DNA of 59,195 nucleotides, counting the filler, from Sphacelaria rigidula (taxonomy: Eukaryota): assembly GCA_964200075.2 (NCBI GenBank). It is 7 parts of 7 records of this genome, joined end to end, with 100 filler letters (N's around TTAATTAATTAA, not from the genome) between each part and the next. Parts side by side here need not be neighbours in the genome. Positions count along the whole stretch, not along the records: positions 42,356 to 50,725 come from CAXNAA020011363.1; 6 more parts are not named here. The stretch is one strand, 5' to 3'. Position 1 is the stretch's first letter, and the number at the start of each line of letters is the position of its first letter. Shown here one piece after another: positions 1 through 59,195 of the stretch. A program made the position numbers and the translations under genes. The notes under the pieces were generated by a model. It did no database searches and was not told where the DNA came from. It was given only the letters and a program-made list of their open reading frames with translations.

Positions 1-89
1 GTTGTGCTCGGCTTTTCCCATTTCGATTTGCGTGAAGATTTTGGCCCCCAAAACCATGCACTTTTGGAGGGGGGCTATCGTAGAAAGTG

Positions 90-3000
90 TCGGGAGAACA
101 ACTCCTCCCTCTTACGGGCCATGCTAACTTGGCACCCGGCGATATTTGAGGAATCGCTTCTGCTTCCCTGATGCACATCCCACTCGAAACTTGCGTAACA
201 GAGCCTACCGAGCCCAACGCAACATCTCCGACGGAGTCGGTCCATTGTGTCGATTAACCTTATTTCGATCTCGCTTCTGCGACTCCACCCCAGGCCCACG
301 CCGTGAATACTGCCCGGTCGAATTCTGATCCCCCTGCTGAAAGTCGTCAACGCTCATCACCAGATTGTCGGAATAGTTGCGAGCAAATGTGGAACCAACT
401 GCCGCCACACATGCGTGATGTCAATTTCGACTATCATGGGCCCGGTTGGGAACCAGCAGTTATCCGAGGACTCGGCGATGTCCTGCAACAGTACCAATAC
501 CGATTTTCCCGATCCAAGACGGATCTTGGGCATTGCAAAACGCTGCCCTTTGAGGTCACACTCCAACCCGGAGTCTCGCCAATCTCTTCTCGACCATACC
601 GGACAAACTCAATCCTCACCAAAATAGTAAATGCCATCTTAGATGCATATTTGGGAGCGGGATCAATACAACATTCCTCCTCTCCTTGGGCGTCGCCACT
701 CATGATCGTTCCCAAAAAGGATGGAAACATACGCATAACCGTGAACTACCAACGGTTGGACCACGCTACTGTGGAGGGTAAACTTCCAGTCCCCCGCATT
801 GATGAAGTTTTCGACTCCTTAGGCGAAGCAAAAATATTCAGCACCTTCGACCTCGCTTCTAGATTATTTCAGAATGCTATCCACCCTGACACAGTCCCAC
901 TAACGGCCTTTTGTACTCGTCCGGGCTTTACGAGTGACTCCGAATGCCACAAGGCGCTGCCACTTCTCCAGGATGCTTTCAACGCTTAATGCAACGCGTC
1001 ACAGAGAGCCTCGAGCACATCATCATGTACCTAGATGACGCTGTGATGCGTGAGAGAACCGCGTGCTTAGAGGATCGCGCCGTAGTTCAAAACACCTCAT
1101 GATGGACGTTTTTCAAAACCAATCGGGCCAGTCCCTGCAGGTACCACACCCCTGACCACAACCTCAACACTATCCCTAACCCTAACCCCAACCATAGGGA
1201 TATTCAAATTCCAATACGGTCCTCTAAGCACGCGGTCCTCTAAGCACGCGGTTCTCTAACGCATTACAACGCTATCGCTTTCGATGCCTCACCTATTGCA
1301 CATATCCGCACTCTACGAGAATTTCTATCTCGCTAACGAACGCACGACTTGAAACTGTCTCCGTCCAAAGCTCGCCTTGATGCGACTGACTTGGATTTCC
1401 TGGGGCATTCCATTCCGCCAGCAGACCTACATCCGGATACAAAGTCAGGGCGATGCCTGACTTGCCGATGCCGACCAACATTTCTCAACTTTGCTCATCG
1501 TTGAGCGGACTATCCTACAACCCCATTTTTTTGCCGAACGTATCCGAACGGATTCGCCCCTTACTGAGTTACTCGAGAAAGGAGCCGTGGTTGCCTTCAC
1601 CACCGATATGAAAAATATTACCCGCGAATTGCTGAAAGCGCTTACCGAAGAGCCGGTACTCTTCTTTCCTGATTGGGAGGCAGTACAAGACGGCCCTCGC
1701 TTTTTCCAACTCCACACTGACGTCAGCACAGACGGATTTGGAGGATTTTTTCATCAACCCCAGGTTGATGGCTTCATTCGACCCATCCTATACATCAACC
1801 GCCCCACCCTGCCCAACGAGGCCAACTGGAGCCCGCTAGAATTGGAAGGCGGAGAAATCACCTGGGCTATTAAGCGCCTGCCACAACATCTGTTTCACGT
1901 GACCTTTGAGATTTACACGGATCATGGGACACTCGAAACAACTCGCCAAGGTTGGCGAACACAACTCGCGTGTACAACGATGGTTGAAGTTTTTAACAGC
2001 ACACCAGTATACCATTAAGCACCGTCCAGGCAGAACCAAGGGGAACGCTGATCTTCTTCCCCGACTACCCCTGCCACCTACGGTAGCGGATTCCAGCCTG
2101 GCTTGCCGTTTCACGGAACCCGATGAACCGATGATTTACACGATTAGACGTTTTCAACGCCCGTTTATGCCCTCGACCTTCAGCGCCCAAAAACTGGTGT
2201 GCACATGGGAGGACCTTGCCCTCTACCATAGGACGCCGTCTTGGGTGGTTTAAAGCCCACAACCTCCGATTTCGTCGATTTCCGCACTGTTGGTCCTCGC
2301 GCGCAGCTTTTCACGGAGACACCTCCGGTCATCCACCTAATCCCCGACAACACGCGCTCCCGGTCTGCCGATCGCACCACCCCCCTGAGTGTCCCGCCGC
2401 CCCCGATAACACCCGCAAATCCCACGAGCCACGCAGCACCGGTCCCACAGACTCGCACGCAACGTTCCGCGAAAACTACTGCAACGTGCACCACGCGCCG
2501 CGGACAATCTTCGCTGCGCACTGCTACAACACCGTCGCCAGTAACGGCACCACCAAAACCTACCGCTCCTGAGCATGGAGCCGACGACTCGGCCCCTGCT
2601 CCCGGGGCAGATGTTGACGTCGGTATTTCTGCACCGTCACCTATTCCCCCGCTGCCTACCCCCAGCATGTTTGGTCGGCTCTCCAGCGGAAGGTCAACTG
2701 CGCGAGTTTCTCGCCAGCTACTCTGACCGCAATTGGGCTCGCGAACAAAACGAGGAGCCTTGATGTCGCGTAGCCATCCGGCACTTACAGCTTGGCTGTA
2801 TAGTTCCTTTTGCATCCCCCCTTCTGGCCCCGGTTAGCACACTATCACCACCAGATATCTCTGGCGTATACGAACTCGTGCGTAATGGCACCACTTTCAC
2901 TACGGAGGAAGGGGCATAACTACTAGTGCGTCGCCCCACGCTTGTGACGGGCGCACTTTCCGTCTCAACCACGGGACGCCACGCACGACTACTCGATAAC

Positions 3001-4247
3001 GAGCCAACAAGCATATATGTTCCATAATTGATGCACCCCTCGGTCATAAACGGCTGTCACACAGACTTGCCATGTCACCTTGGCATCACTCGCACCCTAT
3101 CGCTCCTGGAACGCTCCTACTGGTGGGTTTGCATGGAAATTTCCACCCGCTTCTGGGTTCGGCGATGCTTCAAATGCCAAGCTCGAAAACCTTCACAGCA
3201 GACACTGGCCCGTCATCTCTATGGAACTCCCCAACGCCCCGGGCCACCTTGTGCCTCTTGACTACTTTGGCCCTCTACCGGCCACGGGTCGCGGTAACAT
3301 CCACACCTTACCCTTCACTGACCGCTTCAGCCGCCATGCGTCCATGTACGCAGTTATCGCGGCAGATTTCACTGCCGCTGGAACAGCCGATATATTGGCC
3401 CACGACTACATTAAGCACTACGGTTGCCCGAAGTGACTCGGTTCAGACAATGGTAAACAAATTGCCCAGATCTCTCTGATGAGCTTTACAAGCTCCTCAG
3501 CATCCGCAAGATTGCCACGAGCGCCTACCACCCGAAGGGTAACGGTGATACCGAAAGCGTTGATCACACCATGGCCCAGATGCTCTCTATGGTCGTCGAT
3601 GACCGCCAAAATGACTGGGACCTATGTCTCTCGCACACCATGTTGTCCTACGGCAACTCGGTTAACGCCGCTCCAGCCCTTGCCCCGGACAACCTCCATC
3701 TTGGACGTTACCCTCGGCTGCTCATCGCCGTATTTGAGCGTCACACGTTCGATGGCCACCAAGGATTGGATCAGGATCAGATATCCTATCACGAACTAGC
3801 GCATTCACGACAACGCAAAGCGTTTACCCTCATGCACGAACAATGCGCTACCAAAGCCTCGCACCTTGAGAGATCTAACACTGCTCTCTTCAATCTCATG
3901 CACAAACGCCCCAACTGGAAAGTTGCTGAGTGGGTTTGGATCTATAACAGTTTGTCGACCACCCGCCAAGACACGAGCAAGGCAGCCAATGAAACAATTT
4001 TAACGACAAATTTGTCCCTCAGTTGGACAGGACCATTCAAGATCCTGACAGTCGGATGATAAACCCGTTGGCGACAAATTGCTCTATCTCGACCTGCCTC
4101 GCGACCTCCGGGGCAAGGGCACCAAACCCCGCGTCTCCGTGTGCAGATACAAACCCTGCACGAACCCGCATGATACAAGTGACATGCCCAAGTACTTGCC
4201 TGCCGGACTGACACAGTACGTTCTCAACAGCTACTCGACCAAGTCCC
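90..4247 (+). mobile_element. Degenerate Ty3/Gypsy LTR-retrotransposon pol region (RT, RNase H, integrase), frameshifted and 3'-truncated
   Basis: RT motifs SSSPWASPLMIVPKKDGNIRITVNYQRL, P.PRIDEVFDSLGEAKIFSTFDL and MYLDD (1025-1039). RNase H motifs FQLHTDVS..GFGG, NWSPLELE and FEIYTDH (1491-2040). Integrase zinc finger H..H..C..C (3028-3190), integrase core (3200-3700) and GPF module WTGPFKIL (about 4023-4050). Domain order RT-RH-INT is Gypsy-type. Many stops and frameshifts; no LTR was identified. Confidence 0.93.
1042..1268. mobile_element. 227-bp non-autonomous TIR element with TGT...ACA ends and 4-bp TSD ACGC (Ginger-like MITE) inserted in the RT gene
   Basis: About 38-bp imperfect TIRs (TGTGATGCGTGAGAGAACCGCGTGCTTAGAGGA / TCCTCTAAGCACGCGGTTCTCTAACGCATTACA). 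ACGC occurs at 1038-1041 and 1269-1272. Removing the element restores the RT frame YLDDAIAFDASP. Confidence 0.88.
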
Positions 4248-5747
4248 TTGCAGTTGATGCTTTATGCCGCATCATAGCAAGCCTGCGCCTATGCTGCAAT
4301 GACAAAGGCGACGCCGACGGCACATTTACCTCAGTTATCCCCCCGTCTACTGTCCGTATTCGGAGACAGTCGCCGTCGGGCCCTGTGCGTATGTGTTCAC
4401 CTACTCCTCTATACTGCGTGTGATCATGATATTTTCAGCTTCTTTCAAGTGTAACCTCACGTCATGCACGTCACTGCACTCTGTCGTGCTCATTTATTCG
4501 ACACCGTACTGTGGTTTGATCATTCCATAACGGCGACGCGGATGACATGTGGCTCACCGTTCTACATACCTCTGGTGCACTGTAGGCGGGGGCCGTCACT
4601 TTGGTATATCCGACACAGGCTGCCACTTCGTAGGCTGCGATCTCACGGCATATCTCATCCTGCGCTTTGTGCTGTACGTTTCCACGACGTCACCCCTGTA
4701 CTGCGGGTTGATCATGCCTGAACGTTGCACAGCCGTACTTTGTGGTGCGTGAGCTTCATAACCCGGTTGGCGCTATCGCGTTCGAACCGTCTGTCCTCGT
4801 GGGCGGCCTCGGGGTTTCATACAATGATATCACACAGTCTCTGTCTTCTTACATGGAAGGCCGTGAAATCCTTATTCAGTCATACTACTCATAGACTGTA
4901 GTGAAGGGCGTTTACTGACTGTAGCTATAGTTGGGTCAGGCTGGTTGCGAAAGGCTGTCCCGGTCGGTTGTCAACCGTTTGCTAGTATATCGCCTGTCTG
5001 GACGCTTGCAACCACGCCCGCCTGGTGTCTCCTACATAATCCTGCGTGCCTCGCAGCGTCTTCTCTTGCCACGGGTTACTGTGTTGGCGTTTGGTAGGCG
5101 AGTGAGGGGAGTGGTGTGCGCCCGGGGGCAATCGGCAACCTCAACCGCTCTATAAGCTTCGTCTGCGAAACGTCTAGCAGCGTCCTGACTGTGGTTCTCA
5201 GCCACCTCTTCCATCTGAACTTTAATTGCATATGGGTCGCTCATCAGCGATTCCACATGTGGTGACGGGATTTCCACTTGCGCGGCCATATCATTGTCGC
5301 CATATAGTGTGGCTTCCTATACGCTCGCCAACTCTTGATGATGCAGCCCATCACAACGGTGCACCAGTCTTATTTCAAGTATACTAGTGCACCAGTCTAA
5401 GTTTAAGTATGCTGATGTGGCATACTCGTTCACCGAACTAATATCGACGTTTCTCCCACTGACGAAGATCACATACGGGAGTTTGTACTGCTTTGTGAGA
5501 TTTCTGTCGATGCATACAATTGGACAAGCTTCGCCCGTTGCGTGGTATTATTGGACAAACCCAACCCGACCGCTCCGGAGCTTTATTTTCGGTGCATCCA
5601 TGGCGCATGCCTCTGGAGTCTTCTTTGGTCTTTCACATAAAAAATGGTTGCCGTCGGTCTTTGCTGTTCCTATCTTTTTTCCTTTGTCAGAACTTGAAAT
5701 AATAAGGCGTCTGGACCGGGGACGGGAGGGGAGGGTTTCAAAGGGGT

Positions 5748-6200
5748 TAAGCTCACGTCCTCGCACAAACGCGCAAACCCTCACGCACTTATTAGGAGTA
5801 GTTAGACCTTCAAACTCTGCACAAATGTGCTATGGGTCATTATGCAAGGTTCGATCGACGTGGTTTTTCTATTTCGTGACCTTTTTAACCGTTTTTCGGG
5901 GGTCCGACGGGATCCAAGTCGTTTTTCGAAGCCGTCTCCGTTCTAGGACCCCGGGAAACCGGCACAACGTTTTTTGTTGTTGTTTTCGCAAACGCCCTAT
6001 CGCCGCAAAAGCCAAGGAAGAGTCCCACAAAGTTTCATAGCCAAACTCGATCAACTAATGCTTGAACTTTCATGTTCGCGTCAAAAAAGGCCCCAAAACG
6101 CCATTTTGATTGTAAAATCTAGTTGTTTGCGGTTTCACCGTGGCACGACAAGATTCATCACACAAACGCGAAAATCTTCACGCCGTTTTAAGCCTTTCGG
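5748..6200 (+). repeat. Dispersed non-coding repeat family, probably a non-autonomous DNA transposon body
   Basis: Colinear similarity with 44850-45270, for example CACAAACGCGCAAACC, GTCCGACGGGATCCAAGTCGTTTT, AAACTCGATC.ACT.ATGCTTGAA and TAGTT(G)TTTGCGGTTTCA. An inverted partial copy lies at 47025-47160. Confidence 0.8.
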
Positions 6201-7519
6201 GACCTACCCCCCACGAACACGCGGTTGACCATGTGTTAGTGAGATAATGAAAAATAAGTAAGGGAGCGACCTGCCCAATCACGGCGAGGCGAATTGTTTT
6301 CGACCAGACCCGAACGACCAGCGCGGGGGCTGTTACCGAGTGAGACATCAGTGCAAAGGTCGTGTGGGGGCCCTATCCCTGGCCAAGATAAGCATTCCCA
6401 GGTGTATGCAAATCCCGGATGCTCGGGAAATGGCTTATCGTATTACATGCGTTCAGTATAGCGTTCCCGGGATTTCCCGGGAGGTTTTTTGGGTCGCCAG
6501 CCTGTAACGGCCTAGATCCGATTTTGAGGTTTAACATTGGGGAGAGGTTGAGGTGGTCATCGAAATTTCATTCAGTGTGTTCAATAGGCTCGGGGTACGC
6601 AAGCAATTTCGGCCATGGCACTTGTGCCAAAAGCGTTTACACGGCAGCCCAAGCATAATGAGCGGTTAAAAAAAAATCACCGTCTGGGCGCGGCATGTTT
6701 TTAACAATACGTGCCTCTAAGCGCTACAGAACACGTAACAGGGCGATGTCCCAGTCGCGCAACTGCCGCTGACGCAAGTACGGTGCTGGCGGTTTGCCTA
6801 CATGTATATTTTCGAAGAAAAGGAAAGTAAAGGACAGGGAACATGATACAGCAACGTACTCGCCTGCTGCGCCAAAGGGCACGATGCTAAAATGCCATAC
6901 CCTTTGTGCTGCGCCGACACCAGCGTGAGCTACCGCGCCTCATCTTGTTCTAGCGTCTACAGCTCGTAGAGTGGCGGGTATATCTAGGCGCATAGCTGAT
7001 CGAAAGCGAGCATGCTGAAAAGAAACGTCTTTGGACTAGTCATCACGTTTTCGAGAGCCTCTTGTTTGCATCTGAGAGATACTTTATTCTGTTGCGCCGG
7101 TGACGACCGCCGTCAGCGAAACGATCCAATACGGCGGTCTTCGCCAAGTCGTTTTTATTCGTTCACAATGTGCAAACGAGGTAGGTGGCAAACAAACCAC
7201 TGTTGTAGTACATCACTTCTCATAACTTTCGCAGCTTCGCACAGTTGTATATATATATGCAGATATGCTACATCACTTACTTGCAGTAGTGTTGACCACT
7301 ACGTAGGAGGTGTGCGGGAGAGACACGGCTCCATCTATTGCACACGGTCGCAACTCCCACCACCGGGTTGGCAAGCCTGCTGCCTGCAAACCTCTCCTAA
7401 TAATGTAGTACAGTATGCTCAGGGTTAAGTGTATGGTTTTTCGAGATATACGGAAGCACGATGTCGGGGACAAAAAACGTCATTTTTTCACCCCGAAATC
7501 GAGGCAAAAATGTTCTTTC

Positions 7520-8372
7520 GCACATACCCTTTGGGGGAATGGAAGGCTATAAATCCCCCGAAATAATTTTAGGGAGGTCGAGAGGAATGGGGTGGTCCAT
7601 ATGAAAGTCACTTGTCATGAATTTAGGTCAAGGAAAGCACGGCTTTTGAGATGAACCTCATTTTGTTTTTCAACCCCATTTTCAAGAATCTACTGTTTGT
7701 ATATGATTAGACTGTACGATTAAAGTCTGCACTCTACAGTTATACAGGCACCACAAACTTCGTTGGTGCCTCGTTGTTCTGCAGTTTTCCATCTATCGAC
7801 CATGGCGGGTAGGCCGACGGTTGGTAGTCGAATGAAGAAAATGAAAAAATGAAGGAAAAGCGTGACGTATTTACGGTGGGACGTTTGATGCGGAAATGCC
7901 GAGCGCCAAACCCCAATTATCAAATTTCAGGGTGAAGAGCGTTTTGAACACGATGCAGAACATGCACACTACACCTCGAAGTGATGCAGCAGATATATGC
8001 CTCATCCGAAAAAACGATAACAAACGGTAACCGTCGATCACAAAAGTCACAAGCATTCTATTCAACGACAGGCGAGTTCTTCCGTCCGGACGTGGAGATT
8101 TTTGCGCTCTTGTCCCCAGGTACTGCCAGCCTTGGCTTACTTGTTCCCAACCTTGGCTTCTCATGGAGAGTCTCTACTGTTGCATACTACAGATGGTAGT
8201 GGATTCTCGAAAATGGGCTTGAGAAGCAAAATGAGGTTCAACTCAAAAGCCGTTCTTTCCCTGACCTAAATTCGTGACAAATGACTTTCATATGGACCAC
8301 CTCATCCCTCCCGACCTCCCTAAAACTATTTCGAGGGATTTATAACCTTCCGTTCCCCCAAAGGGTATGTGC
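7520..8372. mobile_element. Long-TIR (foldback/MITE-like) element, right end cut by the contig end
   Basis: 7520-7693 is an imperfect reverse complement of 8199-8372 (GCACATACCCTTTGGGGGAA... / ...TTCCCCCAAAGGGTATGTGC). Confidence 0.8.
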
Positions 8373-8472
8373 NNNNNNNNNNNNNNNNNNNNNNNNNNNN
8401 NNNNNNNNNNNNNNNNTTAATTAATTAANNNNNNNNNNNNNNNNNNNNNNNNNNNNNNNNNNNNNNNNNNNN
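8373..8472. other. Artificial contig linker N44-TTAATTAATTAA-N44
   Basis: Identical 100-bp linker with stops in all frames, recurring every 8470-8472 bp. Confidence 0.98.
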
Positions 8473-8803
8473 GTTGCTTGCCTTAGTCATTTGACCATTG
8501 ACCACGCATCCCTTTCGAGACAGAGCAGGGGGGGGGGTACCCATAATCTTGCCGGGACGGAGCACGCCAGGTTTTTGCCGCATCACGTTCGCAATTCACC
8601 AATCAATCACCAAGTGCGAAGCGCCGTGGTGTGTTGTGCGAGCCGCATGAAGGGTGACCTGCATCCCGCCAAGATTGTGGGGCCCGAAGCGTACTGATTA
8701 TCTTGTACATGGATGGCAGCCTACAATGAGTTGCCGTTTTCTGGTTATCGCCAATTCCAGAGAGCCACAGGTTACACACTGCCTCATGAGTGTCTCACCA
8801 CTG
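8473..8803 (-). repeat. High-copy unclassified interspersed repeat (family A)
   Basis: Reverse complement aligns with 27408-27700. Fragments also occur at 33713-33785, 42356-42430 and 50826-50862. Confidence 0.85.
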
Positions 8804-10527
8804 CGGGGGGGAATGGGGAGGGGGGCACTCATGATTCTGCATGCCGTAGCCATGAGGGCTTTGACCTCGCAGTCCCACAAAGCCGACGGAGCACGCCAGA
8901 CCAAAGTAGGGGTGTGGGGTGTGGGGAGCAGGTAATGGGACTTTCTACCCGGAGGACAGTCAGCAGGACCTTGCTCGTTGCAAAAGACAAAGCATCCAAG
9001 AAACACATTATGTAGAGCATCTTTAACTTCGACAACACAGCACTTGCCTGCCGACAGCAGTTGTTCGTAACACAATAGCAGTACAGCAGCTCAGATAATT
9101 CTAGCAGGGATCAGGCAGTTTCGGCAAGGTCTCAGCACATGACTGTGTAGTGACAGATGCAGCATATGAGAGAGAAAGTCAGTCTGTGTGTGCTGTAGTA
9201 AAGCAAAACATGACATGTCCCATTTTACTTCCTGCGACAAATTCTAAAACAGGCTCTCAAACGTTTGGAATCGTCCCCCACAGTGTTATTCCTTTTCAAT
9301 AATATGGAGGCAGTATTTTTGGAGATTAGGCGCACCAACATAGTACACCAGACGTCTGACGATACTAAAACTTCACGTATGTGTGCACTGGAGCCGCAGG
9401 TAGGTACTGACGCAGCAGTGTCGGCGACTCAAGGCGTCTTGTTCGCTGCGTGGCTTGAAAAGATGATTATGCACGATGCTGCAGTGACTCCGAAAACACG
9501 AACACTTTATGATGACAATTTTAGAGGGCAACGATATGAAATCCGCGCGGAGGCAGGAGTAGATCTTGACATCCTTGTTGTTTACATCGGCTCCGTGTTG
9601 GTCGAGGCTGGCACCAAGGCGGGAAGTAACCACCACTTAAGGTTCTCCACGTGTTAGAGGCGGATGCCCTCGAGTTTTATACGCCGTGCCGAGCAAGACG
9701 CGGCCGCACAACGCAGCCAAGGAGAAGAGTGTCTTCCGTCAAGGGCCATTGCGGACCTGTTCGGGCAGGGGGCAACGTCTCCTCCCTCACAGTAGTGCCA
9801 GACTTAGCGTGGCGGTTACCACGACGGTCTGAAAATGACAGGGGCAGTTGCTGTAGTTCTTTCATCAGAATCAATCGGATATTCTTCGGTGGTGTGCTCC
9901 CACGTCAAGATATTTACCCTTCTCTGGCAGGCGCGTGATAGCCCTCATGCAGAGTTTTCATTTGGTTCCAGAATAAGACAGAGTGTGAGCTGCAATCTGA
10001 TTTTTTTTTTCAAGGACGGATCGCGGGTATTCTAGACCAGCGGAGGCATGGCTCGCACCGTAGTCAGTACTACAGTACTCCATGTACTGGCAGTAGGAAC
10101 ACAAAGTGTCAACTTCGTCGGGTAATACCGTGCGCGGATACATATCGTGCAATAAACGCTTGCCCTTTTCGTAGTGATATGCATTATTTCCCATCCGGCT
10201 GCCAAACGCGCGATGGCTGGTCTGTAGCGCCAGGTATCCGTGCTGATGTGGAGACGTCTCTTTCAAGGACGTCTGCTCCTCTAGTCTCACCATATTTTAG
10301 GCCTCAGAGTATGACGGTCTTTAGTTGATGCCGCGGATGAATTATAATTTCAGTACAATGCCCCCATAATAATGAAGAGGAACAACACTGCCCAGTCCTA
10401 AGCGCATGGCCGGAATTCCGCAAGTTTTTGGGTCCGTTTAGAATTTTGGGGGCCTAAATCTTGACGATTTTGTTCCACAATAATCGTTTTTGCGACCAGC
10501 CGTTCGAAATTGTTGAAAAATAAAATC

Positions 10528-10986
10528 TGAACGGCTCCCATTAGAGTCGGTCTTAGGCCAACTCTAATGGGAGCCGTTCAAAATTGCTATTGGAAACTGC
10601 CTTGTGGGCCCACCTCCGTCAAATTACGCCCGCAAAGAGGGCTAGGCGGATGTTGACGCCTTGGAATGGCTTGCTCTACTCGTTGAAGCCGTTCAATGGC
10701 AACTTTGCATTTCCCGCTGACCGCAGTTCTGTTTTTGGTCAAACGAGGCCAAACACAGACTTTCAATGAAAAACGGCCAGGTGATTAAAATTTCCCCCTT
10801 GTATTTAATCACTGAACCGTTTTTGAATTGAAAATGCGTGTTTGGCCAAAAATGAAAGCGCGGCCAGCTGGATGTGCAAAGTTGCCCTGGAACGGTCTCA
10901 ACGAGTAGAGCAAGTCATTCCAAGGCGTCAACATCCGCCTAGCCCTCTTTGCGGGCGTAATTTGACGGAGAAGGGCCCAAAAGGCA
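10528..10986. mobile_element. Palindromic foldback/MITE-like element: small hairpin 10528-10580 plus about 390-bp hairpin 10598-10986
   Basis: 20-bp perfect arms TGAACGGCTCCCATTAGAGT / ACTCTAATGGGAGCCGTTCA. 55-bp perfect inverted match of 10614-10668 with 10916-10970, with imperfect pairing continuing to a centre near 10795. Confidence 0.85.
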
Positions 10987-11429
10987 CTTTTGTACGGAAA
11001 TTTAGAACAGCTTAGAAATGGCCTTATATTGCATATTTTCCCTCAAGTATAGTATAAATAGTGGCCAAATTTTGATCACTCGACCGTTCGTTATCGAAAA
11101 CGCAAGTTTTACTTTTCGAATACACTTCCTCATTGCCCCATCCTGTCTGTTACCAGATCTCCTACCTACTCAATATTCCTCTGGTAGAATGGCTTGCGAT
11201 GATGCGTCCTTCCGCATCATTCTTTCATGAGTGGGCACATTGTAACATAGTTGTTTCATGAGGGCTTAGCAATACGTGTCTTTACCTCTTTTTGTCCTTG
11301 TAATCATATATACCCAGTATATTCCAAGCGCCTGTGAAAAAAAGGCGCACGACAGTCCCGACTGCCTTGTACATACTGTACATAGTATCTTACATAATGT
11401 GTGAATATAAACGTGGTAATACCACTCAC

Positions 11430-14054
11430 CGACAGCTTGTGGTAGTGCTCCACGTCTTCCCTCATCATGTCCAGCTCGTCCACCCCGATGTTTTGATTTG
11501 TCAGCTTTTTCACGGAAACCGGGACGGTTCCTAGGGTCGCGAAGGATACCTGCACAGCAAATAAGGGCAGCACACAGCAAGTAATACCGCACATTCAAAT
11601 ACGCTACGGCCGGTGTAGTTTGTCGCCAACAGCCTGCCGCAATCGAGAAATTTCCGGACAGTATAGTGTCAATTTCATTTATTGTGCGTACTCTTGTCTC
11701 CAGCGTTCGCTCTATTTCTCTGTCCTTCAAAAAATCTCCACCTTGCTCGAGTTTCCTCTATTTTCAGGAAAATACTTCCGTTAATTTACCTTGGATAACA
11801 TACGTCGTCCTTATGACGAAGGCTGGGTGCGCATCGACGATCAACCGATCAAGCAATCAACCTGTCAACCAACTACTCACGCAATCAGTGGTGTGTGGAA
11901 TAAACAACCTTCACCAGCTACCATAGATCACGGAGTATATGCAGGATCGACCACCCGGGTCTACAACCCAACCTTGACTTTTCCCTCTGTCTGTCTCCCT
12001 CTCGCGCTTGTGTAAATGTGTTTTTCCACCTGTACATGCAAGCAACGGCCCCGCACCCCTGTAAGATCGATCCCGTTTTGACCGCGAGTCTTGAATATAA
12101 AATACCTTGGGGATGACAAAAAGACAAACAACAAAAGGCACAACACAACTTATTACTCATTATACTTATTACTTATTATGGCGGTGTGGGTAGCTTGTAG
12201 ACATCACAGTTTCACCACGTCATCGATTTTGGGGCTGTCATCCGCAGGAGTCATGAGTACAGACACGAAGTGAGGCTCCCACCACAATGCGGTCAAATTA
12301 CTCCGCATATGCCCCATCCGCTGTACTAGCTCCCACCACAATGCGGTCAAATTACTCCGCATGTGCCCCATCCGCTGTACTAGCTCCCACCACAATGCGG
12401 TCAAATTACTCCGCATATGCCCCATCCGCTGTACTAGAATGAAGTAATCGATTGCCCCATACCGCAATAGTGAGGAATCACAGCATAGAATGGTCATGCT
12501 CAGGACTGGCGAGCCAATGTTCTATGCTGACACCCTCGTTTGATCCATGGTATTCAGAAAAAAGGAGGGTTTTATGCACGAAATCAGCAACCTTGAGGGG
12601 AGGGGGGGCTAATACGTGTTCCTCTGGAGCAAAACAACTGCGCCGCGTGGACCTCCAGAGATGAACAACAAGATGGTGATATTTCCTTGCTGCACGACAA
12701 TGAAATGTTTTACTTTCTTGTTTTTCTTGAACCTGGAAAAAAAAATCAGGGAAGAGTAAACTACGGCAGTGGGTCGAAGTGAAGAAAGATGCGAAAAACG
12801 AAGAAAAAAAAAAAAAACACTATAATAGCGTGCCTCACAGCCCTCACCGTTCCGAAGCCGCCGCTTCCTAGCTTTCTCCTGCGCTTTTCAAAGCGGAGGG
12901 ATCCGTAATCTTCAGGTCGACGAAGAAAAATGAAAAAGGAACACCGGTGGACAACAACAAAAAAAATAACACAGATGTGCATACGTCACGAATATGTATA
13001 GTGTACTACTTGTATCTGTACATGAAAAGCATCAAGAGGGAAACACGCACCGGAGTGAAGCAGCGTGCATGAAAAAAAAAAAATGAAAAAAAAACAGGAT
13101 TAATGAGAACACGCTACGATACAGCGGAGGCAAGCAGTCACGACCGTACGAAGGGTACTACGCCCGAACGCCAAGAAGTGAAAGACAGCAGAATCAACGA
13201 TCCCAATATGTAGGGCGAAAATATCAAAATTGGTATCCGAAGCGATAAAAATATATATTTACAGAAAGCAACAGGAAAAAACGAAAATGCACAGAGGAGC
13301 GAAACTTTGACAATTTTTCAGAACATGAAAGACGACAAAAAAACATGACAAAACCGCAAAACACGAGTGTATGAAAAGGTGGAGCAAATTAACAAAACGC
13401 GTGAACAGCAGAAACAAGAGAAGAAAAATCTCATCCTCATACAGCACTAAGGAGTGACCAGACCGATCCGGATTCCTCACCCACAAAAAAATAAACAAGC
13501 AGGCATGATTGAACAGAAAAGACAAAAGAGGAGCCCCGAAGGAAAACACAAGGAGAAAGAGGCGAGTTGACGGATCTGGACGACGAAAAAAAAGAAGAAG
13601 CAAAAGACACAACCACGGGTCTCAATCAAACAATGGGCAGCCAGGTCTATCCACCGATCAATGCCAAACTTGTGTAACGATCGTGAGAGAGAAAGAGCCG
13701 GGAGCGCACCAGGATGACGCGCCAATAATTATCGAGTGCTGGTACACACATCGCTGTCGTTTTTTTCAGCTTGTTGTACACTCGACATCCGACGGCAATG
13801 AATTAGTGTATGCATGATTCATAAAAGTCGGAAATCTCCCAAAACTCAATCTGTCTCTGATTTGCATTGTGCGCGCGGGCGTGCACACGCACACGCACAC
13901 ACGCACACACGTTCGCCTTGCGTACATTTTCGAGTCTTTTTTTCCTTTGCCGACGTGTGTAGAACCCCGCCCCTGGGACGCCGTGTTTCCTGTTCGTGGG
14001 CGTATTACTCTTCACTTCTCTCATACGGACCGCCTCATCGGGTAAGTAAAGCAG

Positions 14055-14110
<56 letters not shown>

Positions 14111-14239
14111 TGAAACATCCCTCGCACCGATTTCGGACATGCCTAGTCCTGTATCGGCAGCCTCCCGCATCCTTATCCGCTGAAGCGCCAGCATGATCTC
14201 ATTCGCCCGGTGATTGTCCCTCGTCGACCGAAGTTTCTC
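11430..14239 (-). CDS. Protein kinase (TKL-like), partial multi-exon gene covering subdomains I-III
   Basis: Confident exons are 12909-12848 (DYGSLRFEKRRRKLGSGGFGT, Gly-rich loop, AG/GTGAGG) and 11549-11430 (VSFATLGTVPVSVKKL...MMREDVEHYHKLS, CAG/GTGAGT), joined in phase 0. Phase-compatible but weaker upstream exons are 14239-14128, about 14019-13926 and 13668-13614. Downstream catalytic exons were not found in this contig. Confidence 0.75.
12275..12437. repeat. 54-bp tandem repeat, 3 copies, inside a kinase intron
   Basis: GCTCCCACCACAATGCGGTCAAATTACTCCGCAT(A/G)TGCCCCATCCGCTGTACTA repeated three times with one substitution. Confidence 0.95.
14055..14110. repeat. (GCAA)n microsatellite
   Basis: Directly visible tetranucleotide run. 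Confidence 0.95.
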
Positions 14240-15781
14240 CTAGGCGAAGAAAGCAAAAGACAAGGACAACAACGACAAAAACAAGAGCAAAACATTAGCG
14301 AGTACGCACAAAAAAAAAAAAAAGAGAAAAATAAACGCAGCCACTGGTGCAAAAAAGCGTGCACGGAGGGAAAGTTCTTCCTCGTGTGGCTCTCGTTGTG
14401 GCTTGATTTTCAGGACAAACTCTCGGACATTTTCGGACAGTTTCTATTTTTGCCAAAAATGGGAGAATAGATCTCTGATCCACGCCAGGCGACAGACGAC
14501 TTCAAGATATGGATCCAGCAATGACTTTTTTCTTCATGCCAGCAAAAAACTGCCTGTCTTTTTCTGGACTTCAACCCATCTTGGACAAAACGCAACTGTG
14601 TCAAAAAATAAAACGCCACCACCTGAAAACGCAAATGTGAACTTGATCTATCTGTCTCATCGAGTATAGCAAGGCATTCCAATGTGTCAACACCCGCCTA
14701 GCACTCTTTAAGCGCTCAAAAAGACGCGGTAGAATAAAAAAGGCAGATTCACACAAACTGTTCTTGTGCCTTCCCAAGAAAAAGCGGCCGGAGAAGTCTG
14801 GAGAATATAGAGTTGCAGACTGGCTGCCAGTTTAACCGACCAGGTACAGGTGAGTAACACAACTGGTTCAAGCGACACATGTGTCACACTCCAAAGTGTT
14901 CTGTGTACATATGCGTCATAGTCGAGTGACTATTTCTGAAGTATTGTCGTACTACAACGACCGTGGGGACGCTTTTACAGAGGCGAGTACATGACCGCAC
15001 GGCGCACACACCTAGACGTAAACACGAATATCGTAGACAATATACTCTAATACACAGAAAAAAATAGATTGGGCACGGGCAGTTGTTGATTGAGCGGATC
15101 TGAAATGTGAAGCAAGACTGTGATTCGTAGCGTTGTTGTGTCTGCTTTGCTTTTTTCTGTCGGCATCGAGAGCCAAGCATTCAGTGGTGGTTGGTCAGTG
15201 TGAAACGCAAGCATGAGGAAGAGTCGAGATTTCTGTTGAATTTTCTTGGCTGATAAAGTCACACTCAAAAGCGTCACCAAGTTGCCGTGTTACTAGTAGT
15301 TCCTGGCGCTCGGGTGGTACACGGGGAACGCTATGTATGCTGCACCCCCATGCATACCATGGTTTATATTTTTGTGCACCGATTGCGTGCTCGAATTACT
15401 GGCGCTAGGTGGCTAGAATTTACCGCGATTTTGAAGAGATGTGAAGCTACATGGAATATTTATCTTGCCTTCGGCGGGGCCCCCTCACCAGCCGGGGGGG
15501 GGGGGGGGGGGGGGTTTGCCCCCACCCCTATTTGCGTGGTGGCAGCCGAGCCANNNNNNNNNNTGTTTTTTTGGTTGTTTTTTTGTTTTTTTTTTTTTTT
15601 TTTTTTCTGTTGGGGGGGCCCCTCTCCCGCGGGGGGGGGGGGGGGGGGGGGGGCGTTTACGCGACTCCGTCGTGTTGCCTTGCCAGGCAACGCTAGAGGA
15701 GTCGCGCGGCGGCTTCGCCGCCAGTTATCCAGTTTTAACTGATGACTGTAACTGGTTGATTTTTTTTACATCCAGTTACAG

Positions 15782-16419
15782 CAGTGGCCCCGATTTTATG
15801 CCAGGTAGTGTCCCTCCCCCCCCAAAATCGCATAAAATTGAAATGGCATGAAATCATTTGCATGCCGTTTCGGCATATAACCAGGGGCACTTTTATACCG
15901 GTTTAGCATAAAATCGGACTAGCACACAGAGCACAATTACGCACTATGTAACACCCTTTGACCATGAATCCACATTGTTTTGCGCAGATGGGCTTCGGGG
16001 TAAATGGCTTTGCTGCTCTCCGGGTCTTGCACGCCGCACATTCCATCGACATACTCGCCACACTTGCGGCACCAATATTGTGTGCAGTGAGGTGGGCCTG
16101 GCGTTAGCTCTGGCGCCTTGCAGCGTTATCCTGCTGCACATGGCATGACTTACAACTTCGAGTGCTGCCGTGTTCGTGCTTCACTCGTGGCAAGCTCGCA
16201 TGTCAAGCTGATATCTGGGTACAAAAATGGACCGAAAATATCCCGCGTCGGCATAAAAGCGGTTCAATAATATGCCAATTTGGCAAAAAAGATGATTATA
16301 TGCCGTTTATGGGAGGACAATACGAAAGCGGCATAAAAAAAAAGAAAAAATGTGTTCTCTGGAAAAACGGCATAAAATATATTTGGCATTACATAGCTGG
16401 CATAAAATCGGGTTCACTA
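15782..16419. mobile_element. MITE with about 23-bp TIRs and subterminal GCATAAAA motifs (hAT-like ends, TSD not resolved)
   Basis: CAGTGGCCCCGATTTTATGCCAG at the left end and CTGGCATAAAATCGGGTTCACTA at the right end, with repeated GCATAAAA/TTATGCC motifs near both ends. Confidence 0.65.
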
Positions 16420-16844
16420 CTCTAACTGATTGGCCAAACCAGTTCACAATCTAAAAGAAAAAATATGTGAATATATATATATATATATATACATATCCGA
16501 ATTAGTCGCATGAAAAACCCCACTCAGTATTCCAGTACACGTAGACTTCTACCCAATCCGGCTGCCCCCCAAAAACGCGGTTGAAAAATACTTGCGACGT
16601 AGTTCTGATCATTTTGAACAATATTTTTGTGAGATTGACAGTCTTGCGCTGATTGAGAGTGATTTTTCGCTCAAGCTTGACCAACTCTTCACTTTGTCAG
16701 CGCTTTTCCTTGCCTGTACAGTAGTCAGCGTCAGAAGTATGCAGAATCCGTAATTTCGTAGTTTCTCAACGATTGTCCAAATTTGTTTTGCTTGCCACCG
16801 CTCATCACGGTGACTATAAAAAAAAAAAAAATGGACATCGGGAG

Positions 16845-16944
16845 NNNNNNNNNNNNNNNNNNNNNNNNNNNNNNNNNNNNNNNNNNNNTTAATTAATTAA
16901 NNNNNNNNNNNNNNNNNNNNNNNNNNNNNNNNNNNNNNNNNNNN
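16845..16944. other. Artificial contig linker
   Basis: N44-TTAATTAATTAA-N44. Confidence 0.98.
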
Positions 16945-19900
16945 TTGCTGCGTCCGTGTTGCTCGGTGGCTCGTCGTTTCGGTGGTGGGGGGGGGGGGGG
17001 GGGGGGCTATCGTAAAAAGTGTCGGCTAGTACCGTCAGCCCCAGCAATCGGCGCAGTTATCGTCAGGAGCGGCATACATGGCACCATGCCGTGATGCTGC
17101 CGACGCCAATGGATTTCAACGAATAATCGCAGTGGCTGATATGGGCGGCCGACTGTGAACATTCGCGAAACTTGGTCAGGAAATACGAGACAGGTACTGA
17201 GAATAATCCTAGAGCTCACCCGGCCTCCGTCGGTCCTCCGCTCCCCTCGTACACGCCGACTTCACATCCAACAGGTAGAATTCCCGCTTCCCGCATGAGC
17301 GATAACGCCTGTCGCGCTTTCGCCGCTTTCACACCGGTTCTTCCTTCCCCCACGATCACCGTTCGCAACGGATACGGTCTGTGCCTACCTCAGCGAAAAC
17401 CGCAAAATACGCATGGACAAAAAAAAGGCGAAAAACGACGTGTTATTTGTGAAAACCAGACAAAGAGATAAAAACAACGACACGGAAAGCGTCAGGACAG
17501 TTGCGAAAGCCAAAAAACCATTCGGTGAGACACTGACATCTGCAGGGGCTTTCCTTCACCTTGCTTGCCCGTCCTTCGAGACTTCCGCCGTCCGTCTGGC
17601 CTCCGCTGTGAAGGCCGCGAACAACATGCAGCATGCTAGGAACCCGTCGGCTTCCCACTTAGTCGTCACGATCACCTCGTCGTAAGCCTAGTAACCAAAC
17701 AAAAACGCGACGGGTGGTTGGTAACGAGTACACGAGAACGGTGCGGCATATTCTAACAACAGCGTCATCGTATAATACCAAGTTAGCAACTGAACAAACG
17801 TGGCGGGGTTGACGAAAAAATGAGGCTGGGTGGGTACACATGAATCGCAACGATTGATTCGAGCCTTCAGAGTTGACAGAGAAAATTGGCGACGGTAAAC
17901 TGAGCAGGCGGGGGCTACGATCACGACGCCATGTTTCTCGACGGTAACTGTATGTCTAAAGAAGTGCATTCCTAATCGTATTCACGTAGTCGGCGACAAC
18001 GCCCGCCAGTGTAGGAGACTACCTTCTCTCAGCTCCACAGCCGAACGGTACATCAAATTTGACAGCTCGACTTCCGAAAACTCACATACAAGTAGTGTAC
18101 CACACACGCGCGTTCCATTTTGAAGGGAAACCTCGACAGAACAAAAACACGACTTCTCCTGAGACCAGGTCATGAGCCTGCTAAATGTGAAAAGCAAGGA
18201 GTAGCTGCACAACTCCCACTCACGGAAATGTCGATGAATCTGCGTGGGGCTGTCGTCGCTGCCACCCGTCCCAGTCTAACTTCTTGCGCCACGAAGTCGA
18301 GATATCGCCTACCCAGGTCTGATACATCGTTCGGCGAGCTCGGGGTTTTTCCAGCTAGAATCTGCTGCGAGACACGAAGGAAAGAAGGCATGACATGAGA
18401 ACACTGGATGAGAAGACGATCATGACCATCAGTGCTTGTCAGTATAACAACGGCAGAGAGCATTTGGTATTTGAAATGGCCAATTACCCGTGCGTGCTGC
18501 CATCACCATGAATGTACAACAGCTGACCATATCGAGATGTCGGAAGCCTGCCACGCACGACGGAGTGAATACGGAAAGAAAAATCTGTAACGAAACAAAA
18601 CGAAACCGTAATAACATAGAGTTGAGCCACTCGTAGCTTCTTGTGGCACGGTCATTTTGAAGGTAGGTGTGCACACGTCAACAGCGATAAAACCCCATCG
18701 CCTCACAGACGCCAACATGAGCTTAGCAATGCGATGTTTTTTGCGACATGAACAACATCGTCATCTTCCACCGCAGAAATCATCAACACCAACACCGGTA
18801 CTACCACCGCCGCAGTACAGTGGCGTTTTGCTAACCCTTGCCTTCTGGTGCAGTTGGCCATCCTCCGTGGTTGTACAGTCGTCGGTACCGAAGCTTTTTC
18901 TCCGCCTATCTCGCAAGACCTTTCCAGCGTCACGGAGCTGGGGCGGACGCCATATCGGAGCTAAAGCTATGGTCAGTAGAAGCGCTGCGCATTCCAGAAT
19001 GGCAAACCTGCCAAACGATATACACGGTGCTCATCAGAATATGGTTCGATGTCGTGGTCCATTATATTCTACACTTCCGTCAGCGACGAACATTGTAAGG
19101 GAGCGGTCCCGAAGACTCCAAAACCCAGCACCTCAATAATGGAGGTGGCGCTTCAAAAGGGTGGGGGTAGCTTTGCGTCTTAATTGTTGTATTCTTGTTG
19201 GTAGCCACGACTACGCCAATGGGGTGCTTCGTCTCTCCTATATTCGACAGCGAACAAAGCACTTACGGTAACGTGCCGAAAGCTACTTTATATCTCTCAC
19301 CGTTTCTGCATCCCGCTGAACTCTCGGCGCTTTTATCGCGGTGTTGGGGATTTCACCAAAGTTACTCGAAAAATGTACTGAAAAATGTGCCGGAACGACC
19401 ATTGCACTTCATGGTTATTCAACAAGAACACTTCATTGGCGCGAGCACAAGCGAAGAGAGGAGCCGTGCTCAACAACGAATGTCAGCGCGCCTACTTCTG
19501 GTTGTACGTTTCGGACAGAGTGCGATCAACCGGGTGCGGGAGCAGATGGATAGGGGAGTAGATTGATGCCATCATCACAACAAGGGAAGGTCTGAAACGG
19601 TACGGCGATCATGCAACCATAAGTCGTCCCGCTTGGTCTTCACACCGTTTCGCCGGTAAGACAGCGGGTGCGGAAGGTGCTGGTGAAGCAAAGATGCAGA
19701 TGAAACACGCGGTACCGACCTCTCCCAAGATATACCCGTATGTCGTCTTCCCCCTCCTCGAGCGCGAACCCTGTGGCCCCCGTGGACAAGCCCCGAGCGC
19801 ATAAGAGGCGAAGTCGCGAGGTCAAACAGCCAGATGACGTTCGGATGTAAATAAAAGCGTATCGTGTGTCCGGCTCCAATATTCTCGAGAAGTGAAGGAA

Positions 19901-22062
19901 CCCAGATCAGGAAACCAACATATTTTTAGCGTTCTAGATGCGACAGGCTACAATGCTATCACCTGAAAGAGCTCAGGCAGACGAGTGACCGGACGGTGAG
20001 AACCCACGGGAGATGCAAGTGGCGGGAAATGCGGTCGGTGGTCACAGCAGAAGTGCTGCCGATATTCGCGCGTTGCCCCCGGTGGTCATTCTAGTATCCG
20101 AGTCCTGGAAACAATACAAGCACCCTGTGCCGGCTGATACAACAGTACCTGGGCTGTAAAAAGGGTGCAAGATCGCGTGATACCGTTTGCGCATGACACC
20201 TTTCGGCGAAAACGCCTTCGTCACTGCAGTTTTTGCGCAATGGGATTTCTCTCTCACACTACTAAAAAACAAATGACCTGAAAACCCCCCGAAAAAGGGT
20301 GAATTTGAGTGATATTTGAGAGTCATCACTTGATCCGTTTGTGAGGCTATGCTTGAAGAATACAACACGGTGGATCCACTTCACCCGATGCCACCCTCAA
20401 GCATCTAAATATGGGCACCAGCCGCGATCCTGCTCGTAGTACAGACATCACAAATAGCACGGGCGGTATCGCAAAACAGTTATGAAGGGTGCCCTAGCCT
20501 GTAACGATGCACAAAAATAACGGCCACGCGCCATGCGCCCGGTGCTGTTGCATCCGGACCCCAATGTGTGCTGCTGTGTACCTCCGAGTCCCAAAGTTCC
20601 GTGAGATAATGTGTGTTGGGTTTTCCATGTACTTGCTACATACCAACAATAACAGAGTTTGCAAATAGAGAACGCCAGTCCTCACGTCGATGGCAGTCGC
20701 ACTGAGTGGGACATGGGTTGCCCGTTATCGCCTGTGAACGTTGTACCAGCACCTGATGATGTACAGTAGTGGACGGTCTAACCGTTAATTTTGAGGCATT
20801 TTGTGATTTCTTCGTAGTTGGCAATTTTCTTGGACTCTTTTCGCTTGCTGCCTCATATCACATTGGGGATCTGAAGATATTTGTATCCGCTCCACATTCC
20901 AAGAAAAAAAAATCTGTACTCGATATTGAGTGACTTACGGGCTGACCGATCATCGGGGGTCCTGCGACGTTTCAGCCCAGATTCTTACTCTTCGGTATTT
21001 TCGGTCGACCGAGCCTGTCCCGATCATACTTGTAAGAGAATGTGCACTTTTATTTCTTTGAAATTCTACCTACTCATTGCACTAGAGCCGAAGAACTGTG
21101 TTTCACAGTAGAACACCCTCCTGATAAACGGGGTATTTACTCGTTTCGCCCGACAACACCAACTAGCACTTACTTGGGCACTGTGTTTCGAGGATGATCT
21201 GTTTCTTGTACCAAAATCTACCGACGCTAGCAATTTCGAGTTCTATCGAAAAGTAGTACGCGAGGAAAACCCCAAAACTCCGCTGAATAGTTAGACCGCC
21301 CACTACTGAGAAGCTCTTGCTTGCTGCACAGTCTCCCGTTGCTCGGCACACTCACAACCAAAGATATTTCATGTGTTCATTTCGTGGTGTTTTCCTCTGT
21401 TTTATGTTCAAGAAACATCAATCAAGGCAATCATGTCGAAAGGAGGTGCTATGTTCCGGCTCACCCCACCCGTTGCGTTTTTTGGTCAACCACATGTGCT
21501 GAACCGCACAGAAATGAGAAAAGGAATGGACGAGCAAACCCGGCGTTTTCGGTCACCGCGGGTCAAGATGTTCCATTTCCCTGTTGAAAATGCCAAACTC
21601 AGAGGGGTGGCGCGTGGGAGCATGGCGCGTTGATTCCAGGTACGCCCTTGCACATGGCATGGCTATAGCACAGCCAACCAGTGTAACTCCCGTAAAGTTG
21701 CGTTCGCTCAAAATTGTGGAGAACACACTGTGTAACTAATCAAGACAAAATACGATAGGAATTGATGTGATGCCTTTTGGCAGTTGCCCCCTTTTGGGGG
21801 GTTAGGGCTAGCTGAAGCAACCTTGCCAAAGTGGTTGGGGTAGGGTAGGCTAGCGTATACCGTCGGGTATTTTGGTGTGTCGATACCATCGGTTCCCTGG
21901 AATGAAATACTGAGTATCTTCGACAGTCCGGACCTTCGGTTCCCTGGCATACTGAGTATTGTGAGCGGTGATACCCCGGATACCAGGACTACTCTTTACG
22001 TGTACACAGTACTTCGGGTAGCAAACCTGGTATTTCAGACGGCGGATACCGTGGGATATCCA

Positions 22063-22546
22063 GCCTCTTTTAAACCGCAGCAGTACAAAAGGCAATGTCG
22101 TGACACAGACCGTACCGGCGCGTGCAGCTGCTTCGTTGCAAAGGTGGTTCATAAATCGCGCGAAGTCTAGAAGACGAGAAATGGAACAAGTGGAGGAATG
22201 CTCTGCGGCGGTAACAATCAAGATGCGATATGTACTGAACGGTGCTGCACTTGTTGATGTACAGTACCGCACGGTGATACTGTACGGCAGGTGCAGCATA
22301 CTTCAGTACATACTGCATCTTAATGTTAATGTACAATACCGCACGGTGATACTGTGCGATGGATGTAGCACAGTTCAGTACATATCGCATGTTGATTGCC
22401 ACCGCCACACGGCATTCCGAATATTCTTTCATTAACTTGCCTTTTGAGCTACGCGCAATTGACGAACCATCTATGCAACGAAGCTGCTGCACGCGCAGAC
22501 ACGGTCTGCGTCACGACATCGTCCACTGGTGCGGTTTCAAAAAGGC
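22063..22546. mobile_element. About 480-bp foldback element (long imperfect palindrome)
   Basis: 22063-22250 pairs with 22363-22546 (GTCGTGACACAGACCGT...GCTTCGTTGCA / TGCAACGAAGC...ACGGTCTGCGTCACGAC; GCGATATGTACTGAAC / GTTCAGTACATATCGC). The centre carries a direct repeat, GTACA.TACCGCACGGTGATACTGT, twice. Confidence 0.82.
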
Positions 22547-22934
22547 CAAAACCCTGGTTCTTTGTCGTCGTACGTAACTGCACATACGTGCCGTTCGTAC
22601 AGCGTGTACTCATGATCGTGGGGAGACTTGAGTTTCCCTCGATCTGCACGAAAATCAAGGAATCCCTGCACAGCGCGACGGTAAATGCGGAAAAAAAAAT
22701 AAGAACATTCATTATTCATTTTTTGTAGATCTCCCGGGGATCTCCACGTAACTATTGGAACAATTAACAGTAAAAATACAAAATCAGAATACAGTCAGGC
22801 CAAAATCAACATTCAAGATGCAACTGGGCAACTTGCTCTTGTGCAGGCAACTGGCTTTTGTGTAGGCAGCAAGATTAAAAAACGCAAGATTGTGATCCAG
22901 CTTTCCAGTAATATTTCCGTCCAGTACTGGGTAT

Positions 22935-23330
22935 GTACCCTGGAATAGTGAGTATTTCTGGATGTCGATATCCTGTGTACTCGGAATTATTGAGTATTTC
23001 TGTCAGATCCTGTCCTGGGTACCTTGGAGTATTGAACATTTCCGGATATCGACATCCTGGATACTCAGGGATATTGCGTATTTTCGGCACTCCATACCCT
23101 GGGTCCCCTATAATACTGCTTATTGTCGACAGCTGTTACCCGGGGTACTCTGGAATACTGAGTGTTTCGAGTCACCGGTGCTCTTGAATTCGGTACATAT
23201 AACCACCACTTCACGCGCAACACCGGGTTCTTCGGGGGTGGGTACCCGAGGTACCCTGGAATACCAAGTATTGTGGATAATCGGTACCCCGTGTATACAG
23301 AGTACTCAGCACCTCTACTCCGCACTCGGG
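22935..23330 (+). repeat. Diverged 42-bp-period tandem array (GTACYCTGGARTAYTGAGTATTT...), related blocks at 21856-22062 and 24362-24450
   Basis: Unit starts at 22935, 22977, 23019, 23061, 23103 and 23145 (exactly 42-bp spacing); further units from about 23252. Confidence 0.8.
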
Positions 23331-23841
23331 ATACCACACCGGGTAAATTGGGGGCGGATACCGAAGGTACCCTACATGTCGATACAGTGGGGGGTCCTCT
23401 TTAAGAGAGGTATGTGCCAAACTATGAAAAATTCTCCTATATCGGGCTTTCTCTTATTTCGATTTAACAGCGGTTTCTCTTAAATCGAGATACAGGCTAA
23501 AGAGAAAACCCCTCTCTAATCGAATATATATGCTTCACAGTACAGTAGGGGCTTCCGACAGGCTATTGAGTGAAGAGAGAGACTCCTATTTCGTGGTACG
23601 TTTCACCAGAGTGCTTGGGAGGAGCATTCTGAGCGCCATAGTGTGTTGGTTCGTATCCCGTGGGAGAACATATCCGCGGGACTAACTGCAACTTGTCGTT
23701 GCGTCTCACTGTTTCGTCAGGTCAAGACAACGATGTGCAGACAGCAGGACGGGCAACCCTGACTGGGTCCTTGTCCAGAGGAACCACTTTCTTTTCGGTC
23801 GAAAGACATTCCAGCAGTAGAAGTGGACCTGAAAATAAATA

Positions 23842-24138
23842 CCAGCATCACCCCACACCGTCACAGACTGAAGTGCGATGGCCTGTGAGGTGGGATCTCT
23901 CTGTGAGTTTCCACGGTTGACTCCGGACTCCCTCCATGACACATGGACGACAAACCAGTTGCAACTCAGAGTCACCTCACGACGGTATACCGCAGGTGTC
24001 ATGAAGTTGGCCTCCACAGACGCGGCATTTACGACCCGTGGAACGCTGGGAGTCCGGCGTCAATTGTGGAAACTCAAAGAGCGATCCCGCCACACAGGGC
24101 GTCGCACTTCAGAGTGTGACGATGTGGGGTGATGCTGG
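23842..24138. mobile_element. Tc1/mariner-type MITE with about 95-bp TIRs and TA flanks
   Basis: TA-CCAGCATCACCCCACA...TGTGGGGTGATGCTGG-TA. The arms pair through GAGTTTCCAC/GTGGAAACTC and CCGGACTCCC/GGGAGTCCGG. Confidence 0.8.
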
Positions 24139-24854
24139 TACTGTATTGACCCTCCTCACCGAGCTGCGTGTGGGTAGTGCTGTAGCTGGGTGCAGGAAGG
24201 ACGACTTTTCCAACTAGTTCTACAGGCGGGTGGGGAGGGGGGTCCGATTTAAAGGAAAATGGAAAAAGTGGGTTCGATTCAAGAGAGGGGTGTGCCAAGC
24301 CATTTCAACCTCTCTTGAATCGGGTATTCTCTCATTCCGGACTCTCTTCAATCGGACCCCCCACTGCACCCGGAATACCCTGTAGTACTGCGTATTTTGG
24401 TAGTCGGTACCCTGACAACCCTGGGGTACTGAGTGCTCCACATACCCGGAAAATTATAGACCTCCAGGGTCCTCTACCCTACCCTATAATATTTCCGATT
24501 TCTCATGCTTGCACGCACAAATCACCACCACACAGCGGCGGGGACAGCGATTAATCAGCCAAGTCTGTGGCCATCATCCACGATGTATGCTGTAAGAGCT
24601 GTGCTCACCCTGCAACAAAGCAACACACCCTTGACCAGAGATGAAGGGAATAACCTGCCCCCCGCGACGGCCGCCACAGACGGCCTTTGTACGCCAGCGC
24701 ACACCTTGTCAGGCTTTTTCAGACGTCATCCGCCGGCATCAACACCCCAGCCTTGTTCTATTCCTGTTCCTTTCGTGGTCTAATATATAGGACCATCGTT
24801 TCCTCCCTACTGTCCACGAGCTGGGCCAGCCGAGAAGCGATTCTGCAGTTTGCA

Positions 24855-25040
24855 GGCCCATTATACGGCCAATACTTGGAGTTGGACCCTGAAATTTGGT
24901 ATGGACATATCGGTAAAATGCCCCTAACTCATGCAAAAAAAAATCCCTCGTGTATGCCTGTAATTTTTTTTATCATGCCCTACTCACTGTCCATACCAAA
25001 TTTCAGGGTCCAACTCCAAGAATTGGCCGTGTAATGGGTC
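24855..25040. repeat. Inverted repeat with 53-bp arms inside a probable non-autonomous element
   Basis: 24855-24907 versus 24988-25040, including a perfect CTTGGAGTTGGACCCTGAAATTTGGTATGGACA inverted match. Confidence 0.85.
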
Positions 25041-25315
25041 GTTTAGTGACAGGGTCAGAAGAAATTCGGAACAGTATTTTGCAGGCCATTTACCGGCCCA
25101 CGTTTGGTGTTTGTGTATTGAAATCTCGTGTGGGCGCTCTCTAACACATAATTAACAAAAAAAAGTGGGCCAGGTTAATTTTTTTCAATTTTTCCCAGTG
25201 GTTTAGGGCGTTCTACTCATAAAAAAAATATAAAAATGAAGGCCCATTTTTTTTTTTCACTCAGCATACCTCTGTCGTTCTCCATGCCAAGTTTCAAATC
25301 ACAATTCTAAAAATT

Positions 25316-25415
25316 NNNNNNNNNNNNNNNNNNNNNNNNNNNNNNNNNNNNNNNNNNNNTTAATTAATTAANNNNNNNNNNNNNNNNNNNNNNNNNNNNN
25401 NNNNNNNNNNNNNNN
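25316..25415. other. Artificial contig linker
   Basis: N44-TTAATTAATTAA-N44. Confidence 0.98.
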
Positions 25416-25794
25416 TTGGTGGTGGTAGTGCTTGTTGGGGGGTGAGTGTGGGTGAAAGTTCTAATACTTGGATACAGGTACACCTGGAACCTTCCGTCAG
25501 CAGTGGTTGAAACGATGAGCACACACAACAAAACAAGCACCCTGTGAAAGATCGGATGGGCAAATTTTTCTTGCACAGAAGATCGGGAGAGACACGTACC
25601 ACCAACCGACCCACCCATTCATACGCACCCAATGCATCTCCGTGGGCGCGCGCGCGCGCGCGTGTTTCAATTGTTTCACGCGTGTTGTTTATTTCATTGT
25701 TCATTTTCTATTTCTGATTTGATTATTTTATTTCATTGTTTCTCATCTCTTTAATTTTTCGTCGTTCTCGGGGATGTGTGAATTGGCGCTGCAG

Positions 25795-28434
25795 TTTGCT
25801 CTCAGCGTGCACTACCGACAGGTCCCTGCGGGGTTCGTGGAGGAGGTGCACCGAATCGTTCACGAGTATACTAGCAAGGAACCGGAGATTATGGTGAAGG
25901 CGGGGAAAAAGGTAACGGAGCTGTGGGATAGAGTGTATACTAGATGGTGCCTCGGAATATGCGTGTGTGGGTGCGTGCAAAGTTGTCACAGCTTGGATGA
26001 TGACATATTTTTCGTTTTCCGAATTTTTACTGCGTACAGTATGGAATCTCTGGTCTTCTGCAATAGACGCAATAGTCGGTACTGTACGTAGTGCACTTTT
26101 TGACAATGTAAGCGTGGATCGCCGGTCAAGAGAGGCAGACCTTTGTGCTGTCGAAAAAAAAGTCGAGTTGTTGTTGTTGTTGTTGTTGTTGCTATTGCTA
26201 TTGCTATTGCTATTGCTATTGCTGCTGCTGCTGCTGCTGCTGACGTCTTCACATTTACCCCGTTCCGATATCTGCGTAGTACTCTGTACAGGACATCTGA
26301 TGCGGACGCCTTCCGTGGTCAGGCTAACTGACTCATGCAATCACGTAAGAAGAACAGAAAACCCAGGAAACAATATTGTTTTTGTTTCATCATTTTTTTA
26401 TTTTCAATTTACTGTTGTCAGGTACTCGAGCTGCGCCCTAAGGTGGACTGGAATAAGGGTAGCGCTGTGAACTGGATACTTGATGCGTTGGACCTGGGAT
26501 CGCGAGCGGATGTGTTCCCGATTTACCTTGGGGATGACATTACTGATGAAGATGCGTTCATGGCGCTTGAGGGCAGGTCCGTGTGCTGTTTTGTTTTTTT
26601 CCACCCTCTATGCTCTTTTGATTTTGGTTGTCTTCCTACCTCTCACCGTTTCACAGGATAATAGGTTCACGTATGAGAGTAGTCAGGGAAACCGGGGTCC
26701 ACAATTCAACCTGCCTGCCTCCTAGAGGACATGGGAAAAGTAAAAAAATGTGGCGTGAAGTCGTTTGGTACATTGAACAGCACAATGGCGAAAGAACGAT
26801 GGCTATACTAGGAGATGGATGGTGGCCATGGACGGCGAAACAGGAGAAGATATGTAAATGGTTTTTGTGTAGTGTAGAGAAGAAGCGTCGTGAGCGCCCG
26901 AATGTTGGAGGTGTCTCTATCAACAGTAGAAACGGTGCTCCGTCTCGAAAGGGATGTGTGGTTGAAGTTCAAACGACTAAGGAGACCAACAAATGAGTAC
27001 GTTTTGCCCCCCGTCCCCACTCCTTTCGTCGCGGCGGCGGGTGCGAGGTGAGACGGGGATCCAGATCGATTGCCGTTGAGATGCGATGATGACTGCGAGA
27101 ATCGCGCACCATCTTGTCCGGCCCGCTCCGCCCCCCCGTCGGGGAAAAATCCGTCGCCTCCTTTCTCTGATGGAGCAATAAGGAGAGAGAGGAGGCTCTA
27201 CGACCACATTGGAATTTCCTCTTGGAGGGTTGGCGTCGGTTGGCAACGACTCTAATAACACGGCATTCATTGCGTAAACTAGGCAACGAGGTTACTGTTT
27301 TACTTGTTTTGCGTTAACCATGAGAGTGGTCGAGCTGGACCATATTGTGCGGGGTAGGAGACCCCGAACTCCGTGCGAAGAGGAAGATCATACTGCGTAG
27401 TGTTTGTATGGTGAGACAGACACCCATGAGGCAGTGTGTGAGCCGTGGCTGTCTCTGGAAGTGGCGATACCAGAAAGTGACCCAACGCTTTGGAAGCTGT
27501 CATACAAATGCGGGATGATCACTACGTTTCGGACCGAACAACCTTACAGGATGCGGCTCACCCTTCATGCGACTCGCCGAACACATCACGGCGCTTCGCG
27601 CTTGGTGATTGAGTGCGAGCCTGGTCCGGCGAAAACCCGACGTGCTCTGTCCCGGCTTTGTATAATAGTGATGCGAGGTCAATGGTCATATGACACATGC
27701 AATGTAACCCGTGGCCCTCTCCGGACCTGACGATACCAGAAAATGGAGCAAATCAATTGAGGCTATATTATCCATGCATACCCGTCTCGTGAGTCACCAT
27801 ATATATATATAGCATATATATATATATTGCGCCAACATGGTGCGTACAACACCAAACTATCTTTGTCATTTCTCCGTGTGTTGTGCAGAGCCCAATGCAC
27901 GTCGAAGTTTTATTCGAAAAATCTGACCGCTCTACTTGTAGCTGTATTTACGACTATAAAGATCTTTGAATATTTGGAGACTAGGCTATTAGCGCTTCAC
28001 TTTTTACTCTCGTCTTCGCTTCCCGATAGTCCGTCGAGATATTGAAAGCGCTTTCTCGGCGTTTTTGTCGGAAGAGGAAAGAGTCCTTACACTAGTCGTG
28101 ATCTGTTTTTTTTTGGATTTTTCTGGATTTTATCGTTTTTTTCGAGATTTTCTCGGGATTTTTTTCGGGTTTTTTTCGAGATTTTTCCTCGCTTTGCCGG
28201 GTGCCTTACAGATTGTACCCAATGTTTTTTTTTGTGTTTTCTTTGTTGTCTTGTTTTTCTGTTTCCTTCTTCGGCAGATCGACCGGGGGAATGGGTATCC
28301 TCATCAAGGAGGCGTTCGACCCCGAACGTCCCCCAGAGACTCATGCTAGCTTCTCCCTGAAGAATCCTGACGAGGTACAAACGTTCCTAGCGAGATTGGT
28401 GGCGCACGGAAAATCAGCGAGGAGTGATGCATGA
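25795..28434 (+). CDS. TPP: Trehalose-6-phosphate phosphatase (HAD-IIB), last three exons; 5' part lies outside the contig
   Basis: Exons 25795-25911 (FALSVHYR...KAGKK), 26422-26576 ([16 protein letters not shown]...[14 protein letters not shown]) and 28278-28434 (GMGILI...[21 protein letters not shown], stop TGA). Canonical AG/GT sites and consistent phases (0, 2). Confidence 0.93.
26166..26242. repeat. Compound microsatellite (GTT)n(GCTATT)n(GCT)n in a TPP intron
   Basis: Directly visible. Confidence 0.95.
27408..27780 (+). repeat. Family A interspersed repeat in a TPP intron, followed by a diverged partial head-to-tail copy (27707-27780)
   Basis: Matches the reverse complement of 8473-8803. 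CCGTGGC...GATACCAGAAA recurs about 267 bp downstream. Confidence 0.82.
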
Positions 28435-31400
28435 TGGAAGCGTTGGACACGGGGAGGAATCATGGCGTAGTACCACTCTATGCTCTCCCGCCCTCTGCCC
28501 TGTCCCCCAGTCACCCCGTCACCCCCACCCCCGAAGAAGAAAAAAAATGCTGACGAAGAACAAAAGTCATGCTCCTTTCCTTCCTCGAATTCTCGCAATT
28601 CAGGTATCGCGATGTTTTCAATTTTCATGTCGTGTTTCGAGCGTAAGTAGTGACTGACAACCAAGAAAGAAAAGAAGATTGAAAAAAAACGGCGATGGTG
28701 ATGCAATGGTTCGGAACAAGAAAGTTAGGGCGTCTTCTTAGCTTTGGTCCGGGGTCGGGGGTGGGAGGAGAAAACACGAATGAAAAGCAGCAAGAGAGTG
28801 TTATCATCAGTTACGGGTTTTTTGATGATTGAAGAAAAAAAAGCACAAGCTTTGTTTTTACGAATACACCTGGGGACTAGGTGAGAGACTGTTGTAGTGA
28901 AACGGGCTGTTTTCTCGTGGCAGGCTTCTCCTCGCCCGTCGCCGACTGATTAATCTCTCAACCCCACCACCTCGAGTAGTTTTGATGGGTCTCTTGAGGG
29001 GCTGCTCTCCGCGTTCCCTGAGCCCTCGCACCAGCATTTTGCCTTCATTTCGTAGGATCGTTGTTGCTGGATTGCGTATTTTGCGATTGTGTTGCGTGTT
29101 GCGTGGCAGCGTTAAAATGATGGTGATACAAGGCAAAACCTGCACAACTTGTAAGTGTAGGGTAGGAACCTTGTTATATTTCCGTGTATTTTCGCAGCTA
29201 GTTGCATCCTCCCCCCCCTCCCCCCCCCGCGCGCCTTTTTTTTTCTGTCTTTTTTCTCCTGTGTAGGTGGTTGTACGTGCGTGCATGCATGCACTTGTGC
29301 TTTTTTTTTTGCGGCCCCCCCTTTTTTTTTTCCACAAGCAATGCAGGGTTTATTCGTGAAGCAATGTTTTTTCAAGGTGGAGTACGGTTGAGCGTTGGAA
29401 GGTAGCTGACATTGGAATGTCCCCCCCCTCTCTCTTTCTATTATGATTATTTTTCGTGGGATGGATAGTCGTGTCGGTCAATTCGATCAGACCTAGCCGG
29501 ATTTTGGGTGTAGTTTGCGGCGAGATTATGCTGTTTTACACGACCTGGTTTCCCTTTTTTTGCTATCATTTCAAAACACGAGAATTTGAAGGGAAATAAC
29601 AAAAAACAGTATCTTGCCCCCAACATCATTGTGGATTCGAGTTTTTTTGTGTTGATTTTGTTTGACCACAACAAAATGAGGAGCACGCGGATAGGTTCAA
29701 GACTAGGTGGTTGAGCTGAAGAACGAAGAAAATGAATCGTTTTTTTTTCTCTGAGATTTTCAAGTCATTTGTCTGGCGGCACTTGGCGGAGGGAGCGCCT
29801 ATACGGCGACAGCGTCGGCGAACTAACTGTACGCCTTGAACAGTGAAACAGAGGACTTGTAGATCGTGGCCTAACGGGCAACAGTAACGATTTTTCCTTG
29901 TAAAAGGGCAGCAGCATTCGTATCGTTTCGAGAGGGCTGGTGTGATTTGGTTTGAGCTCCAGGGCTTTTGTTCGAGCTAGTTGGAGTGGCATAAGTGAGT
30001 GTGTGCGTGTGCATCTAATGGTAAGGGTGCTGCCCTTCGTGGCATGCGCGGAAATGGCATAACGGGGTATGTTGGAAGAATCAATCGCGCATACTTGTGT
30101 GTTTCGTCGGCGAATCGGGAGGGCAGGGCAAATATTATGTCGCCCCAGGGATGGAGAGCAGGTCGGGAGACGATTTTTTGGTGGTGCGGTGAATGTTTTC
30201 CGTCTCAGTTTTTTTTTGTTGCGTTGACGGGGTAGCAGGGGCGAGAGAAGTAAATTGCTGTGTTCTAATACGATTCGCGCACATCGTTCTGTAGCCGCCT
30301 TTCGATTATGTTGACCTTGAGCTCCCGGGGGGCGTGCTGGAGGGGTGCAACATTAGTGGATAATGACGGGCGGATGATGGGTGCATATCGTGGAGTGCGC
30401 GCTCGATCAAGTTAGGGCAGGGCGCGTGGGTGGGAGAATAAACTTCTGTGGTCGTGCTGCATATCACGTGAGACTTCTGATCGAGTAGTGATTGATGGCG
30501 TTTCTTGAATTGTGTTGAAACTTCGTGGTTGAAGGGGGGGGGAGGGGGTTGCTTGCCGTTTCTTCATGATTGTGAGGGGGGACAAATATGAGACGGGCGG
30601 GGGGGAAATGCGGTCATCATGTGTAGACAAATTGATATTTTTTTGCCCTGGTTTCCCCGCGTTGATGATGCTTCATGGGGAACATGAGCTGGAGTGCAGG
30701 GGCAGTGTGCTGCGTGCTACGTGCTACGTGCTACGTGCTGCGTGCTGCGTGCTTGTTTTCGACGATGGGAAATTTCACCCGGTCAGGGACGGGGTTCATG
30801 GTTGAGACGGAGGGGAACGCGGCGGGCGGGAAATACGGTTTGTGCAAATCCTACGGAACATCCGCGTGCATGAACTTCTGTGTTACTCGACTCGAGATAC
30901 AACGAGTAATTTAGTCATGGGTTGGTGGTGGGGAGTTGGGGAAGCGGTGGAAGGGGGGGGAAAAGGTGTCTGTCTTCTTGTTGTTCATATATACTCTGAT
31001 AACGAAGTATATCTGGATGCGTTTCCTCAGCCCACGTATGGGAAGTGGTGTGAAGGGGTGTTCGGGCATGGTGGAGTGAATTGGTTTGCATAGAGGTGAT
31101 TTTTTATTTGTTGAGTGGGCACGAGAAAACCCGTGGCCGTTGTAAGCTTATTATACTCTTTGATGGCGTTTTTCGGTGCGTGCTCCCCGATTGTGATGGA
31201 TTTTGGGTAATGATATTGTAGCATTGTGAGTTCCAGGCGAGGGTAAGAAGCCTGAAAAAAAACATGGCAACCGCTCGAGTTTGGGCGTAGCAGAGAAAAA
31301 AAAGCTACAAAATCCGGTAACAAACATCAAACAGAGGTCAGTGTTGTCCTGCTATTTCTTGGTACTACGCGCGCTGTTGGTTGTGAGAATGACTCCCTTC

Positions 31401-32461
31401 CAAAAAAGCAGCGACGAGTGATGGTGAGGTGGACATCATCAGATTGCTGAACTAATTCGCACAAAGATACTGCCACTGGTACTTATACCGCACATCATGG
31501 TGGTTCAAGTAGTACAATGTAAGTTGGTTAATTGCATTGTTGTACTATTTTTTTCACAACCTCCCCCTTCTATTCAGCATACTTGTCTTCGTTTGCTCTT
31601 GTATGTTCTGGTGGCTGTTTTACCTCACCCCAGCAGACCGATTGATGGTTGCTGGTGTGCACATTATCCCACGCTGCATCCGTCAAGCTCTTTGCCGCGA
31701 CATGGGCAAGTTGACGCAAGGGCTGCACGTGTTTCATGTTTCAGTGAAGCCCCTCGATAAGAACGTGTCCGTGTGTGCGAACGTGTTTCGAGCCTTATTC
31801 ACGATACATGTACACATGGTCAACTTTCCTGTGTGCAGCATGTGAGATTGCGAAATGAATGCGGATAAAGACGTGATGTATCCGACCCGCAGTAGCGGCC
31901 GCGCGTGACGCTCACGTCAAATGAATGGGTTATGACGTTGACGTCAACTGCTCGTGAGTGGCGGGAGGTCAAGTCAGTAGTAGTGCCACTGCTGCAGTAC
32001 CGAATGGGCAAGATGGTGCGTACCCCCGAGTTCGACATCATGGGCTGCTAGAGAATTCAAGCAATGGCTTGCTTATAGCGGCAACGACGACCGCAAGCAG
32101 AAATAAAGTAAATTAGCTTGTTGTGTTTGTGCTGATCGGGTAATCGAAATAACGATGTGTAATATTATTGTTGTTGGTGTAGGACATTCACGAAATGCTG
32201 TGTGGCCAAGTGTCGTGGGTGAACGCGTCTTTGATCACGGTTGCGCTTGTTATACTTCCCGTTGTTCATCAATCGTGGGGTCTAGCTGGTTAATGGGATC
32301 GGTGGAGAGGAGGAGTTTCTGTACCGTGGAGGAGGAGACTTGATTTAATCAATCCCTCAACTTATTCATTCTTGATCGGTTCCTTTTCCAGAAGCTGGTC
32401 GAGAGCCCTCGGGCGAGGGCGGTACATAGCACTCCCCCGGCCAAGTGCGGCCTTAGCAGAC

Positions 32462-33494
32462 CCGAAAACAAAACAGTTCGGTTTTCAAGAATACGTCCAG
32501 ATCATTGGAATGTCTCCTTACCCTAGGGAAAGTGTCCGCTTGGGGTCCGTTCAAACGTTCTAAGATACTGTCGAATAGCACCACCAAACGTCACAAACAG
32601 AATGGTGTTGCCCATTGTGGTGGTCAACATTGCGTATCTCTACTGTGCAAGCCGAGTACTAGATCGAACCAACAACAAAATTTTGGTCATGCAAGTTACG
32701 GGGTTTCGCTAGCTCATGCGAACACGACTCACTCTTACTGTATGACTACACATTTCACCATCCGTTTGTGCACCAAGTTCGTTTTTACTATAATAATTAT
32801 TATTATGTCGACCTTCCTGCATCTGCTCATTGCTTGAATCAAACACCGTCACCTTTATTCCGGAAACAATCGTAAGCTCACAGCACGTGGCAAACGTCCA
32901 ACGCAGAACGATACACGCCGAACGTCAGGATATTCTTGATCAAAGATTCAGGCCGATTCGGTGTCTTTTTTTCTTTTGGCGGCGTCAAACTCTGTACTCC
33001 GAAAGAAGTGGACATCAGGGTGACAGCACCCGGTTGGGCCGGTCCTTGGAAAGAATCGGATCCAACCAGATGTAAAGAGGCATGCTTATGTATTCTGCCT
33101 CTTGACGGATTACATCACATCCCCGTCCCTGACTGTGGTACTAGCCAGTTCCCGCAATCAGCCCTCCGGGCGCGTAGTGCCGTTTTGAATCGACGGCCCA
33201 TCATCTTACTACCCTCATCCACCACGGCAATGAGGGCAGCACGGAACACAAATCGACTGTTCAACGTTCTTATTATAAAGCACCGGGCATAAAACTGTTT
33301 GCAGGTAGGAAAACGGGGATTTTCATACACGAGACATTCTGCATTTCTCCGTGGGCGTTACATGCATTTTCAAAAACTCTGTCGTCCTTGTTTCATATCT
33401 GACGGGGGGACGGGGAAGCCGCAGTTCCTCGGGTGAGAAGAGTTATTTCAATGATCTGCACGTAGTTTCGAAAACCGAACTGTTTTGATTTCAT
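32462..33494. repeat. Pair of diverged, about 65-bp inverted repeats about 900 bp apart (possible old TIR element)
   Basis: AAAACAGTTCGGTTTTCAAGAATACGTCCAGATCATTG (from about 32470) versus CAATGATCTGCACGTAGTTTCGAAAACCGAACTGTTTT (about 33449-33486). Confidence 0.6.
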
Positions 33495-33785
33495 ACAGTA
33501 GCTGTTCCGAATTTGGGTATGTAACAACATGTCCTTGCTAGCTGTGCAGACGGAAGCCTGTAGAGTAGAGCAACGAAAGCTCCAGATTGCAGCTGACGCA
33601 CCCCTCTGCACCACGCTAGCAACAGTTCGGTCACCATCATAGGTATCTTTCTTCATTCCGAATGCCAAGAAGGTCTCCACAACTTTTCGATCTCTCTCCC
33701 CCCCCCCCCCCCGTCTCTGGAAGTGGCGATACCACAGAATAAAGCAACTCATTGGAGGCTGTCATCCAAATGCAAGATAATCAGT

Positions 33786-33885
33786 NNNNNNNNNNNNNNN
33801 NNNNNNNNNNNNNNNNNNNNNNNNNNNNNTTAATTAATTAANNNNNNNNNNNNNNNNNNNNNNNNNNNNNNNNNNNNNNNNNNNN
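33786..33885. other. Artificial contig linker
   Basis: N44-TTAATTAATTAA-N44. Confidence 0.98.
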
Positions 33886-34019
33886 TTTTTTTTTTTTTTT
33901 TTTTTACCTTTTTTTTTTTTTTTTTTTTTTTTTGGGTTTGTTTTCTTTTTTGTCCTTTTCGCCCCCCCCCCCCCCCCCCCCCCCCTTTTTCCCTGCTCCT
34001 TCTTTTCTTTAGAGCTTAT

Positions 34020-34115
34020 TTCAGTTTCGTTTTTCTTGGGTACGTCTCTCATGAGACCACGGCTGAACCCCTGGGGGGTCAGTTAAAGTGCGACAATCAA
34101 TCGATCAATCAATCA
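34020..34115 (+). mobile_element. 3' end of a LINE/SINE-like element with (CAAT)n tail (family B)
   Basis: T-rich tract, then GGGTACGTCT..C.TGAGACC.CGGCTG.ACCCCTGGGGG.TCAGTT.AAGTGCGACAAT(CAAT)n. Other copies at 39775-39875, 42930-43005 and 47897-47980 (minus). Confidence 0.7.
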
Positions 34116-34283
34116 AACTAAGATGAGCGGTAGCACGCGAAAACACAAACGAAAATCACCGACAACGAGAAAAAGATAAAGATCCCCATTTTAGCTGTAA
34201 ACTACTGTATGACTGCTGATCGATGACGAATCCCGGAAAGACGCGTTCGCCGCTTTTCTTCTCGGCTCGGAGTTTCACGCTCA

Positions 34284-34732
34284 AACAGCCGATCATCAAA
34301 TTTGAGAATGGAGCTTCTCATTGAGGATGAGAACCCGGAAGATTCAAATCTTCGTACACACACCAAATCTTCGAAATATGGTTCCATTCCTTCATCTACT
34401 GGTGGTAGCTATTGATAACTGCTACACGCCCTACGAATTTTGATTTCGATAATCGAAATATTGTGGTCCTCGATGAAAAAAGACATGTCAGGGAATTCAG
34501 GTGATAATTAGGTGACCACCTGAATTTCCCAAAATTGTTTCTTGATCTAGGACCACAGCATTTCGACTATCGAAATCCAAATTTGTAGGGCATGTAGCAG
34601 TTGCCAATAACTACCAGTAGGTGAAGGAATCGAACCATATTTTGAAGATTTGGTGTGGATACGAAGATTTCAATCCTACGGGTTCTCACCCTCAATGAAA
34701 AGCTCCATCCTCAATTTCGATGATCGGCTGTT
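34284..34732. mobile_element. About 450-bp near-complete palindrome (foldback/MITE)
   Basis: AACAGCCGATCATC...GAATTCAGGTG pairs with CACCTGAATT...GATGATCGGCTGTT around a short loop near 34509. Confidence 0.87.
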
Positions 34733-37433
34733 CTCAGAATGCTTGGGGAAATTCAGATGGCTGTTTTCCATCGTATATTTTCACAACAACTAAAAAAAAC
34801 ATGTGACACGAAAACATTTTCGCGACACCACCTTGGCGGTTTCCTGAGCCAAGTGGCTACGCGTGACCGCTTCAGCCAGTGGATCAGGATGATGTGCTCA
34901 GCCGGCTCTGACTCGTTGCCCTCGGGGGGATATGCACATCTGATAATGTGGTTTTCTTGGTCGCCAGCTTCTGGTGGTACTGTACTACGACAGTTCAACG
35001 CGATGCTAGAACTTTCCGAGGGACGATAAAGGCAGAAGTCGAATCAGCGCAAAATTATTGAGTAGACTGAGTACGTAGCTGAATCACAACCCTAAAGCCA
35101 GTTCAGTACTCAGTACTGCACCTGGCTGCACTTGGCTTTTTGCTCATTGTCCCTGCATTTTCCTTTTATATGAGATACTGTATCCCACGGGAAATCCACC
35201 GTGCTAGGCCCCCAACACGTCGTGTACTGGAGAGATTCGTACCCCTCCGACTTCCATACATTGTTTGTGTGTTTTCTGCATGCCCACCTTAGTATAGCCC
35301 ACCCGATGAGCACAGTGCCAACAGGGAAATAGTAGGCATTGAACTGGACAAGCGATCTCGGTTCAACGCTCAGCCGATGGCGTGAAGACTTTCCAACTAT
35401 CTGGTGCCCAGCGGTGCGTATAATTACTGCAACCCAAAATGCGGAGCAACCGAGATGCGGCGCAACCCCGAGAGTAAATAACGGTCCAACCAGGATCTTT
35501 AGATATTTTTGCGGAATCTTTGCTGGCGCCGGTGCGTGGAGAGTGCAATGGATCCCACGGAATCAGCGGCGCTTCCAGTACAGCAGCTTGCAGTTTAAAA
35601 TCACACCGTGCAGTGGGAGATTGGAGCGCATTTCCCCCCGTCGAGAACATGCTTGCGGCTGCACGTAATCTTGGAGACGCGGACGATGGAATGGGGGGTC
35701 TTCTCAACAGGTTGCGGGCTCGAGAGAAGGCCCGCCACACAACACAGGCAAGACACGTCCTTTCACATGCCCCATATGTACCATTCCTGACTCGGATACA
35801 TTTTACAGGTAGAACTCACAATCGATGTCTTCATAATAGTATTGTCCCTAAAGAAAAAGTCGCCTTGCATCAGACATTGAGACGTGCGGCAAAAAGTCAG
35901 ACGACCAGACCAGACCAATATCGCCCAAGATTCCCAAGACACGGTATCAACCCCCCACACCCGATGTGGACATTGTGATACTCTCCTATTGAACAATATC
36001 CATCCCGCCCGAGAGTGACACACATTCTAGCGGCACACACTTACGATGACTGTGGTGTACTTACTTAAATCGATATCTTCCCGCTAGTAGTTTACAACCC
36101 GCTTGTAGGGAACACAAACTTTACCTCGACGTGACTAGCCGCGGTACGGTGTATAGCACCCCCGTTGCAACAGTTTCCCCACGATCTTTCTCTCAAGAGC
36201 AATGCAACGGTAAGGGTACAATTTTTGCGCATAATCCTGTCTGGCTTAAGAGCTCCTAGCGATTTGAGATGCACAATAATCTTAGGCTCACTTTTTTGGC
36301 GGAAATTCTTGAATTGATGGGTAAGCATTTGTGATGAACTCAAAGGGGAAAATACGAATCAGAAATCGGAAAGTGCAAGGGGGTCAGCAGGTAAGAATCT
36401 GCGAGAATGCACTGCACCTCAGTATATGGGTCACGGCATCCTCGTCCGCAAAATCATTCGGGATATCCAAAGCATGTTGGAACAGTAATCCTGGCGTATC
36501 CTCGCACATTCCGTAAGCCGTAGTCTGGATGAGATCAAGGGCTCCAACGGTTCTAACCTGCTCAGAAGACATTTGTGCACGCCTACCGTGGCATTACACC
36601 AAATCGAAGAGCCATGCAGTCCCGACGTGCATCAATCCAAACAGCTTGGAACAAAAATATTGCACAAAATTTCACGTTTCGATGTTGTGAACGCCGTAGA
36701 CATGCATGGTGCGCCATGCTTTCTTGTTTCCTGTTGTACCCCTGCATGACGCGTGGAATTCGCACGAGTAGCGATTTATTTTCCGTGGCGTAGTGATTTC
36801 CTCTCCTGCGCCTTGTGGTCCTGAACTTCGACTAGCCTCCTGCATCTTCACATGCCCTAGGCTATTATCCTGGGACGTCGGGAGAATATGTACCTCTTAG
36901 TACTGTGCATGCTATGCCAGGTCCAGTGCATAGTATACCCTAGGCTCCAGATTTTCGTCGACTTCATGGTCAGGTTTATGCACCTCTACTGTATGGTGCA
37001 TCATGCAGACCTGGTCCGTCACACGAAAAAAGGGGGATATACACTGAGCCTGAGACTTTCAATGCAAAAGTTATGGCGTTGCGAGAGAGGAGTTGGGGTT
37101 TCTGTGTAGTCCTCTCCACCGCTCCTAATGTTGGGGACGATTCTTCACTCCTAAGGGATAAAATAGTCTTCCCCCCGATACTTATTTGATATATCGGTGG
37201 CTGTTACCTAGGATTGAACAACAGATCTTCACGTGTTCAACGACGGGAATCAGCCTTTGCTCGGTAAGATCGTCCGTTCGGGATTTGGACCCGAAATCTT
37301 TCTGACTAACTGGTTACTGGTTTGCCACTTCAACCTCCGACTCGAGGCGTGAGAATGCAACGTAGCCCAAAACCGTACACCCATGCGTGTCGCAAACAAC
37401 CTTCATCCGTGTAGTGGACGTCGCGCGTTACAG

Positions 37434-40400
37434 GCTAAGAAAGAGTTGGACGCGTCTGGCCTCCCGGTGATGTCGGCAGGAGCCCTCCGGCAGGTGATTT
37501 ATTTTAGTGCCACGGGGAGTTGCGTCGATTTGAGTTCTGCCGCGGCAGACTTGGCCTAGGACACCGTATGAACCCTTGATCCTTGCTCGGAGGTCCGCGG
37601 TATTCCTTGGTTTGGGAGTTGGGTTAGGATTCGCGTTATGGTTTGACGAAACCGATGTGTTTTCAGCCGCAAGTTTGAGTTGCCCAGTTGGCGGGGGCCC
37701 ACGACGATCTGTCTCTCCACTGGGATGCTATGTTGAACATCAATCGTGTTCCATGTTCAACCGCGAAAAAGCGAATTCACCAGGGATATTAACGACCACT
37801 GCACAGACTAACCGTACCGTGGAAATATTGCTACTGTAGTAAAATTGACAAAACAGAAAATATCGCCAACATTCGGTCGACGAGCCAATGAGTTTGACAC
37901 GTTTTGATCTTGGAACGTTTTAACGTCGTCAAAACACAGTATCTATAATATCTAGCAAAAATTGGAGAATGGCCCTATATCCCTCTGGTATGTCGTTCTT
38001 GTAGAAAATCTAGATCAACGCTGTGGCTTTATCGCAGTTGGCGTTTGGGTTACTCTTCGACACTGCATGGTTTCGACATGCTCAAGGAAAGGCACACGCA
38101 AGTGGACCGAGGAAATGAGTATCAGTCACCTGCACTTTAGCGAATGTCGTTCTCAACAGAAATAATCAAAGGACTAGGCTGTACAGAGTAGCTTGTTCGT
38201 ATGATATTTCCCGTGATTACTAGCGGCACCTTCTGACCGGAGTCAATAACACGGGGATCAAGGAAGAAACGAGAGAGTGAGCATTTGAGCTATTATAGCT
38301 CGCTCAGCCAACAGCTTGGAACATTTACGCATGATCAGTAAAACAATCTCCTGACGTTTCATTGCTGTAAAGTATCATAAACCGGCAAAATATCATACAT
38401 TGGTAAATCTCAGACTCCAACGGAAATGGCTGATCGCCCCGTCTACATATCGCCGCACGTACGGATGCTTGACACGCTGAACTGCTAGGTGTGTGAACTG
38501 TCTTCAACTTCGTGATTGACATTATTCCGGCTCCCAGAGTTTTAAGTAAAATTCCACCACGGTTGAAGTGATCCTTCCATGAGTCAAACGCTCACCAGTT
38601 TGAGCTCTCTTTAGAGATATAAATCACACTCTCGTTTCCTGTCGTTTCGTGATCGATGGAAAGCATAGGCTGCCATCGACGACGAAGGGTACGAGACACC
38701 GGAGCTCAACGACCGCCTGTACCTGCACTTCAAGGTGAGGGAGGCAAATCCGGAAAGAAGTGTAGCTTTCTCTCTGATCCCGCGGCTCCACCGAAATATT
38801 TACCAGATGATACATACCACGAGAGGTCTGCACACGGAGGACACTAACAAGCATCGCGAGTGGACAGCCAGACTTATCGATAAATCTGCAGCTCTATCTC
38901 ATGCAACTTTCTGGTGCAAAATATAGCTTTCCTGTGCGACATCATCAATACTGTCGTGATCGGCCTGTGTCCTCCGTGACGTTTCGGAGTCTCGACATCT
39001 GGCAGAGCGTTTTTGCGTTTTTGAAGAGACAATGTAGGTTCGGATTTCCCCCTCCCTGCCCACCTACCACTGGGCTCACGAACGCACTTGTTCTCGAGCA
39101 AAACGTCTCCGCATGCCGGTGCCAACAATTGTCCAGATAAGGAGCGCCGACGAAGCGACACGTGTTGAATAGCGTTGGATTTTACGAGTCACGGAAATCT
39201 CTGTAGACAGCGCCATCAGTATCGGTGAATACCGTCCCAGTCCCGGGTGTACCGGTGCCGGTCTCATCGGTTCCCGCCTTACCTATCCCGGTATCCAGCA
39301 CCACTGCTAGACTAGGTTTGTCATCCAAGACCCCCACTGGCTCTTTCAGTCCTCGCTGGCTCGAGCTTCAGCCGATTCGTGATACGTTAGGGGGATGGAA
39401 AAATAGTTTCTGAGATTAGAATTGTCAGGAGCCCCCCTTTTTATCCGAAAGAAACGACTCACGAAATATTTGAGAGCACGGTACGACTATCATTCCAATG
39501 GGCTAGGGATATCTCGAAAGAAGTTGAAAACGGGAATGTCGTGGCCCTTTTTATTCTCAATCGTTTTATTGTATTTTTTTTTTCTCTTGATTTTCCTCTT
39601 CTTTTCCTTTTTTTGTTTTTGTTTTTAGGTCGGCCATTTCTTTCTGTGCTTTGCTTGTGTTTACTTTTTTTTTTACTTTTTGTTTTACTTTTTTTTGTCA
39701 CGACTTGGTCTGCTATGTCGATCCGTTCGACCTTTTCGTTTTTTTCCTATTCCTTCCTTCCTTCAGGGCGTCTTTCAGTTTTGTTTTTCTTGGGTACGTC
39801 TATCTTGAGACCGCGGCTGGACCCCTGGGGGCTCAGTTGAAGTGCGACAATTAATGAATGAATGCATCAATCAATCGTGTTCTTGTGTAGCTCTTTACTA
39901 TGGAAGCCCCTGAGTGAGAACAATCTGGGCCCACGTCTGCAATCCCTGCCGTACCATGACTAAGCGCTACCACGAGACTCGATGCGTCATCCAGAACCTC
40001 CGTCCGCATGTGACCCTGAGGGGTACTTTTGTTGCATCGCGATTTGAGGGCTGCGTGCTTGATTTCTTCCGTATGTTACCGACAAGAATGAGTGTTTCGA
40101 TACTATTCTTGTTTCGACAGGGCTACCGCAAAATTCAAAATTTAGAGCCGTACACCAGTTTGAAGGCACTCTGGCTAGGTGGCAACGGGCTGTCTGTTAT
40201 TCAGGGAATTGGCCACCTCAGGTACGAAACAATAAACTTCTTCGGATAATCACCATGACATACGCTGAGTGGATAGTGCACCCAATAATAAGGGTGGGAA
40301 TCTCTTTACACGTGACACCCCAGACGAGGTAATGTCCAAGAGTAGACGAATAAAATTGCATGAGTGATACATAGTTTGTAAGCCAAAAGGACAAGAGGCA

Positions 40401-41570
40401 TGTTTGGGTTGCTTCTTACTTTTATTCAAAAGAGAATGCATTGTGCGATGCGCCTATTCTTGGGAAATATTTACGGTATTCGAGGCGACTGACCGGGGAT
40501 TTGTCGGGCGTGTAAAACGAGAAGTTCCACAACGATGTGTGTTGCCCACGCAGTTGCGCACGAGGACGCCGAGGTGCGTTAAGAAGACGGTCGCCACAAA
40601 ACGCACATCACACATGAGAGAAGGAATCCGCGGAATTAAATTCCCAAAGTCGAAGGTAGAAGCCTTCAGCAAACTTTGGTACGGAATCGAACGGCATAGA
40701 ACGCGGTTTAATGAAAAAAAATAAAAGGAGGCTCGTCCATGGCGGTCATGCCTAGCTGTATAAGAACATACTATAACGTCACAGTCAGTTGACAAAGGGC
40801 CTCAAGACGCGACAGTCACCGTTGGAAAATGAGAAGTTATCAAAATCCTCCGCGTTGTACCCTCGATCTCGTTGCTCACAAAACATTGCCGCCGGAGGTT
40901 GGGGGTAAAAATGTACGTTTCACTGTGTCGTCGGCCGTACGGTTGTTTTTCGACCACCCCCTTTCATCGCTCATGGTATTGCTCACATTGTGCTGTGCCG
41001 GTTACATTTTCCCGAGATATTGGAACGATGTCACCAGCTGACCACCACACCCTTTTCGTTACTGCATGGGTTGCTGTTAAAGGCATGACCATGAATAGTG
41101 TATGCTGAGTTCCGGTATAAATCGTTTGGGGAGATGAGTGTGTATACGTCGTTTAGGGAGACGAATGTGCGGATACAGTGAATCAGCGGTGAATACTAAA
41201 ATAGAGCGCATTCCCTGTCAAACTAGATAGATCATCATGATACCTGCAGGGGGGGTCTGCTATGGTAGCACCATACCGTAACTGGATGGTGTCATCTCGT
41301 AATTTTCTCGAGTAGTTAGTGCATTGCGCCGTTCGAACCACGCCCCCACTTGCTCAGAGCTCGGGCCAAGACATGGTTTTCTGTAGTATTTCCATGCGTA
41401 AATCTGCAGAATTGCACTGCCCGCCCTCGACACCGGTTATCGAACACAAGCTCTCGTCCGTTTCACTGCTTCGCGCCCTCTGTGCTCCCAGTCAGCTGAG
41501 GTGCCTCTACCTCCAGCAGAATCTTATAAATTCCATCGTGGGGCTTGAAGGTCTCCACAACCTCGTTCAG
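37434..41570 (+). CDS. DNAAF1: Dynein axonemal assembly factor 1-like (LRRC50/ODA7) leucine-rich repeat protein, partial
   Basis: Exons 37434-37493 (AKKELDASGLPVMSAGALRQ; in-frame ATG at 37383 possible), 38669-38734 (AAIDDEGYETPELNDRLYLHFK), 40121-40221 (GYRKIQNLEPYTSLKALWLGGNGLSVIQGIGHL) and 41492-41570 (SQLRCLYLQQNLINSIVGLEGLHNLVQ). The Y.TP.LND.LYLHFKG signature followed by SDS22-type LRRs is characteristic of this family. Splice phases are consistent. Confidence 0.88.
39775..39875 (+). mobile_element. Family B retroposon 3' end inside a DNAAF1-like intron
   Basis: Highly similar to 34020-34115, with an upstream T-rich tract (about 39550-39790) and an AATG/AATC tail. Confidence 0.7.
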
Positions 41571-42255
41571 GTGAACCCTATTTCGTATTTGACGGGGCAG
41601 AGCACTCCCCGTTGATCCCGGCAGTGCCTCGCCGTCGCTTTCCCGTATAAATGACGACCTCGCACGCCTCGGGATGCCACTACATCGCGATGAGGTATTT
41701 TCCATCGATGCATGATCTGATGACGCAGGGACAAGCGGCACGAAGGCCTCAGCCTTGGATGATCCTCAGGCATAAGAGTGTACTCTCTGAAGGGGTTGAT
41801 CACTTCTTGCAATACTCGCCATCTTTTTTCACCTGGCATCATGCGGAGGAACCGCTCCGCTGTAGCTATTGAACCACAAAGTCCGTCAGCGCTGGATGCC
41901 GCACTAAGTCTGCCTTGAGCATCCGTGGCTTGAAACAAACTGCCCGCCATCTTCTGTATACTCACGAACGTTTCAGCGAACCTCTGCCTCCTCTCATACT
42001 ACAAGTTGATGCAGTAGCCTTAGTTCCAGTGGTGCCAGATTTCCGATGGCAAAGGTGCGTGAGTCGGTGGATTTCTCTTCTGGCACAGTGATTGGTGTTT
42101 AAAAAAATATCGTACGAATCGATATTCAAAGTCGAATCTAAGCTGGATCCAAGTTCACTGAACATTGCTCGCTTGTAGGTTGAGCCATCCTACGATAGGG
42201 GGGGGGGTATTTTTGGCCATTTGTTGCTCGAAAGTTCGAGTCAGATCGTCGTTGA

Positions 42256-42355
42256 NNNNNNNNNNNNNNNNNNNNNNNNNNNNNNNNNNNNNNNNNNNNT
42301 TAATTAATTAANNNNNNNNNNNNNNNNNNNNNNNNNNNNNNNNNNNNNNNNNNNN
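42256..42355. other. Artificial contig linker
   Basis: N44-TTAATTAATTAA-N44. Confidence 0.98.
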
Positions 42356-43119
42356 CCGTCGAAAACCCGGCGTGCTCCGTCCCGGCTATGTAGGGATGCG
42401 AGGTCACCGGTCATATTACTATGGCATGCATGATCATGAGTACCCCCCCACACACACGCCCGCCGCCGCCACCGTGACCCCTTCTCTCGTCGTGTCGACC
42501 GGTGTAGGTCCGGCGGGTATTGTACATCATTCGAGAGGAGTACGAAACGTTTTTAGAGGCAGATGGGAAAGGCAACGGATCGGGCCACGGTAGCACCTCG
42601 GTCGTGCCCATGTCTCCTTCGCAACCAAATGCACGTGAGGTTCTGCTCTGTTTTTTCTGCGCTACCCTTGGTCATCCTGGCGGAATGAAAGGCGAATTGC
42701 GAAGTTTTTTGTTCGTGTTGCTTCATCACGCATGCGCGCGCGATTCTCTTCCTCGTCTGATAAATGTCTGCTACCATAGGTGTTGATTTTGTACGCGGAC
42801 TGTATTCACATATTACTCTGTGAGTGTGTGTTTTCTCTTTTCTTCGTTTACTCTGTCTATTTTGTTCTGCCTTTTCTGTTTTCTTCACTTGACTTCAGCG
42901 AGTGTTTCCTTCTCGGTTTTATCTCGGATACGCACGTCTGTCATGTGGATGATGACCACTACTAGATCATGACTCCTGGAGGATCAGTTGAAGTACGACA
43001 ATCAAGAGTATGCCGGGCAAGAAGTTAGCCCATCGCTGTTACAGTATGTTGTGTACTGAAGAGTCTCCCTGCGGACGTGGCAGTCCTTTGACGGTTCGGA
43101 CGAATCATCGCCGATTCGA

Positions 43120-43345
43120 ATCACCAAATCCACGATTTCTCAGGTCTGATTGCTCGAAAGAGAGGAAAAAAATTACCTCTTGTCAAAAAGGTCTCCACGC
43201 AATTTTTGCGCCATTCCACGTGCCTGGGCTACGCATACCTGAGTTGCTACGCTGAAAACAAAGCCCACATTGATTCATACGGTACGAATCAATCACACTG
43301 AAATCAAGTGATTTCCAGACGAAGCATTGAATCGTCCGACCCGTG
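43120..43345 (+). repeat. Dispersed repeat family C, with inverted copies at about 47500-47730 and 48720-48880
   Basis: Shared TTTTGCGCCATTCCACG, CGCTGAAAACAAAGCCCA and TTGATTC.TAC..GTACGAATCAAT motifs. Confidence 0.75.
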
Positions 43346-44849
43346 GATCCTTGCATTATATAAGACGAGAAAATGCGTATCCTCAGTGTGCGCCTGAAAA
43401 GCATGTATGTTATGTTATGGTATGGTATGGTACAGTATGTGTGTATGAATGTGTCATGTGTTATGTACGTATGTATATGTTGCGTATGCATTGCGTATGT
43501 ACGAAGGTATGCACATGTGTATCAACGCGTCAACAAATCTACGTTCGGATATACTCATGTATGCGTTTAAAGTAGTGCACATCATTCATTTCCCTTACGT
43601 ACGTGTTTGCTGCGCTTTTTATTTTTATTTTTTTGTTCTTTTTTCTGCGTTATGTGCGTCTCGGTGTTTTTCATCGTTTTTAATCACAAAAAAAAAAAAA
43701 AATAGCGTCGAGTGCCCAGCAACGCGCTCGAGGGGAAATCAAGGGAGTCGTGGGTGAAGGCGGAGCGGGTGGGGGCGGGATCAACACCTCCCTTACGCTC
43801 ACCGGAGTGCTCGGCGGCAAGTCGGGAGCAATCGACTATGGCAGGTTTTTTTTTGTCCCCATCACTGTTGTGCTGTGTATGTGTGTGCGTGCGGATGATG
43901 TGTCCACGCCAAGATCGTTTTTGTGCATGCGATGGACCCTTTTCGAACCGATGACGGAAAAATGACGATCTACGATTGGCATTTTCTAGAGGTGTATCAA
44001 AGTCTAGATTCCCGGTGTATTTCACAATAATGTTCAGTTGAATATATCAGGAGCCTCGAGCTTGACATATAGGCTGGTTCACGCTTCTCACCCAAAATTA
44101 TGTCATCAGCAAATGCCTTTCGCGATACCTACCCAATAGTCACATGCATGATACCATACTGACCACCATGGGAAGCTGAAGAGCGTGACATAGCCGGACT
44201 TGTGTGTAAGGCCATAGTGGTAGCGCCAGGGGCAAAAAGGTATACCGACCAATCAGCGCCCGTCAAATTTCCGAGATCGGAATTACGAGTTCCAAGCCAA
44301 ATTTTCACCCAATCTCCACATGCTTCGAATCGGTGTAACCGTCATCGGCTCGGAAATCTAACGGAAAAATCGTGTTTTAAACCGGTTTACTACGGGGGTC
44401 GAAGTATACCCGAAACCGTGATGTTTCGGTGATGTCGGGTGTTGGCGTCGTCTAATTTCCACTAATGATACGCACGAAACACCCAGGAAGCCTCTTGACG
44501 GTGTTCCCTATATCTGTTGTGGAAAAGCTCAGATCGCTCTCAAACTTGGCAGTTCCGTAGGTATTGATGCCCCAAGTTGAAAACATGTGTTACTGGCAAG
44601 ATTTCAAGGCTTCTCCGTTCTCTACCGGCTTCCGGGGCCCCAGTACAAGTACCCCCGGAAGGCGGTACACAATGACTCAAACGAAGAAAGCATAATGAAA
44701 TGATGCGCCCCGGGATAGTCCAAGGAATACATGCACAAAGTTTGGTGGAGAAACTCGAAAACCTCATGCAGTCTTTCTTGCCTTGACATGAAATTCACCC
44801 CAAAATACGTCTCCACACTAAAACCAAGTAGTTAGGAGTTGCACGTTTC

Positions 44850-47160
44850 AAGCCCACGTCCTCCACAAACGCGCAAACCTTCACGCCGATATCAGGAGTT
44901 AGATCCTGAAAATATGCACAAATAGGCTATGCGTCATTACGCAACTTTTTGTGGACGGTCTTTCTTTACTTCTTGAGTTTCTCACCGCTTTTCGGGCGTC
45001 CGACGGGATCCAAGTCGTTTTCTCACTGGCACTATGTTTTTTTATTTCGCGCACAATTTGTCGCCGCACAACCCAGGAGAAGACCCCACTAAATTTCGTC
45101 GCAAAACTCGATCGACTGATGCTTGAATTTTCATGTTCACGTCGAAGAAGGCCCAAAAACGCCGTTTTGGTACAAAAATCAAATAGTTTGCGGTTTCATC
45201 GCGGTACGCCAAGGTTTATCGCACAAAAGCGAAAAACCTCACGCCGTTTTAAGGAGTTGGACCCTGAAATTTTCACACCCTGGACAACACAATATCTAAT
45301 ATATATATTGCCCGCTCAATATGTCGACGCGTTGGGTGGTCAATATATATGGGGCGAGCAATATGATGGCACGAGAGAGGGTCAATACATATTGGGCGAG
45401 CAATATGTCATGGCTCGCGACATGCAATATATATCGACCGGAGAATATATCACGACGCGCGCCACCTCAATATATATTGGCCGAGTAATATGTTGGTGCG
45501 AGAAGGCACCAATATATATATATATATTATATTTGTCGAGTAATATGTTGACTGCCACACGAGGTCAATGTATATTGATGATTCGATATACTCAAGACCC
45601 GAAGCGCCAATATATATTGCCGCCCCAATATGTCGTGCGCCAATGCGTCCAATATATATTAGGCAGACAATACACGAGGGAACGGACGGTCACAATACAT
45701 ATTGGTGTCGCAATATATTTTGATTTTCAGCATGTAGATTGCAAAGTGTATTGGAATTAGTATGGTGGGCAACTCTATGTTCGCGGGCGCCATTGAAATG
45801 TGTGTCACCACATGCCGAAAAACGCTCAATATATTCCTCCGCGAGCGTGTTCAATATATATTGGCTGCACAATAGCTATGCGATGAGCGTGCGCAATATA
45901 TATTGGGAAAGCAATATTTTTTGCATGGATTCTGTTCAATATATATTATGGTAACAAATGTGCTACGCATCACTTCGACTCAACATATATTGACACTTCA
46001 ATACATACACGGCCGGCATGCACAATATATATTGAATGTTTGATTCCCGGAGCAAAGGTAAGTCCAATATATTGCGTCATACATTACTTCATGACCATGA
46101 CACGAGCAACATATGTTGTTGCTCCAATGTCTCCGAGGACATTTCAACACAATATATATATTGAACGGACAATATTTGAGCTGGCTCCAATACAAAGTAT
46201 TGGTATCATATTGGAACATATTGTGTTGTCCAGGGTATAAGCAACACAGCCCTGGTGACCACAGGGGTAACAAAAGGCGCATATCGACCCGCGTTTTCTG
46301 TCATCGTGATGTTTAGCCAAGATATATTAATTAGATGGTGGGAAGGCGATGGGCGGCCCCGCACCGGTGGCCACTTAGGTATCAGAAGGCATATATACCA
46401 GGTCGCTTCTTCCGTCACCATATTTTCTAACTAGTACGAAATATATGTTTATATATATATGTATGTGTGTGTCAAACGCATTCGACTACTCTCCGTAGTA
46501 ATGCACGCGAACATCTGCGGCTCCCTTTGAAGCTTTTCCCAATCTGCACGGGCTCTGGCATCTATCGCGTCTGGATCTTTCTTAGAGCGTACACCATACT
46601 TATGATATCCAGTATATATTGACCGGTCAACATGTTCTTATCAGTGTGACTCTAATATATATTAGTCGTGCAATATGTGCTGTCGCTCACGCCGCCCCAA
46701 TATATATTGATGGGGCAATATGTGTTCAGCCCCACAGTACCAATATATGTTGGGCGAGCAATATGTATGTATGCAGTCCCACGGCACCAATATATATTGG
46801 GCGCGCAATACGTGTGCAGTCCAAGGGTACCAATATATATATTACGTCGGCAATATATCGCAAAATTCCAATATGATCGTCTAATATACATTGGAAACAT
46901 CCTGTATTGTCCAGGGTGTGGAAACTTTTCACAGCTGTTCTATGGGTGATTAATCAATTTTGAACGAACAACTTTTTCTCTTACCGTTTCACGGGGGTCC
47001 GATTGGATACATGTTTTCCCGAAAAAATCCGAAAAACGGTTAAAAAGTCTAGAAATAAAATAAAAAACTCGATCTTCGAAGGGTGCGTTATGACCCATAG
47101 AATATCTGTGCAATTTTTCAGGGTCTAACTCCTTCAAACGGCGGGAGGGTTTGCCGATGA
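44850..47160. mobile_element. Host non-autonomous element (same family as 5748-6200) interrupted by the array element
   Basis: Joining 45273 to about 46930 gives GGAGTTGGACCCTGAAATTTT-CACAGCTGTTCTATGGG. This matches the uninterrupted copies at 44894-44935 and the reverse complement of 47093-47143. Confidence 0.75.
45274..46920. mobile_element. TIR-bounded element carrying a regularly interspaced dual-motif array of about 42-bp period
   Basis: Left end CACACCCTGGACAACACAATAT. Right ends ATATTGTGTTGTCCAGGGT (46218-46236, 19/19) and TGTATTGTCCAGGGTGTG (46903-46920, 17/18). Flanks GAAATTTT / GAAACTTTT. About 18 plus 6 units of CAATATATATTG-N6-CAATAT(G)-N17/18. Confidence 0.85.
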
Positions 47161-49239
47161 GTGTTTTTTGGGTGATGAGCGTGAACCAGCTCGTACCTAT
47201 TTTTAGGCTAAGATACGGTTGTTTTTCTGCAACTGTTGGTGATGCAGCCCAACCCAAAACGGTGCACCACACTCTAAGGTCAAGTATACTAATGGGACGG
47301 ATTCGTGCACCTGACCCAAAGGGTCGTTTTCCCGGTGACGAAAGCTCGCGTTTGGGAGTTTGTACTGTTTTTCGCGAGTTCCAAGAGGGGTTAAGAAGTC
47401 GTCAACACGGTGCTTTTTTCTTCGCATATGTTTGTTTTCCCCGCTTTACGGACATTTCTGGACGAGTGTGTGAATTTTTTGAGAGGAGGATAGGGTGAAT
47501 ACGGATTGATTAAAAAAATATCTGCTTTGAGTGTAATTGATTCGTACGGGTACGAATCAATTTATCCTTGGGCTTTGTTTTCAGCGGTACACCCCAGGTA
47601 TGCGGAACTCAGGCGGGTGAAGTAGCGCAAAATTTGTGCAGAGGCGTTTTTGACCCAACGTCACCTTATTTTTTCAATCTCATTGTTGGAGATATCAGGC
47701 CTCCTCAAAAATCGTATATTTGGTTTTTCGAACCAGCGATGATTCCTTCCATTCTCGAAATTTTAGGTGTAAAGTCGGGTGCTAGGAATTTGATGGAGCA
47801 TTCTGGTGCAAGGGTTCTTGCGTCTCTCGACGGAACCAGCTCGTGCTTACTCACAAGTTATCGTGTATATCAACATGCGCAAAGCCTAGTGTAAAATTGA
47901 TCGATTGATTGTCGCACTGTAACTGACCCCCCATGGATCCAGTTGTGGTCACATGATGGACGTACCCAAGATGAAAAACAATACTCAAACATTCGCTGGA
48001 GAAGAAGAGGAAACAGAACGATATAGTAGACTAAGACGAAAAAAGAAGAAATTAATACGAAGAAATTGATGAGGAGAACAGATAAGGAAAAAATATGAAA
48101 AGAAAAGAAATGAAGAGAAAAAAAAAAGTGCCCACGAAACCTGTACGATAAAAGAGAAGAGTCAGATTACAATTTCACACTGGTGTCGCCAATGTACAGT
48201 AGGACTTCGCTGTTTAGGGCCGTGTTCGAACGAGACAAGAAAAGAAAGAACGCGCAGTGAGAGTAACAGTGATTCCGGCGTTTTTTTTCTTTTCTCCTCT
48301 CATCCGTCCAATCGGATGCCCATGAGCTCTCAACCAATCGCAAGGGCAAGAAAAAAGTAAAATCGCCACAACCGTCGGAATCATCCTTACTCTCAGGGGA
48401 TACGTACTCGCTTTTCTTGTCTCGTCAAAACGTGCCCTTACATGGTGGTACGGAGTGACAACGTGGCACTGCCGAAGAGGGTAATTTCCGGGTCTCCCTG
48501 AAAACGGTTGCTGTCGTGGCCCTCATGCCAGAGAATCTCCAGAGCGACGAGCCTTACTGTCTCTCTTGATATCTACAGTTTGGTCGTAGGCGGCGGACAG
48601 AGCTTGTACGGAGTGTCCCAGCGGGCATTTTTGGTGGCTTTGCTGTCTTGAGCGTGTTCTACCGTAGGAACCCGTTACCTAGGGCACCAGAGATTCGTCT
48701 AAAAAGGTGTGAGGCTTGCAAGGGTCGGACAAATAATGATTCGTCTGGAAATTACTTGGTTTTAGTATAATGAGTCGACTCGTGATGAATCAACCCCTAG
48801 GCTTTATTTCAGCGTTGCAACCCAGGCACACGCAGCCCAGACACGTGGAATGGCGCAAAAGTGGTGTGGATACCCCTTGGACCAGCGGTCAACCCTTTAT
48901 TCTCTCTTTTGGGCAATCTGGCCGAAGAAACAGTGAATTTGGCCATTTTGAGTCGTGATGATTTGTCCCAACCGTGGAGGCTTGTCGGGGCCGCTCACTC
49001 ATGCCAATTGCGGGCCGGCGTCTGTGGTGTGTACTCCTTCTTGTCTGGTTTTCATGTGTATACAGTATACAGGTATTCATTATGCTCATACATTACGTGT
49101 CTTTCATATCAAAATAGATCTGGGTGTACACATCCAAATCGATATACATGTATGTGCACTGTGCTTAGATATGGTTACGCATATCCATCCAGATATAGAT
49201 ATACAAGGTTAGTTTCGGGAGGTTGATACGGGCCTCCCA

Positions 49240-50480
49240 GGGGTGACGCAATTCGAAAATATATGAAGAGAGGCTGTTGTATCTCAAAGTACAGTAGTGA
49301 TCGTGGCTGTACAAAACATCACATGTGTCATCGGATGGTGGCGCCGGATAAGGTTCACCAACTTGAGTAACACGGATGTGGAGGTTGTACAATGGTTGAG
49401 CCGCAATAATTTCGACGTGTGTGGCATATGCGTATGGATGCGACATGAGCTGAAGGTAATGTTGAACCCTGTTGTACGTTTGGTCGGGACAACCAGCAGT
49501 CCGTATCTTTTCGAAATTAGAGCCATTTGCGTATCGGAGACCGGAACAGACTTGGAACATCTCTTCCTCGGGTAGAGTAGTGGAAAGTGTGAGTGGGTGG
49601 CAGAGGTGGGCGCGACGGACACACGTCGTTCGGAAATATGGGAATTCGGACGGAGACTGACGGCGGAACCGCCGGCGTAGGACATGTGTGGTATTCCCGA
49701 GGTGTGAGAGTGCGAAATAGCTCTCGTGCCACAGACACGACAACGGGAGATACTCCCCGGAAATTGGAATGCGTGCAACATTCTTGGCATGTTATTTGTC
49801 ACTTGGGAAGCTCGCGGGCATGTTCTTTCAGTACTTCGCTTTTTCCCTGCACATGCGAGTCTGCACTTCTCCGGACTAAAGACTGGGTTTTGGCTGGCGG
49901 TTGGAATGCGTGGAACATTCCTGGCATGCTCTTTCTCACTTGGGAAGCTCGCGGATATGTTTTTCCAGTGCTTCGCCTTTTCGCTGCACGTGATGGTTGC
50001 GTTTTTTTTTTAAAGCCGGCCGACAGTTTCACCGGGCCCTTTCCATGGGTCTTATTTTTCACCGGGCCATTTCCCAACAGGGTAATTGTGTTTTGTGGCA
50101 AAACATTCCTGTGCTGCCGTGGTGCAGTGCCTTGTTCAACTCGCCAACGGCCCATTGCACGGTCTTGTGTTTGCTGGTGACTAATGCCAAGGCAATGTTC
50201 AATCATTTTCAACTGCTTTGCTCTTATGTCCTCGTGACATTGGCGGCATGACCGGTGTGTTCGCGCTCCCAAATTAACGAGAACCCGACAAAGAGAAACA
50301 AGGGAGGGAAATATCTCGCCAAATTTTTCCATGATCTTCAAGAGACTTTCGTGGTTGGGGTTCCTGTTTCAACTCTTCATGATCTTGAAAAGGCTTTTGT
50401 GGTTTGGGATCGACAGCCCGCGGAAAAGGGCCAGTTTGAGCGACTTTCGGTGGCCACAACACGCGCCGCAGGTATCAGAT
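49240..50480 (-). pseudogene. Degenerate ORF ending in an OTU-like cysteine protease domain, probably transposon- or virus-derived
   Basis: HYLQLMSHPYAYATHVEIIAAQPLYNLHIRV...CDVLYSHDHYCTL fits the OTU C-terminal pattern (Y...M......E+.A...LY...I.V...Y...HY). A frameshifted LFRS remnant lies upstream. Further upstream is an intronless, Cys/basic-rich region with stops and a 137-bp-offset duplication (49764 and 49901). Confidence 0.6.
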
Positions 50481-50650
50481 GACACCCAAACCTGAACGGT
50501 AATGTACCGCTGAACCTTCCTAGTTCGCTGCACAAGAAAGCGCGGGAAAACATGCCTTGCCGCTAGAGAAAACTCGGCAAAAGTGGCGAAGAATGTGAAA
50601 TAATACATGTACATATATATCCATGAACATAGATGAAGATATACCTATAC

Positions 50651-50652
<2 letters not shown>

Positions 50653-50725
<73 letters not shown>
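50653..50725. repeat. (TAT)n microsatellite at the contig end
   Basis: Directly visible. Confidence 0.95.
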
Positions 50726-50825
50726 NNNNNNNNNNNNNNNNNNNNNNNNNNNNNNNNNNNNNNNNNNNNTTAATTAATTAANNNNNNNNNNNNNNNNNNN
50801 NNNNNNNNNNNNNNNNNNNNNNNNN
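50726..50825. other. Artificial contig linker
   Basis: N44-TTAATTAATTAA-N44. Confidence 0.98.
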
Positions 50826-50869
50826 GTGACCATTGACCACGCATCCCTTTCGAAACGGAGCACCGCTCC

Positions 50870-52453
50870 TACTCCTAATAGAGATACCTCTCACATTCTG
50901 GCGCTCATTACGTTTCTTCCGCAGCTCACACACTCACACACACATACTCCAGGGGGGCGCCAATCCCTGGTTGGCGAACGAGCAAGTTACGACTGCGGTG
51001 CACATGTTTGCTGTGAACCGCGCCCACGACGAGGCGATGAAACTTTCCGGGGCAGCTCCTTCGACGCTGGACCACGTACGGTGTGCTCCCCACCATATGT
51101 AGCAGGAACTACGACTTTGTTAGAACGCGGTGGATCACTGTGCTGTCTGAATGGATCCTTGTCATTCGGCACAAAGCGTTCTTAACTCAGCACCGTCCCT
51201 CCCTACTCCTTTGCTGATAATGCCCTGGGCTGGTGTCTGTCCAAGTCACCAAGTTTGGCTATACACCCTTGAGCTGTGCTGCCAACATCGGCATTCTGAT
51301 ATCAGTCTCGTTCCTGCTGGCCGCGGGGGCTAGCGACAAGTGTTATGGTCGCGTCTAGGCGCTTCTTCTCTGTGGATGGCAGTGGAGAATGGCCATGAGA
51401 ATATTGTGCGCATGCTCGTGGACGCTGGTATGGTGATCGGCGGGGGTTCAGCGGTAATCCTGGGAGCAATGTGTCGCGCATCCGCGAAGCGACAGGCTAG
51501 AACCCTCGACATGCTGCTTGATATACAGGTCGAAGCAAGGAAGAAGTATTAAAGTCGGCAACTTGCCGAATACATCCCGATTCTTCACCATGCGGCCATG
51601 CACGGGTCACTCGCCACGGTGCATGTTTGTCTCGCGGCCGGTGCGGACGAAACTTCCGCCAACGGCACAGGATTGCGTGCGAGCCAACTTATGGGAACGA
51701 ACTCCCCGCCAAACACCCAGAACCAAGCGAAGCTGGGACAAGCCGTCGGTCGAGTGCTCCAGCGGGAACCCGCGTTCCGTGCTCTATCTTGGGCGTGGCC
51801 TCCTAAGACGGATGCTGCTGGTGCCGTTGCCTCTGTGGCCACGGCCCTACCCGCCGGCAGGAAGCTGAAGGCTCGTGTTCGCGTGTTTAGGCTAAGGAAT
51901 GATGACGATAGGTTCTCCACGACACGCTTTGCCAGGTGAGGCACCGATGTTTTGTTTTTGCGCCGACACGTGGCCGAAGGAGCGTCCACCGGTGTGCGAC
52001 ATCCCGTTGGTGTTGGAGGTTTTGGTCGGTCGCTGAGCCCCACGCGGACATCATTTGGTAAAGACGCAGAACCGTTGCGTGTATGCTCCTTCCACTTCGG
52101 GGGGGAATGGTTACTGGGACGTTGAACTTTAAAATGTGGCAAGTTCGAACGTTCAAACTTTCCAGACATCCGTTCACCTCGAAGTACACGTATAGTGCTC
52201 CAGTTCCCTGGATCCCCTGGATCTAGTTCAAACTCTTGATTCCACAAAATGACGAACTTCTGGAAATATCGTGCTTGGCTACCCTCATGTGATCTGCTCG
52301 CTCGGCTTCAACTGTTTACTACTGCTGTTTATCGCTCTTGCCTGGTCTGGCAGGTATTCTCAGAAATTACGGAAACCGGAACACGTTCCTCTGGGGGCGC
52401 GTGGCAAGACATGTTGCGCGACATGTTCCAGGGCGCGGGGCTACTTTCCTTGA
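50870..52453 (+). pseudogene. Ankyrin-repeat pseudogene, tandem paralog of 55273-57092
   Basis: Exon-1 remnant GGANPWLANEQVTTAVH...AHDEAMKL..AAPSTLDH (about 50950-51075). Exon 2 (about 51246-51935) has FGYTPL, SSLWMAVENGHENIVRMLVDAG and REPAFRALSWAWP, with a frameshift near 51350 and a TAA near 51550. Exon 3 begins at 52354 (RYSQK). The 5' end is cut by a family A repeat and the contig end. Confidence 0.85.
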
Positions 52454-54674
52454 GACCTAGCAACGTGGTGTGGGGCTGCTGCAGTGCTTGCTTGATTTAG
52501 CAAACGCCTCAAGTACACAAAAATGAGCTTTTCTCGTGCGAGAAATTTACAGTCTCTCATCCATTCCAAGCGGGTGCCCTATGTACTGTGTTTATCTCAG
52601 TCAATTGTCCTGTGGATTGTTTGCTGTGTCAATGCGTTTTGAAGGTCCTTCACGTGTGTCTGGGGTGCAAGAGCCCAGGTGTGTATGGGGCGCACGGCCG
52701 TGACCCCAAAATACCAGAGGGCAATCGAAGCTCTGTACTAAATTACGTCAACGCTGCGTAGGAATGGGTGGGGACGAGGGATTTGCCTGGGATGTATATT
52801 GTTGGGTCTTTTTCCACGAGCGTTCATGAGTTGGTCATGAACGCTCCGTGAATTTGTCATTACCCTCTCGTGAGGCACTACAGAAACAAAGGGTCGGACT
52901 TGGAAGCTATTTTGCAAGGTAAGAACAGAGAGGGGAAAATGCACGCAGGAACAGGCGACGGAACGCCCTATGGTATTGGTTTCTGCGAGGTTCGCCCCAG
53001 CCATCGCTACGGATTTCCTGAGCGCTGTTGCACAAGCACATACGGCCGTGATATTGCTGACATTTCAATCTTTAGAACGTCCTCACAATACGTTGGGGCC
53101 CGGTGGTCCGTAAGCCTCTCCCGCGATCCTCACGTACTGCGTGCCGCTTTCCGGGGCGGTGATCTGACCACGCACTTGATAGCTATGGTTTTGTTTCGTC
53201 GCTCGCGAATTCACGCCACAATCTTGCGAACCGAAGATATCAACTGCGCGGACGTAGCCTATACCGCTTTCAAGTTCTTGATTGTGGCTCACGAATAATT
53301 ATGTAAATACAGTGCACCATCGTATGCAGCCCGGTCAAGCCCGTGGGCGAAGAAAAGACAGGAATGCGCGCAATCGAACGAAGAGGTTTCCAGCGTCCCC
53401 AGGTGGAACTACATAACGGCAGTCTGAGCTTCAAACGATTCCAGAGATTACCGGCACGCCATTTGTCTCATCTGGTACCAAGGACCTCCCGACGACGTCT
53501 CCCTCACCTCTGTGTGCATGTGCCATGTTCCACTGCTGTTTCGAAGCCACAATGCGAGTCCCAAGATGGCTTCGTGTTGCTCTCCCACGCAACACACTTC
53601 GCAACCGCAACCAAGCTTGATCACTGATCCCCATCGAGGTCGCTCAATTTGAATCTCTTTCAGAAATCTTCTCTGATGCAGCAATGAGAGATGATGGTGA
53701 GTTTACGGCTCGAACATGCTCCATTTGACTTGTGGTTGCATTGTCTGTATGTCAATGTGTGTGGATCTTCTTGGCAACGTTCGCAAATACAATGAGTAAT
53801 AGACTTTCGCTATGGTCACCATGTCGCATCTATCTCTTATTGCGAGGAGACTAGGACACTCCTACAAGCTGCCAACTCTCAAGTTGTGAAGAACATGGGT
53901 GTGTATTGCCGTCGTGCTGGGAGTGCGGAAGCCAAAATGCACGCCGATGACTTCAGAGCAATGCGACGGTAGGGGTGCACTTTTTGCGCGAAATCTTGTC
54001 TGGTTTAGGGGCTCCTACAGATTCTAGATGCACAAAAACATGGGTCAGGGCACCCCCGTTTGCAAATGAATTTGGGACATCCGTAGCACGTTGGACTAGT
54101 CATCCTAGCGTACTCTCACATATTTCATAGGTCGTGTTTTGGATGAGTTAAGGGGCTCGTAATAATTCAAACCCCAGAACATATTTGTGCACCCCTACCA
54201 TAGCATCCCTCGACACCATACACGCCACGATTGACGGAGCCCCAGTAGTCCTGCCCTTCCCTGCCCTACGCTCCTCGCCATTTTTGACACCGCAGCAGAA
54301 GGTGAGGGAGCTGAGAAAACGCGCGACTGAACCAGCATCTTACGAAACGGTGAGCATGGATGATTCCTCTTCATTGTTGCACAATGTACCATCTACCCTG
54401 ACCTTGAACCAGATTTGAACAGCCCGCTCCTCCATGCTGTCTAGCTGCTAACTAGACGTGTATGACCTCACCATCTAACGATACACCAAAACCCCTCAGA
54501 GGGGCCGCAAGGTCTCTACGTGCGGTCGTCGGGGTAGAGGAGTACGGCTTCATGCTAAAGTAGAGTGTGGTGGCCTTGCAGTGGTGTGGTGCTTTTTGCT
54601 TTTTGCAGAAGCACCGCAGTCCTGCTTTAAGATTGCGCTGAGGGTACCGTACACAGAATGTGCTCCACGTTGCC

Positions 54675-54843
54675 GAGAGAGCAGAGCCCCCGAATCGGCA
54701 CCACGCTTCAAGTTGTGGCTCAGCAGGGACATCTAGTCTATCTCAGAGAGCCGTAAGCGAGAGAGCAGAGCCCCCAATTGGCACCACGCTTCAAGTTGTG
54801 GCTCAGCAGAAGGATATTTAGTCTGTCTCCGAGAGCCGTGGGC
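54675..54843. repeat. About 84-bp tandem duplication upstream of the ankyrin gene
   Basis: GAGAGAGCAGAGCCCCC..AT.GGCACCACGCTTCAAGTTGTGGCTCAGCAG...GAGAGCCGT occurs twice. Confidence 0.9.
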
Positions 54844-55272
54844 GAAAGTTGAAACTGAAACGCAACGCACATGCGGCAGCTGTGAATGATTCTCATTTAT
54901 CCTGCTTCATGCCACTGCTTCGTTCACCCGGAGGTGACCTCGAGTAGTCATCGATGCGACCCAGTCAGATAATCGACCGAGACTGCACCTGAGCTTCCGC
55001 TTTTCTTTGCGCTGAGGTCGGACCACGAATATTTAACCTGCACAGATTTTTTCCGTGTATGGCGTTTTTTTCTCTCGGAACAGAACAGGCGATTGCCTTG
55101 TGCCAAGCGGGGCGGCAGCGAGGGTGACGGGTGCGAAAGTTTGGTGTCACGAGGGAGCTGGTGTGGGCGCGACCTCTCGACGCTACCTGTCAGGTCCTGG
55201 GGGTCTACCTCGACGTGGCACGGCGGTATTGGTCGTTCCCGCGCGTCTGAGCAACCCCCAAAGTTTCAGACG

Positions 55273-57092
55273 ATGAACCCTGAATTTGAGCTTAACCTGG
55301 AAGCGGGAATCGGAAACCTTCGTGCAATCGACCGGCTGCTGAGGGTCGGAGTGTGCGTCGATGGATCTGATGACCTCCCCACGAGGCCCCTAGTGATCGC
55401 TGCCGAACTGGGCCGGATCGACGCGCTCAAAATGCTGATCGGGCGAGGTGCCGACCTGGAAGCCGCCGTCCCTCAACAAACCCTCAACGACGACGGAATC
55501 GCCGTTATTCCTCTTGGATCGCGCGCCCTGCACGCCGCCGTCATCGGGCAACAAATCGACTCTGTACGCTGCCTCCTGACAGCCGGCGCAAAGCCTGATG
55601 TCATCAACTCAGAAGGCGATACGCCTCTGATGTTGGCATGGGATTCGCCGGAGATAACCGCAGAGCTCTTGAAGGGGGGCGCCAACCCCGCTTTTGCGAA
55701 CAACGATGGTACGATCGCGCTGCACGTGCATGCGTTGAACGGCGCCCACGACGAGGTGATGAGGCTTCTTGTCGAGGCCGCTCCTCCCACAGTGAACCAG
55801 GTGGGCTCGCCTCGGGGTGTGGCAGGGGGCACCGCAGCTTCGTGTAGACGAGCGCGTCGAATTGCCGCGGCGCGTCTGAAAAGCTCCTCCTGGTCGCCGA
55901 CACATGGCATTCTTGGCTCATCATCGTCCCTCCCTACTGCTTCGCTGATTCCATTCACTGCCTTTGACCCTTTTACCCACTCCATGCTGGCTCCATGAAC
56001 TCCTTTTTCCCAGCGCAACGACTTCGGTTACACGCCTTTGTGTTATGCTGCGGAAGAGGGCAACGAGGTGGCCGTCGCGCTCTTGCTGGCCGCGGGGGCT
56101 AGAGACAGGGATGTTCAGGTGCACGGGGGCATGTCTTCTCTTTGGACGGCAATGGACGAAGGTCACGAGAACGTCGTGCGCATGATAGTTGACGCTGGCA
56201 TGGGCGTGATCGGCGGAACGATGGCCCTCTTGGGAGCTATGTGCCGCGCATCGGAGAAGCGGCAGGCGAGAACCCTCGACTTGCTGCTTGGTGTGGAGGG
56301 AGAGGCGAGGAAAAAGCGCTGGGCCCGAGAAGTCGCGGGCAATCTCCCGATTCTTCACCACGTTGCCATGCACGGGTCGCTCGCCGCGGTGCAAGTTTGT
56401 CTCGCGGCCGGCGCGGACGAACATTTCGTCAACGGCACAGGAGTCAGGGCCAGCGACCTTGCCGGAATGTACGCTCCGCCAAAGATGAAGAATGCAGACA
56501 AGCTCAGCGATGCCATTCGTCGATTGCTCCAGCGGGGACCTGCGTGCCGTGCCCGGTCTTGGGTGTGGCCGCCGCTCAACGCACATGCTGCCGGCGGGAA
56601 GCCGAGACCTCCTACGGCTGTTGCCGTTCGCGTGTTTCGGCCGAGGAACAATCGGTTGTTCATGACACGCTTTGCCCGGTGAGAAAAGGGACTTATTGTT
56701 TCCGCAGATGATTGTTGCGTGGGCGACAGAGCCTTCGCTGTTGTGCGATGTTTGGTTGGTGCTGAAAGTAACAGACGATTGGTCGCTGTGCCCAGGCCGA
56801 CAGTGTTTGGTGAGCAGGCGGGACATTTGCTCGTGTGGCATGCATGTTTACTCTTTCGGGGAAGGACTGTCAGGACGTTAAGCTGCGCAATAGAGCAAGT
56901 ACGAACTCTTCAGACATAGTGGTCCCGTCTCTCTGATGCCCCGGTTCTAGTTCAAACTGCAGATTTCAGACCGGCGAGACTGGTGTATCTTAGGGTATGC
57001 CACCCTCGTGTGTGGTATCCGCTTGCGCGGGTTTGACTCCTCGCTGCTGTTGTCCTTCTCCCCTCCCTCAAGCCAGGTATTCGCAGAAGTGA
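55273..57092 (+). CDS. Ankyrin-repeat protein, about 402 aa, three coding exons, with C-terminal RGPA.RARSW.WP motif
   Basis: Exons 55273-55800, 56014-56678 and 57077-57092 (RYSQK stop) with canonical splice sites and phases 0 and 2. Ankyrin repeats include PLVIAAELGRIDALKMLIGRGADLE, ALHAAVIGQQIDSVRCLLTAGAKPD, GDTPLMLA and GYTPLCYAAEEGNEVAVALLLAAGA. Confidence 0.9.
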
Positions 57093-58175
57093 CCTCGGAG
57101 CAAAGCTTTGCTCTGGAGCGTGTGGCATAAGAAAATTTGCCGCGCGGGATGTCCATGGATGTTCATGGGCGGGGTGTTCTTGTTTGCAGCCCGAGATGGG
57201 TTGTGAAAGGGCTGCTAAAGTAGTGTTCGTTCCTTCAAGCGAACGCCTCAGCTGCCAAGAGAAGTTGCTCTTCTTGCGCAAGAACGAAAAGCTCTCGTGC
57301 ATGCCCGTTGGAATTGGAAGCGGCGTATGCTGATCTTATTCGTGTCGTATGATTGTTTTTATTGATAATTGTGTCGTTGTTGATGGGGGCCCCTCCGAGT
57401 GTGTATGGCGTCCAAGAGCGCCAGATATGCATGGTTTGTATGACCGTGACCCAGAAGAGCACAGGAAAAGCGCAGCCCTGCACTTGGCTACGCCAACACT
57501 GACTCTGGTATGGGTGTACGACTGCTTGGACTTGTAGATAGGTTTATTGCAATTATTCGGATATGGATTGGTGAAAGCAGTGTGGAAAAACAACAACACA
57601 CCGGTGTTGGTTGTTGCCAGCTTCGCCTCTAACTGGCGCTGCTTCTTTATTGGACGCTGCTGCATTCAGCGGTGTAGGCCGTAAAGTTTCAAATAAGTCT
57701 CAAGTTTTTAGTTGTGTATTTTCTCCTGAACGCTAAAGTTCACACAACTACTTTGTACCCGGTGGCCCTTGGCTCTCCCGCAGCCCCTACCTACCGACTG
57801 CCGCTGCTTTTCTAGGCGGTGAACATGCCAATAGCAATCCCGCTCAACTCTCGAGGTTACACTCTCGCACCTCAATCTTGCAAACCACAGACCTTCACTG
57901 CGCAACGCGCTCCTTCCTCTCAGTCAAACACTCTGTTGCCGGTGATTACGAGCAAAATTCCCACTGGTGTAGTGCACCGTCATACGTAGCCCGTCCACGT
58001 CAAGCTGGTCGCATGAAGGTATAAAACAGAACTCCAAAGCACCCAAAATCCTACGAAACTATCGCCCTCCGGCCCACAGGGGCAACAGCTGCTGCTGTTC
58101 TACGGTAGTCAAACGAGTTTAGAGATTCCCGGCATGGAATTCGCCCCAGTCTGCGTACCAACGCCAACGCTCCGC

Positions 58176-58379
58176 CTAAGCGTGTGTGCGTCGCGTTCCG
58201 CTGCTTCGAAACCAATCCCCGTCATGAGCAAAATGATCACGTCCCCTTGCCCTAGCTCCCTCCGACTGCGACATGCTTGTCTGGTCCTGGTCGCCTAGTT
58301 CTACCTGTTTCTCCGTGACCACTTCGCCGTGGATGGTGTAGGTCCTATAATCCTTCTGGGGGTCGTACTGTTGGACACA
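58176..58379 (-). CDS. Possible exon of an unidentified gene converging on the ankyrin gene
   Basis: Pyrimidine-rich tract and CAG acceptor, then open frame CVQQYDPQKDYRTYTIHGEVVTEKQV...; no family recognised. Confidence 0.3.
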   Translation of the reverse strand, partial: CVQQYDPQKDYRTYTIHGEVVTEKQVELGDQDQTSMSQSEGARARGRDHFAHDGDWFRSSGTRRTHA

Positions 58380-59195
58380 CTGTTGGACAACGTAGCAGCG
58401 CACACAGGGAGGCAAGACACCAGATTGAGAGAATGAGATAGCCTGCGGGGCAGGAGTCTTGATGCTAGATCCCGGGAATCTGTAGGGATCATGCGCAATT
58501 GCCACGTTTTCGCGCAAGGCACTATCGCGGGGCAGGAGCGAGTAGCACAACAAGCCACGCACAGCAAGGGTAGAACGCCATCTGGGTTGGGTGCAAGGTA
58601 TGTCTTTGACTATCACCCTTTCGTAGAGGCAAGATCTGGGAAACGGTACACATGTCCCATGAGACAGGTCAGACAAACGAGAAACAAGGCCTTAGCACGG
58701 AAGGAAAACAAGGTAAAACCAGCCTGCCCCACGAAATGATAACCATCACAAAACCCTCGTCATTGCTTCGCTTCGTACCGTTTCCCATCGACTCGCCGGA
58801 ATATGTGCTTGTTTCTTTCGTTCCACCTTCACTCCACGATCTGGAAACATGGGAACATGGGAACATGGGTGGGAGCATGGGAACTTCACGCGACACGAAC
58901 AACAAGGAGGACACAGGACAACACACACTTTAGAGTCAACCAGTCGTCTGGCTGTCACGATTGAATGACGTGCTTGACTAGCTACCAGTTGTAGCTGGTG
59001 TGTGTGGCATTGAAGAGAACCCGTAAAGCTAAATAGTGGTAACGAGATGGCAGGTTAGCACTGAAAATGCGAAAACTGCAGAGCAAATTGTGACAAAAGG
59101 CAGAGCAGCCTTCGACCTGCTGCTCACGCTCACAAATAACAGGGTTGCCAGAAAATGAGAACGTATTTTGAAATGAGAATCAACCGCTCCCCGGG

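Follow-up and report, generated by a model that had tools for sequence, protein, structure and literature searches.

In the window (the whole stretch of DNA analysed here, 59,195 nucleotides from Sphacelaria rigidula, made up of seven contigs with N linkers between them), a periodic array fills a non-coding DNA transposon of 1,647 bp at positions 45274–46920 (contig G000:C11363). The transposon is bounded by terminal inverted repeats (TIRs) and a target-site duplication (TSD). The features of the region, with the strand where one was assigned, are as follows.

44076–47196: unrelated multi-copy host repeat that carries the inserted element; its flanks are 44076–45273 and 46921–47196
45266–45273, plus strand: left 8-bp TSD, GAAATTTT, matching the right copy at 7 of 8 positions
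45274–45295, plus strand: left TIR, 22 bp; the first 16 bp of the family consensus equal both ends of a hAT family
45297–45716: first part of array block 1 (1a), 10 units with a period of 42.3 bp on average (position scan, autocorrelation)
45717–45851: non-periodic interruption, common to the copies, with a partial motif near 45827
45852–46187: second part of array block 1 (1b), 8 units with a period of 42.3 bp on average (position scan, autocorrelation)
46218–46239, minus strand: internal TIR-like site, beginning TATA rather than CACA
46240–46609: central non-coding stretch of unique sequence, including an (AT)n tract near 46440–46470
46610–46856: array block 2, with 6 units in this copy (7 in the consensus) and a 43-bp period
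46899–46920, minus strand: right TIR, 22 bp
46921–46928, plus strand: right 8-bp TSD, GAAACTTT

Elsewhere in the window lie decayed pieces of what we take to be an LTR-retrotransposon pol region (258–4059, with reverse transcriptase, RNase H and integrase-like frames), and ankyrin-repeat-like reading frames (54973–56682 and 50951–51803). A second copy of the latter, 68% identical, was found elsewhere on the same contig. Long self-inverted elements at 34284–34732, 10572–11012, 22063–22546 and 23840–24140 are probably other MITEs, and a further dispersed repeat lies on both sides of the region in inverted copies (43091–43345 vs. 47523–47745 and 48719–48975).

The array lies where a preliminary description had placed it, and a position scan recovered the units listed there within 0–2 bp. 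With at most 1 mismatch, the 12-bp palindrome CAATATATATTG occurs 18 times in the window, always between 45341 and 46799, as against a mean of 0.09 and a maximum of 2 in shuffled sequences. Autocorrelation of the window copy peaked at 42, 85 and 127 bp (0.386 vs. 0.313 for the best shuffle). Each unit is built of a 12-bp palindrome, N6, CAATAT and N18–19, 42–43 bp in total, so that the order palindrome-N6-CAATAT given earlier stands, but the long spacer measured 18–19 nt rather than 17–18 nt. Likewise, the earlier figure of ∼24 units is correct for the window copy (10 + 8 + 6), but 25 units are present in the family consensus, the window copy having lost the one that opens block 2. Blocks 1 and 2 run in the same direction. 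The unit at 45510 is distorted by an (AT)n expansion and that at 46065 by a shortened motif.

The block-1 spacers had been described as lacking obvious similarity. This holds for ungapped comparison between units, where identity was that of random sequence (0.276 vs. 0.257 expected), but gapped comparison of the block-1a spacers left a small residual excess (0.39 vs. 0.32). The block-2 spacers keep a clear similarity to one another (0.47), which shows a tandem origin. A stop-to-stop frame of 285 aa (44903–45760) spans host repeat and array and shows the periodicity of the repeat, and we do not read it as a gene. The array RNA folds better than shuffled sequences (z −4.85), a value that the palindromes alone would yield, and an Rfam search returned one match (E 0.89), outside the array.

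The proposal that the array sits inside a TIR element was borne out by the 22-bp TIRs and the 8-bp TSD. When the ends of 23 copies were picked blind to the TSD, 10 of them had an exact 8-bp duplication, with a mean identity of 0.90 at 8 bp vs. 0.17–0.39 at other lengths; duplications of 2–7 and 9–12 bp were exact in at most 1 of the 23. An empty site of the host repeat was found at L164, in which the 8 TSD positions occur once and which the flanks of the element match contiguously (79% and 72%). The 8-bp TSD of a non-autonomous hAT element is seen both across the 23 copies and at the empty site. Public contigs continue from the left flank of the element into host-type sequence. Target sites tend to RAAWWTTY, in a set preselected for at least 6 of 8 TSD matches. 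At the internal TIR-like site (46218–46239), 28 bp match an intronic TIR-like site of the hAT family at 89%, and no TSD of its own was found around this site in any copy examined.

Exact matches to the 14-bp TIR core number 2,098 across the genome (1 for the control), and those to the 22-bp TIR 167 (0 for the control). From the 167 exact ends and 0.039 substitutions per TIR site we would expect ∼400 ends, hence an estimate of roughly 200 genome copies of the array element. The copies are 79–87% identical to the window copy over 30 loci, the best 30 of 40 scored among 786 candidates, so that the sample leans to similar copies. Their flanks are unrelated to one another, and the element is bounded by TIRs in each. 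A 4.6-kb span with exact 22-bp TIRs at both ends (G000:C11147:2062-6685) is either an insertion-bearing copy or a longer relative; its contig is absent from the hAT match lists of the genome. A different repeat family, whose ends are 76–86% alike, occurs at 49195–50620 of the window and at L061:2063-3294, where it is inserted into an AT run of the array element.

Most other matches to the TIR are short MITEs of ∼106–170 bp that carry no array; the array was present at 6 of the first 30 TIR places. Since these short elements share the TIR, mobility does not in every case require the array. Short MITEs of two abundant families at least, ∼137 and 170 bp long, were noted (L032, L035, L037-L040, L044, L054-L056 and L059); they share the TIR and the 8-bp TSD, and a small number of inverted CTATTG/CAATAG sites occur in them. 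Another family, seen at L169:707-1788 and L229:480-1930, has a related TIR, CACACCCTGTACAACT, and internal repeats of its own.

The content of the array was then compared between copies, 24 of the 27 long copies being aligned and three with nested insertions being left out. In the 600 unit slots of the 24 copies, 23 units were missing and 576 of the 577 scored best fitted the consensus spacer of the same position, with one fitting another. Adjacent units stood in consensus order in 412 of 422 pairs, and the 10 exceptions were forward skips, that is, deletions. The six insertions of at least 15 bp in the aligned copies were all (AT)n, and array content varied between copies by unit losses only. 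An alignment-free scan of the loci examined gave 694 motif matches in 40 loci, of which 641 scored at least 0.7 against the known spacers, 9 scored 0.6–0.7 and 44 scored below 0.6. Rescoring of 22 of the 46 lowest-scoring rows identified 9 as opposite-strand readings of known sequence (37–41 of 42); the other 13 scored 26–32 and were, by eye, expanded AT runs, joints of insertions, diverged copies and two motifs standing alone. The remaining 24 low rows look like one recurring opposite-strand reading, and one unit in the diverged right block of L167 had no certain placement. Loci found through the TIR alone agree with fixed spacers, despite the lean of the sample to similar copies, and contigs of two other organisms carry the same spacers in 29 and 22 of 30 bins. 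Neither gain nor reordering of spacers was detected in the 24 aligned copies or the 40 loci. Polar gain or loss of spacers, which the preliminary description had put forward as the thing to look for, thus gave way to a fixed order with unit losses.

When the spacers were compared with 206 loci without the element (777 kb), 1 match was found at 2 mismatches vs. 0 for the shuffled spacers, and 14 vs. 7 at 3 mismatches, with one shuffle in each case, which says little either way. A search against phages gave one match, confined to an (AT)n run, and the array pattern had 0 matches in viral contigs. Among the public records listed as carrying the sequence, none is registered as RNA.

The same genome holds a multi-copy hAT transposase family, both ends of which are the 16-bp TIR of the element, the consensus ends being identical. 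In L169 it is found upstream of a spliced transposase gene, at a distance of ∼1 kb. Of 12 contigs that have the hAT first-exon region or its flank, 8 open with the TIR, on differing flanks (seven contigs and C9129), and the TIR closes 9 of 10 C-terminal hAT matches examined, homology stopping at the TIR. One copy, G000:C9129:1078-7856, has both hAT ends and a TSD matching at 7 of 8 positions; it lacks an exon found in L169 and is therefore defective, and counting the segment missing from it, the family would be ∼8 kb long. A TIR beside the hAT gene in L097 and L149 was considered as a hAT end and rejected, because homology continues across it; it is a MITE fragment inside the hAT element.

That the family is a hAT is shown by colinear homology, by PF05699 in its relatives and by a profile match to Hermes. 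The relative P0012 matches the exons of the family colinearly, PF05699 was found in 15 of 16 relatives (12 over the cut-off), and a profile of the relatives matches Hermes with an E of about 1e-28. The family protein matched a PF05699 carrier by BLASTP (E 4e-20), and its sole database match bears the JGI label Undpi1, which we take to be Undaria. Against the last exon of the family itself PF05699 scored below the cut-off (4 of 6 at E 0.035–0.08), and P0002 as a single-sequence query against Pfam and PDB gave nothing relevant. At the N-terminus of the protein, two Cys and two His of a C2H2 zinc finger are kept in at least 90% of 20 rows. The model of this region (pLDDT 85.5) aligned with BED structures at Z 2.5–2.6 and an rmsd of 4.4–4.6 over 64–65 residues, values tied with those of unrelated folds; the finger had no Pfam match, and Foldseek on the model returned nothing at E 0.001.

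Alignment between the DNA of this hAT family and the array element is confined to TIR-like sites, so the family is a relative or a trans-acting partner rather than a shown parent. A direct parent was not found among the hAT families of the genome that were examined, and the more distant hAT relatives L248-L251 have no end of the element's own type. The partner with the same TIR that had been anticipated was therefore found in part, as a hAT family with the 16-bp TIR and 42/43-bp phasing, but not as the direct parent.

A first scan for an array-bearing hAT end, over the first 30 PF05699 loci and 20 and 40 contig stretches, yielded L169 as the only clear case. Both ends of the hAT family show periodicity peaks at 85, 42, 43 and 128 bp (0.42 vs. 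0.34–0.35 for the best shuffles), and its left and right arrays share one orientation, as do the two blocks of the element. The hAT unit reads ATYG-N7-CVATRTRTATYG vs. ATTG-N6-CAATATATATTG in the element (minus strand); its motif contains GC and has a 7-bp gap, and thereby differs from the N6 motif of the element. This degenerate hAT motif was defined after sequence inspection, so that its shuffle test is lenient. Within the hAT intron, a TIR-like site is followed by a 43-bp array above shuffles (L169:4747-5250), and a second TIR-headed module with a 43-bp period lies in tandem upstream of the hAT left end (L169:1831-2241). In L222 the intron has a second TIR-like site in the same direction (L222:2599 and 3078); the intronic site parallels the internal TIR-like site of the element.

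In four sister hAT families with 67–72% protein identity (L244-L247), array-homologous DNA is kept in 4 of 4 and the TIR is intact in three, the end being disrupted in L245. The period was clearly above shuffles in L246 and L247, narrowly so in L244, and not above the best shuffle in L245 (0.353 vs. 0.357). One hAT copy (L246:690-974) was seen to have an inverted left-type array as its right end.

Within the array element itself, identity between block-1 units is 0.87 for the motifs vs. 0.276 for the spacers, and the regular intervals, 22 of 22, measure 42 or 43 bp. Given an indel-to-substitution ratio of 0.027, as measured in the inserted copies, the chance that all lengths were kept is ∼0.003 for 0.5 substitutions per site, or 0.09 for 0.2. 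The (AT)n core of the motif, which accumulated 66 small indels in the inserted copies, is yet fixed in the consensus. Random spacers beside 87% motifs and an unbroken series of 42/43-bp intervals argue that motif and spacing were selected. Among the inserted copies, the substitution rate was 0.050 in motifs vs. 0.068 in spacers (p 0.0004 if columns are taken to be independent). In the sister families L244-L246, motif positions were not clearly better kept than spacers (0.70–0.77 vs. 0.65–0.80).

Taken as a whole, these data favour a non-autonomous hAT transposon with a phased transposase-binding array, on which a multimeric transposase would be loaded at 42–43-bp steps; we give this reading a probability of about 0.75. 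The simpler of the two options raised at the outset, a phased array of transposase-binding sites in which motif and spacing are selected, is thus supported, by a hAT family with the same TIR and the 42/43-bp phasing. The other, a processed small-RNA or recombination array, largely fails, since the copies carry the same spacers in the same order and the block-2 spacers derive from one ancestral unit.

The 1.65-kb element would have been moved in trans by a hAT transposase that recognises the TIR and duplicates 8 bp; the hAT family described above is the likely partner. The array would be a fixed cis-acting structure that arose by tandem amplification of one unit, after which the spacers drifted and selection on mobile copies kept three half-sites per unit (the CAATAT/ATATTG palindrome and a third site 6 bp away) and the 42–43-bp period. 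Most likely, the N-terminal C2H2 (putatively BED-type) zinc fingers of the multimeric transposase would bind these triplets on one face of the helix, loading it near the ends every four helical turns. The helical repeat of DNA is 10.5–10.6 bp per turn, and 42–43 bp correspond to four turns.

The same hAT element might instead owe its phased motifs to the host: these could bind a host DNA-binding factor or, as AT tracts that bend DNA or position nucleosomes, set chromatin, and so aid transposition or shield the element. Such a role is unlikely, although the motif is AT-rich and helically phased, the array far exceeds the contact length of one Hermes-type ring, the motif of the element is unlike that of the hAT found, and the Discussion of the Hermes work invokes nucleosomes for distal sites (10.1101/2022.09.16.508221). 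Against it, the arrays immediately follow a TIR or TIR-like site in every instance observed, AT makes up only part of the hAT motif, and a palindrome with a third site fits BED binding. Quite improbable, in our view, is a relic minisatellite with no present function, in which slippage or conversion among AT runs would mimic motif conservation. The ancestry still shared by the block-2 spacers (0.47), the greater number of array-free short MITEs than of array elements and the free loss of units in inserted copies would suit a relic of this kind; random spacers beside 87% motifs, the invariant N6 and the 42/43-bp spacing, an (AT)n length that stays fixed despite a high slippage rate, and the same period in non-alignable arrays would not.

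Far less credible still are two further readings. One is a guide array of the TIGR or CRISPR type, or else a cassette array of a recombinase, in which the spacers vary. TIGR arrays have repeats of 8–12 nt, spacers of 9 nt (up to 12), units of 36 nt and an adjacent Tas gene with a Nop domain (PMC12045711). The likeness noted in the preliminary description holds for two alternating repeats and two spacers per unit but not for size (42–43 vs. 36 nt), the repeats here being 12 + 6 nt and the spacers 6 + 18–19 nt. A low folding energy could be cited in favour, but it is what palindromes alone would give. The spacers are the same, position by position, in all copies, two other organisms' contigs included, and insertions of at least 15 bp are (AT)n only; the sole linked protein family is hAT; the partner is a DDE transposase; there is no Rfam match of note; and the array is absent from viral contigs. 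The array element is not a new RNA-guided system. The other reading, which we hold equally improbable, is that a further superfamily with 8-bp duplications, KDZ/Zisupton or P, moves the element. KDZ elements of Ectocarpus resemble it in their 8-bp TSDs and tandem repeats in the termini, and its direct parent is not in hand, but the KDZ termini listed begin GGG or CAGTA, and those of P elements CAAGG, with a 7-bp TSD (PMC12477816). CACAC-GTGTG termini with a 21-bp TIR are in the same source those of hAT-2, and the TIR is common to the element and the hAT in one genome. Profiles PF18758 (KDZ) and PF21787 (P element) matched nothing in the genome, in searches in which the controls were silent too, the KDZ search being insensitive.

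The closest described counterpart is hAT-2_Ec32 of Ectocarpus (Repbase hAT-2_ESi), an 8.9-kb family whose ends read CACAC-GTGTG, with TIRs of 21 bp and one intact copy (PMC12477816). Compared by its annotation row, the hAT lineage shares these termini, the ∼21-bp TIR, a spliced transposase gene, a length of the same order (it would be ∼8 kb here) and an 8-bp TSD, which is assumed for hAT-2_Ec32; that row notes neither an array nor a non-autonomous partner (PMC12477816). In maize, what Ds1 and Ds-l4 have in common with the autonomous element is limited to the TIR and short subterminal motifs; they have an 8-bp TSD and hundreds of copies, but as described they carry a few AAACGG hexamers rather than a long periodic array (PMC3260210). 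They are the precedent for partners with nothing but TIRs and motifs in common.

Hermes offers the functional parallel. Its BED domains bind a palindrome cooperatively together with a nearby third site, and a 1-bp shift impairs cleavage (10.1101/2022.09.16.508221). The array element resembles it in the palindromic pair with a third site at exact spacing, and the hAT protein found is homologous. In the account given there, however, Hermes has one triplet, at the left end, and at most 8 further scattered sites per end; ∼200 bp per end are needed in cells, and the role of the further repeats in assembly is described as unclear (10.1101/2022.09.16.508221). In the array element the triplet is repeated 25 times, at a 42–43-bp period and with one orientation shared by both blocks. 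Its regularity exceeds that of conventional, scattered subterminal repeats. A search of open-licence papers gave no description of a triplet array of this length and strict phasing that is retained throughout a lineage; non-autonomous hAT elements as such are well known.

A bolder form of the transposase-binding reading, offered tentatively and to our mind rather unlikely, would extend it to the whole hAT lineage: the transposase might form a helically phased polymer or a string of rings on 10–25 triplets behind each TIR or TIR-like site, and the non-coding element with ∼25 triplets might serve as a trap of high avidity, diverting transposase from the coding elements, the period being set by protein geometry and the motif co-evolving with the zinc finger. 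If true, this would be a more ordered loading of the transpososome than that of Hermes.

For array mining, the element is a caution that a eukaryotic transposon is able to mimic a dual-repeat guide array. For the hAT lineage, it suggests that (i) the phasing kept across non-alignable arrays with two motif variants makes phase-shift and motif-swap tests easy to design; and (ii) these elements may provide a natural version of the question raised by the distal repeats of Hermes, with many triplets at a fixed four-turn period.
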